Source: Yuukianura sp. NJ FZ-2021 (Eukaryota). Taken from it: 64,000 bases of DNA. Positions 1 through 64,000 of the stretch are shown piece after piece. A program made the translations under genes and the position numbers. The notes under the pieces are model-generated. The model saw only the letters and a program-made list of their open reading frames with translations, did no database searches and was not told where the DNA came from. The DNA lies in contig CM102284.1 in NCBI GenBank assembly GCA_046563655.1, positions 3,720,001 to 3,784,000 of the forward strand, written 5' to 3'. Each line of letters starts with the position of its first letter. Positions within the stretch are counted from its first letter, which is position 1.

Positions 1-621
1 CAAGTCCACTTCCTCAGGGCTCCGTTTTGTAAAAGTGTGCAAAGTGTGTTGGTCAAAGTCAACGGACAAACTGTCATGTCAGCACAAAACTTGTTACCGT
101 AGATCTCCAAATAGTACCCCGGGTACAATTTGTTTCACGATCTTTTGGAGAGAGACCTGGGGCACTTCGACGCGGTGTGTTATTTGGGAACGTAGTATTA
201 TTATTTGGAAATTTACGGTAATTCCAGTTCCAAAATGATGAGAAGCAAGTGTTGCAACGTTAGTAGCCTAACCTATTCATTTTCTATGGTGAGAACATAA
301 CCCTTCAACCTAACCTTAAAGGAAACATGACCAACTACCAGCTGTCAGCTACTCCTCCTGTATGTATTTTTTTTTTCAAAATTCAATCGCCATTGTTAAG
401 TCGCCAGCCTTCTCTCGAGTATGAATTCACGCTAATTAGACTCACTCTTTTGAAGTATTGTTAGCACTAGGAAACAGACGGCGTTGCGTCATCACTTTTT
501 GGAAAATGGCGCTTTCACTTTATACTTTTGTGCAACTGAGAAATTACTTTGGAAAGTTGCACGTTCAGACGGTTGTGCAACACGAAGTGAAAGTAAACAC
601 ACGACTAAGGGCGTGACTCAC

Positions 622-2457
622 CTTTTTCTCTGTCAGTTTTTCACAGCGTCTCACTTTGCAGATCTGATGACTCTTTTCATTTCGACATGGAGCACAGTCT
701 CCACAGTTGTCCTTCCGTTGACACCCTGTACACTCCCCACAGCGCTTCCGCTTCTTCTTCACAGGTTTCTCAAGGTCACCAGACTCCATTGAAGCGTTAT
801 GGAGACTCCCATGGTCCAAACCACCATTCATGCCCATCACTCCCGGTCGCTTGAAGTCCGAATCTGTACTGGACACGGACGACACTTGAGGGTCATTGAG
901 ATCATGACTATTGTTATTGTTGAACGAATGGTTATGACTGTTGTACGAATTCTCCAGGGAGTTCTCCATGTTGCGCTTGCGTTTCTGACTCTTCTTCGGT
1001 CCCGCCGGAGATCCACCGTGAGACAACCCACCATTGCCAGTTCCAGTTCCGTTTCCATTGGAGTTGGTAACGATCTGTGGACTGTTTTGTTGCTGAGAGC
1101 CCTGTTGCTGCCCATCTAGCTTCTGATGGTGGTGGTGGATTCGGTGGTGACCGTGGGGGTCAAAGGGGAGCTGCCCATGAGGAAGCTTGACTGTGATGAG
1201 CGTCTCCAGATGACCGTCGTTAGTGAGATACTTGGTGGGAACGGAGGATGGTGGCACATTGAGGTTATTGAGATTCATGTTACTACTATGATGAGTATGG
1301 TGAAGATCAGTAAGATTAAGGCTGGGAAGGTTCCCATCAGTCGTTTGAGTTTGAAGTTTGGCGGTGTGTTGGGGAGGGTGGTGGGCGTGAGGGGGAGGGG
1401 GGTAGTGACCGTGCAGTTGCATTGGAGACACAGGTACCAACTCAAGGAACTGTTGTGACCCGTTCCCAGTAATAAAATGTGGTTGGGCGGGTCCATTCGT
1501 TCCTGGATGTCCGTTCATTACCAATTGATTTGAAGTGACAAAGTGATGGCTGCCGTTGCCATTAGCCAATTGATGATGTTGTGGTGACGATACCGGTGTG
1601 GCACTAATAATTTGGCCAGGGAAAATTTGAATGTGCCTTTCATCTAAAAACTGTGGTTGAGCCTGCGTCGTAGCCACGAGTGTAGGTGGCCCGTGTCCCG
1701 GCGGGATGTAACCTCTATTGGCCGGAAGTGTGTGGAAGCTCGGCAGAGACGGAGCTCCAGGACTTGAAGTTGTGACGGGAACGGGGGAGTGGAGGAGGTC
1801 ACCGTTGCCATGGTGGGGCTGTTGGTGGTGGATCAGGGGAGGGTCATTGAAAGAATTGAATTGTGACTGGAATGAGGGCAGTTTTTGGCCGTTTGGGCCG
1901 AAGGCGTCGGAGAAGGCCGGGAATGCATTTGTGAGCGTCGTGAGTGTCGTCGGTGACTTGCCGGCGGATGTCGTCGGAGTTGTGCCATTTCCGTTGGTGG
2001 TGACAAAAACCTGGCCGGTGGGAGATGACGTGGCAGTAGGCTGCGTATTCATTGGTGAAGCGAGACTAGGATCTGGTTTTTCCCACGGTCTGTACTGAAT
2101 GACGTTGTCCGGACTATCATTGAGTGATCGGGAGTCGATGAGACGAGCCGAGAGTCCTTCGGCAGTGAATCCCGTGAGATCACCCCAGTCTCCTAGTTGA
2201 ATGTATCGCATCTCCATGAATCCATCTGAGCTGAGACGTGACAGTCCGTCAGAGTCTGCGTAGGACGAGAATGAGCCAAGTCCTGAGCTGCTTTTGAGCA
2301 GTGTCAAGTGCGTGTCACTGGAGAGGTCAGTGAGTCCATTTCCGTTGGACGTTGACGTAGGGGAGAAGTGGTCCTTGCCAGACGATGGTCCGAATCCAGC
2401 CCCGAATGGGTGGGACTCCAGAGCACCACCGCCTGGATCCTGTCGTTCGTTCATCAT
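622..2457 (-). CDS. Tet: Tet methylcytosine dioxygenase, first large coding exon (long low-complexity N-terminus plus CXXC zinc finger); gene probably continues beyond the window start
   Basis: The ORF ends in KKKRKRCGECTGCQRKDNCGDCAPCRNEKSHQICKVRRCEKLTEKK, which I recognise as the insect Tet-type CXXC finger. A GTGAGT donor follows EKK (616-621, minus strand), and a TTACAG acceptor at ~2471 lies just upstream of the ATG. The catalytic domain is not visible in the window. Confidence 0.85.
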
Positions 2458-5400
2458 TCATTCAGCGCGTCTGTAACGTAAAAATATGAAAATTTAAAAC
2501 AAGATAATTATTTTATAAAACTTGTTCATAATATTTAATTTCCAAAGTAAAACATAACATTTAACCCAAACACTATGACACGGAACCTATTTTGTTTTAC
2601 GGGACGGGAGAAGATGCCAGGTTAGAGTGTCAGATGAAAATTTGTTTTTGAATTATGAAGTTTTGTTGTCATTTTCGTGCAAGTTGTTCGAATCCTTCCG
2701 AAGTAAATTGAGTTTGTAGGTGAAAGTTGATTTTTAAACTAAACTTTCTCCAGCTATTTTTGTTATTATTATTGTTGTTTTTTTCTCTCTTTTTTTTGCA
2801 TTTTTTTCGGCTATTTTTTAATTTTGAGCCAAACCAATGTGTTTAGTAGAAGCCCATGTAAAAATTCAAACTTGTATTTCATTCCAAGCGAAAACAATTG
2901 ACGATTGCACCGTTACAATTGCTTCTCACTTGAATGGATTCGGCAATTGCATACTACACCGATTCAAACGCCCAGGATTTTGGAGGAAACTGAAATTTCA
3001 GGGTCCAGTGCCACTCAGATTTTGAAAAAACCTTGGTCACAGAACTGAACAATTCGTAGGTCCGTCAAGACGTGAAACGCTTCAACCCAGCTGTCGTTTT
3101 CAACGGAACTTTCAAAATGTTCAAAATTTTAGGCTATTCGAGTGTTCTTCAGAGTCAGATTTCCTTTTCTTTGAACTTCCAACTACAACAGAATGATTGG
3201 AACTATTGTTAAACACATGCAACCAAAGAAATTCTATTTTTTTCACAAAGAAAAAGTTATCACAATGAAAATTTTCAAATTTCAAAAGTTCACAATTGGT
3301 GGCAGTAAATTTGATATGAAAAAGTTTAGAACGTTGCTTTTTATGAACACTGGAGGTGAAAGCAGCGGCAGTGAAAGCTTGAGCACTCAGTGGAACTTTC
3401 CGAGAAGAAAGTTTTTGTATTTATAAGACCGAAATTTCGGCGGCGCTAGTTTTGAAGTCATCCAGGCAGAGAAAGCAGCAGGAGAAAGTTGAACACAAAA
3501 TGGAGTTTTCCTGTGTGTCATAGCAAGCTCTCGTGCTGGAAACTTTTTGGAATTTCATGTGACTCATTTCGTTACGCATTTGGAACTTGAAACGAGATTA
3601 CAAAACTGTTTTTCTTGGAAACTTTTTCAAAATTTTTTCATTTTTCAATTCCTTGAAAAACTGTATTTCAACTTTTGTCTTTTCTCTGCCAACAACTTCC
3701 ACAAAACTTCTAACTGGATCGAAAATTTGAAAGCTCAGACTAATTTTTTCAAAAGAAAATTTTGTTGAAAAAAAATTTCTTTGGAATATTTTGTATACAG
3801 AAGCCAACTGTTTTCCTTCACTCAACAATGAGCTCAGTAGCATAACGTTACAGAGAAAAAAAACTGTGAGTTTGAGCGGAAATGGCCCCTGTTCAGAATC
3901 AGATATCTTGGAGATCACTGTTTTACTTTACACAAAACTGTACAGCACAGCCGCACTACTGTTTACTTTGAGTGTTCAGCTTCACTAACTTTCAATTTCA
4001 GGTATACATGAACACCGTGATTTCAAATCTGAAATCTGAACATGCCTCACTACCTTTCACATTTCAGGTTCTTTACTCAAAATTGGAATTGCTGCAAAAC
4101 TTACGACATTCTTCACCAGTTTCAACTGAAACACTCATGTTTATTCAACTGGCGAATCTTGATTATTCAATGACACAATTGACGCTAGTGTTTTCATCAT
4201 ACATGAAAAAAAAAATGCTTTGGTGTTGCAAAAACTCAACTTTACACTCAGAAAAAAGAGGAGAGACACGCGTAAAAAATGTAAGAATGTACGGGTAACT
4301 TTTTTTTCAGTTGGGGTGATGCGGGCTTTTTTCTCTCTCTTTCTTCTGAAATCCTACACTTAGGAGTAGTCCAAAATCCTGAATTCAAACCCTAACCTTC
4401 CACTCTTCCATTTTCAAACGTGGTCCAAGAAAAAGTGGAAGTTGAAGCCAAAAACTCTGTTCAAAGTTTCATGAGTAGAAAAAACGGAGTTTTTCGGAGA
4501 GGGATGAAGAGCATTGATCTGCTTCACAGTCTACCCGGGTAACCACCACCCTCAGGGATCTCTCCAAAACCTCCCAAACTCACCCCCTACCCCTCCATCT
4601 TCCTTCTTCCGCACACACAGGATATGGCTTTTCACCGTACATGCATTTTTTGTTCAAAACGAACATGAATTTCGATTTAACATTAAAGTTTATGCGAAGA
4701 CCAAGACGGTTTACGATTCAGGCCGATTTTTTAATGCCGGGTTTCAGCCTCACAGCTACTGCTGTGCATAATTTTGCGAAGAGAAAGTCAGAAATTAAAC
4801 CTGACAAACTTTTTTTAGCGCCACATCGCCAGTTACAAAAATTTCGTTTCCAAATTGCGAAATTTTAGTAGTTTATTGCTAGCTACTCTTGCACCACAGA
4901 AAACAGAAACTTTCACAGGTTTCAGTGTCGAATAACTATGTAACTACTATCGTCGTTACGTTGTACAGTTAAGTTTCGTTATTAAGCCTTACGTCATTAA
5001 ATGTCCAGGAATGTATACACCGAAGAACAGTTTATCTATGCCTAGAGGATTTGTGATTCAGTTATGTATTACTGATTGTTTTGCAATTGCAAATGCCTAT
5101 TTGGAAGCAGACGAGGGGGGCCCTTGACATTGAAAAGTAGATGACCTTAACAATGAACTTGACCTGCCTCAATGAAACAACTCCTTCCCTACCTCACTCG
5201 TTCCTGAATAGAGCTTGAGGAGGCGTGTGACTCCGTCTAGGAAACCAGATTCTGAAGATTGTTGTGGCAGGGGGTACTTAAGGGCTGGAAATAATGAGGG
5301 ACACACCTTTGGCATCTTGTTCCTTCACCCCTTCCCAAGACTTAGATGAAAGTAAAAACAATGCAAACCCGTTTGCCTTCACTCTCCGTTTCAAAGACCT

Positions 5401-8400
5401 TGGCCTTCCAGCCTCCAGCATCACAAATCACTAAACATCCACCTAACAATGCACGCAAAAAACAAAAGAAAGCAATTTCTCAAACTCTAAAGTTATAGTA
5501 GCAGCAGGGCGAGGACTGACTGTCAGAATTTTTGAGATTTTGAAAAATTTGGGGATCGCTTTCAGTTTCATTTCAAAAATCTGAAAGTTCGTTTTTCAAT
5601 TGAATTTGAGAAAAAATGAAGATAGCTTCAATTGTGAGGAGATTGTTAATGTTGGTTTGGATGATTATTGGCTGGTTGGAGACATTTCGAATGTCGTTCA
5701 CAATAGAAGTAATATTTTTAGAGGGACAGGAGAAAAGTGGCTTTTGTGAATGACAATGGACTTGGAAAAGAATGATGACGTTAACGTATTTTACGATTAC
5801 GACCCTCTGTTCCAGCGCCCCCGGGCACTCCGACTGAACAATAACAATAAAACCGTCCAGGAAGATCCTTAGATGTGTTCTGTCCAAGTCAGAGTTTTAG
5901 TGACCTCCTGTTCCAGGAAACGCCTTTTGTCAAAACCAAAATTTACCGAATCCCAACTAACCTAACCTAACCAAAATACGCTTTTCTTCATCAAATGCAG
6001 ACTTGGAACTGCTAGATAGGCTAACATAGCTAAAAATTGAACTAAAGTTGACCAAACTTTGCAAAGTGAAACCTAACTTGACAACGATTGGTGATATGTT
6101 TATCGTTGTCAAATCTTGGGAAGCCACTAAACAACAATTGGATGTGAAGATTAGATTCCCAGAAACAGTTGGGTTTCTCAGCAGAACAAGATATTGGAAA
6201 ATGATCTTTGAGAAAACGCTTTGCTTAGTGGAATGGACAGAGCACTTATCATGCTTACGAAGAACAAAGTTAGGACTGCTGGGCCCTTGAGCTCTTGAAG
6301 CCTTGAGACTTCACAGGTTTTTGTACTGTAATGCTAACCTACAAAATAGTTATACTGAGGCAGGAAGACCTTGAATTTCACTTCCATTATGTTTCCGAGA
6401 GCCCTTAACGTCCGTAGTCGGCCAGAACCGGACTCACTTTTCAGTTTTACAAGTTGAGCCCTTGAGGCGTCACTTCAAAAGCACTACCTCAACAGATTTC
6501 CTTTTACAAATTTCTCAATAACACAACTCCAGAAAAGAGAAAACTCCAATGTTCTCGAGAAAAAAAAATATGAAAGGTTTCAAAATTTGAAAATTTTGAA
6601 CATTTCAGTAATTTTTTTCTCTACTAGATAAAATTAGGTTGGTCGATCTAAATGAAAATTCTTGGATGCTTAAGCGGTTAATATTGGACCATAAATCAAT
6701 GGTTTTAGAACCAAGTTGAATTCGGAAGCGATTAAGGCCGTTTATGATACTTGTTCTGTTTGGAATTTTTAATTAAAGAATCTTTGGACTGGAGGCTGCA
6801 GAGAGGGAGATGATCTTTGGGTGAATTGATTTCCTAATTTAGGATTCTATTGTTCAGTGGTTATGATATCCGGTGGAAGTGGGATGATTCACACTTGGGT
6901 CCATTAATTCATCCACATCTCCACTTTCACTTCATTCATTCATACGCACACTTCCAGAAGAGACATACAGTAGTAGTTCAAACATTGGAAATCGCTTACA
7001 TTCTCTCTACAACTTCCTAATTTGAAGTCTTCAGAATTAGAAAATGGAGAATAGGGAGTTATTGCCCTCTTTAAATCTGTAATCAAAATGTCATCTTTCA
7101 ATTTATGAGTCAATGCCGAGGTCTCTCTCTTTTATTAGAACACAGTGTCATCCTCTGACTATAACCAACTGCATCTGAACTTGCAACAACCCAAAAGTGC
7201 TTTAACTGATCCCACTTTAAGTTGACATTTCAAAAACCACTTCCATGTCAACTTCAAAGGATTCGAAACAAACGTTCAGTGCTCTCAATTCCAATTTCCC
7301 TTCTTAAATGCTAAACAACACACAAAATATTCCCCCATAGAGTTAGGTTTACCCCAGTTACACTCAGAAGTGAGATGAACTTGGAAGATTTGAGTCCTGA
7401 CATGTGACAGGTCAAAGGTCAGGTTGCAACTATCCAACTACTGTGTATTCAAGTTGACACAAATCGGAAGGTAAAGAGAAAGCAAACTTTCTCTAATCTA
7501 TGCGTCCTTCCGCATCTGTATGTTCTAGATAAGCTTTGTAATGGAAAACCTAACTAACCTAATCCAGCTGAAGCAAAACCTAACTAACCTAACGCAGGAA
7601 GAGATGATTGGATGACACAATGGAGGACATAAAACATAATTTAGTGGTTGGGAAATGAACTACGGCTTGTGTAGTTAAATGCAAAAGTTGGAAGAAGATC
7701 CTTAATGGGATTTTTACGTTAAGATAGAATTGGATTTCGAAAGGGAAAGTTTTGTGTGTGTCGTAGAAAATTAAGAAGAAATGGGAGCTGTAAGTTCTTT
7801 TGACTAAGGTTTTAGGTGTGGTGGAGCCTAAGTAGGTTTTGGTTAGGTTGTGCCAGGGGCAAGCGCAGTGCCTGCCTGTAAGCAATGCGTAGAAACGTAA
7901 ACTGGAAGTGAATGAGTAAGACTTGGGCCGGTGCTGGAAAAACGGGCGAAAGATTCCATGATTGCAATTCCAATAAATCACAAAATGCAGTGAGTCATCG
8001 TTTGGGAGCTCCGGAAAAGTATACTGGAAGGTTCTAGGAAAAAGTTGGGGAACTTTTACTACTGCCTCCCACTTTCTTTTTCGTTCCTTTCACCCGGGAC
8101 TTTTCTGGCTCCCGGGTTATTCAGACTGCTAGTCAATAACAAACTACCCGGGAAAAAAGTATGGACGACGCTCCTTCCTCTTTAGTCGTCGTGTACTAAA
8201 AGCATTGGAGGCACTATCCAAATTACCATCAGAAGCACACACAGTCCTCCTCGCTTTACTTCATCCCAAATCCATTTCCAAAATGATACAATCACCATTT
8301 TCATCATGCTATCTTTTGCTTTTTCAGTGCAACTTCAATTAACTTTTTTGTAGACTCAAGGTTTTCGTAAGGTTTGTACAAATTAGAACCAAAAAGAAGT

Positions 8401-9832
8401 TAAATTTTTGTCAAATGATGAAAATCTGATGTGCTCTTGGTTCTCTTGTGAAACAAGAAATAAATTTCATGTTTTTGAAATAATTCTCATGTTTTTTGGT
8501 GTTTTTAAAAACATAAAAGTTATAACTCGTTTCACTCGAATGATTTACTTCGTTTGAAACTTCTGAAATCACCAGGTTGTAACAACAAAGAAATTCTTGT
8601 GAAAATTGCATGGATTGACTCACCTGAGAATCATACCAATCAGAATTTTACGTTTTTCGAAAATTTTTAACAGTTAGTCAATTTGCGTCAGTTTCACTCG
8701 AAATGAACTCGTAATCACAAAGGAATAAACTTTTAGTAACTTCCAACCACTTTGTTCCTGGAATTTGATTTTCCAATTTGTAGCATCCAGTTAGTAAATT
8801 TCACTTTCCTTGATTCGAAAATATGTTAAACTGTTACAAAAATTTACAAATTTTCTGTCAAAATTTCTGATAACAAGAAAAACGAGTTTTGAAGAACTTG
8901 GACGCCGTTGTATTAAAAACGTTTCTTTTGCTCTGCTGGTTGCTTGTGTCAAAAATAGTTTTGATGGTTTATTGCTTTCCTTTTTGTTTTCGAAATTTTG
9001 AAGGATTCAAAATATTTGTGAAAATATTTGAAAATATATTTTTGAGTGTAGAGAAGCACGTAAAATATACTATTGATTTTGGGTTGTAGAGAAAATAGAG
9101 GGATCCACTCTGCGTAAGCTACAGTAGACAACTGAGGCCAACTGCCGAGAAGCTCCACTTGAGGAGCCTATTTGGTTGGTTGAGGCAGACATTGCTTCTC
9201 TCTGTAGAAACACAAACCAGCATATACTAAAATGTTAGTAACTCAAAATGTACTTGCAGAAGAACCAGGCCAAAGATGAACAGTTTTTGGTATATTATTG
9301 AAGTTGTTCCTTCGTACGCGTAAGCAAACCCTTATTATTCTTCTCGACTAACGGCACTTTCGCATTCCCTGAATCAGGATAACATCGAATCCTAAGCTAC
9401 GAGAAGATCCTGTCACGCCTTGCCAATTCTCTACTTCCACTTTTCTGTAAAGTTTCTGGGCTTGTAAAAATTCCTTAACAACCAGACGAGATGTAATAAT
9501 TCTTGCACAAATTGAACATTTTCCTATTTTCATTTTTCCTGTAAAACTTGTAAATCAGAGGTGGAATATAATGCCAAAGAATAACTTGATCACGTTCTCT
9601 CTCATCGTCGATATAAAATTTGTGTAAAAGTGAAAGTGTCCCAGACACTGAGAACCAATTTGATAACCTCAATTACAATTGTGTTTTTGGAATAATTCAG
9701 ACAAGTCTTTAAAAAGTATGAATTTAAAATGAAAATTTGAATCGGATGAATGAAATTTCGAATAATGTCTTCCAATCCATCAAACAAACGTTTTACAGTT
9801 GCTTCGTTGAACAAAGATTTTCAAAATTTTTT

Positions 9833-9890
9833 GGAAATTATGAAAATTATGAATTATGGAAATTACGAACTATGGAAATTATGAATTACA
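9833..9890. repeat. Degenerate minisatellite (GAAATTAT-like units)
   Basis: ggaaattatgaaaattatgaattatggaaattacgaactatggaaattatgaattac. Confidence 0.6.
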
Positions 9891-10068
9891 ATTTACCATT
9901 TTTTTTAAATATAAGTACTACAAACGATAATTTAAAATTGAGCTTCGAAATACAGTTTAATTTACAAACGCATTTCAGGAAATTTAACAAGTTGTGTTTT
10001 TAATGAGTTGAATAAGTAGAAAATATTTAAATAGTGGAATGTTTAAATATGTTAGAGTATTTTTGATT

Positions 10069-10800
10069 TCAAACAATGTTTTGATCATTTCTAAACTCAT
10101 GTTCCATGAGAAGTTGTTTGTCATCAGATTCGGAAGTTGGAGATTTTGACGATAATATTGAATACTTTGATCGCAGTAGAAAGACCAACCAAGGTACAGC
10201 GACTAATAGCGATTGTACGACTAGTTTCGGAAGTGGCTCCGTATGGACATATGGGAAGTACAAGTAGAGACCACGTCGAGTCGAATCCCTGAGATGATGT
10301 GGAACGAAGATCATGAACAGAATCAGCGCATGCTTGGGACTGATCAGTAGGAGACACAGAGTAAGCAGCAGCATCAGTCCGGAACAGTGGAATGGACCGC
10401 GGTAGGCTACATGCAGAAGAGCTTCAATGCGCAGACTCCTGGCGACTAGAAAGTGGTCAATGTCAATCAGCGACGAACCGATGGTCACCAGACCAAGGTC
10501 TCTGCTTGAAGTCATTAGACATGATGGGTCGATGATTACCCATCCAAGGAATCCTATGATAGCGTGGACAGTACTGTCAATTAGGGCCAATACTGGGGGG
10601 CAGTTCTTTACACGATGAGTTCCGGTAACCTGAAACCGAAAAATAAATCAAAGGAATGTATAAACAAATTTAAAGTGTGTAAAATCTATCAAAATTTTGA
10701 AACAACTTACGGCATCTCCAAAATCACCGATGAAGAACAGTAGAATTGAAGCTCCAATTTGAACCAAAACAAAAACGTTTAAGTTTGACAAAAGTTTCAT
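10069..10800 (-). CDS. TMEM267: Transmembrane protein 267 (C5orf28-like), 2 exons (10711-10800, 10069-10629)
   Basis: Motifs DSTVHAIIG, SSLIDIDHF, RGPFH and HHLRDSTRRGL, with several hydrophobic segments. A GT-AG intron at 10630-10710 keeps the frame. Confidence 0.85.
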
Positions 10801-11365
10801 GATCCGAATGGATTTCCGAAGTTTTGAAAAATATCCAAATTCAAAATTTCAATTGTTCACTACCTACATTTGAATCCGCGGTGTAAAATAACTAATTAGG
10901 TATGCACTTATTTTTTTTTTGTAAATCGATTCATATCTCTTAGGTAATTTGTTACCTCCGTCGAGTTTTAGATGTCAAAAACAAGAACTTTCGCAAATTA
11001 CAATCCAGAATTTTCGGAATCTACCGTTTGGAAATACACGACTTTGGAATTAGAAATTAGAATTAGAACTTAGAAATTGTACCAAAATTTTGTTTAAATT
11101 TTAGTCACTTTTGTTTCTGATTCTGAAATTGTCAAAATCAGAAGTATTTTTTGTATAATTTTCAGAAAGTGAAATTTTCCCTCTTTCCTTTGGCCTTGAC
11201 GAAATTTACTCTCACTTTTGACCACTTGGGTTCCCATGAGTCTGGAAATTATTGAGTTAATGGTTAGTGAATGTACAATTTGCTATAACAATAAAATGAG
11301 TAAAGTTTACTCAGTAAACTTAAAATGCAATTGAATAGGACGCATGTAATTACAATTTTTGATGC

Positions 11366-11990
11366 GACATTACCAACAATTGTAAGAACATGCGGAAAGA
11401 ATAGCCAAAGACAAAAAGTAATTAAATGCTGAATTGTATTTTTGAGTTAAATAAGAAAGAATCTTTACAAAGAATTCGGGCACTTTTCCCACATTTTACC
11501 AAGAATTGGGGTACTATTCCGACATTTTACGAAAAATTTGGGCATTTTTCCGACATTTACGAGAGTGAATGTCAAAATTTCTCTTTTTTTGACAAAATAT
11601 TGCCCAAATTAGAAAAATACTAAGCTTTTCCCCAGTTTTCACTGTTTGAGCCTTGCGTATCTTCAATTTCGTGAATTCTGCTAGCGCTTAGCGGAAACTA
11701 CGCAACCAATCGTAGCGTCAAAAATGTTGGGAGCTATCGAGACAATCCGTGTTTGTGTTTGGCAATGAAGATTTAGTTAATTTATGTTGATTTTTACCCT
11801 GATTTTTCTTTAAAATGTACAATCTTTTTAAAAAGATTTTTGGCGTTTTTAGTAAGAATTGAAAGAAAGATTTTTGCGATTTTGGGAAAGAAAGAATCCG
11901 ATGTATAGACATTACCAACGATTGTAAGAACATGCAGAAAGAATGATGAAAAGTAATCAAATTTTGGATTGTATTTTGAATTAAAATAAC
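11366..11990. repeat. Two diverged direct copies of a ~90-bp sequence (about 11366-11455 and 11908-11990)
   Basis: Both start gacattaccaac(a/g)attgtaagaacatgc(g/a)gaaagaat and continue aaagtaat..aaat...attgtatttt. Confidence 0.6.
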
Positions 11991-12346
11991 TTTTTGGAAA
12001 AAGAAATAATAAAAAAATGCATAAAGTGTTGGAAGCTATTCTGTTTTCATAAATACGGGTTGAACCTACTCCTGAATTTAAAACGGCGTTTAAAGTTTCT
12101 TGAATGAAGTTTAATAAAGTTTTTAGAGCGAAGCTAGATTCCAACGGGTTTATAATGTTGCTCACTTGTAGTCAAAAAGGTTGCAATTTTGGCACAAAAT
12201 AAAATTTATTTTTTTTAACTTTACTTTACTTTTCCAGTTTTAAATCTAAAATAAAATAAGCATAACCTTTAAATTAAGTCGAGGGTAACGCAGAGTATTT
12301 GTAATTTATAAAAATGTAAAACCTAACTAAACCAAGCCTAAGATAG

Positions 12347-15300
12347 CTATAGATGAACAGCTCCATTTTCATCGACAATGATATTGTCGTAGTCTGTCGG
12401 ATGTTGATGAATTGTGGCATAGGAATGTGAGAATTGTGGTGACGACTGTCGCTGTGGCTGTCGTTCCTCCTGTCCCGGATCTTCTTCTACGCTGTTCCCA
12501 TCTTCCGTGCTGTTTGTGTTGTCCAAGTCACTGGCAACTTGCATCGTCAGTTCTTGCTCTTCGTAAGTCTTCATTTTACTACAAGAAACAAACAGGGTTA
12601 GAAAATGTCTGTCAAATTTCAAGATCTCAGTATTCAAAATTTTGAAAACACTGACTGGTCAATCCACAAAGGATTGTCGGTGGCCATGTCCTCGATCATC
12701 TCTGGCTGCTGTTTCAGAATTCTGCTCTGCATCGTCGGTGTCCCAGGGGCACTTCTTCCTGGATGCAACGGATACTTCATGCCACTGCTCAGTTGACTTC
12801 CTTTCAGTGACCTCCTGTTACAACAAAAATTCAAAATTTTCAAACAAAAATAAAATGAATAAGAAAAGTCAGTAAATTCAAAATTTTCACAAAGTTTTAC
12901 TCACGCCGAGTACATCTTGTTGAGACAACAGCAAATGGCGAGCAGAGTCGCCAGTCCCAAGCAGAGTAGAGCCACCAAGGCCACTAGTCCTGCAAATGCA
13001 GTGTCAAATGACTCGCGATCGTTCAGGAAAATGTGTCCGTCGACCTCTGTTGACCCCATGGCTGGAACGGCACTGAAAAGCTCAAAGGTCACTCCAGCCT
13101 TCTGGAGCTTGTCGTGGCCCAGATCCAGCGCCTGAAGCAGTTCTGGCACTGGAACGATCTGATTGGACGATCTGTCAATCGCTGACACATAGACGTCGCT
13201 CCTAAAAACCAGAAACGGAATTAATGTACTGCGTTGAATCGGAGTATTCGGAATTGTTCGGGAACTTACCAAAGTTTGTTGACTGTTCGATCTTCATTTA
13301 CGTGCGGAGTGATCTTGTTAATAAGAATGAGTCTGCCAGTAATGTTTCCCAGGAGGTCAGTGAGGTCATCACGCAGCATTTCCATCGGTGGAGTTTTGAT
13401 GGTTAAAATGGACTCTTGATTGTCTTCGATTACCCAAACGCGAACTTGCGTCGCATCTTGATAAAACGGTGCGATGGTCTCCTTTACTCCGACTTTTACA
13501 AGGAATTTGTTACCACCTCCGACGTATTTTTTCATAGCTGTTTTGGACAGCGACAGCCGACCATTATTTTCATCTACTTTGAACGGAGATGGCAGCACGG
13601 CTCCGCCAGAGTTCATCCCATCTAGAAGCAGAAATGATCCTAGCAGAGAGTACTGAACAAAAGGCTGACTAGAAGGATCAACATCAGTTGCAGTTATTGT
13701 CAAAATTTCCCGCCCTGGTTCGCTATTTGAATTGATTCCAGCGAAGTACTCCCGCGCTGAAAACCGCGGACTGTTGTCGTTCAAATCCTCCACAGTGACG
13801 CGAACAACGACCATGGCGGGTTCGCTTAGGACTTGTTCCAGTTTCATAATCTCAACGGATTTCTAAAATTCCAAATTTTGAAAAACTGTCAGATTGATGG
13901 AAAAAACTAAAATTTTAAAAATTAGTCGTAAAAGTTTACGTTGGCCATAGGTGAAGCGGATGCTCGGACAAAAAACGTGTAGGAATTGATTCTTTCGTGG
14001 TCCAAAACAGCGTTGGTGTAGATGGCGCCACTTTTGATGTCAACCCGGAAGTCGTTGTGGATGTAGTGTTGGTTGTCTTCAGTTGCAACGAGAAAGTAAA
14101 AAACTTGAGCATTTCTGCCTTCATCTTCATCTTTGGCTTCAACTTGACCTAAAGTACAATCAAAATGTCAAAATTATAAGTTGAAAAAATTAAGAAACTA
14201 CGAGCACTTAAGTTTCGCTTGTTACCGATAAACGTGTTTTCAAGTGAATTTTCTTTGATACTGAAGTTGTAATCACGAAATTCGACGAATTTTGGAAAAT
14301 TGTCATCGATATCTAAAAAAAAAATAATAAAAACATTTTAAGCATGTAGGTTAGTTTCTGTTTTGTAGTGTAGTTAAAAGTTAAATAAAATTTATATAAG
14401 TCCCCGCTTTGGTAGAGTGGAACGTCTCAACTGGTTAGGTCCAAACCACCAACAAGTATACTCAAAACGAAATTATTATTCAATGGAATTAGAGATTGAC
14501 AAGCGTTTTTGACCTACCTTCCACCACAATGTTGAGCATGTCATGCGTCTCAGTAGAAACTGGTTTTCCACTGTCCCTTGCAACGACCACCATCTTTAAA
14601 ACATTGGTTGCAATTAAATAAGCAACATCATCCTAAAAAATAGTCTAACTAGCTTCCACTTTGTGTCTATTCTTCATTAATTTACATTGTAGCGATTGAT
14701 TTTTTCCCGGTCCAGTGGTCGAATTTGAACGATTCTGCCAGTGTCGCGTTCAATTCGAAATTCCTCCATTTCAGTTACAAGATTTGAGTTGTCTTTGAAA
14801 AAGTACTCCAGTTCGCCAGCCGCTCCCTCATCAAGGTCAAAGGCCAACAGTTGACCCAATACTTTACTAAAGTTCCCTCCAGCAAATTTTGCAACTTCCG
14901 CTCGATTTGACTAAAAATTCGAACATTTTAAAAACTTGAAAACAATTTTTCAAAAAAAAAAAATCAACGAAAAAACAAGTAAAACGTTTTACGGCGAGTC
15001 TACCTCAAGTGCTGGAAGTGTTGAGTTGACCCTGTTTGGAAACGTGAATTCCGGTTTTCTGAAATTTCCTGGAAGTATTGTGACGACGACACTCGTGCGG
15101 TCGTAGTGGTCATCTCCAGAAGTATCGTCTTTTCTATCTGTCACTTCCACAATCAATTGATACTGGCCTTCCTCTTCATGAGCTCTGGAAGCTCTAACAA
15201 TACCCGTCCGAGCTTCCATGTCAAAAATTCCCAGTTCGTTTCCAGAAATGATTTTGTAGCGAAGGTCATCCGTGCCCTCTTGATCCCCACCAGTGGCACT

Positions 15301-18300
15301 GACCTTGATGAGTTCTTGCATAAAGTATAGCGGAGCATACACACTCATTCTGTAATTCTTGATGTCAATCTTGGGCCAATTGTCGTTCAAATCAATCACT
15401 TTTACTGATACAGTTGCAAATGCATGGTGCTCAGCGTCTTTGGCACGAATTCCAAGCGTCAAAGTATCGGTTTTCATGATTTCACGGTCCAGCAGCGTTG
15501 TGCCTTCTTTTGTTGCTGTGATTTGGCCTAAGCGGTCTATTTTGAATGCACTAGAGTACATGCTCGGTTCAATTTCGTAGTAAATGACGTCGCCATCTTC
15601 GTCTGAAGCTGCAACCGATATTAAAATTTGTCCTTCTACCGGATGCTCTTCAATTTCTGCAAAATACGCCGTCTGAAAAACATTTTAGCATACACAAATC
15701 AAAATTTTTAACAACATTCAAGATAGGTCGGATACTGTTTTCTCCGGAATTCATTTCTTGGAAATTCAAAATTCAGTTTGGAAATGGAAGTTAGGAAGAC
15801 AAAAAAAAAGCGTTTTTTTAATACCTGATCGAATACTGGCGGGTTGTCATTTATATTAAGGAGAGACACCATGACAGTTCCAGTGGATGACAACTGCGGA
15901 AGTCCCGAGTCGACGCAGACCACTGTCAGATTGTACATTGGACGATCTTCAAAGTCCATCCGTCCAGCTACTTTGATCTCCCCAGTTTTGTTGTCAATAC
16001 TAACAAATTCTGAACCTTCGCCAATGAAATAGTTTGAAATTTGTCCTCCCTCGGGGTCTTCACAGCCCAAGGTCAAAATGGCCATTCCCACTGGCAGTTC
16101 TTCATAAGTCTCAATTTCAACGTCTTCAATTCGTGGAGGTAGAATGTTCACATCAAAAATTGTGATGATCAGTGACCCTGTGCTGCTTGACCCTGGACGG
16201 GAAGTTTGTGAAGTCAGATGAATAGTCAGATTGACGCTGGTCACGAGGTCACGCATAAGTGAATTGGCGACAGTCACTTCTCCATCTACGCTGATTTGAA
16301 ACAAGTCCTGCGGAAGTTCAAAATTTATATTTTAAACAAGAAAAGTCTAAAAAATTATTTAACAAAATGTATTTTATAAAGTTTTTGAGAATTACTTTGA
16401 AAATTGCTTCATCCGTGACCATTTTGTTGTCGAGATTTCTAGCAGTGATGGGAGCAACTATTGAAAAATTGAGTTTCAGATTTTCCTGGAGAAACTTCGG
16501 ATCCAATTCGATTTTGGCCACAAAATCTCCGACTTTGGCAGATTCGGAAATTTGGGCTCTCTGAACTGCTGGTAGGATTGGCGGTAGAGGTTCATATACA
16601 TTTACAACGTCAATGTGCAGTGAGGTCGTTGACCTCAGTGGTGGTGACCCCAGGTCATAAGCGCTAACTACGAGGTCATACTTTGACCTCACCGTGTCAT
16701 CAAGGAAATTCCTCAGCCTGATTTCGCCACTGTCTTTGTCAATTGCAAAAGTTCCATGATTTCCAGAGTCGATAGAATACTCAACTTGCCCATTTCGATC
16801 CAAATCGGAATCAGTCGCTTCCACTTTAGTTATCAGCGCTCCCAGCGGAGTATCTTCTGCAACACGAAAAGTTCGCTGCAAAGTAGCGCTGAAGACTGGA
16901 TTGTTGTTGTTGATATCTAAAACGCTGATGAAAACTGGAGTTGAAGCGCTGAATACCCCATCGTTGGCGGTGACATTAAAAGAAAAGTTTCCTGGAGGGA
17001 GCAAACCGTTTCGGATTGTGAGTTCCGCGGTGTTCGGGTCGATTTGAAAATACTTCCGAGCAGTGGATCCTTCAAGGTCATTGACTTTATAGCTCATAAG
17101 CGTCGTTTCATCAACATCTTTTGCCTTAATAAAAAACCGTGGTTCGAAATGGCGTGAATTTTCGAGTAGAGTTCGATGAAATTTTGAGTCGAAATAGGGT
17201 TGGTTGTCGTTTGAATCCAGAAGTAGAATTTGAAGTGGAGCAATTGCGTGTAGAAAGCCTTGTGTTTTGTGGCTGTCGCTGGCCATGAAAACGAGGTCAT
17301 AGGATTTCTGGGATTCGAAATCCAGGCAAGCAGCAGCGGTGACTGTATGATTGTCACTGGAATTTGGTTCTGGACAATCGGCTACAGAAATTTCGCCAGT
17401 TTTGGCATGGACTGAAAACTTTTTACTTCCAGGTCCAACCAATTGGTAGACGAGACCCTCTCGACCGAATTCTTTTGAATCCGGGTCAGTTGCCGTAATC
17501 AAACCGATTTTTGTTCCGGGTTTGGTTGATTCCGGTATGGCAAATGAGAAAACGTCCTGGACAAAACTTGGCTTGTTGTCGTTCTGTAAAAAATATAAAT
17601 TGAAAGTTGGAATTAAGTTACGAAATACACAGTTAGGAAATATTCAGGAATGCGTACCTCATCTAAAATGGTGACGGAAATTGTACAAGATGAAGCCAGT
17701 TCAGGTTCCTCCATATTCTCAGCAATAACCTATAAACGAATACGTATTTAAAACACGCCATATTTCAACTGCGTACTACAGGTTCAGTGAAGATCATTAG
17801 TGAACTTTGTCCGAATTGTGAAATTTTACTTTGGTTACAAAATTTTAACTTGCGAATGTCAGTGAAATGCAACAGTTGTTACCAAAATGAGGAATTTGCG
17901 TTCATTAGGATTTTCGTAGTCGAAAACTTTCTTGACAGTGATGACAGGTCTAGCACTGCCACTGCCAATTTTTGGTTCTGAAATTTTAATCAAACATCAG
18001 CAAAATTACTTTCTAAATTAGTCATATTGTTCAAAAATTGGCCTTTTTTCCCCCATAAAAGAAAGAGATTTACCAATATCGAAAAATTCGGAGAGTGGGC
18101 CCTCAATTCTGAGAGTGAAATCAGCGAAAGTGCCCTGCGAGAAGCAGCATGCAAAAAGCAAATTAATTCAACAATGAAAATTTGTCGTTCACTAAAAACT
18201 GACCGAGTCTTCATCGGACACCAAAATCTCAAGGTCAGGAAGCGGCGTTCCAGCGGGCGTGTTTTCACTAATTTCTGTCCAAAACTCTTTTTGATTAAAC

Positions 18301-21004
18301 TCTGGAGCAAAATCGTTCACCTAAAAAAATACAAGATGAGTATTAAATAATAGTAATTAAAATTAAAAGAATTAATTAATCTAAGCAAACTTATTTAAGA
18401 TAATACAGAATATGGCGAGAAACGATAGCAGCTTGTAGGAATGACTTACATCGTCAATTAGAATTGAAATATTTCGAACAGTGTAGAGTATGTCCACGTC
18501 AGGTTGCGTTCTAGTTTCATCAGAGTGCAAAATTTCGAGAGCTTTCAGTTCCAGTGTCACCAAACTTCCAAGGACTTCTCGATCCAGTGGTCGAGTCGTC
18601 GTCAAATGTCCGCTGTTGGCGTCTAGTTGAAACGAGTCTCCTGGATCTACGTGTCAAACGTGACCTTATGACCTCATGGCAAAAATCAGTCATAGTTTTG
18701 TTTCTTGAGATGAATTACTCACTGCTGACAATGGACAATGTGATGTCCCTTGGATTGCCCAAGTCCCCATCTCGTGCTTCCACAATCATCGCAAGAGTAC
18801 CGACCGGTGCGTCTTCCATGACCCTGCCTGACATGGCACCCACAAACACTGGAGGCGTATTCTGGACATCTTGGATCCGAATAAGAACAGGGGCGGTGCT
18901 CAGATGCTCTCCATCCTGTTTCCAAATCAATCTAGATATGTACTTTCAGAATTGTCATTCCACAAAACACAAAAAGCGTTTTTGTAAAAAAAAATTAAAA
19001 AGCAAACTAAAATATTGATATTTCTCTACGCCATCTAGTACAAAAGGAGTTTGAAATTGACGAAAGAAACATTTGTTTTTAGTTGTATATCAGTTTTTGC
19101 TGCAAATGTTTTCATGAATTTGGAGTTTTACAATGTGTGTTTTCGTATTTCGTTCAAAAATTTTTACTGTGAAATAATTTTGCTAATTTAAGTTATGTTG
19201 CAAACTGTAAACTCTTACGGAAGCGCCTAGAACGAACTGGTACAGAGAGCGCTTGTTAAAGTCCAATTTTTGACCCAGCTTCAAATCCGCTTTGAGTTGA
19301 CCCGAAGTCGCCTCCCGGATTTCAATTTGGAAAACGTGACAGGCTTCTGGAGACTAGATAGAATTTAAAACAAAGATTTTCTTAACAGTAAATCGGAATT
19401 AGCGAGCGAAGAGCAAATTTAAGAGGAATTCAATTAAGTTAAAACTTGAAACTCAAAATTTAAAAGCGAAGAAATTATAAAATAATTTAATTTGAGGAGG
19501 GGTAGAGATGATATGTAGGAGGAAGCTGTTAAGTGGGCGTGACCAGTTTGTTGCTTTGTTATTGTTATTTGCAATACAAATTCCAAAGTTATTCACTTCA
19601 TCAATGGTCCATTGACCTACTGTACTCGTCCCCATCTTCCTCCAACACCAAACAATTGCTTTCAACATCCCAAACCAATCCCTTCTTTCTTATAGTCTAC
19701 CAAAATTGTCTCCGAAAAAGCACAACTTTCTTTATTAAAGAAAAGAAAAGGAATTTCTAGGAAAACTTGTACAATTTCGCACAATTTCAAAAAAATTGGC
19801 AACTGAAATCAGTTGACAAAAATTTTGCGAAGGTGTTAAGAGATGCAAGTGTAGTATTTGGTTACCTGTAGCGTTGGAGTACAGTTAAGGCTCAAATCGA
19901 GTCCAGTTAAATCCGGATCTTCAATCACAATTCCCAGGATTCGTCCACCCACTTTTGTATCTTCAACGATTTCCACTGATTCATATGAACTCTTCGAAAT
20001 GAAATCAAAAACGAAAATTGAAAGTTTTGCAAAACAATCTGCGATGAAGATTTAAAATTTCAGAATTTTCAAAATGAAAAGCACCTTGTTTAAAAAAGCA
20101 GGCGGATTGTCATTGAGATCTGAAATTTGAATGACATTTTTAACTGGAACAAAGTTGGCCGCATCTTCATCTTGCACAGTGACAGACACTTTGAGTCGAT
20201 CCTCAGCCTAAAGATGCCAAAAATTGTGAATTGTGGGCATGAACAATAGATTTTGCACAGTGGGCTAATCTATTGTTATTTACCTCTCTGTCAATTGGTT
20301 TGGCAATTGTGATGACTCCTGTTCGTTCGTCCACTGTCAACTTGTCTGTACCCATGATGCCATAGCGCAACATAGAATTTTCTGGGTCAATTCCCACGAG
20401 GCGAAAGATTGGCGTTCCAACAGGAGTGTTTTCAGGAATTACGACATTGTTTAAATCTTCTTTCAAATAGGGAGGCAGGTTCAGTCCACTGCAGAAATAA
20501 TCTGCAAATCAAAAAAGTATTTTCAAAAAATGAACTATCAAAATGCTTTTTTGTGAGGAAGGCCTTCAAAACCGTGGGCGTAACACTGCGCTTATTATCC
20601 ACGGTGAGTGACCTGTCTTAATGACCATCTTAATCCCAAGTTCAATACCATCAACGCAGTTTAAATCAAAGTCTGAGAGCCATGACCATTGCAACGAAGC
20701 CAACGAGCCAATTGCAACCTTTCAATCTTCAATACAGATCGAGCTGCACTTAAACTCTCGAATTAAAGGTTAAAACTCTCGAATTTAAACTCACAGTTTA
20801 CAATTTTAGTAAAAACTGTGGTTTTTAGGGTGTCGTAGTTTAAAAAATTTAAATTGAATACAAAAAATGTGGATTTATTCAAAATTATAATAATTCTGAT
20901 CTATAATTATAATAATATGTGAAGATCTATAATAGTATGCGCAGTTGATTACCTTGATGCAGTGTAATACTTCCGAGGAGCGTGATGATGAAGAGGCGTG
21001 ACAT
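12347..21004 (-). CDS. Cad87A: Large multi-exon non-classical cadherin, Cad87A-like
   Basis: Signal-peptide exon MSRLFIITLLGSITLHQ (20953-21004), first repeat NLPPYLKEDLNNVVIPENTPVG...PIDRE, and many cadherin repeats (DxNDNxP, LDRE/LDFE). TM helix AFAGLVALVALLCLGLATLLAICCC, then a cytoplasmic tail with TDNPLWID..KMKTYEEQELTMQV. Confidence 0.85.
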
Positions 21005-23159
21005 TTTAAGATGATTTTGAGAGTGACGCGCTCTTAAAATTCCCACAGTTTTTCATCCGAAACCTTTGGTCAAACACTTTTTGCACTAAAACTGCCCTCG
21101 TGGAACTTAAAAACGTAAAAATGCAATCTCAATGTCACTGTCAGGAATTAATTGCAGCACAAGCACGACTACTTTTCTGAATTCGCAAATTTTTAAATCC
21201 AAAACATGCGTTATGAAAGTCACTAGTAAAACAATATTTTAAATACTGGTGTGACGCGTGTAACTTTGGACGTTCACTTTTTCATTTCAACTTTGCAATT
21301 AAAATGGTCACTGAAGATGCTTCGTGTGTTTCAAAATCTGAAAATTGTTTGACCCAGTTCCCAGCAGAACTACAAAACAATGCCACTCCGTGTATTCTGC
21401 GTACAAGTGTATTGCTACAAAATGTTTAACTTTTGCTTTATTTGTCCTTTCACTGTTTTTCAGTGGGAAGAAGGGCACTGTTTCCGTTTTTCATCACTTT
21501 TCCCTTCCACCAAGGTTTCACAAGATCCTTAAGGGATGAGAACACATTGCCAAATACCGGTAATCCAAATTGCAAATACCGGCAATCACCCGATAATTGG
21601 ACAAGATTCCCGTAGAGATCCAATACTCAATCGAACTTCAAGTGTATTAATGCAGGACACTCATTTGAAATGATGGCCTTCATTCCAAATACCGTTAGTT
21701 TTAACCAAAAATTCAATACTAGGCACTACAGCTCAAAATTTGATGGTAACACAATGTAACTGTCGCGACGCTCAAAACTGTCGAAGCTTTCACTTCAACG
21801 CGGCGTCTTCAACAACGTAAGCGTCACTGCCACTTGTAGTTTTCTAGCATCACAGCTACGAATTTACCCACAAAAACCGAAAAAGGTTGTGGATTTTCTC
21901 GGTTCTTTAGAAAATGACAAAAACGCTTTGAAATTATGAATTTGCAAGAATGTTGTAGTTAAAGTTTGCAAAAGATTCAAGTTGCACTGTTGAGTAATGA
22001 ACTTTTGAGGTTACTTAACCAAGATTTGGTGATTCTGAAAGAAGTACTAACCGGATAAGCCAGTCAGTCGGTGGGTTTAGGAAACAATGGGAATTGTTGG
22101 CCACAAGCACCCTGGGAAATGACTGAATTCGTAAGGCCATTCCACACCTAACATTTTCATCTTCACCAAAAATCCTTCTCCCCAGCCCTTAACAATTTTC
22201 TTACTGTACAGACAAGGAACATGGAAGAATTAAGAAGCTCGAGGCAATCAGAAGAACTTCCCATAGGTTATGTGCAGTGTCCAACTTCTGCTTCCCGTAT
22301 TAAAAGGACACACTAGGTTTTTGCCCTCTCAAAACAAAACAAAATTCAACATTTTATGAACACACAACACAAATTCTTATGAATTTTGACAAATCATATA
22401 AAAGCTTTCTCCCCAGAATCACTTACCAAAATTTCAAAACTCTTCTGCTATGGTAGCTTCGTCATAAAAAGTAATGCCACGCTTAATCGAGCAACTGCAA
22501 ACCATCCTAACAATTAAACATAAGTTAAAATTCCTCATTTTGCAAAGTTCATTTTTTTGCGAGAAAGTGAATGCACAATTTATTTTCATTTTCTCTCTCT
22601 CCATGAAAATTGAAATTATGGAAGGTCACACAACGCTCCGCTTAGAAAAAGATCGAGATCTCGTGAGAAATCGCAAACAGTCGACAGTATATATATCCCA
22701 CATAGCCAGCATAATTTGGGAGAGTTTTGGGAAATATAGTATTGTTCGGGGAAATAAGTTTTACGGATATTTGATGACATTTTTATTCGGAAAATGTCCG
22801 GGCCATTTACAAGCCTGGGATGATTCGTTATTTTGGGAGAAAATTGTCGAACTAGTATGGTCCACTTGCGATATTTGTCTGGTAAATACTGTTCTGGGTT
22901 ATATTCCAAAACTAGTATTTGGCCCAAGTTTGGTGTGAATACTTCTGGTAGTATTACGGCATGGGAAGTTTGGGCCATTTAAACCTACGCAGATATTTTT
23001 TGAGTGAAATCTCACTTGTTTGGGCCAAGTGCGGGAATCACCAAAAATTATAATGCATAAAAGGATGACGCAACATCCACCTTCCTCGTGCTCACATCCA
23101 AACTTCTTCCGTTAGGAGCTCATTTCAGTGTTTCTGGTAGATTCTTTAGTCTGACAGTC

Positions 23160-24676
23160 ATGGACCGATTATATTCGGTTGTCAGTTTTCCGTTAGAAAA
23201 TTCCGTGGAAGCAGTTCCTTCTAGCTGGTTGTCAGAAGACAGAACCGTTTGCCAGTACCCAACTGGTCCAACTGCTCAGCAATTGATAAAGAAGTGCGCT
23301 CTTCCGTTGGATTCATGGCCGGTACATCCTTGTGTTGAACTAAGAGGAGGAAGTAAGTACAATTTTTATAGTTGTGAACAGGGGTATCTAGATTTGAAGT
23401 GAAATGTAAAGATGATCTATCTATGTATCTGATCAGTTGTGTCACTTTTTTTTTCAGAAAACCGAAAAGAAGCAGTCCGTTTGGCAAAGCGAGCGCTCAT
23501 AACTGATGACTTCTTAAGTGAACGCAGTGATATCGAAAGCGACATTCGTAATCGTGAACCACTGACAAGTTCAACGGAACCGGAGCAAGGTGGCGAGTTG
23601 ACAGAAGGTAATATCTTACATGTATTTGTTTAATATCCAAAATATTACATCCTTTGCTGTAGTAGAATATTCTAATAACTGAACTCGGTTGTATTTACAG
23701 AAACTTCTTTCACTGGAAACATTGAAGTTATTACCCCTGCATGCATAATTGCTACATCGGCTGAATTTACCGGATTTGTGGAAGAATTTCGGGGTATAAA
23801 ATAATTACAATTTGTACCAACCAACTATTTACCTACTCCCATGTCAAACCAATGTATTTTTCCCCTAGCATTTCAAGAACATGTGATCACAACTCTGGTC
23901 GATTTGAAGGAAACCCTGGCACATTTACTTAACTCAAGAAACGATCAGTTTGGGAACGACTTTACCATTGCCAAAAACGCACTAGACCAGTTCGCCTTGC
24001 CTTTGACGTCTCCCACCGGGTTGGACGAACTAATCAAATGGACTAAATCTTGCGATGAAAACAGAAACTTCTTTGTAAGACACGTTATGTTTTTTTTCTA
24101 GATAACTGTAACGATTTTTTTTGAAAGTAGGAACTAACGTTGTCCGTTATATTACTTTAGGTGACCGTATTTAGTGCACAAGGGGGAAAAACTGTTCGTG
24201 AGGCCATTGATCGTATCATGAAAAAATTGTTTACGAAAGAACTGGCACAAACTTTTAGTTTAACTGGAAAGCGGTCACGTGGAAGTGTCGATAAGTCGTC
24301 CCTACAAGCTACTGGAGTGTTGGAGCTAATTCTTGGTAAAAAATTAAGTTTTAAATTAAATACCCTGAGGGTAACCTAACCAAGTTAATTTTGATTGTGT
24401 TATACCGACCATTATATTTATTAAGAGAAAACCTGAAAAACTTTAAATCGGCTAACGTAATTACCAATTACCACTTATCGTAAATTTTTTGTTACAGAAA
24501 GCCTGAGATCGAATAAGGAAACCAAAGAATTTACAGAAGCCGAAATCGAAAAAGGAGTCGCAAAGTATCTCAACGGAATTGGGGACAAGTACGGTGGAAG
24601 AGAAGTTCGCAGAAATCGACAAATTCAGAATGAGCTCCCCACAGGCTCAGCAGCAGCGCAGACGACGCAAAATTAA
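23160..24676 (+). CDS. Transposon accessory protein, DUF4806-like, 6 exons
   Basis: N-terminus YSVVSFPLENSVEAVPSSWL, core GGKTVREAIDRIMKKLFTKELAQTFSLTGKR, C-terminus IEKGVAKYLNGIGDKYGGR. Five GT-AG introns keep the frame through to TAA at 24674-24676. Confidence 0.75.
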
Positions 24677-26627
24677 CAAGATTCTGTCAGACATTAGAAA
24701 CCCTAACCCCAGTAAGTCAAGTTTAGCTCCGCCTACTGTAGATGTACCGTACGTACCCGAAAACGTATCTATCGATTTGGTTTCACAATGTTCAAGTTCT
24801 CCACCGACTGATTTAAATTCTTGCACTCAAGTGAGTACGCTAGAAATAACGACTTCAAATTATTCTAGTGAGGAGAAGTTAACTTTTGTTCATGAACTGT
24901 CTACTTGGAGCGTAACGTATAACATTCCACATGTCGCAGTTTCTTCTTTGCTGAAAATTTTAGCTATTCGTCTTCCAAATGAGAATATACCTTTAGACGC
25001 TAGAACTTTGCTACAAACACCAAGAAATCTTAGTTACAAGAATTTGGAGGGTGGGAACTTTTTTTATTTCGGTTTAACGGAAGAGTTGGTACGCCGGGTT
25101 ACTAACAATTTTTCAGCAATTACTGGCAACAATCTTACGGTGTCAATAGGAATTGATGGTCTTCCACTCAACAAAAGTGATGACACTCAATTTTGGCCGA
25201 TTCAAGCCAAATTGGATCAAATATGTGATGACGAACCGTGGATTGTTGCCATTTTTGTTGGTTTAACAAAACCCCAATGCCTGAACTCATACCTTACTGA
25301 TTTCGTTTCGGAGTTTAGTCACTTAAAAAATAACGGAGTTACAGTTTGTGACAAAAAATTTCGTTTTGATATTAGTTGCGTTGTCGCTGACGCGCCTGCG
25401 CGAAGTTTTGTTAAAAGTATCAAAGGACATAATGCATACTACGGATGTGAACGATGTCTAACCAAAGGTACATATTACCTAGGAAGTGTAAGATTCCCAG
25501 TTGACGATTCCCTGCCACGAACTGACAGCAACTTTGCCGAAAAATTTCAACCACAGCATCATGACGGTGATTCACCGCTGACAAGATGTGGGTTCGGAAT
25601 GGTTTCAAAGTTTCCCCTTGACTACATGCACAGTGTGTGTCTCGGCGTCATGAAAAAGTTGCTGGGGCAGTGGTTAAATGGGAATCTTAGACTACGCAGG
25701 ACAGATCGTCTTCTCATGAGTGAAACACTTTTAAGTTTACGTGCATTTATTCCAAACGAATTTAGTAGAAAATGCCGGGATTTAAAATACTTCAAATACT
25801 TTAAAGCTACTGAATTTCGCTTGTTTTTGCTGTATACCGGTTATGTGGTCCTCAAAAACCGACTGAGCAAAACTCTCTTTCAGCACTTCACAAAGTTGCA
25901 CTGCGCTATGCACATTTTGCTTTCTTTTCACGCTAGCAATGCTACAATGATCAATTCTGCTCGAAATCTGCTTGTTGAATTTGCAAAAGAGGCACAAACC
26001 ATTTATGGTAAACAGTTTCTTGTGTATAATGTTCATTCTTTAATACACTTAGCTGATGACGCTGAAAAGTTTGGACCCCTAGACTCTGTCTCAGCTTTTG
26101 ACTTTGAAAATTCAATGCAGAAATTACTAAAAATGATACGTGGTAAGCATTACCAACAACTCCAACAAGTGACACGCAGAATTTTTGAGAGGTCAGCAAT
26201 TAAAAACCTATTACCAAGAAAAGTGCCAGTTAGGAATTTTAAGAGTGGCGTAGCCTATAAGAATGTTAAAGTTTCTCACAGCGAAGGGGACAATTGTTTT
26301 TTGACAAAAGGTGGTGAATTAATTGTAGTTACGAAAATAGTTAAGGGGGTAAGACAAGAGGGTGACTTAGATTCTGTTAAAATACACTATAGGTTAGCAA
26401 TTACTAAAGATTTAAAAAACTATCCTGTAAAAAGTTCGGAGTTAGAGATTTTCAAGGTCACTGGATTTAGAAAGCTAGGCACATGTACTCTAAGTATGTT
26501 AAAAGAAAATGTGTTATGTTGCCTAGTCATAAAAACTCAGGAACACGAATTAACTATATCTGTATCCCATTTTGTACATTGCTATGAAATAAAAGTGATT
26601 CCATGTCAAAGTTTCTTGCGAGTATGA
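24630..26627 (+). CDS. EnSpm/CACTA-type DDE transposase (probable 1-nt frameshift near the C-terminus)
   Basis: Motifs IGIDGLPL, FWPI, DAPARSFVK..GHNAYYGCERC, PLDYMHSVCLG, FKATEFRLFLLY, YNVHSLIHL and SAFDFEN. First ATG at 24630. Confidence 0.88.
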   Translation: MSSPQAQQQRRRRKINKILSDIRNPNPSKSSLAPPTVDVPYVPENVSIDLVSQCSSSPPTDLNSCTQVSTLEITTSNYSSEEKLTFVHELSTWSVTYNIPHVAVSSLLKILAIRLPNENIPLDARTLLQTPRNLSYKNLEGGNFFYFGLTEELVRRVTNNFSAITGNNLTVSIGIDGLPLNKSDDTQFWPIQAKLDQICDDEPWIVAIFVGLTKPQCLNSYLTDFVSEFSHLKNNGVTVCDKKFRFDISCVVADAPARSFVKSIKGHNAYYGCERCLTKGTYYLGSVRFPVDDSLPRTDSNFAEKFQPQHHDGDSPLTRCGFGMVSKFPLDYMHSVCLGVMKKLLGQWLNGNLRLRRTDRLLMSETLLSLRAFIPNEFSRKCRDLKYFKYFKATEFRLFLLYTGYVVLKNRLSKTLFQHFTKLHCAMHILLSFHASNATMINSARNLLVEFAKEAQTIYGKQFLVYNVHSLIHLADDAEKFGPLDSVSAFDFENSMQKLLKMIRGKHYQQLQQVTRRIFERSAIKNLLPRKVPVRNFKSGVAYKNVKVSHSEGDNCFLTKGGELIVVTKIVKGVRQEGDLDSVKIHYRLAITKDLKNYPVKSSELEIFKVTGFRKLGTCTLSMLKENVLCCLVIKTQEHELTISVSHFVHCYEIKVIPCQSFLRV

Positions 26628-27330
26628 ATTATTATTTTGATAAATGGCCCATAACATAAAAATTTAAAGGACCAAATTCAGAAATATTAAGGGGACCTAA
26701 GTCCGGCCGGATTTTTCTTCAATATTTGGTCCTCATCTCAAACCCGGATAAGGGCCAGAGTTGAGTTGTGAAGTGTGGCACTGTACTGGACCAACTTCAC
26801 ACATTGTTGGGAGAAGTGTGGGAAGTCCCACTCGGGCCGCACTTGGGATTGAATACAAAACACTTTTTTTCCCAAACATCTAAAATTTTATTTGGCCCAA
26901 CAAACTCCCAAAATTCTGTGGCTATGTGGGATGTAGTACTAAATTAATTGGACAACAAAAACTATTAACAGTGAACTTTGACCGCAGTGTAGCGCTATAT
27001 CACAAATTGTCAAAAACTAACTTAACAAAGTAGTCACGAACCTAAACCTAATTAATTGTAATCCAGTTGTCAAATTTCAGCGGAAGTTAAAGTTTTAACT
27101 CAAATTAATGATGTTTTAACAGATTTAAAAAAAAATACAGTTGAAAAGTAACAGTTGAATTGAGAGTTGAGACTTCCAAGACTATTTGAAACTGTTCGTT
27201 CGAACTTGTAGTTCTTTTAACTCCACTGGGAGCAGCGATTATCGTTCCGCCATAACGCTTATTACTAACAATCAATTAGCCAAAAATAAATTACACTTTT
27301 AGCGATTGCGTTTGCGAGTTAACTTATAGT

Positions 27331-30300
27331 CTACTTAATTCTAAGTTTTTTACTAGGCTGAGTGACTCGTCCTGAACGTGTCGCTCTAACACCAATGGCG
27401 TCGTCAAGACGTTGGACAAAAACTTCCGCAGCAACGGGATTTCCTGAGGATGAAACTGATTTGCGTCGCCTCTCGACCACTACTGCGTCTTCAGGCACTT
27501 TTGTTTCAAGCGATTCTTCCACATCTTTATGTTGACGTAGGGATTTTAGATGCACAGCTCTTCGATGTCGTCTCACATCGATCTTGGAAGGCGAATAGTA
27601 CTCACAGTTTTGACAAACGTAGAACCGCCCTCGTTCTGACTCTGTATCTAGTAGAGGCATGCGTTTCATCGGTATACGAATAGATTTATTCTCGTCTGGA
27701 TCCAGTTGGACTTCTTCTGCTTGATCTCTGAGTAATTTTGAGGTAATGAGCGATTCTCGTGTGACTCTTGGACGAATCAGAACATCTTCTTTACGACGAA
27801 GACCAAGGGCAAACAAGAATTCGTCAAACGTAGGAGAACCAGCCTCCTTTTCCCACACTCTTGGAACATGCCTTCGTTTCCGAAATAATCTGGACTCTTT
27901 CAGTTTTTCTAACTTTTCCAGTCTCTTGGCTCGAGCAATTTGTGCTGGCGTTTGTTTATCACGCAGTCGAAGTTTCCGTTTTTCATTTGAGCTAGAATCC
28001 TCTGATTTCTTAGTTTCGTTGGTCTGTTCCTTCTTGTCCTTGTTGCGTGTCCGGTCAACGTATAAGAATTGGATGAGCTCAGAAACGGGCACTTCAGGGT
28101 GATATTCGTCGCCATGTTCTTTGATTCCATCTATGTCATCTGATGTAAATCCGCACAATGTGCAAAAGTGGCATTTTGGGCCCTTGGCTTCACTTCCAGC
28201 CGTTGGCTTCAGTATATGCCTTGGAGGAGCAGCGGCAACATGAGCTTTAGCAGTTTTTACAGTCTTGTGAGTCATTTCTTCGGCATCATCAAGTCTTCCT
28301 TGCTGCAGAAGTTGATCTTGTAATAGTTTCCTTCGTTTTCTTTCCAATCGCTTATGCCTTTCTTCCCTAGCGCGAACCAACATCAGTTTGTGTTCGAGGA
28401 CTATCGATTAAAAAATAGAATAAACATTCTCAGCAATTGACAAAGAGTCGAATTTTGAAGAGAAGCTTACGCATTTTCTTTTTCTTCTGACATTCCAGGG
28501 CATATTTTGACTGAATCCTAGAGTGTGACTTTCTTTCGTTCCTGCCGTATTTGACTTCGATTTGATAAGATTGGTACGTATCGTCAATAGGTGGGCCATC
28601 ATAGGGGTAAAGGCACGTCGATGGAAAAATAGACACCAAATTATCCTCGTCCACATGAAACTCTTGATCCACGAGAGTTTTGCGGGCGTTCCGTGTCCGA
28701 AAGAAGTAGCGAGGACAACTTGTGTCAAAATTCTCAGCCTCTTGAGTCTCTTTATGTTCCGTGAGCTCGTGTGCTTGACACTGTTCTAATTTGGTAACTG
28801 AAAAGCGAAGAGACAAGTTTAAGGTATAATTTTCTTATGAAATGAAAACTGTGTTACAAAATTGAGCCTTACATCCTTTCTGGCAAACAGGGCAGATAAA
28901 ATGATCCAGAGCAAAATGGCGTCGCCGATGTATTACGTATCTAATTTTGCTCTAAATCAAAAGCAACGTCAATTTAGATACATGCACAGAATACATCGGG
29001 ATTGGGATTCATTTTGATTTTTACCTTGAACAAGATTTCGCAGATTGGACAAGTCATTTGCCCATGCGAATCCAGCTTTATATTCTCGAAATCGCAATCG
29101 TCAGTCTCTAGTGGAATAATGTTATCATCCTCATCATCGTTCCTGTTGCAGTCCAGAAACTCTTCGGGCTGTTTCAGCTTCTCAATGTAATCTTCTTCTT
29201 CTTCGGATTCAGAAGACGAGGATGAAAGGTCAAAGTATCTGAAGGTTTTCTTGCCGTTGTCTTCAACTTCGGAGTCGGAGGATATGCCATAGTCAGGAGG
29301 ATCCTTAGATACTTCCGGCGATGTGTGGTCATACTCTGAAATATCGTATATAGAAAGTAATAAAGTCCTTTGTTAAAATTTCAGCTTTGATCGGGCATTG
29401 AAACTGGAGATGCTTTGAATGTGACAACTATTTCCATTTATTTATTTTTAGCTGGGGAATCCGACGAAATGATTTTAGGTTTCGTTTCCGAGTCGGAAAT
29501 TCCGTCTCCGAGTTGGAAAACTAACGGTATAAGCTAATATATCTTACCTTACAAGGGTAAGGCTATGACAATAAGATGACGGCAATAGAATCTAATTTAA
29601 TACTTCAGTAATTTACTTCACCCAAGCTAAGAACCTTAACCTTATCATTAAGTTTAATAATTTATTAAGTATCGTCGGATACTTAATGGGATTGCTTTGT
29701 CCGTCCGTCCGTGAAACTTTGGGATCGTAAACACTCGGTTAAAACGAGTTGCGAGCGGTTTTCGGAACATTTTATTTTTTTAAATAAATTAAAAATGACC
29801 GATGCACTACCATTCCGTTTTAGGTGTTTGATCTAAAATGGCATATAAAGCTCAAGCTCATTCATATTTTGAATAAGAATTTCAAAAAATTGTCCTAGTT
29901 AGTATGCTCCTCCCAATTCTAGGCACAAGTTTTATGGAGGTAGGCATAGTATCAGGAGACCCTGTCTGGAAACTAGGTCAAAGGTCAAAGTCACTTTCCA
30001 ACAAAACTGGCCGATCTCGATGGAAAATCTGTTAACAAACAGTAATGATACTTTCTTTAAAGGTTTCTTTACAAGTTTACTCAGTGAACAAATATGAAGG
30101 CAAATATTAATTGAACCGGTGAATTACAAAATGTACGGTCAGAAAACTTTAAACATCGACATTTAACCTTACAATGCCAGTACTAACATAACGTATTTTA
30201 TAATCTGACCACGACCAGATCTCTTCATAAAAGTATGAAAAGGAAAGAAAACAACTGTTGTACCTATATATGTAAAATGTAATGTATCGATCTGCAAAAA

Positions 30301-30450
30301 TTTAACAAATTTTCCGCACCGCCGCAGGCAATTACAACTTACATACTAAATTTATATAACCATATTCTGGACTGGACCTTGGTCGTATATTAGAATAAAG
30401 TAAGTAAAAAAAATACCTTCATTGTAAGTATATGCGGATCTACTGGACAT
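27331..30450 (-). CDS. C2H2 zinc-finger protein with acidic N-terminus, about 5 exons
   Basis: Exon 30417-30450 (MSSRSAYTYNE) splices in frame to 29335. Fingers are CPICEILFK/SKIRYVIHRRRH, CPVCQKGF..LEQCQAHELTEH, CTLCGF..KEHGDEYH and CQNCEY..RRHRRAVH. Basic C-terminus. Confidence 0.7.
29662..30078 (+). mobile_element. Putative DINE-1/HINE-like (Helentron-associated) non-autonomous element in intron 1 of the zinc-finger gene
   Basis: 5' 10-bp inverted repeat ATTAAGTATC/GATACTTAAT (29664-29687), then a (GTCC)3 microsatellite (29699-29712). At the 3' end, a sub-TIR remnant GATACTT (30047) followed by a short imperfect hairpin and AGTTT. Confidence 0.5.
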
Positions 30451-32032
30451 TTTGGACGATGTTTAGTGGTCACTGCTTCGAAAGGTCAACTCGAACGACA
30501 CGTACTCCCCTTAAGTCCGCAATCTTCCTTTTAAAACCAAAGCAGATAAAAAACCCTAGGTTCTTGAAGTCAATAGACATTGGGAATTTCCATTTCCATT
30601 GTCCGCAAGAGGGAGCACGAACTGTTTCAGTAGTACCAAAGTCGCCTTCTCAGTCAACGGATTTAAAGATGGCGTCCAGTAAACGATGGAAAACGTAAAT
30701 GAGAGGGAGGAGACAAATTTTCAAAAAACAGTCACTCTTACCTCAACCTCTCTCCTGTGAACGGTGGGTTTAAATGTTACCGCACACTCGACACATTGGA
30801 CGTTTCTCTCAAGAGACCAACATCGCAGTTGGGCATCTGAAACACATAAGGAGCCCGTAATTTCCAACCTTATTCCTAGGTTTCTAAAGTGAAATCGTAT
30901 AGAGGTCAAAGGTCAGACGCGCTTTCACTCTTTCATTTCAGTGGTTACTACGTTAGCGATTAATTAAATATTTAAAAACAGATGATGCTCAGGAGGTCGA
31001 CTCGGATGATTCGGATATTCAAAATTTTACCCTCCCCCAAAAACTCAAAAATTCGGAATTATTTTTAAAGACTGATTTAGCAACTTGAAAAACTAAGGCA
31101 CTGAAAAATATCTCAGTTACTAACTGGTTAATTTTAATAACGTCATAAATGTTGTATACTACAAGTCGATTTCACTTTTCTAATGAGAATTAACTGTGTA
31201 TTACCAACATCATTACCTTTCACCACTAGCCTCTTACATGGGCAAACATAAAGAATTTTTCAAAAATTTTTAACTTTTTAGCACTAAAATATTTAAAATC
31301 AATTGTACGCATTACGTTGGGCGTATTTCGGTCTCTCAATTTCAACGTATAGGAAAATCTTACAAACCGCGCTGTAGTAGTCCGTACCGCTTATTTGAAT
31401 AACCATGAGTTAGCCAACCTGACATACTAATTACTATTACATAGCTTTATCTTTTAAGTTTGCCCTATTTGCTCATGTATTTTTTAAATTTCAAATAGAG
31501 TTGACTATTATATTTAATAATTCAAGCATTTTATTTATAAAGTTCTTATATTGCAATTTATACTAATTAAATATGCAACTTCAATTGCTAAAATGTAGGA
31601 GGTTAAATGAGTAGCGGAAGCCACTTTCATCAGAAAGAAACCAGTCTGCCCGCCTACATTTAACTAATAAAGACCCGGGTAATTAACTTTGATTAGAAAT
31701 TGAAGGTTACCTAAGTTTAGGTGCGAATTGGGGGGCAAGTGGGGAGCAAATTGCTATTGTTTTTTGTTGCGTAAGAGGTGGGAGTTAAGTTGGCGCCTTT
31801 TTTACCTCGGCTACTCAAACGGTAAGAAGAAAAGACTGGTTTATTTGCGTGTATCCTCCCATTTGCTAAGCCTGTCCCTGGCTGAGGGATGCGGATAAGG
31901 TACACATGAGCAGACGGAGCGGAGGGGATCACTTCTCGTCTCCTCGCATCGGCGTCACTCTCTACTCTCTCCTTCGACAGACAACCGAACCAACGACCAC
32001 ACATTTCACATCACACAACTTCATCAATTATC

Positions 32033-32887
32033 ATGGTAAGTTACACTCGTTAATTTAACTAATCACTCCCAATTCAAATGTCCACTGGTAACCCACACTA
32101 CCAACTACCTCCATGCCAAATTTCAGCGTCCTACGGCCACTTTTGACCCATTAAATGACCAAAAATAGAGGACCCGGTTTAGGCGGGTTCCCCTTTTTAT
32201 TCATTCCATAGCATGTAACGCCTATCCACACTAACTTATGACGATCAAATTGAAATCTGAACTTGATTTTGGTCACAGGCTGGAGGAAAAGCCGGTAAAG
32301 ACTCTGGGAAAGCCAAGGCAAAGGCAGTATCTCGTTCCGCTCGGGCAGGACTCCAGGTATGTCCAGTATTCAGGATTTACATCATCCGTTTGCCCAGAGA
32401 TTCCTATATTGAAATGTGTTTGTTGTTGTTTAGTTTCCTGTAGGAAGAATTCATCGTCACCTCAAGAGCCGTACAACTAGCCATGGACGTGTGGGAGCCA
32501 CAGCGGCAGTATACAGTGCTGCCATCCTGGAGTATCTGACTGCTGAAGTGAGTACTTGTGTACTTCTTTTCAAAGTTTCAAATTGAAATGAAATCAATGG
32601 TGCTCAATCGATTCAATCTGTTTTTAGGTATTGGAATTAGCCGGAAATGCTTCAAAGGACTTGAAGGTGAAACGTATTACTCCGCGACATTTACAACTGG
32701 CAATCCGTGGAGACGAGGAACTCGATTCGCTCATCAAGGCTACCATTGCTGGAGGAGGTAACAACATACGCGCCTTGTTTCAATTATATTTCAATTACTA
32801 ATGTGAAACGTTTTTCTGTTTCTAGGTGTCATTCCCCACATTCACAAGTCCCTCATTGGGAAGAAAGGCACACAGAAGCCGGTCTAA
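32033..32887 (+). CDS. H2A.Z: Histone H2A.Z variant, 5 exons
   Basis: [128 protein letters not shown]. Confidence 0.97.
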
Positions 32888-33283
32888 AAACTATAATCTA
32901 ACACTTTGTTTACGATCTACAGTTTTGTACAATAGGGTATCCGTCAAACTTCTCACAAGTTATAACTACTTTGAAAGTAATTTAATTATTACAGGCTAGA
33001 ATGAGACCCTAAAGGAGCATGGGTGTGGTGTTAGTTCAGAGGAATAATTACAAATTGAAAAAATATTCTTTCCTCTGTCATTCTGTTCATTTTTTATTAC
33101 AAAAACAGAAAAGTGTTCTCACAATTTAAGATTTTTATTAATAGTTATAATAAAAACACTTAATGTACTTGAGAGAAGCCGAAGAATTTCCAATAATTGT
33201 AAAAAATAGTTTAATGAATTTAATAAAGTGTTAATTATTACACAAGTGTTTTGGAATCTTTTCGGTTGGGGTAAATCGAAATT

Positions 33284-33407
33284 GCATCCATTGTAACCAC
33301 TGACGCTATTAATGTATCCACCTGATTGTAAGTTGTCCCAAATTGTAACCAATTGTAACCACCGGACGGTTACAAAAATTGCGTCGGTCGGTGGTTACAA
33401 TGGAAGC
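33284..33407. repeat. ~120-bp foldback or MITE-like element
   Basis: TCCATTGTAACCAC (33287-33300) is the perfect inverse of GTGGTTACAATGGA (33391-33404). Internal TTGTAACC and GGTTACAA repeats. Confidence 0.6.
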
Positions 33408-33415
33408 GGTTTATT

Positions 33416-36400
33416 TTAGCTCGGATGCAGTAGGGATTTGATTGGAGTTCCATTACTGGTAGATGTCACTATGCTTATTGATGGCTTCCTATCAGTAATT
33501 GGAGCAACTATGGTCATTTCAGCTGTCTGGAGGTTGACGATAACGTTTGTATTGGATTTTCTGATTAAATCAGGAATGTCTTCTTCATTCATCAATGGGG
33601 GATTGGATAGCCCAGCATTCTGGAGCACTTCGATCCAACGATCTGAGCAGTTGAGGAAATGAATTTGTTTGTGAGTCTTTTCAAATCCTTTGACGAGGGA
33701 TACAAGAGCAGTAGCTGCCGTGTAGTCAACTTGTGACCAATTTTCAAAATTTAAAAAGTACGTTCTAATTGTTTTCTTGTGTTTGAGTCCTAGTTTTTGC
33801 ATTCGTGTTCGAACAAAGTCTACCGATGGAAAGATGAGGCCAGCTTCCGGTGTGATTACAAAATACTTGGTTCCGGTGAATTCGTCAGTTCGCATGTCTT
33901 CAGTGACCTTGGGTTGGAGCATGCGCATGAGAATTGATCCAGTGCTAATGGCAACTCCAATGATGATTCCGTATTCCATCCCAAGGAGAATGCAGGTAAC
34001 GAATGTGATAATGCAGGCGACAAAGTCCAGTCCTTATGAATTAAAAAAATATTAGATTTAAATTTCAAAATTTTGAAATTTTTGATTTCAGGTTAATGAA
34101 AAGCGACGCACTTGAAATTCTCCACATTGGCGTCAGCGTATCAAATTCAATCATGAACATCACAGCGCTGATGATGACAGCAGCAAGACTTGCTTTTGGA
34201 ATGTAGTAGAAAGACGGTGACAGGAAATTCAGCGCAAACAGAACAAGGATGCCTAGAAATTTTCAAAACAGCGATTTAGAAAAACTTGTTTTCGAAGAAT
34301 CAGCGTTACACTAAGCATTTACCGGTAAACAAGCCACCCATTGGACTCCTCACACCGCTCGCTTCGTTCACAGCGCTTCTCGAAAACGATCCAGAAGTCG
34401 GAATTGCGCTGAAGAATCCTCCGATGACATTGCAAGTACCTGCAATTTGCATGAATTCAATCATTTTTTCAAAATTTGTCAAATTTAAATCTTTTTAGAT
34501 TTTTTTTTTCAGTTCTTTTTTTTTCAAATTTTGTTTCGCTTTACCCAGGGCAAACATTTCTTGCGTTGCATCCACGCTTTGCCCGGATCCAAACGTCTTA
34601 GAAATTGCAACATTTTGGAGAACAGCAATCAGCGCAATGACGATTGGTCCAGTACCGAGGATTCCCCAAGTCTCTGAAAAGGAATACGTCTCTCCTTCCC
34701 CGTCCGTCGAGTTGTGCTGTTTCGGAAGGAGGAACTGCGGTGGCTCAATTGGAGGAAACCCACCTTGAACTGTCCCCACAATTTTGTATGGTGGGTGAGT
34801 CCAAATGGAGGAGATGACGGTGGTGATCACGACGATAATGACGTTTCTGGACACGGAAATGAGCCACAATGCCTTCTTGATAACCCTCGACCGCTGGGTG
34901 ATTTTGAGTGCCGGCAATTTCTAAAATTCAAAATACTTTTTTAAGCATTTATTGCAGAATTTTACGAATGAGTTGAGTGCTTACGCGCAGAAGCATAAGG
35001 GCAATGAAGCACACAATGCCCATGACAGAGTCAGCGAGGCTAATTGTCTTGATGTCCCTAAACACGGCTTCCCAGTAGCCAACGAAACCGCTGCCCTTGT
35101 CGCCCTTGATTCCGAAAAAGTTTTTAATTTGGGAAGAAATGATGGTTGTGGCAGCGCCTGCCGTGAATCCAATCGTCACTGGTTCGGAAATGAAGCTCAC
35201 AACCCAACCTTAGAAAAAAATACAAACTGAAACCATTTTGGAAGTTTTTGAAAACAAAAATATGTATTTTCAAAATTTGGACTTACCGAGTTGAAGTGCT
35301 GCCATGAGTAATTCGAAAACACCAGAGTAGAACCCTGTTAGAACTGCGCATGTAGGAAAGTCGTTTCCACAAGTTTGAAAAGTCAACAGACCCATGACCG
35401 CTGTGGGCCCAATTGTCGCTTGGCGACATGAACCCAAGATGACATACAGCAGAACGGCAACGTAGGAACTGTAGAGTCCATACTGTAAATACAGATTTAC
35501 ACATTTACAAAATTTTGACATCAGAAATCAAAATTTCAAGAAGATTCAATTTCTTTAAAATAGTGCTGACCTCTGGAGACAATCCGGCAATGGCAGCGTA
35601 TGCCATAGACTGCGGTACGACAGTTAAACCCTGTCAGAAATTATCCGAAAATTCCGAATTTTAGTAAACATTTCGAATCATTGTGAAAATTGTTCAGCTT
35701 TTTTGGCATGAAACTTACGACAGTGATGCCGGCAATGGCGTCAGCCACAAGATCTCCAGCTTTATACGACAAAATCCATTTTGTAATTGGGACCCTCTTG
35801 CGCATAAGCTTCTTAGCTCTAGCGGCATGACTCGTCTTGTCTTCTTTTTCTACAATGATTCGACGATTCAACTTACAAATTTCCATTACAATTCAATTTT
35901 ACTCTATAAAACGCAGCTAAATTCTTGTAATTTTTTCTTTGGAAATTCGCAAAGGTCTATTTTTAGGAAATGACAGTAATCCACTCGTGAGATTAAAGTT
36001 CTAATATCAGCACTAAAGTTTATTGCAGAGGATTAGGTGCTACTTGAGTTGAAAGAAATTCACAGAGATTAAACCACTTTCTAAAATTGGAATTTCAATT
36101 GAATTTGAGAATGATTCCACTTAAATAGTGGAATCATTAACACAATCTTCATTGAACACTCGGACGGGATTTCATTAAACAGTAATCACCCAAAACCATA
36201 ATGCACAATTTAATAAAAAAAAAAAGTTTTGACACAATAATGTAAGTTAGGACATATGAATGGGAAGAGTTAGAGAAATTGGAAAATTGAATTTCTGAAT
36301 TGCACGTTATAAGTATTTGAATTCACGAAACTTTGAAACTTTGAAATTTTTAAGGTTTAACTTTAGGTAAAATTTGTACTAAGAATAATTATCCTATTAG

Positions 36401-36695
36401 TATATTTAACTTTTCTTTACCCGGTTTCATTTGTAAAGTTGGACTTTTCCCGATTAATTTCATTGGAAAAATGTGGGTAAAACTTTTTTTCGGGGAATTG
36501 GAAATCCCAAAATCGGAATATCACAGGAGTAACTTTAGTACTTTAGCTGACAAGGTCAAAAGGTCACAACCACTTTTGAGTCACGTTTTGAACTGTTGAT
36601 ATAAATTCAGTTTTTAAGTGACTTTCTGTGTTACCTTGCTTAGAAAAATCTCCCGCTTTTGACTCCGGGAGTTGATAGGTAGCCTTGGCCTTCAT
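33416..36695 (-). CDS. SLC26A11: SLC26 sulfate/anion transporter (SLC26A11-like), multi-exon, with C-terminal STAS domain
   Basis: Motifs DLVADAIAGITV, GLTVVPQSMAYA, YGLYSS, IGPTAVM, FISEPVTIGFTAGAA, DATQEMFALG and GSFSRSAVN, plus STAS DYTAA. Proposed start exon MKAKATYQLPES at 36635-36695. Confidence 0.85.
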
Positions 36696-39600
36696 CTGCG
36701 GTGTCTATAGTGCTGCTGGAGCTAAAGCTGGAAGAAGAAGCTGGAGCTGGAAGAAGACGTCACTTGGCAGAAGAAGCTGCTGGAGAACAGCGCAGAGGAT
36801 GGCTTTGAATGAAATGTGCTGTACAGTCTCCTTGTATCCGAACAGCGTTTCCAGTACCTGTTGCACTGGAACAAACCAAAATAAGACTGAGAGTTAAGGT
36901 GGGCTAGAAGAAAAGTGAAAGTGGCAGCGCTTTCTCCTTGACCTTGAACTTCAACTGAATTTCTAAACTGAAGCTATTGTCATTCTAGTTCTAGCGGGAC
37001 AATAGACGTGCTATAAAGTGCGAACTCCAACAAATGGAAACGAAAATTAAAACTAAAGCGTCATTACTTGAGGAATGGAATCATAATAATAGTTATTAAA
37101 CACACGTAATGCCTTCTGTTTTCACTTTCTGCCTACCTCCAGCCGCCTTTACTCAAAAATACTGCGCAGTAACACAACTTTAACGTAACAAGTTAATGTC
37201 TATATACCAATTAAAGTTATTGATCAATTAAAACGTAACCTCCTTTTAACCTAACCGCGTTAAACTCAAGATTATGGTTTTAGGTTCCACTAAACACTAA
37301 AGTGAAAGTGGAAACTTTCACTCTTTTGAAAAAATTGCTCGTGTGACCTTGGGCAATGGAGAGGCGACAGAACCGTGACTAAAAGTAATTCAAGGTCACC
37401 AAGTGACAAATTGTTGCTAACTCTGCTACTGCTAAGTGCTGGATCACATGGAAAAATACCAAATATCAAGTGCTGTTCTAGCTTTTTTTAAAAAAATGTG
37501 ATTCTATTGTTAAAATTTTGAATTGAAACGGAAACAATGGTACGTGGGTTAGGTAATTGGAATTTAGGAGAATACAGCTCGCAACAACTAAAAGCTTAAG
37601 CACGAATTTAGCCAATCACAAAAGCTCGTTATTTTTGCATAACAAAAGCTGCGAGGTAACTCGCAAATATTAGTCGCAACTATTATTTTCCTGGAGCAAA
37701 TTTGACAATTGGCAATTTGACATGGTATTTTGCTCATTTGCTCAATACAACTAGAAAATACGAGTTGTTTTTACAGGTCAAAGACAAAGGTCACAAAAGT
37801 GGAAGTTATAACTGACATAGCCCAAATTTTGTCTATTGTGTAAAATCGTTTTTCGAAATTTTTTTTACCATCTAATATCAATTGAGCAATTGAGCACATT
37901 GCCCTGCTCAACTTAAATGGAAATCATTTGCTGGATTGTTTTGACGTAAGAACTAAAGACCTGCTGAACTAACAAATCGGTGCCCTGCCCACCGCCCTTG
38001 CCTTGAAATGAAATGATCACTGACAACTTAAGTGTTGTTGGCTTTTGTATTTGTTCATACTTGATTCTTATACTTTGTGTATCCAACTGCACATGGAGGT
38101 TCAAGATCACATTTTCAAGTGTCACTATATTTGAAGAGATTTCAGTTTTACTTTTTGACACGTTCGTCTTTTAGAAGTAGACATGGAAAATTATTGTAAG
38201 ATTAGTCCACAACTTGAGAATAGGATGGATCCTCTTGTAAAACAATTGACGTAATGAAACTGTCCCGTTAATTTATCAACACTAGATCCAAGTGGTCTAA
38301 TCCAGCTCCAATTTGCAAAAATATGTAATTCGCAACATCCTAATTCCAAACCGCAAAAAATAACCACTACCTACTGCAACTACGCCTGATTTCTAGCGGT
38401 CAAAAACATCAAGCGTTGACCTTAACCCGGTTCTTATGAACAAAGAGAACAATAAGTTCGAAAATTGTTTAAAAAATGAGATAAGACCGGCACAGATTAG
38501 TTAGGATTCTTAGCATGGAGAAAGCAAAAGAGAGAAAAAATTATTGTTGCTCTTTTTTTGAATTTAACTTCTCATTGCTTTTACCTTATACATACGAATG
38601 ACCAATTCAAAATTTTGAAATGCCTGATTCAAAAAATATGGACGTTGTAAAAATTCTTGACTAAGAATGGAATTACCTTTCACCTTGAAATTGAAAAAAA
38701 CTTTCACTTTTGAAAATTTTGAGACGCCTTAGCACTTCAAAAAATTGAAAAAGTTCCAAGCCTAAGAAAATGCAAATTTTTTAACTCCTGAAAATTTGGA
38801 ACTGTTTTGTTCTTAAATACTTCAAAATAGTTTTTGTTTTCAAAAACTAAAAAATGCTTTGTCTAAATGTTGTTTCGATTGACGTTATTTGTATGTTGAA
38901 GGTTTTAGTTTTAAGTTGAAAGAACGCTTTCAAAACTTAAAAGTTGTTTCCGGTAGTTGTTATTTACCTGGATAATTGTTGCTAATTGTTGTGTTGACTG
39001 GAAGTAGTGCTTGCGTTTCCGTTGGCCGAGGAGGAAAGCGTAGTAAGTGACCTGAACAATACAGTTGATGTGTCAACTGAAACTTGATGGACCAAATGAG
39101 CCTAACCTGAGCGTGCAGATCTATTTATACTTGACGAAGATAGACACAGTGCATGATGCTTAGCGTTTAAGTTGGATTTGGACTATAACTGTGTGAGCTT
39201 TCCCTGGATTTTGGGCAAATGGAACAATGGAATTGGCTTTGCCGTAAGGCAACACCCAAGGGGATCAACATTATCCAATAGTCTGAGCTTCAGCAAGTTT
39301 TTTTTTAGTAAAAAAAATGAGTTAGTGGAGTTCGAAATTTCATCTTGTGAAATTTCAAATATAATTAGCAATAAAATGTATTTTAACGGTCAATCATAAA
39401 AATTTCATGTCCAGAAAGTGAAAGTAGCATCAAATTAAATTTAAATTGACGTTAAATCCTTTTTCCAAAATCGCACTGCGGTTTCCTTATACAAAGATTT
39501 TCAGTTTTTCTCATCAAATTTTTGATTTTGGTGAAATCTCTTCAAAGCCAAGTGTACCAAAGTAGAGTTTCCGAGAAAAAATCGCTTTTTGCTAAATTGT

Positions 39601-40292
39601 TTATGCAGTTTTGAGAATTGAAAATTAATGACAGTTACAAATCACTTGTTGGTCAATATTTGTAAGGTTAAGGCGTTGATGTGATAGATTGTGAGACAGG
39701 TGAGTGTACGATTAAAACAGAATTGTTTAACACTGTTATTACAAAATCTTGCATAAGAAAGTGAGCGTTATTGTAATTAAAGCATCAGGAAATAATTCCG
39801 ACGTGTGATGCTTCTGACGATCCAAATCCTTGATTAGTTTGATTGAAGGGTTGCGAAGTTTAGGAATGTGATCTTGATGGATCCAATAGAATCAGCATCT
39901 GGTGGTGTTGCGGTGGTTCGTTTACGTGGGTCATGAATATGCACGAGTCATCAAGTGGCATACTAATTCTGGATCATCAATGACAGTCGTGTTAGCTTTA
40001 ATATAGAGATCCTCTGGTGAAAGTTAGGAAATTAGCGGGGATTATGCTTCAACAGGTCAGCATTCTGGTAATGTCCGAATCAAACTGCTTAATTCATTGC
40101 TGCGTCCCCCTAAAAACGGCAATTATTATCAAGAACAGCAAATCTTTCATGACCAGAAGCGGGTTCTGGAGAGTCACGAGTCACGACTAATTTCTCACCA
40201 AGGCTATTATGAAAGGAAGTAAACAATAAACTGTGTACTACGAGGCATTGAATCTGCTAATCAAACTTCCGCAAATTATGATTTCCACTTTT

Positions 40293-40409
40293 GGTTGAGG
40301 TAAGCTTTAACGACCGTCATTGTAGCCGCACAGTGTAACTCCTTGCGGCCATCTACAGTTACACTGCGCTGTGCGGTTACAGTGACAATAGTTAAACCTT
40401 ATCTCAACC
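40293..40409. repeat. ~117-bp imperfect palindrome (foldback)
   Basis: Left arm ggttgaggtaagctttaacgaccgtcattgtagccgcacagtgtaact pairs with right arm agttacactgcgctgtgcggttacagtgacaatagttaaaccttatctcaacc. Confidence 0.7.
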
Positions 40410-40782
40410 CTGATTTCACCTTACTAAAAATTCATCGACTCAATAATAACACTAATAAAAAGTTAAAGCAACGAGAAGAAGACAAATTGTGCCCAAATGT
40501 TATCAACAATTTTGAAAGCCAAAAATTCCAACAAAAGAAGTCAAACACAAATTCTTGGAGAATTAAAAAATGAAACGAGGAAAATTTCAAAATCGAAACT
40601 GACTACCTAGATTTATTGCACCAAATTTTGCGAGATTTATTAAGAATTTAGTCCATTTAGTTAATTTTGAAATTTGGCTAGAGCGTGATTCATAAAATCC
40701 TACTTGCGACAATCCTTCGAGTCAAAATACTTTTGCGGTCCAACGGGTACAACCCTACAGATTCTTGTCGCCTGCAACACTT

Positions 40783-41400
40783 TCACCAGAGGCCACGAAA
40801 CTTCAGTTCCATGATGAGCACAGCTCGAATATTAGCGTCTTCGATGGTATTGACCTCTTGTCGGATTTTGTCCCGTCCAAGGTTGGGGTCAGCATAGTGT
40901 TTAGAGAGGCGGTCAACATATTCGATCCAAACACACGTATGACATCCGGACATGCAGCAGGTCGTTGGAGGGCTAAAGTCATCTTGTTCTTGCGTCACTT
41001 CCTTATGCTTCTCCAGAAGAACTTTGTCTTCTAATCGCTCTTGACCGAGGAGGGGCAGTGGAATATTTTCTGGAAGCGCCTGTTCAGTGGCAAACAGCCT
41101 CCGTGACCCCAAGATCTTGCGGATATTGGCAACATATGACTCTTCCTCCACAGCTTTAGTATGTTTGTGACGTCGAGGCTTGTCTGATACTGGCGAGGGA
41201 GGAGTGTCGACCTGTGACCTCTGATGATGAGTTGACAGAGTGACGGTCATTGCCTGAGGAGGCAGGACGTGATGATGGGAAATAGATCGCATGTTACAGT
41301 GAGCTAGACCATGATGACAGCTTCTGATTGAACTTGACGAAAGTATCTTGGCATTGGCTGCCAGTTGGTGCTGGATTGATCGTAAGTGAATCCTTGACAT
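40783..41400 (-). CDS. OXLD1: Oxidoreductase-like domain-containing protein 1, single coding exon
   Basis: PPTTCCMSGCHTCVWIEY...IEDANIRAVLIMELK C-terminal domain; Arg/Ser/His-rich N-terminus resembling a mitochondrial presequence. Confidence 0.85.
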   Translation of the reverse strand: MSRIHLRSIQHQLAANAKILSSSSIRSCHHGLAHCNMRSISHHHVLPPQAMTVTLSTHHQRSQVDTPPSPVSDKPRRHKHTKAVEEESYVANIRKILGSRRLFATEQALPENIPLPLLGQERLEDKVLLEKHKEVTQEQDDFSPPTTCCMSGCHTCVWIEYVDRLSKHYADPNLGRDKIRQEVNTIEDANIRAVLIMELKFRGLW

Positions 41401-42031
41401 TCAATTTTGTCCAGTGAGAGCTATTTTTAACAAAAAATTGATTAAACTGATCACAATTTTGTATTAAAATGACAAGATTTTGAGATTCAAAAGGTCAAAC
41501 GGTGACCTCACCCTCCCACTTTTCGTTAAATGGAAAACTTTCATTCAAGTAAATGTAAAACTTTATAATGCGAAATCATCGTACAAAATTGAACTGAAAA
41601 TGTTTGAACGACTTTAAGTTTTAGCAAAAGTTTTGAAATTTTGTTAAAATTTGAATGAAATTAGCGCTTTTTGTTCCAGTTTCAACTTTCCCGAACCAGA
41701 AGCATGTCAGAAGATGCACTTTCCTTCTCTTGTCATGTAAAATGTCACTTGTCAAGTGTAAAATTACTTAGCAAGCGAAATGTGCACTGCAAGTGACGCT
41801 GTTCCTGTGGCAACACTTCTCAGAACGTTTTTAGATAAGAAAACAACCTTATTAAAATTCAGTTTTGACTTTTCATGTCAACCGGCTTGTCCTCTTTATT
41901 TTTCAGACGTTCTGCAGGTCCAGATCAAGGAAAAGCGATTATCACTTTTTTAGAGGTCAAGTCAGTTACCGAAAAGGTCAAATTTCGAAATCGGATTGCA
42001 GAAAATTTAGCTTTTGACGTAAAAAGAGAGA

Positions 42032-43036
42032 ATGGACCCATCTTACTGCGACAACCAAGCGTCGTGCGACACGGACTGCGATGGACTCTACTATGAGCCG
42101 GATATCAGAACTGAACGCGCTACATTCGGTAACTTTGACAGGGTCCTCAAGGCCAGGATTTTTTGAATTTTGGATGTTTGAATTTTGAAATTTTGAATTT
42201 TAGGAATGCATTGCTTTGCAAATGCCGAGGCCCATTTCGGCGCTGCTCCGGGAGTGATTCGTTCTCGTGTCGGTTACGCTGGAGGAACAATCCTCAATCC
42301 CTGTGCAAACCAAATGTAAAAAAAAGAGTTCTTTTTTTAAATACTAGAAAGTGAAGAAAGTACGTTTTTTGTCAAAAATTTACAGGTTTGACTATACTGA
42401 AACTGTGGACATTGAATTTGATCCATTTCAAACGACTTACGCAAAATTGCTACAAATTTTCTGGGAGCACCATGACCCCACTGCGAGCGTTCCTCGTAAA
42501 GTAAGTCACAAGCATTTGATTTTCAGTTTTTCAAAATTGCAAAATTCAAAATTCAAAACTGTTTTTATTTTCAGTACCAATCAATTATTTTCTACCACTC
42601 TCCGGAACAACGCGATTTGGCCGAGAAAACGCTCAAAGTTGAGGTGCACAACCGCAGTCGTCCAATCAAAACTCGGATTTATCCTGCCAAGGAATTCTAC
42701 GAAGCTGAAAAGTACAAATTCACTTCAAATTTTTCAAAATTTAAATTTTCAAGCAATCCTTTTTCTTACAAAACGTTTTTGTGTTTTAGCTTCCAACAAA
42801 AGGCGTACTTGCAACGATATCCATGGATCATGAACTACTTGGGAATCAAAGTTGGTCTACCGTTGATTCGTTCCAGAATTGCTTGTCGTCTGAACGGCTA
42901 CTGCGCAGGATTCGGCTCTCTCGTGGCCTTCGAAGCAGAATGGCGTAAACTCGGTCTGTGTTGCGAAGTTGTCGAGTACGTTCGGAAAGTGATTGGACTC
43001 AATTACCGGAACAAGCTTGGATGTCCTCCGTACTAA
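42032..43036 (+). CDS. MsrA: Peptide methionine sulfoxide reductase A-like protein with atypical active site, 5 exons
   Basis: RATF|GMHCFANAEAHFGAAPGVIRSRVGYAGG, DYTETVDIEFDP, LLQIFWEHHDPT, YQSIIFYH, FYEAE and ACRLNGY. All introns are GT-AG and in frame. Confidence 0.85.
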
Positions 43037-44097
43037 AGCACCGAAACCATCAGCAATTTTCACAAACCAAGAAAGATGACCTCTGACCCCAAGCTTAAGT
43101 TACAAACTCACTTTCCTCGCTTTCATCTTCATACTCATAGTCACTCATCGACTATGCAAAATTGTTTAGAAAACTAAACTTAAACTTAATTATTACGTTG
43201 AATCATAACAAATGAATAATTGTAATGGCACATTTTTGTCAAGGTCAACTATGTTAATCTAATCTGGTGCGTTGTTTTTGATGGTCAAACTCCACAAGAG
43301 GAAAGCCGCATTGAAATTCCGTTGTTGCGAAATTCGTAAGTCTGTCTGTATTTCCTCTTTGCCAAAAATCGTTGTGTTAATAAGGTGTGGGATTCAATTA
43401 ACAATTAAATGTACTGATTAATCCTTGAATATCACAGGAAAGCATTTACAGCAGCCGATTACAATCTATGTTGGAGCATTAAGTTCTGAGATTCTCACGG
43501 TTCCTTGTTGTTGTTAGCCTTTGATACTACGGGGCGGTCGGTACAAAGTCAAAGTCAACACAGAGAGAGATTGGAGCAGAGTGTTTTTGTTTTTACGGAT
43601 TGTTGAAATGTAAGTGCAGAAAGAAATGTAAGTTTGAAGGGAACTGGCTTGTGACAGGGTGGCACTAAGCTAACGGTAACATCATCGTCCACTTCTGTTA
43701 CTGTCACTTTCACCGTAGTTCAAAGCGGTGAATTGTGCTGGTCATAAGCAGTTCACCGTTAATTGGTAAGTCTTTTTTATTTTATTCTCTTTTTTTTTTA
43801 TTGTCAATTGTCAAATTATACGCATTTATGTATTTTATATCGAGAAAACAACTGGAACTTATTAAGTCTTTTCTTGTTCCTAGTGTTAATTGCATTGGAG
43901 GAAGGCTGACTAATAGTGTGAGAAGAACCGATCGAGAGAGATTGACCTCGACATCATCGTCGAGGAAAACCAGAATTTTTGATATGAGCAGCTTGTCGCC
44001 TGGGTCAGGAGCAGCAACAAAGCTATTGAAAATCCAACAATTTTAACAAGTTCCGTTGTAATTTGACAGTTTACGGAGCCTTGGAAGCGACATCAAC

Positions 44098-47000
44098 ATG
44101 TGTAAGTTTGCAAATAACGATTTGTAGTCCTACACGTTCGGTTTTTTTCAGTGTTGTTATGTTCTGTGGACCAGAGAATGCGTAGTTTTTGATGATACTC
44201 TAAAGATTTTTTGTAGTTTTGGAATAGGTTATTTCAGTCAGAGGTGAGCTAACACGAAAACATACTTCTTTTGTTAATTTAGATTACGGAGGCGAAAATA
44301 CTACCACCGGATCCGGGAACAGCCCGAACAACAACTCGGCGGAAGAAGCTCCAACCTCTTCTGACGTCAGGTCGGACGAAATGGCACCGATCATATTTCC
44401 GCAGCATGGAGACTTCCAAAAGCTCCATACTGTGTTGATCGATGGCGGAGATCGGTTTGGAGTCAGCACTGTGACGGTGGACTTGTCAGAAGAGTTGGTT
44501 TGGGTCGGAAATCAAGGGGTATGCATCAGAAACTAATCCGGAAATAACTACAATTCAATACTTAAGACTAAAATTGAAAACCCCATCTTTCTGGTTAACA
44601 CAGGGCCATGTCACGTCGTACTATGGGAACAGTTTGGAAAAGTACACCTCCTTCCAAGTACATCCAAACCAGGAGATTCGACAGATTCTAACAACGGACG
44701 ACTTTATTCTCATTTTGAGCCAGACTCAGCTCAGAGGTCAACTTCGACGGGGCATCCCAGTTTTTACACATTCGTAAGTGTTTTGAAGCGTGGCTTTATG
44801 ACAATTATGAAATACGTTTTTGTTTTTGGCACAGTTCCGAAAACATGATGGAGATGCAGTGTATGCTTCAGACAAATTCATCGACTATTCTCATGGGCGG
44901 TCATCAGCAAGAATTGGTGGAGTTCGACTTGAATACGTTGGTCCAAACTCAAACGGTGACTTACAAGCAAACCTTGTGCTTCGTCTTATTAACAAAGTTA
45001 CTCATTTTGCTCACGGCATTTTTTTTGTTTGCCTTTTGCAGGTTCAAATGAACGACACTGGTTGTGCTATTTTGAGAAGTCACGGAAGGTTGATTTGCAC
45101 GGGAGAACCAACGGGAAAAGTTCACTTGCTGGATGGTCGGACATTTCGGAAAGAACACGTAATACTTTGACCACTTAAAATGTCACAGTTATCCTCAAGT
45201 TTTAAATTGCTAATGCTGACTTAGACTATCGAAGCACATTCAGGGAGCTTGTCTGACTTTGACATTCATGGAAACCTGATGGTCACTTGTGGGTTTTCCA
45301 ACCGACATACCAACCTCACCGTGGATCGTTTTTTGAAAGTCTACGATATCCGGATGTTGCGTGCCCTTGCACCAATTCAAGTATCAATTGACCCGTTCTT
45401 ACTAAGGTTTCTTCCGTCATTTTCATCACGAATTGCAACAGTTTCTCCAAGTGGACAAATGGAAGTTCTTGAAACACAAGCTCTGTCACAGACGAACATT
45501 TGTCTTTATCAAGTAAGAAACTTTTTAAGTTTTAAATTCTATACACCAAAATAACTTTCCATAATTCTCATTCCACTTTTGATTGTTCGCAGGTTACGAA
45601 CGCTTCCATGTGCTTGTCCTTTGACGTCTCTTCGTCTTGTCATCAAATGGTTTTTGGCGACAGCGCTGGAACACTCCATCTCTTCTCTTCAAATCCAACA
45701 TCCATGTTTAACTCCTTCTCTCGTGATACAGAATTCCCGGATCCAGTTGATACAAGTCATCTTCCGCGAATTAACATACTGGACGAAATGGCTTCTATGT
45801 CCACCATACCACTCTATTTTCCAAACAATAACGGTTCTCTTGCCTCGGATTGGCCACCAGAATTGCTTGTACCAAGATATCGAAGGCTTCCACACATTGA
45901 ACACGCTATTCTTCAGTCTGTGAAGATGGTGGGACCAATCGGCTATGCTCCTCATCCTCCAGGACTTCGTCGCAATCAAGTACATTATCCATCGCTGGAC
46001 ACCAACGGACCGGAGCCAATTCCACTTTCACCTCCAAATACCAACGGAATCAATATTGTCAACAACAAGCATCAAAACAACGACGGGTCTCCAACTAACT
46101 GGAACAATCACAATGGACACGGCGGAGATGGCAGTCCCATCATGAGCCACTCGGCATTTCCTCCGCTCCAGTTTCCGACAAGTCCCAATCATCATAATGC
46201 CGGAGGAAGTCCTGTGCATATGAAGCACCACCAGCCCCACCATCCGCAGCATTCACATCGACCACCTCCACCTCCGCATCATGCATTTCCACCACAAGGG
46301 GCAGGGCATCATCCACCACCACCGCACCAGTTTCCACCAGGACCTGTTCCACCGCCACCATTTTTCTACAACGGTCCATCTCAACCGCCAATGATGCCAC
46401 CGAATGGTGGCGGTGGACCTATGCGACCTTTCTTCCATAAAACGAATCCAGCGTACATGAAGAATACTTTTTATCCTGGGAAGAGGTCGTCGTTCCACCC
46501 TAATCGATACCAAATCCCAAAAAGATACGCCAAATACGAATGGAAGAAAAATTTTTTTGATGAGAGTGACATGGAAAGCTTCAATAGAACAAAACTCTCA
46601 GGTGAGGAATTGCAATTATCTTGAGAATTAACCTTGCAGAGTTATTGATTTATTGATTAATTAAGTATATTGATTAATTCAGAATTAAATAGCTTTCTTG
46701 TTTCTCAGGGTTGGAGTTTACACAAGCCAATTCATACTGTAATTCCATGTTGCAAGTGTTGTATCACATCGATCATTTGAGAGCCGGCATAATTTCTCAC
46801 CTTTGCGAAAAAGAAGCGTGCTTATCGTGCGAACTTGCTTTTTTGTTTTGGTAAGTTTTTAGACAATTTTTGGTTCGTGTTGTTTATCTTTGTGAGGTGT
46901 TTTGTTGATCGTTGTTGTCCTCAGGATGCTGGATAACACGAGGGTCATTCCTTGCGTCGCTTCGAACTTCCTAAGGGCATTTCGTTTAGTACCGGAAGCA

Positions 47001-49438
47001 TCAGCACTTGGTTTGATTCTTCAAGAAAGTCAAGGCAAACAGAGAAGTATTTTTCTACGAATTATACAGGTTTACACATTTTAAAAGAAATTATGAGTAA
47101 TTAATTCATCTGAAAATAGAACACGCCAAAATTTATGAAAATGTTGGTGTTTCTTTCAGAGTTTCAACCGTTTCATTTTACACCAAATTGAAATGGAAAC
47201 ATCGAGGGGTGCAAATTCCAAGGAGAAATCTGACCCAATCTCAAAACTTTTTGCAATGAAGCAACAAAATCTGAACCGATGTATGCGCTGTTCCAGAGAA
47301 GAAACAAAAGAATCAACAGTGGTTTTGAGCAACATTTTGTATAAACCGGACGGTGAGACATATATTTTACATTAATCTTAATCGCTGATTTTGCATATGA
47401 ATTTGAATATGTTGTATCAACTGGATTGTCGTTTTTTTTTCAGCTAATGGAGGTGGCAAGCGATGTGGATTTATTGAATTGCTTCAACGCTCCCTCTCAC
47501 CGGAACAAACTACTCCAGCATGGTGCGATAAATGTGGCAAATACCAAGCCACCTTACAAAGCAGAATCCCGAAGACACTGCCGCATATCTTGGCATTAAA
47601 CACTTGTCTGGACAATGCTCATGTAAAATACTAACTCAATTCTCGTAAATAATTAACAGTGTTCAAGAAAAACGTTATGTGTCTCTAGGATTTTCAACTG
47701 TGGCGAAATCACATGGAATCATTGTTGCCTGAGAAGGGCGGAAAGCCGGAATTCGATAACGGAGGACTCATGCACAAAGGGCATCACTCCAAATCATGTC
47801 GTTACGGAAGAAATTGCATGCGTCCTGACTGTAAATTTTGGCACGAAGGGCGTCCGAATCTAAGTAGTCCAACTGGGATCAGAGACCACAGTTAGTTAAA
47901 CACAAAACAGTTAATAATTAATTAAAGGGTGATTTAATGACGTTTAATTCTTTTTTCAAAAGTGAGAACGTCAGAATTTGAGGTGAATCCGGAGATGCAA
48001 GTGAAGTGGCTTCCAACATCCATCAAAATATCAATATCAGATCATCGTGTCACATGTTCGGAGGTTCCAGAAGGGAATACTCAAGCAGACGCAGCAGTGT
48101 CAGATGAGAATGAGCGGATCACAGAAGTCTACGAACTCATGGCCGTTGTCTGCTTCATTCGTGATTCGGAATGCGAGGAGAGGAACAATTTGGTGTCAAT
48201 TGTGCAAGTAGATCCATCATACTTCGAAAGAGCTCAACAGTCGGAAGTGAGGTCAAACTGGGTGCTCTTTAACGATTTTTGGTAAGGAATTCTAATAAAC
48301 TTCGCATACAAAGCAAAACAAAGTCTAAAGTCAAAGTCAAGTATAATTACAAGACTTCTCTAATTGCAGTATTCGAGAAGTTCCAATTTCTGATGCCAAT
48401 TCCTTCAACCCAAAATGGAAAATTCCCTCTGTGATTTATTATCGGAAGAAAGTAGATCCGACACATGACATCGCAAATCCACCTCAAATCGTTCAAACAA
48501 TAACCGCAGACGTTTTCAAGATTGATCCAAAGGAATCAGCGGCTGCTGGCGACTCCAAGTCCAAAATCACTTACAAACCGCTGGACCTCGACGAAATTCC
48601 AACTAAGGGACAATTGGTAGCGATGGACGCTGAATTTGTGACGCTGGGTCAAGAGGAAACGGAGATTCGCAGCGACGGAAAAATTGCAACGATTCGGCCA
48701 CAGATGACTGTCGCGAGGATTACATGTATAAGAGGACAAGGACATATGGAAGGCACTCCATTTTTGGATGACTATATTTCAACATCGGAAGTTGTTGTGG
48801 ATTACCTTACAAAATTCTCTGGAATCAAACCGGGAGATCTCGATGTCAAGTACAGTTCTAAGAACCTAACAGTGCTCAAGAAAATTTACTTGAAATTGAG
48901 ATATTTAATTGACTCTGGAGTCAAGTTTGTTGGTCATGGACTCAATAACGATTTCAGGTATGGAACGGAACTCTCTTGAATTTCTCCCAAAAACGTTTTG
49001 GTTGCGATTTTGCTAACGTTGCTAACCGTATTTTTTTCAGAGTTATCAACTTAGCAGTTCCTCCGGAACAAATAATTGACACTGTGTCACTGTTTTATCT
49101 ACCGAATCAGAGAATGATTTCACTGAGGTTCTTGGCTTGGCACTTCTTAGGTAAGTTTTCGTACTTCGAAATTAATTAATCTAACAAATATTTTTGTTTA
49201 TTCGTATATCATTAGGGTTAATCTCTTGATTAATTTTGCGGCAGGGATGATGATTCAATCAGAAGTACACGACTCCATCGAAGATGCACGAACAGCACTT
49301 CAGCTGTACAGAAAGTACGAAGAACTTTTAAATACCGGAAAGTTACAAACTGCCCTGGAAGAGCTCTATGAAATTGGAAAGAAAGTACAATGGAAAGTTC
49401 CAAATGATAGTGAAGGGAGCCCTGCCGAACAATACTGA
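44098..49438 (+). CDS. PAN2: PAN2-PAN3 deadenylase catalytic subunit (WD40, pseudo-UCH and DEDD exonuclease domains), multi-exon
   Basis: [41 protein letters not shown] and WVLFNDF; nuclease motifs [15 protein letters not shown] and [11 protein letters not shown]. Confidence 0.93.
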
Positions 49439-50059
49439 CTCTACAGCACTAGGAAATTAGGGGTATGGAGCCCCTGGTACTTACAACGTTTTAATATTAA
49501 TCATAATTAATCAAGAAATGAACTACAGATTAAGGTTGAATACAAGTTCCGAAGAATGAAACAAGGATGATGGAAGCCAAGGTTTGCGGATATTAAGGGA
49601 CAGAATGTTGTACAATGTTACTCAATGATGGACTACAGCAGCGATTATTCCAATGGACCCAAGTACCTTTTTTCTAAGAAGAAACATAAAGGCTGTACTA
49701 TTCTTTCTCATATTTAACATCCCAGAAGGTGCACTAATATTGCTGCGTTGAGGTTAACGGGAAAGTAAATTGTAGTTAGTAGTTAAATCTCTTTCTCTTT
49801 TTAGTTCTCGGCTAAATTAAATTCTCCAAATACAGGTTTTAGTGGATATTAATTTTAACACTGTTCTTTTTCTGCCGGGATCCACAGTTTGATTGTTTAA
49901 TTTTATCAAATCAGAAGTAAAGAATTCTCCGCAGTTATATCAATTGAGGGTGTATTTAATTTTAAATTGAAAGAAAATTCATTGTTTAGTTCCAGTTTTT
50001 TAACTAGAGCGAACTGAAATAGAAATTACAATATTACCTTTAAGATTTCACTTTAGCTT

Positions 50060-50998
50060 TCAACCTTCATAGAATTTTGGAAGCTGGTCTCCGGTGATGA
50101 GCTTCCGCTCAACTCCACTTTCGGTAATTACTGCAAGACGTACACATCCACCACTGCTTCCATCACGAGCAATTGCGAGAGTAAGTGCTGGAATGAGAAA
50201 AGGATTAGGAATATTGTTCGAATTTTTCAGAAGGAAATTGCAGATTTGATGATCACCTTTGGTGACAAAATCCATGCACTTTTCTTTAGACATTCCAGGT
50301 TTGAATTCAGAGTCAACGTAGCCGTAGATGTAAGATGAACCAGAACCACCAATTGACACTTTCTGACGGGTGATCATACCGCCAATTGGAATGGAGTAAA
50401 TCTGCCCTCCAAGGTGCTTGTCCCATCCAGCAACGAGAATACCAGCAGACATTTGATCCCGATACTGATAACAAAGATCCTTGAAGACAACTGCTGCAGA
50501 TCTCACTGCTGGCTCCTCCCCAGTTTGAACTCTAGGACATTCAAAATAATGTTATTCCAGAATTAAATATTCATATTTGTGTTTAGAACATGAAACAAAA
50601 TGCTTACTCATGGAATTCCAAATGATAGTTTACGATATCAGCAATTGCCTGGGTGTCAGCTGCTGAACCGGATCGGCAACAGTAAATCTTATCCGTAATT
50701 CGAGTTAATTTGTCAGTAACCCGGTTCGCAACGTACGCTCCAGTAGTAGTTCGCGTATCAGCTCCAATCACAACTCCACCTTCGAATTCAACGGCCATGA
50801 TAGATGTCTATTCAATCAAGCATTACCTCATTAGTAATTCCACATAAAAATAAATCTCCATGGTAGTGCTAATTACAAAACAATGCAATTATTGTTAAAT
50901 CTTACTCCGGTCATGTGCCGTTCTGTCATCCAATCCGGCTCCTCCATGTTCAACTGTGCTTTATGCTGTGAACGGTTGGTAATCGTTGAGTGCATCAT
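50060..50998 (-). CDS. PSMB6: Proteasome subunit beta type-6 (beta1), 4 exons
   Basis: Propeptide ...[46 protein letters not shown], plus [19 protein letters not shown] and RDGSSGG. Confidence 0.95.
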
Positions 50999-51374
50999 TC
51001 TTTTGCCCGGCTTGTGCAACGACGATTCTTGTGACCAATCTGAAATAATTTTTTAATCGATTGAAAGAATTGCGACTACTTCGTAAACAAAACAAATGTC
51101 GAATAGAGTGACCAGTGACCTGCAAAATCAAAATGTTGAATCTCTTCTCAAGAACAAAAAACTGAAAGTCAAAATTCAAAATGACTTTGCAGTTTGGTTC
51201 AATTTCGCGGGGCTTTTGTTTCAAAATTGTAAGCACAAAATCACCCAGTTTTTAGCATTTCCTGTATTTGGTCATTTTAATTCTTCAAATTAAACCTGCA
51301 TACTTTAACTACAAACGTAAGTTAATTTGACATTGAAACAATTATTATTAAAGTGATTCTAAACTAATTTACGT

Positions 51375-55231
<3,857 letters not shown>

Positions 55232-55612
55232 CTCTGGATCATAAAAACAGTTACAATAAAGCCGTATTACTAATCAATAGATCCCTTACGTTCTCGGTCT
55301 TGGAAAACCACTGCAATTCCCTTGCAATTAATAATTAGAAGGTAAAAAGTTAAAAATGTAATGATTAGTTAAATGTAAACAAAAAAAAGTCAACACTTTT
55401 GTTTGTCCAGAGCAGAGTAAAAGTCAGTTCAGTCTCAGTCACATGTTTCTCCAAAAAAAATTCTCCTCCCTCCCGTCCGAACTTCGCGCTAATTTTCTAG
55501 CGATTTCTTTAGGTTGAGACTTGATATCAGAAATTTTAGTCAACTCTGGAGGACTTTATAAAAATTTATTTGAACTTTGACCTCGAAAATATCTTAAACT
55601 CCTTAGCACTAT

Positions 55613-56829
55613 TCAACCAACTTGCATGGATTCGCTGGAGTCCTTCAGCTTGCTGTTTCTGAGAGTCTGGATCTTGCTTGCAATTACGCGATTGAGAGTA
55701 ATTCCGACTTTGGAAGCCATCTGAAACAATGAAGTCAAAAACCACCAATGTTTTATACTGAATAAGAAAGAATATAAATCGTATTACCTCTAGTACTCCT
55801 AATAAGTTTTTACAATTTACCTGAACTGAAGCAGTAATCGACCGTGTTTGGTAACATCCTCGTCCCAATTTATCAATTGATGTAATACTTCCATTTGGCG
55901 AAACACCGATAGCTAATTTTCCCTTGGAACAGGATTCTTCCTCGAGTGTTGCGTCAACGACGAAGTATTTTCCAACTCTAGGGAGTGTAATGATAATTGG
56001 AGACTGATCCACATCTAAATACGTAAATTTGAATTCATCGGTTGTAAAAACTGGAGTAGGTTCTCCTAAATCGTATCTCGTGTCTACAATCTTAGGAATT
56101 TCGCAAACTCCGAGGCAAAGTTTGACTCCCATTGAAATAACGTCGAGGAGATTCCCGCCACACTGAAGGACCTGGAACACAAACGTCAGCGTTACTACCA
56201 CCATTCTTCCAGAAACGATTCTGATTATATTGAACTTGGGGTTACCAGAATATCCACGCCGATCTCGTAGCAATGCTTTTGAGGAATAATACACAGCTTT
56301 TTCAAGTCAATGGTACCGGACTTTGTGAAGGAGGATGTTAAAATTCGACAAATTGTCTCTCCGAGCTGGTCACCACCTCGTCCTTCGAACTCAGGCGAAG
56401 CCGTAGGTGAGCTGCAATGCAAATTGTCCAAGAAAAAAGAAAATCATCGATAAATCTTATAACCTCCCTAGATTTGAATTGAAAAAAAATTAAGTTACCA
56501 GTCAACAAGGAAATTTATCTTCCCAAAATCAGGTTCCTCTTCAGCGGGAACACCAAGGTCAACTTTTGCAGCGACGATAACATCCGACTCAGCAAGTTTA
56601 ATTCGTATAGAACCATGGGAATTGGAGACACAGTTCATTTCAATGTCTCCGGATCTGTAGTCCAGCCGGGTTCTCCCGTCCACACGTTTGTCTTGCTGAA
56701 GGAATAAGGAAAATTCTTAACTGTCAAGCAACAAAAATGTCCAATAACCGCATTTAAAACGTTGTTGTTTACCGTGACCCCGACCACCAAATAGTACTTT
56801 TCCTCTTCACTCAATAGTATGTCCGCCAT
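55613..56829 (-). CDS. EXOSC7: Exosome complex component RRP42 (RNase PH fold), 5 exons
   Basis: MADILLSEEEKYYLVVGV..DKRVDGRTRLDYR, SNSHGS, SPEFEGRGG, LQCGGNLLD and VVDATLEEE. Confidence 0.9.
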
Positions 56830-57330
56830 TAGGTCTCAGAAGTTGCCAGTTCGTCTCTTACGTGATTGTTCATGAGCTCAGAGCGTCTATTAGCGAAAAC
56901 AATTATTAATCGTATCGTCGTATCGGTGTGGTAAAAAAATCCGTAAAAACAAAAAATCACAACCAAAAAAACAAAACCCAACGCGACAGATGATCTGATG
57001 ATCCTGTTCCCGCTAAACTCCATGCAAAAGTTAAACAGCTGTCTCACTCACACGCATATGTCATACGGAGCTTCGTTTCGACTCATCTTGTTTTGTTTGT
57101 AAGTTTCTGATTCTTTCTAATTAATTTAATTATTATTGATAATTGTTTTGGCTGCTTTTAATTACTTGTTACTCGTTAACTTAGGTGGTATAACTTGCGG
57201 AAAAGAAGAAACTTTGCACAGGAAGAAACGGCGGCCCGAGCACCGTTAAGACATTTTACTGACATCGGTAACGGCGGGCGGGCAGGGGCACGGACGTTGA
57301 CTTTAATTGTTATTAATCCACAATCCCGGA
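56830..57330. promoter_or_regulatory. Probable bidirectional promoter region between EXOSC7 and CtIP
   Basis: Head-to-head start codons ~500 bp apart; inferred from gene geometry only. Confidence 0.4.
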
Positions 57331-59054
57331 ATGATGATTGATGAGAGTTGGGTTAAAAGGATTCTGGAGCGTATAGAAGCGAAAGTGGACACTTTACAAG
57401 AAGAAATGAAACGGCAGAGAGAAGCTATTCTTACATGCTCGGACAATGTCAATCTTACAAAGAAAAATACGAATACGTTGGTAAATACTCTAGGTGTCGG
57501 CCCAACTGGAGTAGGTAAGTTTTACTATGCTTAATTTCCGCATTTTCATTAACTTAAGAAGCTCTTGTAACTGACTCCTATGTTATGTTTTCTACCTACG
57601 ATAGATATTATGAGAAAGCCAAAGCAAGCGACTCTGCAGAACTGGGTCAAGAAACCACCGGTTAGATCTCCACAAAAACTGGATCTTACTAAGCTTTCCA
57701 GCTATACAGGCGGTGAAAGGAAATCCAGCCAAAGCCAACACACGTCGAAAAATATTGAGAAAGAAATGGATACCAGTACGAAACTAGATTCTGCGTATTT
57801 CCCTGAAACGCAAAGATTTGCATCCTCAGATCCAATGCCTTTAGTAGGCGCAACTGTCATTTCTAGCGACAACATTTCACCACAACTTCCACCTAAATCA
57901 TCATCAACGCCAGCAGCGACCAAGAAACAAGAGAAGGATGATCTCATCGAAGAAATTACCATTAACGACGCCGATGAGAACGACTACAGTTGGCGCATCT
58001 TGCATTCACCTTCTAAGACTCAGCACAAATTCAAAACACTGCCAAAGAAGGATAGCAGCATGTCGCCCGTGCTCATTCGTCACCGAAATCATCCAGAAGA
58101 TTTTACTTTTACTGTTCCACCTCCTACTACAGCAATACCCTCGAAAAAACTTAAGTTCTCTTCTCCACTGAAAATGGAGGTGTCAAAAAACGATGTCGTT
58201 TCTAGAAATAACCCAAAGATTTCTGTTCCAAAAGAGGCTGAAGAAGTTGATTACGATTCGGATGAGACAATTTTCAATGACACCGAAATGGATCAGTTCC
58301 CGCCCACCCCACCGCCAGTTTCGAGACGCGCAGGAACTTCGGCAGTCGCTGGGACTTCGTCAATCGCTGGAACTTCGACTGCACCTCCGTCGAAAACTAG
58401 TTCTAATTCACGAGTGCCTTCGAGGATTATTGCTGACTTCGACAGGTACTTTTTAATAACTTTTTGAAACAACCAAACCTAACATTTTACTCATTCCACA
58501 TTTCCAATGTCTTTAAACTCAAATAGACTTCCGCAACCAGTATCCAAAGAGCCAAATTTTGCGTACAAACCTGAGAAAGCTATTCGAAAGAAAGCAGAGC
58601 GAAAGAAGCTTCCGGGTTGGGATTGTCCCTCTTGTAGAGATGTGAGTTATCACATGATTGACAAATCATTTAATTAATTTTTCATTGATTAATTAAGCGT
58701 GTTGTGATGTCCGATTTTATGTACTTATAATTTATCTTTGCAGTACTATGAAGCAGTAGGGTCACAGTTGGGACCTGGAGAACTTGAAAAACTGAGGAAT
58801 AAGTGTTCAAAACATCGCTCCAAACTTCCCGAGCCAGATTTTTTACAGAATACTCCACGGTGTACGTTACATGTTCAACCAAACATTGATCAATTACTAA
58901 TTACTACAATTAATTTGGTCATTTTCTTGCAATAGATTTCTGGGACTTGGACTTTCCTTCCACCCAAGAATGTATTCAGAATGGTCTCATTCGTTTCGGT
59001 GAGCGATCTCAAGTTCATCAACCTTCAGCAAAGGTACCGCGATCATTTCAGTAA
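57331..59054 (+). CDS. RBBP8: CtIP/Sae2-family DNA end-resection factor, 5 exons, ~458 aa
   Basis: N-terminal coiled coil and S/T/P-rich linker. C-terminal RKKAERKKLPGWDCPSCRDYY...CSKHR...NTPRYFWDLDFPSTQ carries the CxxC, an RHR-like motif and the TP and TQ phosphosites. Exons 57331-57514, 57605-58445, 58527-58641, 58744-58861 and 58936-59054. Confidence 0.88.
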
Positions 59055-59155
59055 ACTTTGTCCGCGATTATTGTTTATGTACGCATGGTAAATCGGAAAC
59101 TTCAGGGGGGATTTCGAATACAAAAGGTGGAATTCAAAGTGATTTTTGAAGTACT

Positions 59156-59799
59156 GGGCTGACATTTTGGTACACTTAGGACGTCCTAAGTTTAGGATAG
59201 GACAAAACTTAGGATGACTTAGGACAAACGAGATTTTGGTATAGTTAGGATCAACATGATCCCAGAATTATCCTAAATCGTTACAATCATCGCCTATTCG
59301 TACGTTTAACAGAAACAAATTAATTTTAGCAATAATTCCTACAACTAAATAATAATTAATTGCCATTCTGTTTTTCGTTGTTACTTTTTACTCAGTTTAG
59401 TTTTAATCGACTATTATTGCATTGAAACTGTGTTTGATTAATATATATATGATTGTTATAATTAATTTATGCATAAGTAACTCGATTTCATGCCGTATTA
59501 ACGCAAAATCTGAATTTAAAAGTGAAATTACAATAGTTAGGACTGAGTTAGGCATAGCAGAGACCGACCCTAAAGTTAGGACAAATTCTTGGACAGATAG
59601 GAGCGCCTAACTCTACCAAAATATTGGCAGTCCTAAGTACCCTTTTTCTATTGCCCAAGTTCAGACTTAGGACCATGCTAGGATTTGCTACCAAAATCCC
59701 ACCAGTTAGGAAATCCTAGCACAGTCCCAACTTTTGTCCCAAATAGTTAGGATCCGCCTAAGTTAGGAGATCCTAAGTTTGCTACCAAAATGTCAGCCC
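59156..59799. mobile_element. Non-autonomous TIR element (MITE), 644 bp
   Basis: 17-bp perfect TIR GGGCTGACATTTTGGTA/TACCAAAATGTCAGCCC. Flanks TGAAGTACT and TGAAGTCT look like an 8-9 bp TSD with one indel. Many internal TTAGG/CCTAA and CTACCAAAAT motifs; no coding capacity. Confidence 0.85.
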
Positions 59800-59898
59800 T
59801 GAAGTCTAATTTTTGAAACACATTGTTAGATATTAAAACAAAGTGATAATCAATCAATTAAAAGTGACTTCGAATATTCAAGTATTAAGTCACCAAGT

Positions 59899-62800
59899 GA
59901 TGGAGAATTTTGAGGATCTGATTCTGACTGTCGTCCCTGAGGGGCAAGAAGCAGAAACTTTAGCGGCTGCTGGATCGAACGAAGGGCAGCGAACAATTGT
60001 TGTCACCGAAGTTCGTAACAATCCTCAAGAGGAAGATGACAGCAAGAATAAGCAAATAGAAAGTTTACAAGGCAGAGTTGAGCAACTGGAAGACCAAGTC
60101 CATTTCTTGGAAGATGAGTTGCGGATTATGCGACGAAAAATTCATGCCAGCATGCCGTCAAATAGCTACAATACTATTCGGCGAACTGTACTTGAAGTTC
60201 TGAGTAAACAAACGTTGAAGGTTTCTCTCTCCGATTTTGAAGATGAAATGGGTAAGTTCGCTTTTCACTCCAAAATACTTACGAGGCATGCTTTTTCACG
60301 TGATCTCGAAATTTTGAATTTTAGAGTTATAGTCGAGTTCCTGAAGTAAGCACAAACATTTTGGTGCTAATTTTAGTTGCGAACGCAAAAAAAAAAAAAA
60401 AATTCTACCCCAGTATTTGAACCTGCGTTCCCCGCCTCAAAGAACAAAAAATGACAAAACGCTTTCTCCCCCGCCACACAGGGGATTTCATGGACACCTG
60501 GATGAATATTCTCCCCTTTGTCGTCGACACAAAAACGTTTTTTTCACGGGAGAAAATTAATTTCAAAAACTCCGTTTTTTTTCAAAAAATGGACGTGAAT
60601 CCAATCGAAATTGCGAAAAAGTTCGTCAAAATTGTTGAGTATGAGTTTGGAGAGTATAATCTATCCACTATGTGTGAAAGTACAGACGCTTTTGCTGACA
60701 AGTTGTACTCAACTTTCCTCCAGCTCCTTGATGACTTTGTTTTTGGAGAAGAAGAGGACTTGATAGCTCCAGGTAAGTGAAAGTCAAAAGTTTCTCTCAA
60801 TAGTCCCTTCAAAAATGTTCCACAACTTTGTTTTTATACATTTTTTAGACACAGTCGATGAAAATTTTGAATCGGAAGATGAAAGTATTGAGGCCAACGA
60901 AATCCCTTTACGCGAAAAGAAAAGAATACTGGATTTTGTTGACTTACATCCTAACTACAGCCTACCTACTCTAAAACGTAAAGGATGTGCTTCACTTCCA
61001 TCCAAATCTCGTCTACCCTTTTGGAGAAAGCAAATTCTGGAAGGAGGAACGAAACGAGAAAAGCTACGCCAAATTAACAAGTTTGTGCTTCAAAATTTTG
61101 TGGCTTCACGTGACTCAGGCAAAATCCTCCGGACAAAAAATCTGCAACAGTGGGGAATTCAAAAGGCAACCGAAATTCAAGCAAATTTTTTTAGAGCAAG
61201 CAGAAGTTGGGCTGACAATTTTAAATCAAAACATCGAATTAAAAGCCGTCGAATCAACCTTCTCCTAAGCCGTCATGAAGTATCAAATTCAGAGGATCTC
61301 ATGGAGAAAGCAGAATCGTTTCGAGTGAAAGTGAAGGAGAAAATGAAAAATTACACACCAGCCCAAATCATCAATACTGACCAGTGTGGTTTTGCCTACG
61401 AAATTTATTCTGCAAGGACCTTAAACTTCATAGGAGAAAAGAGGGTGAAAGGCTGCGTCCTTTCTCCAAAAAATCTAGTGACACATACATATACTGTGCA
61501 GTATGTCATTTCTGCTCAAGGAAATATTGTTGGGAATGTGTTCATTTGTCTCCAAGAAAACAGCGGAAGGATTGGACCAATAGTGGAAAACTCACTTTTT
61601 CCAGCACCAAACGTGACCTTGACCTGCAGCCATTCGGGAAAACTCAACTCCAGTTTGGTTAAATACTTCAACGAGAAAGTGGTAGCTCCGGAAATGAAAG
61701 AAGACTTTCTCTACCTGATTGATTCTTGGAAAGGTCAAACAAATTTAGACCTTTATGATGAAGTTTTTGGAGAAAGTACAGTGAAAGCAGAAGTTCTCGT
61801 CATACCTGAAAAATGTACCTCAACTTGCCAACCCCTGGACACATATTTCCATCGTCAATTGAAAATTCTAGCTCGAGCAATAATCAACCACTGTGACATT
61901 TTTGTGGAACCAAATGGAATCCATCCACAAGACCGCATAACAACAAGAAATGGAATCATAAAAATGCAAAGCCTACTTCACCACCAATTATCAGCTCCAG
62001 TCTTCAATGCCATGATTCGTTATTGCTTTTTTTCAGCAGGATTTCTGGAAGAAGATGACAAGGAGGAATTTTTATCAGTTCAACAGGTCTGTTTTCACTG
62101 GGAAAAGGAAAATTCCACTATTTGTGAAATTTGCGCAAAGGAAAATCGGTTCATTCGTTGCAGCCGTTGTTTTAAAACTTTATGTTTTTCTTGTTTTTTT
62201 TTTATGTACCACTTGGCGGAGTGTCAAAAGTAATTAAAAAGTTTTACTGAAATTAAATTTGAAAAAGTTTTTGGTGAAAGTGAATTATGGTGGCTAATAT
62301 CTAACTATTTACATTCGCTAGATTGAAGTTTACCTGGTGTTGCATGTGAGAAAGCGTCTGGGCGTTTTTTGTCCTTTGAGGCGGGGACGCGGGTTCAAAT
62401 ACTGGGGTAGAATTTTTAGAATTTTTTTTTTTTTTGCGTTCGCAACTAAAACTACCACCAAAATGTTTGTGCTTACATCAGGAACTCGACTACAACTCTA
62501 GAATTCCAAATTTCGAGATCACGTGGAAAAGCATCCCTCGTTAGTACATCCAACTTATCGTTATGCTTGTTTACGTTTATTATAGTAACATTGTTTGTAA
62601 CAGAATCGGAAGAACCAGTCGGACGATCCCATCAAAGTCAAGGGCAGAAAAGACGCAGGTATGAGAATGGATTCTCTGACGCAGAAGAAGACGATGATTT
62701 CAGCGAAGATGAACCCATAGGGAGAGAACCCCGAGTTCGTAAACGTAGACGTCCGGGTCGTCCACCGAAGGGATCAACACGGAAGCGTAATTAATTGACT

Positions 62801-63006
62801 CCACACAGTTTAGATTACATTTTCGAAAAGGCACTAGCCATGACTAAACCTTTGTCACTTGAAATTGCTTTGTATAGCCAAGACGTTTCGGGTAGAACTG
62901 ACTCCGCCTCCACCTAAGGTCAGTCGTCCGAGGGGAAGGCCGCGGCGGGTAGCCAAACAGGAAGAGGATCTGCCGAACGCTGAAACTGAAGACAATATGG
63001 ACTCAC
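59899..63006 (+). CDS. Uncharacterised coiled-coil plus AT-hook protein exons (59899-60251, 62604-62787, 62878-63006); 3' end unresolved
   Basis: Heptad-rich IESLQGRVEQLEDQVHFLEDELRIMRRKI, phase-1 GT-AG introns that keep the frame, AT-hooks RRPGRPPK and RPRGRPRR, and an acidic stretch. Confidence 0.6.
60282..62540 (+). mobile_element. Tc4/Tc5-type (pogo-related) DNA transposon, 2.26 kb, inserted in an intron
   Basis: Imperfect TIRs of ~200 bp begin CGAGG(C/G)ATGCTTTT. TTA is duplicated on both sides (60279-60281, 62541-62543), reconstituting a CTTAG empty site. Confidence 0.9.
60589..62233 (+). CDS. Tc5-like transposase (CENP-B-type HTH, DD38D catalytic domain, Cys-rich C-terminus), 2 exons, ~522 aa
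   Basis: FRASRSWADNFKSKHRI, NTDQCG, LIDSWKGQ, QPLDTYF, and C-terminal CEICAKENRFIRCSRCFKTLCFSCFFFMYH. Intron 60773-60848 is in frame. Confidence 0.9.
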
Positions 63007-63079
63007 GTAAGTTATTTACTTCAACGCTCAATATTAAAAAAACAGTATTTTTTAATACTGGTTCATTGCAACCGCTGAA

Positions 63080-63919
63080 AGGAATACCCTCGAAAAACTT
63101 AAATAGGTTGTAAAAAAACGATATAAGTTTCTAGAAACAACTCAAAAATTCCATCTTCAAAAGAAGTTGACGTTGTTGACTATGATTCGGATGAGACAAT
63201 TTTCAATGACACAGAAATCGAACAGTTTCCACCTACTCCACCACCAGCTCAAGTTTCGAGACGCTCTGGAACTTCGTCAGTCGCTGGAACGTTGACTGCA
63301 TCTCAAAGGAAAACTAATTCGAATTCAAGGCCACCTTCCAGACTCATTGCTGACTTCGACAGGTACTTTTTAAAAGTTTTGTTAAACGAAACATTTTATG
63401 CACTTGGTACATATTGACAATGGTTTTAAACTTACATAGACTTCCGCAACCAGTATCCAAGGAACCAAATTTTGCCTACAAACCTGAGAAAGCCATTCGA
63501 AAGAAAGCAGAGCGAAAGAATCTTCCAGGGTGGGATTGCCCCTCTTGCCGATGCGTAAGTTGTCGAATAGCTGACGATTATTAATTAATACTTTTTCGTG
63601 AAGTCTACATGATCTTTTTCGATTGATGTTTTCAGTATTATGAAGCCATGGAGTCACAATTGGGACCTGGAGAACTTGAAAAACTGAGGAATAAGTGTTC
63701 AAAACATCGCTCCAAACTTCCCGAGCCAGATTTTTTACATAATACTCCACGGTGTACGTTACCTGTTCAACCAAACATTGATCAATTACTAATTACTACA
63801 ATTAATTTGGTCATTTTCTTGTAATAGATTTCTGGGACTTGGACTTTCCTTCCACCCAAGAATGTATTCAGAATGGTCTCATTCGTTTCGGTGAGCGATC
63901 TCAAGTTCATCAACCGTAA
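63080..63919 (+). CDS. Duplicated 3' half of CtIP (second copy of the SAE2-type domain); either the 3' part of a chimeric gene or a recent pseudogene
   Basis: Homologous to ~58130-59110, with 3' homology running to the window end. Three introns are at the same positions. The frame is open from ~63128 to TAA at 63917-63919, 8 codons earlier than copy 1. The 5' edge (63080-63127) has indels. Confidence 0.7.
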
Positions 63920-64000
63920 GCAAAGGTACCGCGATCATTCCGGTCAACTTCGTCTGCGATTTTTATTTATGTACGCATATTACATCGGAAACTTCAGGGG

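Follow-up and report, generated by a model that had tools for sequence, protein, structure and literature searches.

The window, by which we mean the whole stretch of 64,000 nucleotides that was analysed, carries toward its right-hand end a CtIP/Sae2-like gene (the parent, or copy 1), three exons of an unnamed gene that we call X, and a copy of the CtIP tail (copy 2), in that order on one strand (Table 1). The parent has five exons (57331-57514, 57605-58445, 58527-58641, 58744-58861 and 58936-59054) and encodes 458 aa; its exon 1 is 184 nt long and ends at a phase-1 donor at 57514. The SAE2 family, PF08573, was the sole Pfam match of parent exon 3 (14.5 bits, profile positions 5-23) and of parent exon 5 (13.6 bits, positions 100-110), and the same two profile segments were the sole Pfam matches of the copied exons E3' (14.2 bits) and E5' (14.0 bits), all of these being scores of exon-by-exon scans, while the gathering score of 19.8 bits applies to the whole protein. 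The two pieces are collinear, and adding the exon-wise scores gives about 28 bits. Pfam scans of E4 and E4' gave no match, and a protein search with E5, entered as a contiguous frame of 46 aa, returned no relative. CtIP/Sae2 is usually a single gene.

Table 1. Positions of the CtIP-like and X features, counted from the first nucleotide of the window.
Feature	Position	Strand	Basis
Parent CtIP/Sae2-like gene, copy 1	57331..59054	+	Open spliced model, GT/AG at all junctions
X exon 1, start codon followed by a long predicted helix, coiled-coil candidate	59900..60251	+	Orthologue identity
Tc5/pogo-like DNA transposon in X intron 1	60276..62546	+	Terminal inverted repeats, TA ends, transposase
X exon 2, with an acidic patch and AT-hook 1 (GRP core)	62604..62786	+	Spliced alignment with P0005
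X exon 3, with AT-hook 2, of canonical form (PRGRP core)	62878..63006	+	tblastn, P0005 alignment
Hybrid intron, from X intron into decayed CtIP exon 2	63007..63127	+	Alignment to copy 1
E2', duplicate of the end of CtIP exon 2	63128/63135-63362	+	About 80% nucleotide identity to copy 1 (approximate)
E3', holds the CxxC motif (CPSC)	63440..63554	+	91% identical to copy 1 exon
E4', K-H-R at the RHR place, TP site	63636..63753	+	A single difference past its first 24 nt
E5', end of the Sae2 domain	63828..63919	+	100% identical to copy 1 up to 63915
Gene-conversion tract: most of E4', all of intron 4, E5'	63661..63915	.	3 differences in 255 nt
3' flank of copy 2	63920..64000	+	Homologous to copy 1 3' flank up to the window end

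The original prediction had taken the exons upstream of copy 2 for a new N-terminus; they proved instead to be exons 1-3 of X, an older, conserved gene with environmental orthologues. X exon 1 was 72% identical to P0001, 68% to P0002 and 81% to P0005, and since P0001 and P0002 are themselves 64% identical, the X exons are as close to their orthologues as those are to each other. The spliced X model aligned with the intronless orthologue P0005 across both junctions, with identity at 111 of the 152 aligned residues; exon 3 matched P0003 and P0005 at 83% identity over 24 aa in tblastn, and is also present in L001, a metagenome locus. Judged by these orthologues, X is a real, conserved gene. P0003, P0005 and L001 all continue past exon 3 into an acidic tail of about 130 aa, which was not found in the window. 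X exon 1, searched against 1.84 billion representatives, returned four proteins, all short fragments and none with a CtIP part; as E2' and E5 found no relative either, these databases have little to say on the architecture. Scanning metagenomes with the same exon yielded the single locus L001, the sole match of P0003 was P0003 itself, and an ESM Atlas search with P0005 gave no usable match.

Within X exon 1, AlphaFold2 predicted a helix at residues 42-83, with pLDDT values of 85-93 over residues 51-80; when a complex of two X helices was predicted, a control scored higher. Matches of exon 1, P0001 and P0004 to coiled-coil families in Pfam (LCD1 among others, E = 4.5e-4) lay below threshold and were taken as coiled-coil noise. 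The AT-hook, as passages of PMC11354804 describe it, has a GRP core with basic residues and proline on its flanks; such a core was found in both exon 2 and exon 3, and both are conserved in P0005 and L001. A Pfam search of the exons with the hooks gave no match, and one with P0005 gave nothing.

X intron 1 holds a 2.27-kb transposon, in the same orientation as X and with splice sites of its own. Its terminal inverted repeats are about 200 nt long with TA at both ends, and its transposase is intact (two exons, 522 aa), with sub-threshold Pfam matches to Transp_Tc5_C, HTH_Tnp_Tc5 and DDE_1. Once the element is removed, the intron measures 81 nt; apart from this one, the introns read here span 74-128 nt.

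The prediction that the 3' half of CtIP recurs about 4.9 kb downstream with its splice sites intact was borne out: the two copies are offset by 4892 nt, and all six internal splice sites of copy 2 follow GT/AG. In a blastn comparison within the 64-kb window, 63105-64000 matched 58178-59108 at 82.2% identity over 939 columns, and no third copy of the segment was present elsewhere in the window. Homology to copy 1 begins inside the intron that follows X exon 3 and is still running where the window ends, 81 nt past the stop codon of the copy, with 75 of 87 nt identical to the copy 1 flank over 63914-64000. The two donor genes, the parent and X, are neighbors on the same strand with a single hybrid junction, an arrangement that is one mark of a chimeric duplicate. 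A retrocopy or processed pseudogene was ruled out because all three introns are kept in place, as was an assembly or haplotype artefact, the flanks of the two copies being unrelated. An Rfam search of the whole window found no match.

The CxxC motif of the CtIP C-terminal region, as defined in passages of PMC4551917, reads CPSC in both E3 and E3'. The RHR position reads K-H-R in both copies, so that the second R, the residue stressed in parts of PMC4551917 and PMC6344080, is kept. A derived stop codon at 63917-63919 cuts the copy short, so that the final 9 codons of the parent are missing from it. At the other end, the copy has no N-terminus of its own, as had been noted from the outset; it begins in the middle of exon 2, a partial duplicate without a 5' end, and the N-terminal tetramerising coiled coil of the family is missing. 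BLASTP detected no similarity between X exon 1 and parent exon 1, and a protein search with E2' found no relative among longer proteins. Because no in-frame ATG precedes E4' in the copy, and because its frame opens at 63127 directly after a stop (63124-63126), translation of the copy in the conserved frame can only follow splicing from an upstream exon. A stand-alone or trans-spliced mRNA was ruled out as a source of E2' and E3' translation for want of an in-frame ATG.

The similarity of the two copies is unevenly distributed. Just past 63661-63915 there are 12 differences in 85 nt, and at a divergence rate of 14% the binomial probability of three or fewer differences within that tract is about 1e-13; all but one of the differences in E4' fall in its first 24 nt. 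On this distribution we read the tract as one of gene conversion, uninformative about selection, and since the likeness takes in intron 4, we credit the conservation of E4' and E5' to conversion rather than to selection. Much of what had been described as a conserved duplicate consists of this tract.

Outside the tract, the original prediction had inferred purifying selection from the exon-3 equivalent, where 9 codons differ synonymously and 2 change the amino acid, and from the heavy divergence of the adjoining intron. Our alignment gave the same codon counts, and identity is 91% in the exon as against 77% and 71% in the introns on either side. For E2' and E3' together, dN/dS was 0.17 at dS of about 0.6 (32.5 synonymous and 24.5 non-synonymous substitutions) in an unpolarised pairwise comparison of the two copies. 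Taken singly, E2' gave omega of 0.23 at dS of 0.62 and E3' gave 0.06 (10 synonymous and 3 non-synonymous substitutions by Nei-Gojobori). The differences in E2' and E3' are distributed over codon positions 1, 2 and 3 as 13, 9 and 35 (chi-square p = 3e-5), leaving 92 of 112 residues identical, and both indels in E2' are multiples of three (6 and 18 nt). When neutral decay was simulated, the frame stayed open in 7-8% of the 12000 replicates per setting, and among the 839-997 open replicates of each setting, omega of 0.172 or less was reached 0, 0, 2 and 0 times. With omega set to 0.5 on the branch of the copy, the observed value was reached in 3-21% of open replicates. Based on the low omega, the third-position excess, the frame-keeping indels, the intact splice sites and the neutral simulations, we conclude that the copied tail outside the conversion tract has, by its pattern of substitution, evolved under constraint.

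The junction between X and the copy lies in a hybrid intron. Its first ~70 nt match nothing in copy 1 and presumably stem from X intron, whereas homology to CtIP exon 2, decayed by 1-nt indels and stop codons, extends over the ~50 nt before 63128. As predicted, spliceable same-strand exons lie directly upstream with donors whose phase is compatible with the copy: the X donors at 60251, 62786 and 63006 (63006|GTAAGT) are all phase 1, and each of the three gives an open in-frame join with the acceptor before 63128, the predicted join 63006>63128 having a frame of about 407 codons. That acceptor is an AAG ending at 63127, and its AG (63126-63127) is absent from copy 1, which has CG there. Two further acceptors, with AG ending at 63163 and 63166, would also be in frame for phase-1 donors, with exons starting at 63164 and 63167. 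The sequence TTTCTAG|63135, 7 nt after the AAG, needs a phase-2 donor, and with any of the three X donors it causes a frameshift and an early stop. An in-frame product would therefore depend on a weaker acceptor, because TTTCTAG|63135 is out of frame with X. TAG was the commonest acceptor among the ten junctions read here. The claim that AAG acceptors are used elsewhere in the window stood in the case of Lon, in which a stop codon and a contiguous alignment to human LONP1 chains pin down the junction; the X orthologue of L001 likewise splices at an AAG acceptor.

The duplication, its breakpoint, the gene conversion and the compatibility of phase are established features of the locus. Given this geometry, the constraint on the copy, its want of a stand-alone frame, the phase-1 donors, the AG absent from copy 1, the AAG acceptors in Lon and in the X gene of L001, the intactness of X exons 1-3 and a known route of duplication, we consider it on balance probable that the locus holds a chimeric X::CtIP-tail gene that arose by one tandem duplication over two neighboring genes. 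The duplicated segment would have begun midway through exon 2 of the CtIP/Sae2-like gene, taken in the spacer between the genes and ended in intron 3 of X, placing the copied 3' half (the end of exon 2 and exons 3-5) directly behind X exons 1-3, so that the left copy of X would now lead into CtIP sequence and not into an acidic tail of its own. Transcription would start from the X promoter, with splicing from the phase-1 donor at 63006, or else from 62786 or 60251, to the AAG at 63127 or to the similar acceptors at 63163 or 63166. The predicted protein of about 400 aa would consist of the X helix, the acidic patch, the two AT-hooks and some 185 aa of CtIP tail, in which CxxC, K-H-R, TP and the terminal Sae2 motif are present. 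This tail would keep the region that works with Mre11-Rad50 in Sae2, Ctp1 and CtIP, and the X helix together with the minor-groove DNA hooks would replace the CtIP-type tetramerisation helix. Like transcription and use of the AAG acceptor, self-association of the X helix and any role of the chimera in end resection are inferred. That the locus encodes a working second Sae2/CtIP-type factor, with an unrelated helix and two AT-hooks, driven by the X promoter and kept partly identical to its parent by conversion, is a proposal that we advance tentatively. Retargeting to AT-rich DNA or competition with CtIP, as first proposed, is speculation.

One could instead envisage the CtIP fragment as a dead or dying partial duplicate beside or inside X, in which conversion keeps the likeness and the open frame is left over from a recent death. 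The conversion tract does cover E4', intron 4 and E5', the fragment has neither a 5' end nor a start codon, and the features that count against a chimera (the strongest nearby acceptor, TTTCTAG, out of frame with X; the transposon in X intron 1; the C-terminus truncated by 9 codons) speak for a dead copy; a branch omega of 0.5, as noted, also reaches the observed value in some open replicates. However, conversion reduces dN and dS alike and cannot yield an omega of 0.17, the third-position excess lies outside the tract, the indels keep the frame and all splice sites are intact, and under neutral decay no more than 2 of 839 open replicates arrived at the observed omega, the frame having stayed open in just 7-8% of all replicates. 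We regard a dead copy as unlikely.

It is decidedly improbable that the copied exons are translated without the X helix and AT-hooks, either from an internal promoter and an ATG in X exon 3 or by splicing of parent exon 1 (57514) over 5.6 kb to 63128, which would give a short CtIP isoform. X exon 3 has an in-frame Met four codons before its donor, and the phase-1 donor of parent exon 1 fits 63128; yet a 5.6-kb intron across a same-strand gene would be exceptional beside introns of 74-128 nt, X exons 1-3 are kept intact directly upstream, and the internal start is hypothetical. Hardly credible as the main product is the other predicted join, 62658>63135, which would keep the X helix and skip the acidic patch and both AT-hooks: it exists, with a frame open over 319 codons, a strong TTTCTAG acceptor and a passable donor (GTATGA at 62659), but that donor sits within X exon 2, whose coding sequence past it stays conserved, P0003 and P0005 are continuous across the site, which in L001 is not GT, and three regular donors would have to be outcompeted. 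The X tail exons could also follow beyond the window end; in that case the CtIP exons would be optional or would be skipped, a point against the chimera.

The candidate chimera can be set beside several known systems. Relative to the CtIP/Sae2/Ctp1/COM-1 family (PF08573), the copy keeps the CxxC motif, the K/R-H-R position, the TP site and the terminal motif, and is without the family's N-terminal helix and about 270 residues. In the family, according to parts of PMC4551917 and PMC6344080, function depends on the C-terminal domain and on N-terminal oligomerisation. A single duplication that partially covers two neighboring genes gives rise to a chimeric duplicate immediately, and Drosophila Sdic, derived from Cdic and AnnX, is the example given in a section of PMC3449122. 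As in Sdic, the second half of an upstream gene would be joined to the 5' part of its downstream neighbor (PMC3449122, same section), and the parents are adjacent and on the same strand with a hybrid junction. Unlike Sdic, the chimera is here a candidate read from genomic sequence, a second, complete X is predicted beyond the window, and the copy is old (dS of about 0.6) and still exchanging sequence with its parent. X resembles HMGA-type AT-hook proteins in its two GRP cores flanked by K, R and P, the second being PRGRP, and differs from them in its coiled-coil head and in the long acidic tail of its orthologues; DNA binding by X is putative. Vertebrates have a paralogue, RBBP8NL, that is related to CtIP's N-terminal part. 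Like RBBP8NL, the copy is a paralogue that keeps only one end of CtIP; unlike it, the candidate keeps the C-terminal Sae2 domain and would take its N-terminus from another gene. A limited search of the published literature found no report of a CtIP-tail chimera.

The mechanism of origin suggested by the locus is ordinary, a two-parent tandem-duplication chimera, and the gene itself remains a candidate. Within a 7-kb stretch it offers a clear record of chimeric-gene formation, in which both parents, the breakpoint, the hybrid intron, an acceptor AG that the parent copy lacks and ongoing conversion are all visible. If the locus does encode a working second factor, it would serve as a natural domain swap that tests what the CtIP tail requires to act with Mre11-Rad50. 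A selected tail behind a foreign helix and hooks would raise the question of whether any oligomerising or DNA-tethering head would do, and such a protein could reveal whether it helps the parent CtIP or competes with it.

The original prediction held that the 3′ half of a CtIP/Sae2-like gene recurs downstream with a conserved frame and intact splice sites, and this was confirmed: blastn paired 63105-64000 with 58178-59108 (82.2% identity over 939 columns, offset 4892 nt downstream). No third copy was found within the 64-kb window. The sole Pfam match of parent exon 3 (14.5 bits) and of parent exon 5 (13.6 bits) was PF08573 (SAE2/CtIP C-terminus), with the two matches at opposite ends of the profile; each score lies below the 19.8-bit cut-off because the scans were of single exons. 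The copy (exons E2′ to E5′) retains three introns in place, with GT/AG at every internal junction, and is therefore a partial duplicate at the DNA level; a retrocopy origin is rejected. A haplotype or assembly artefact is disfavoured, given that the flanks of the two CtIP copies are unrelated. Both copies carry K-H-R (58744-58861 and 63636-63753) where the family motif is RHR.

Features around the two CtIP copies and gene X, with identities between the copies
Feature	Position	Strand	Description
Parent CtIP gene (copy 1)	57331-59054	+	five exons, 458 aa, in final 7 kb of window
Non-coding element, ~640 nt	59156-59799		terminal inverted repeats ~40 nt, 84% match
X exons 1, 2, 3	59900-60251, 62604-62786, 62878-63006		spliced X model
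Tc5/pogo-like DNA transposon	60276-62546	+ (host-gene orientation)	TA at both ends; inverted repeats ~200 nt, 88.5-93% match
Decayed stretch before copy's open frame			80% identity to copy 1
E2′	63128/63135-63362		80% identity to copy 1
Intron 2			77% identity between copies
E3′	63440-63554		91% identity to copy 1
Intron 3			71% identity between copies
E4′	63636-63753		94% identity to copy 1
Intron 4			97% identity between copies
E5′	63828-63919		100% identity to copy 1
Segment after stop			86% identity between copies

Between 63661 and 63915, a stretch that includes an intron, the copies differ at 3 of 255 nt, and the following 85 nt hold 12 differences. This stretch is a gene-conversion tract; conservation of the RHR, TP and terminal-motif exons is therefore uninformative on selection. 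Outside the tract, the dN/dS comparison proposed with the original prediction (Nei-Gojobori, copy versus parent) gave an omega of 0.23 for E2′ (dS 0.62), 0.06 for E3′ (dS 0.54) and 0.17 for both together. The earlier count of nine synonymous versus two amino-acid-changing codons in E3′ was correct, and the 112 aligned codons of E2′ and E3′ include 26 with a synonymous difference and 20 with a changed residue. Differences fell on codon positions 1/2/3 as 13/9/35 (chi-square p = 3e-5), and the two indels in this older part are of 6 and 18 nt. We simulated a constrained parent and a copy neutral since birth (118-codon frame, matched dS 0.56-0.63, 12000 replicates per setting); the frame remained open in 7-8% of replicates, and among the open ones (839-997 per setting) omega was at or below 0.172 in 0, 0, 2 and 0. 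An omega as high as 0.5 on the copy's branch may still be compatible with the observed value, and the copy may have died only recently, although we consider it unlikely to be such a dead fragment.

The copy had also been said to lack an N-terminus of its own, which was borne out. Homology to parent exon 2 extends ~50 nt upstream of 63127 with single-base indels and stop codons. A stop codon occupies 63124-63126 and no in-frame ATG was found in the copy before E4′; therefore, the constrained frame needs an upstream coding exon. Translation from some other 5′ exon seems to us improbable, and the best-supported reading of the sequence, which we favour by a modest degree, is a candidate chimera in which the exons of the neighbouring gene X are spliced to the CtIP tail.

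Those exons had been taken for a new N-terminus; they belong instead to an older conserved gene, X, with orthologues in environmental data (proteins P0001, P0002, P0003 and P0005, and metagenomic contig L001). With 59900-60250 as query, a full HMMER search against 1.84 billion representatives returned four proteins: identity to X exon 1 over its full length is 72% for P0001 and 68% for P0002, P0003 (with its cluster mate P0005) is ~80% identical, and P0004 is a distant relative (~30%). P0003 and P0005 are uninterrupted frames of 262 and 275 aa, on contigs of ~1.1-1.7 kb, in which exon 1 is followed by an acidic patch, two AT-hooks and an acidic tail of ~130 aa. The spliced X model matched P0005 at 111 of 152 residues spanning both junctions, which supports the predicted junction 60251>62604 and also 62786>62878. 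L001, from the genome of a relative, has the same X exons and one extra intron, gained or lost in the course of the family's history; its next exon lies ~80 nt past the second AT-hook exon. The extra intron (~370 nt) interrupts the region corresponding to the window's undivided exon 2 (L001 783-1440 versus 62604-62786). The window's X diverges from its orthologues no more than they do among themselves. X represents a small conserved family (helix, acidic patch, two AT-hooks, acidic tail, basic end) with no Pfam domain or name, seen here in the window and environmental contigs only; Pfam and ESM Atlas searches with the family gave nothing usable. AlphaFold2 predicted a helix at residues 42-83 of exon 1 (pLDDT 85-93 over 51-80); in a homodimer prediction for this helix, a control scored higher.

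X intron 1 measures 81 nt once the 2271-nt Tc5-like transposon is removed. The transposase is intact (522 aa; exons 60589-60772 and 60849-62233), and the element is apparently autonomous. The non-coding element takes up most of the CtIP-X spacer, leaving only ~100 nt before the X start codon. No Rfam family reached gathering score anywhere in 1-64000.

All three X donors, including 63006|GTAAGT of exon 3, are phase 1, and each keeps the frame open through 63919 when joined to the AAG acceptor at 63127. The frame also stays open if the exon begins at 63164 or 63167, each after an AAG-type site, or at 63215, against which coding-type conservation upstream of 63170 argues. Where the copy has the AG of this acceptor (63126-63127) the parent has CG, so the AG most likely arose in the copy. 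The predicted use of AAG acceptors elsewhere in the window held for a Lon protease intron (~51700-51619, minus strand), where a stop codon shortly upstream, with no other AG in between, forces the exon to begin right after AAG; in alignment with human LONP1 chains, the two flanking exons cover consecutive residues. L001 uses an AAG acceptor in X itself. Acceptor choice in this genome is loose: TAG is used at six of the ten junctions read, CAG at three and AAG at one. The TAG 7 nt downstream of the AAG at 63127 is a serious competitor. That site, TTTCTAG|63135, shifts the frame when joined to any of the regular X donors; the frame is kept only from a GT at 62659 inside exon 2, the join (62658>63135) of an isoform skipping the AT-hooks; it is very doubtful that this is the main product, since P0003 and P0005 read through the donor site and L001 has no GT there.

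X exon 3 is followed by ~70 nt without a copy 1 counterpart and then by decayed CtIP exon-2 sequence; the X acidic tail was not found anywhere in the window. This is how the locus should look if one tandem duplication had copied the stretch between mid CtIP exon 2 and X intron 3; another copy of the spacer and an entire X would then lie beyond 64000. A single duplication of this kind creates a chimeric duplicate at once, as described in a review (PMC3449122) with Sdic as an example, whose geometry, as presented there, is the same as that of X and CtIP here. The mechanism of origin is an ordinary one.

The chimera would have exchanged the CtIP head for the unrelated X helix and two GRP-core hooks (AT-hook definition from PMC11354804); no similarity was found between the X helix exon and the parent CtIP head. 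A limited literature search found no report of a CtIP-tail/helix/AT-hook combination, which was also absent among the proteins found by protein searches with E2′, X exon 1 and E5. The product of the putative chimera would most likely be a CtIP-like cofactor or competitor, expressed under X control.
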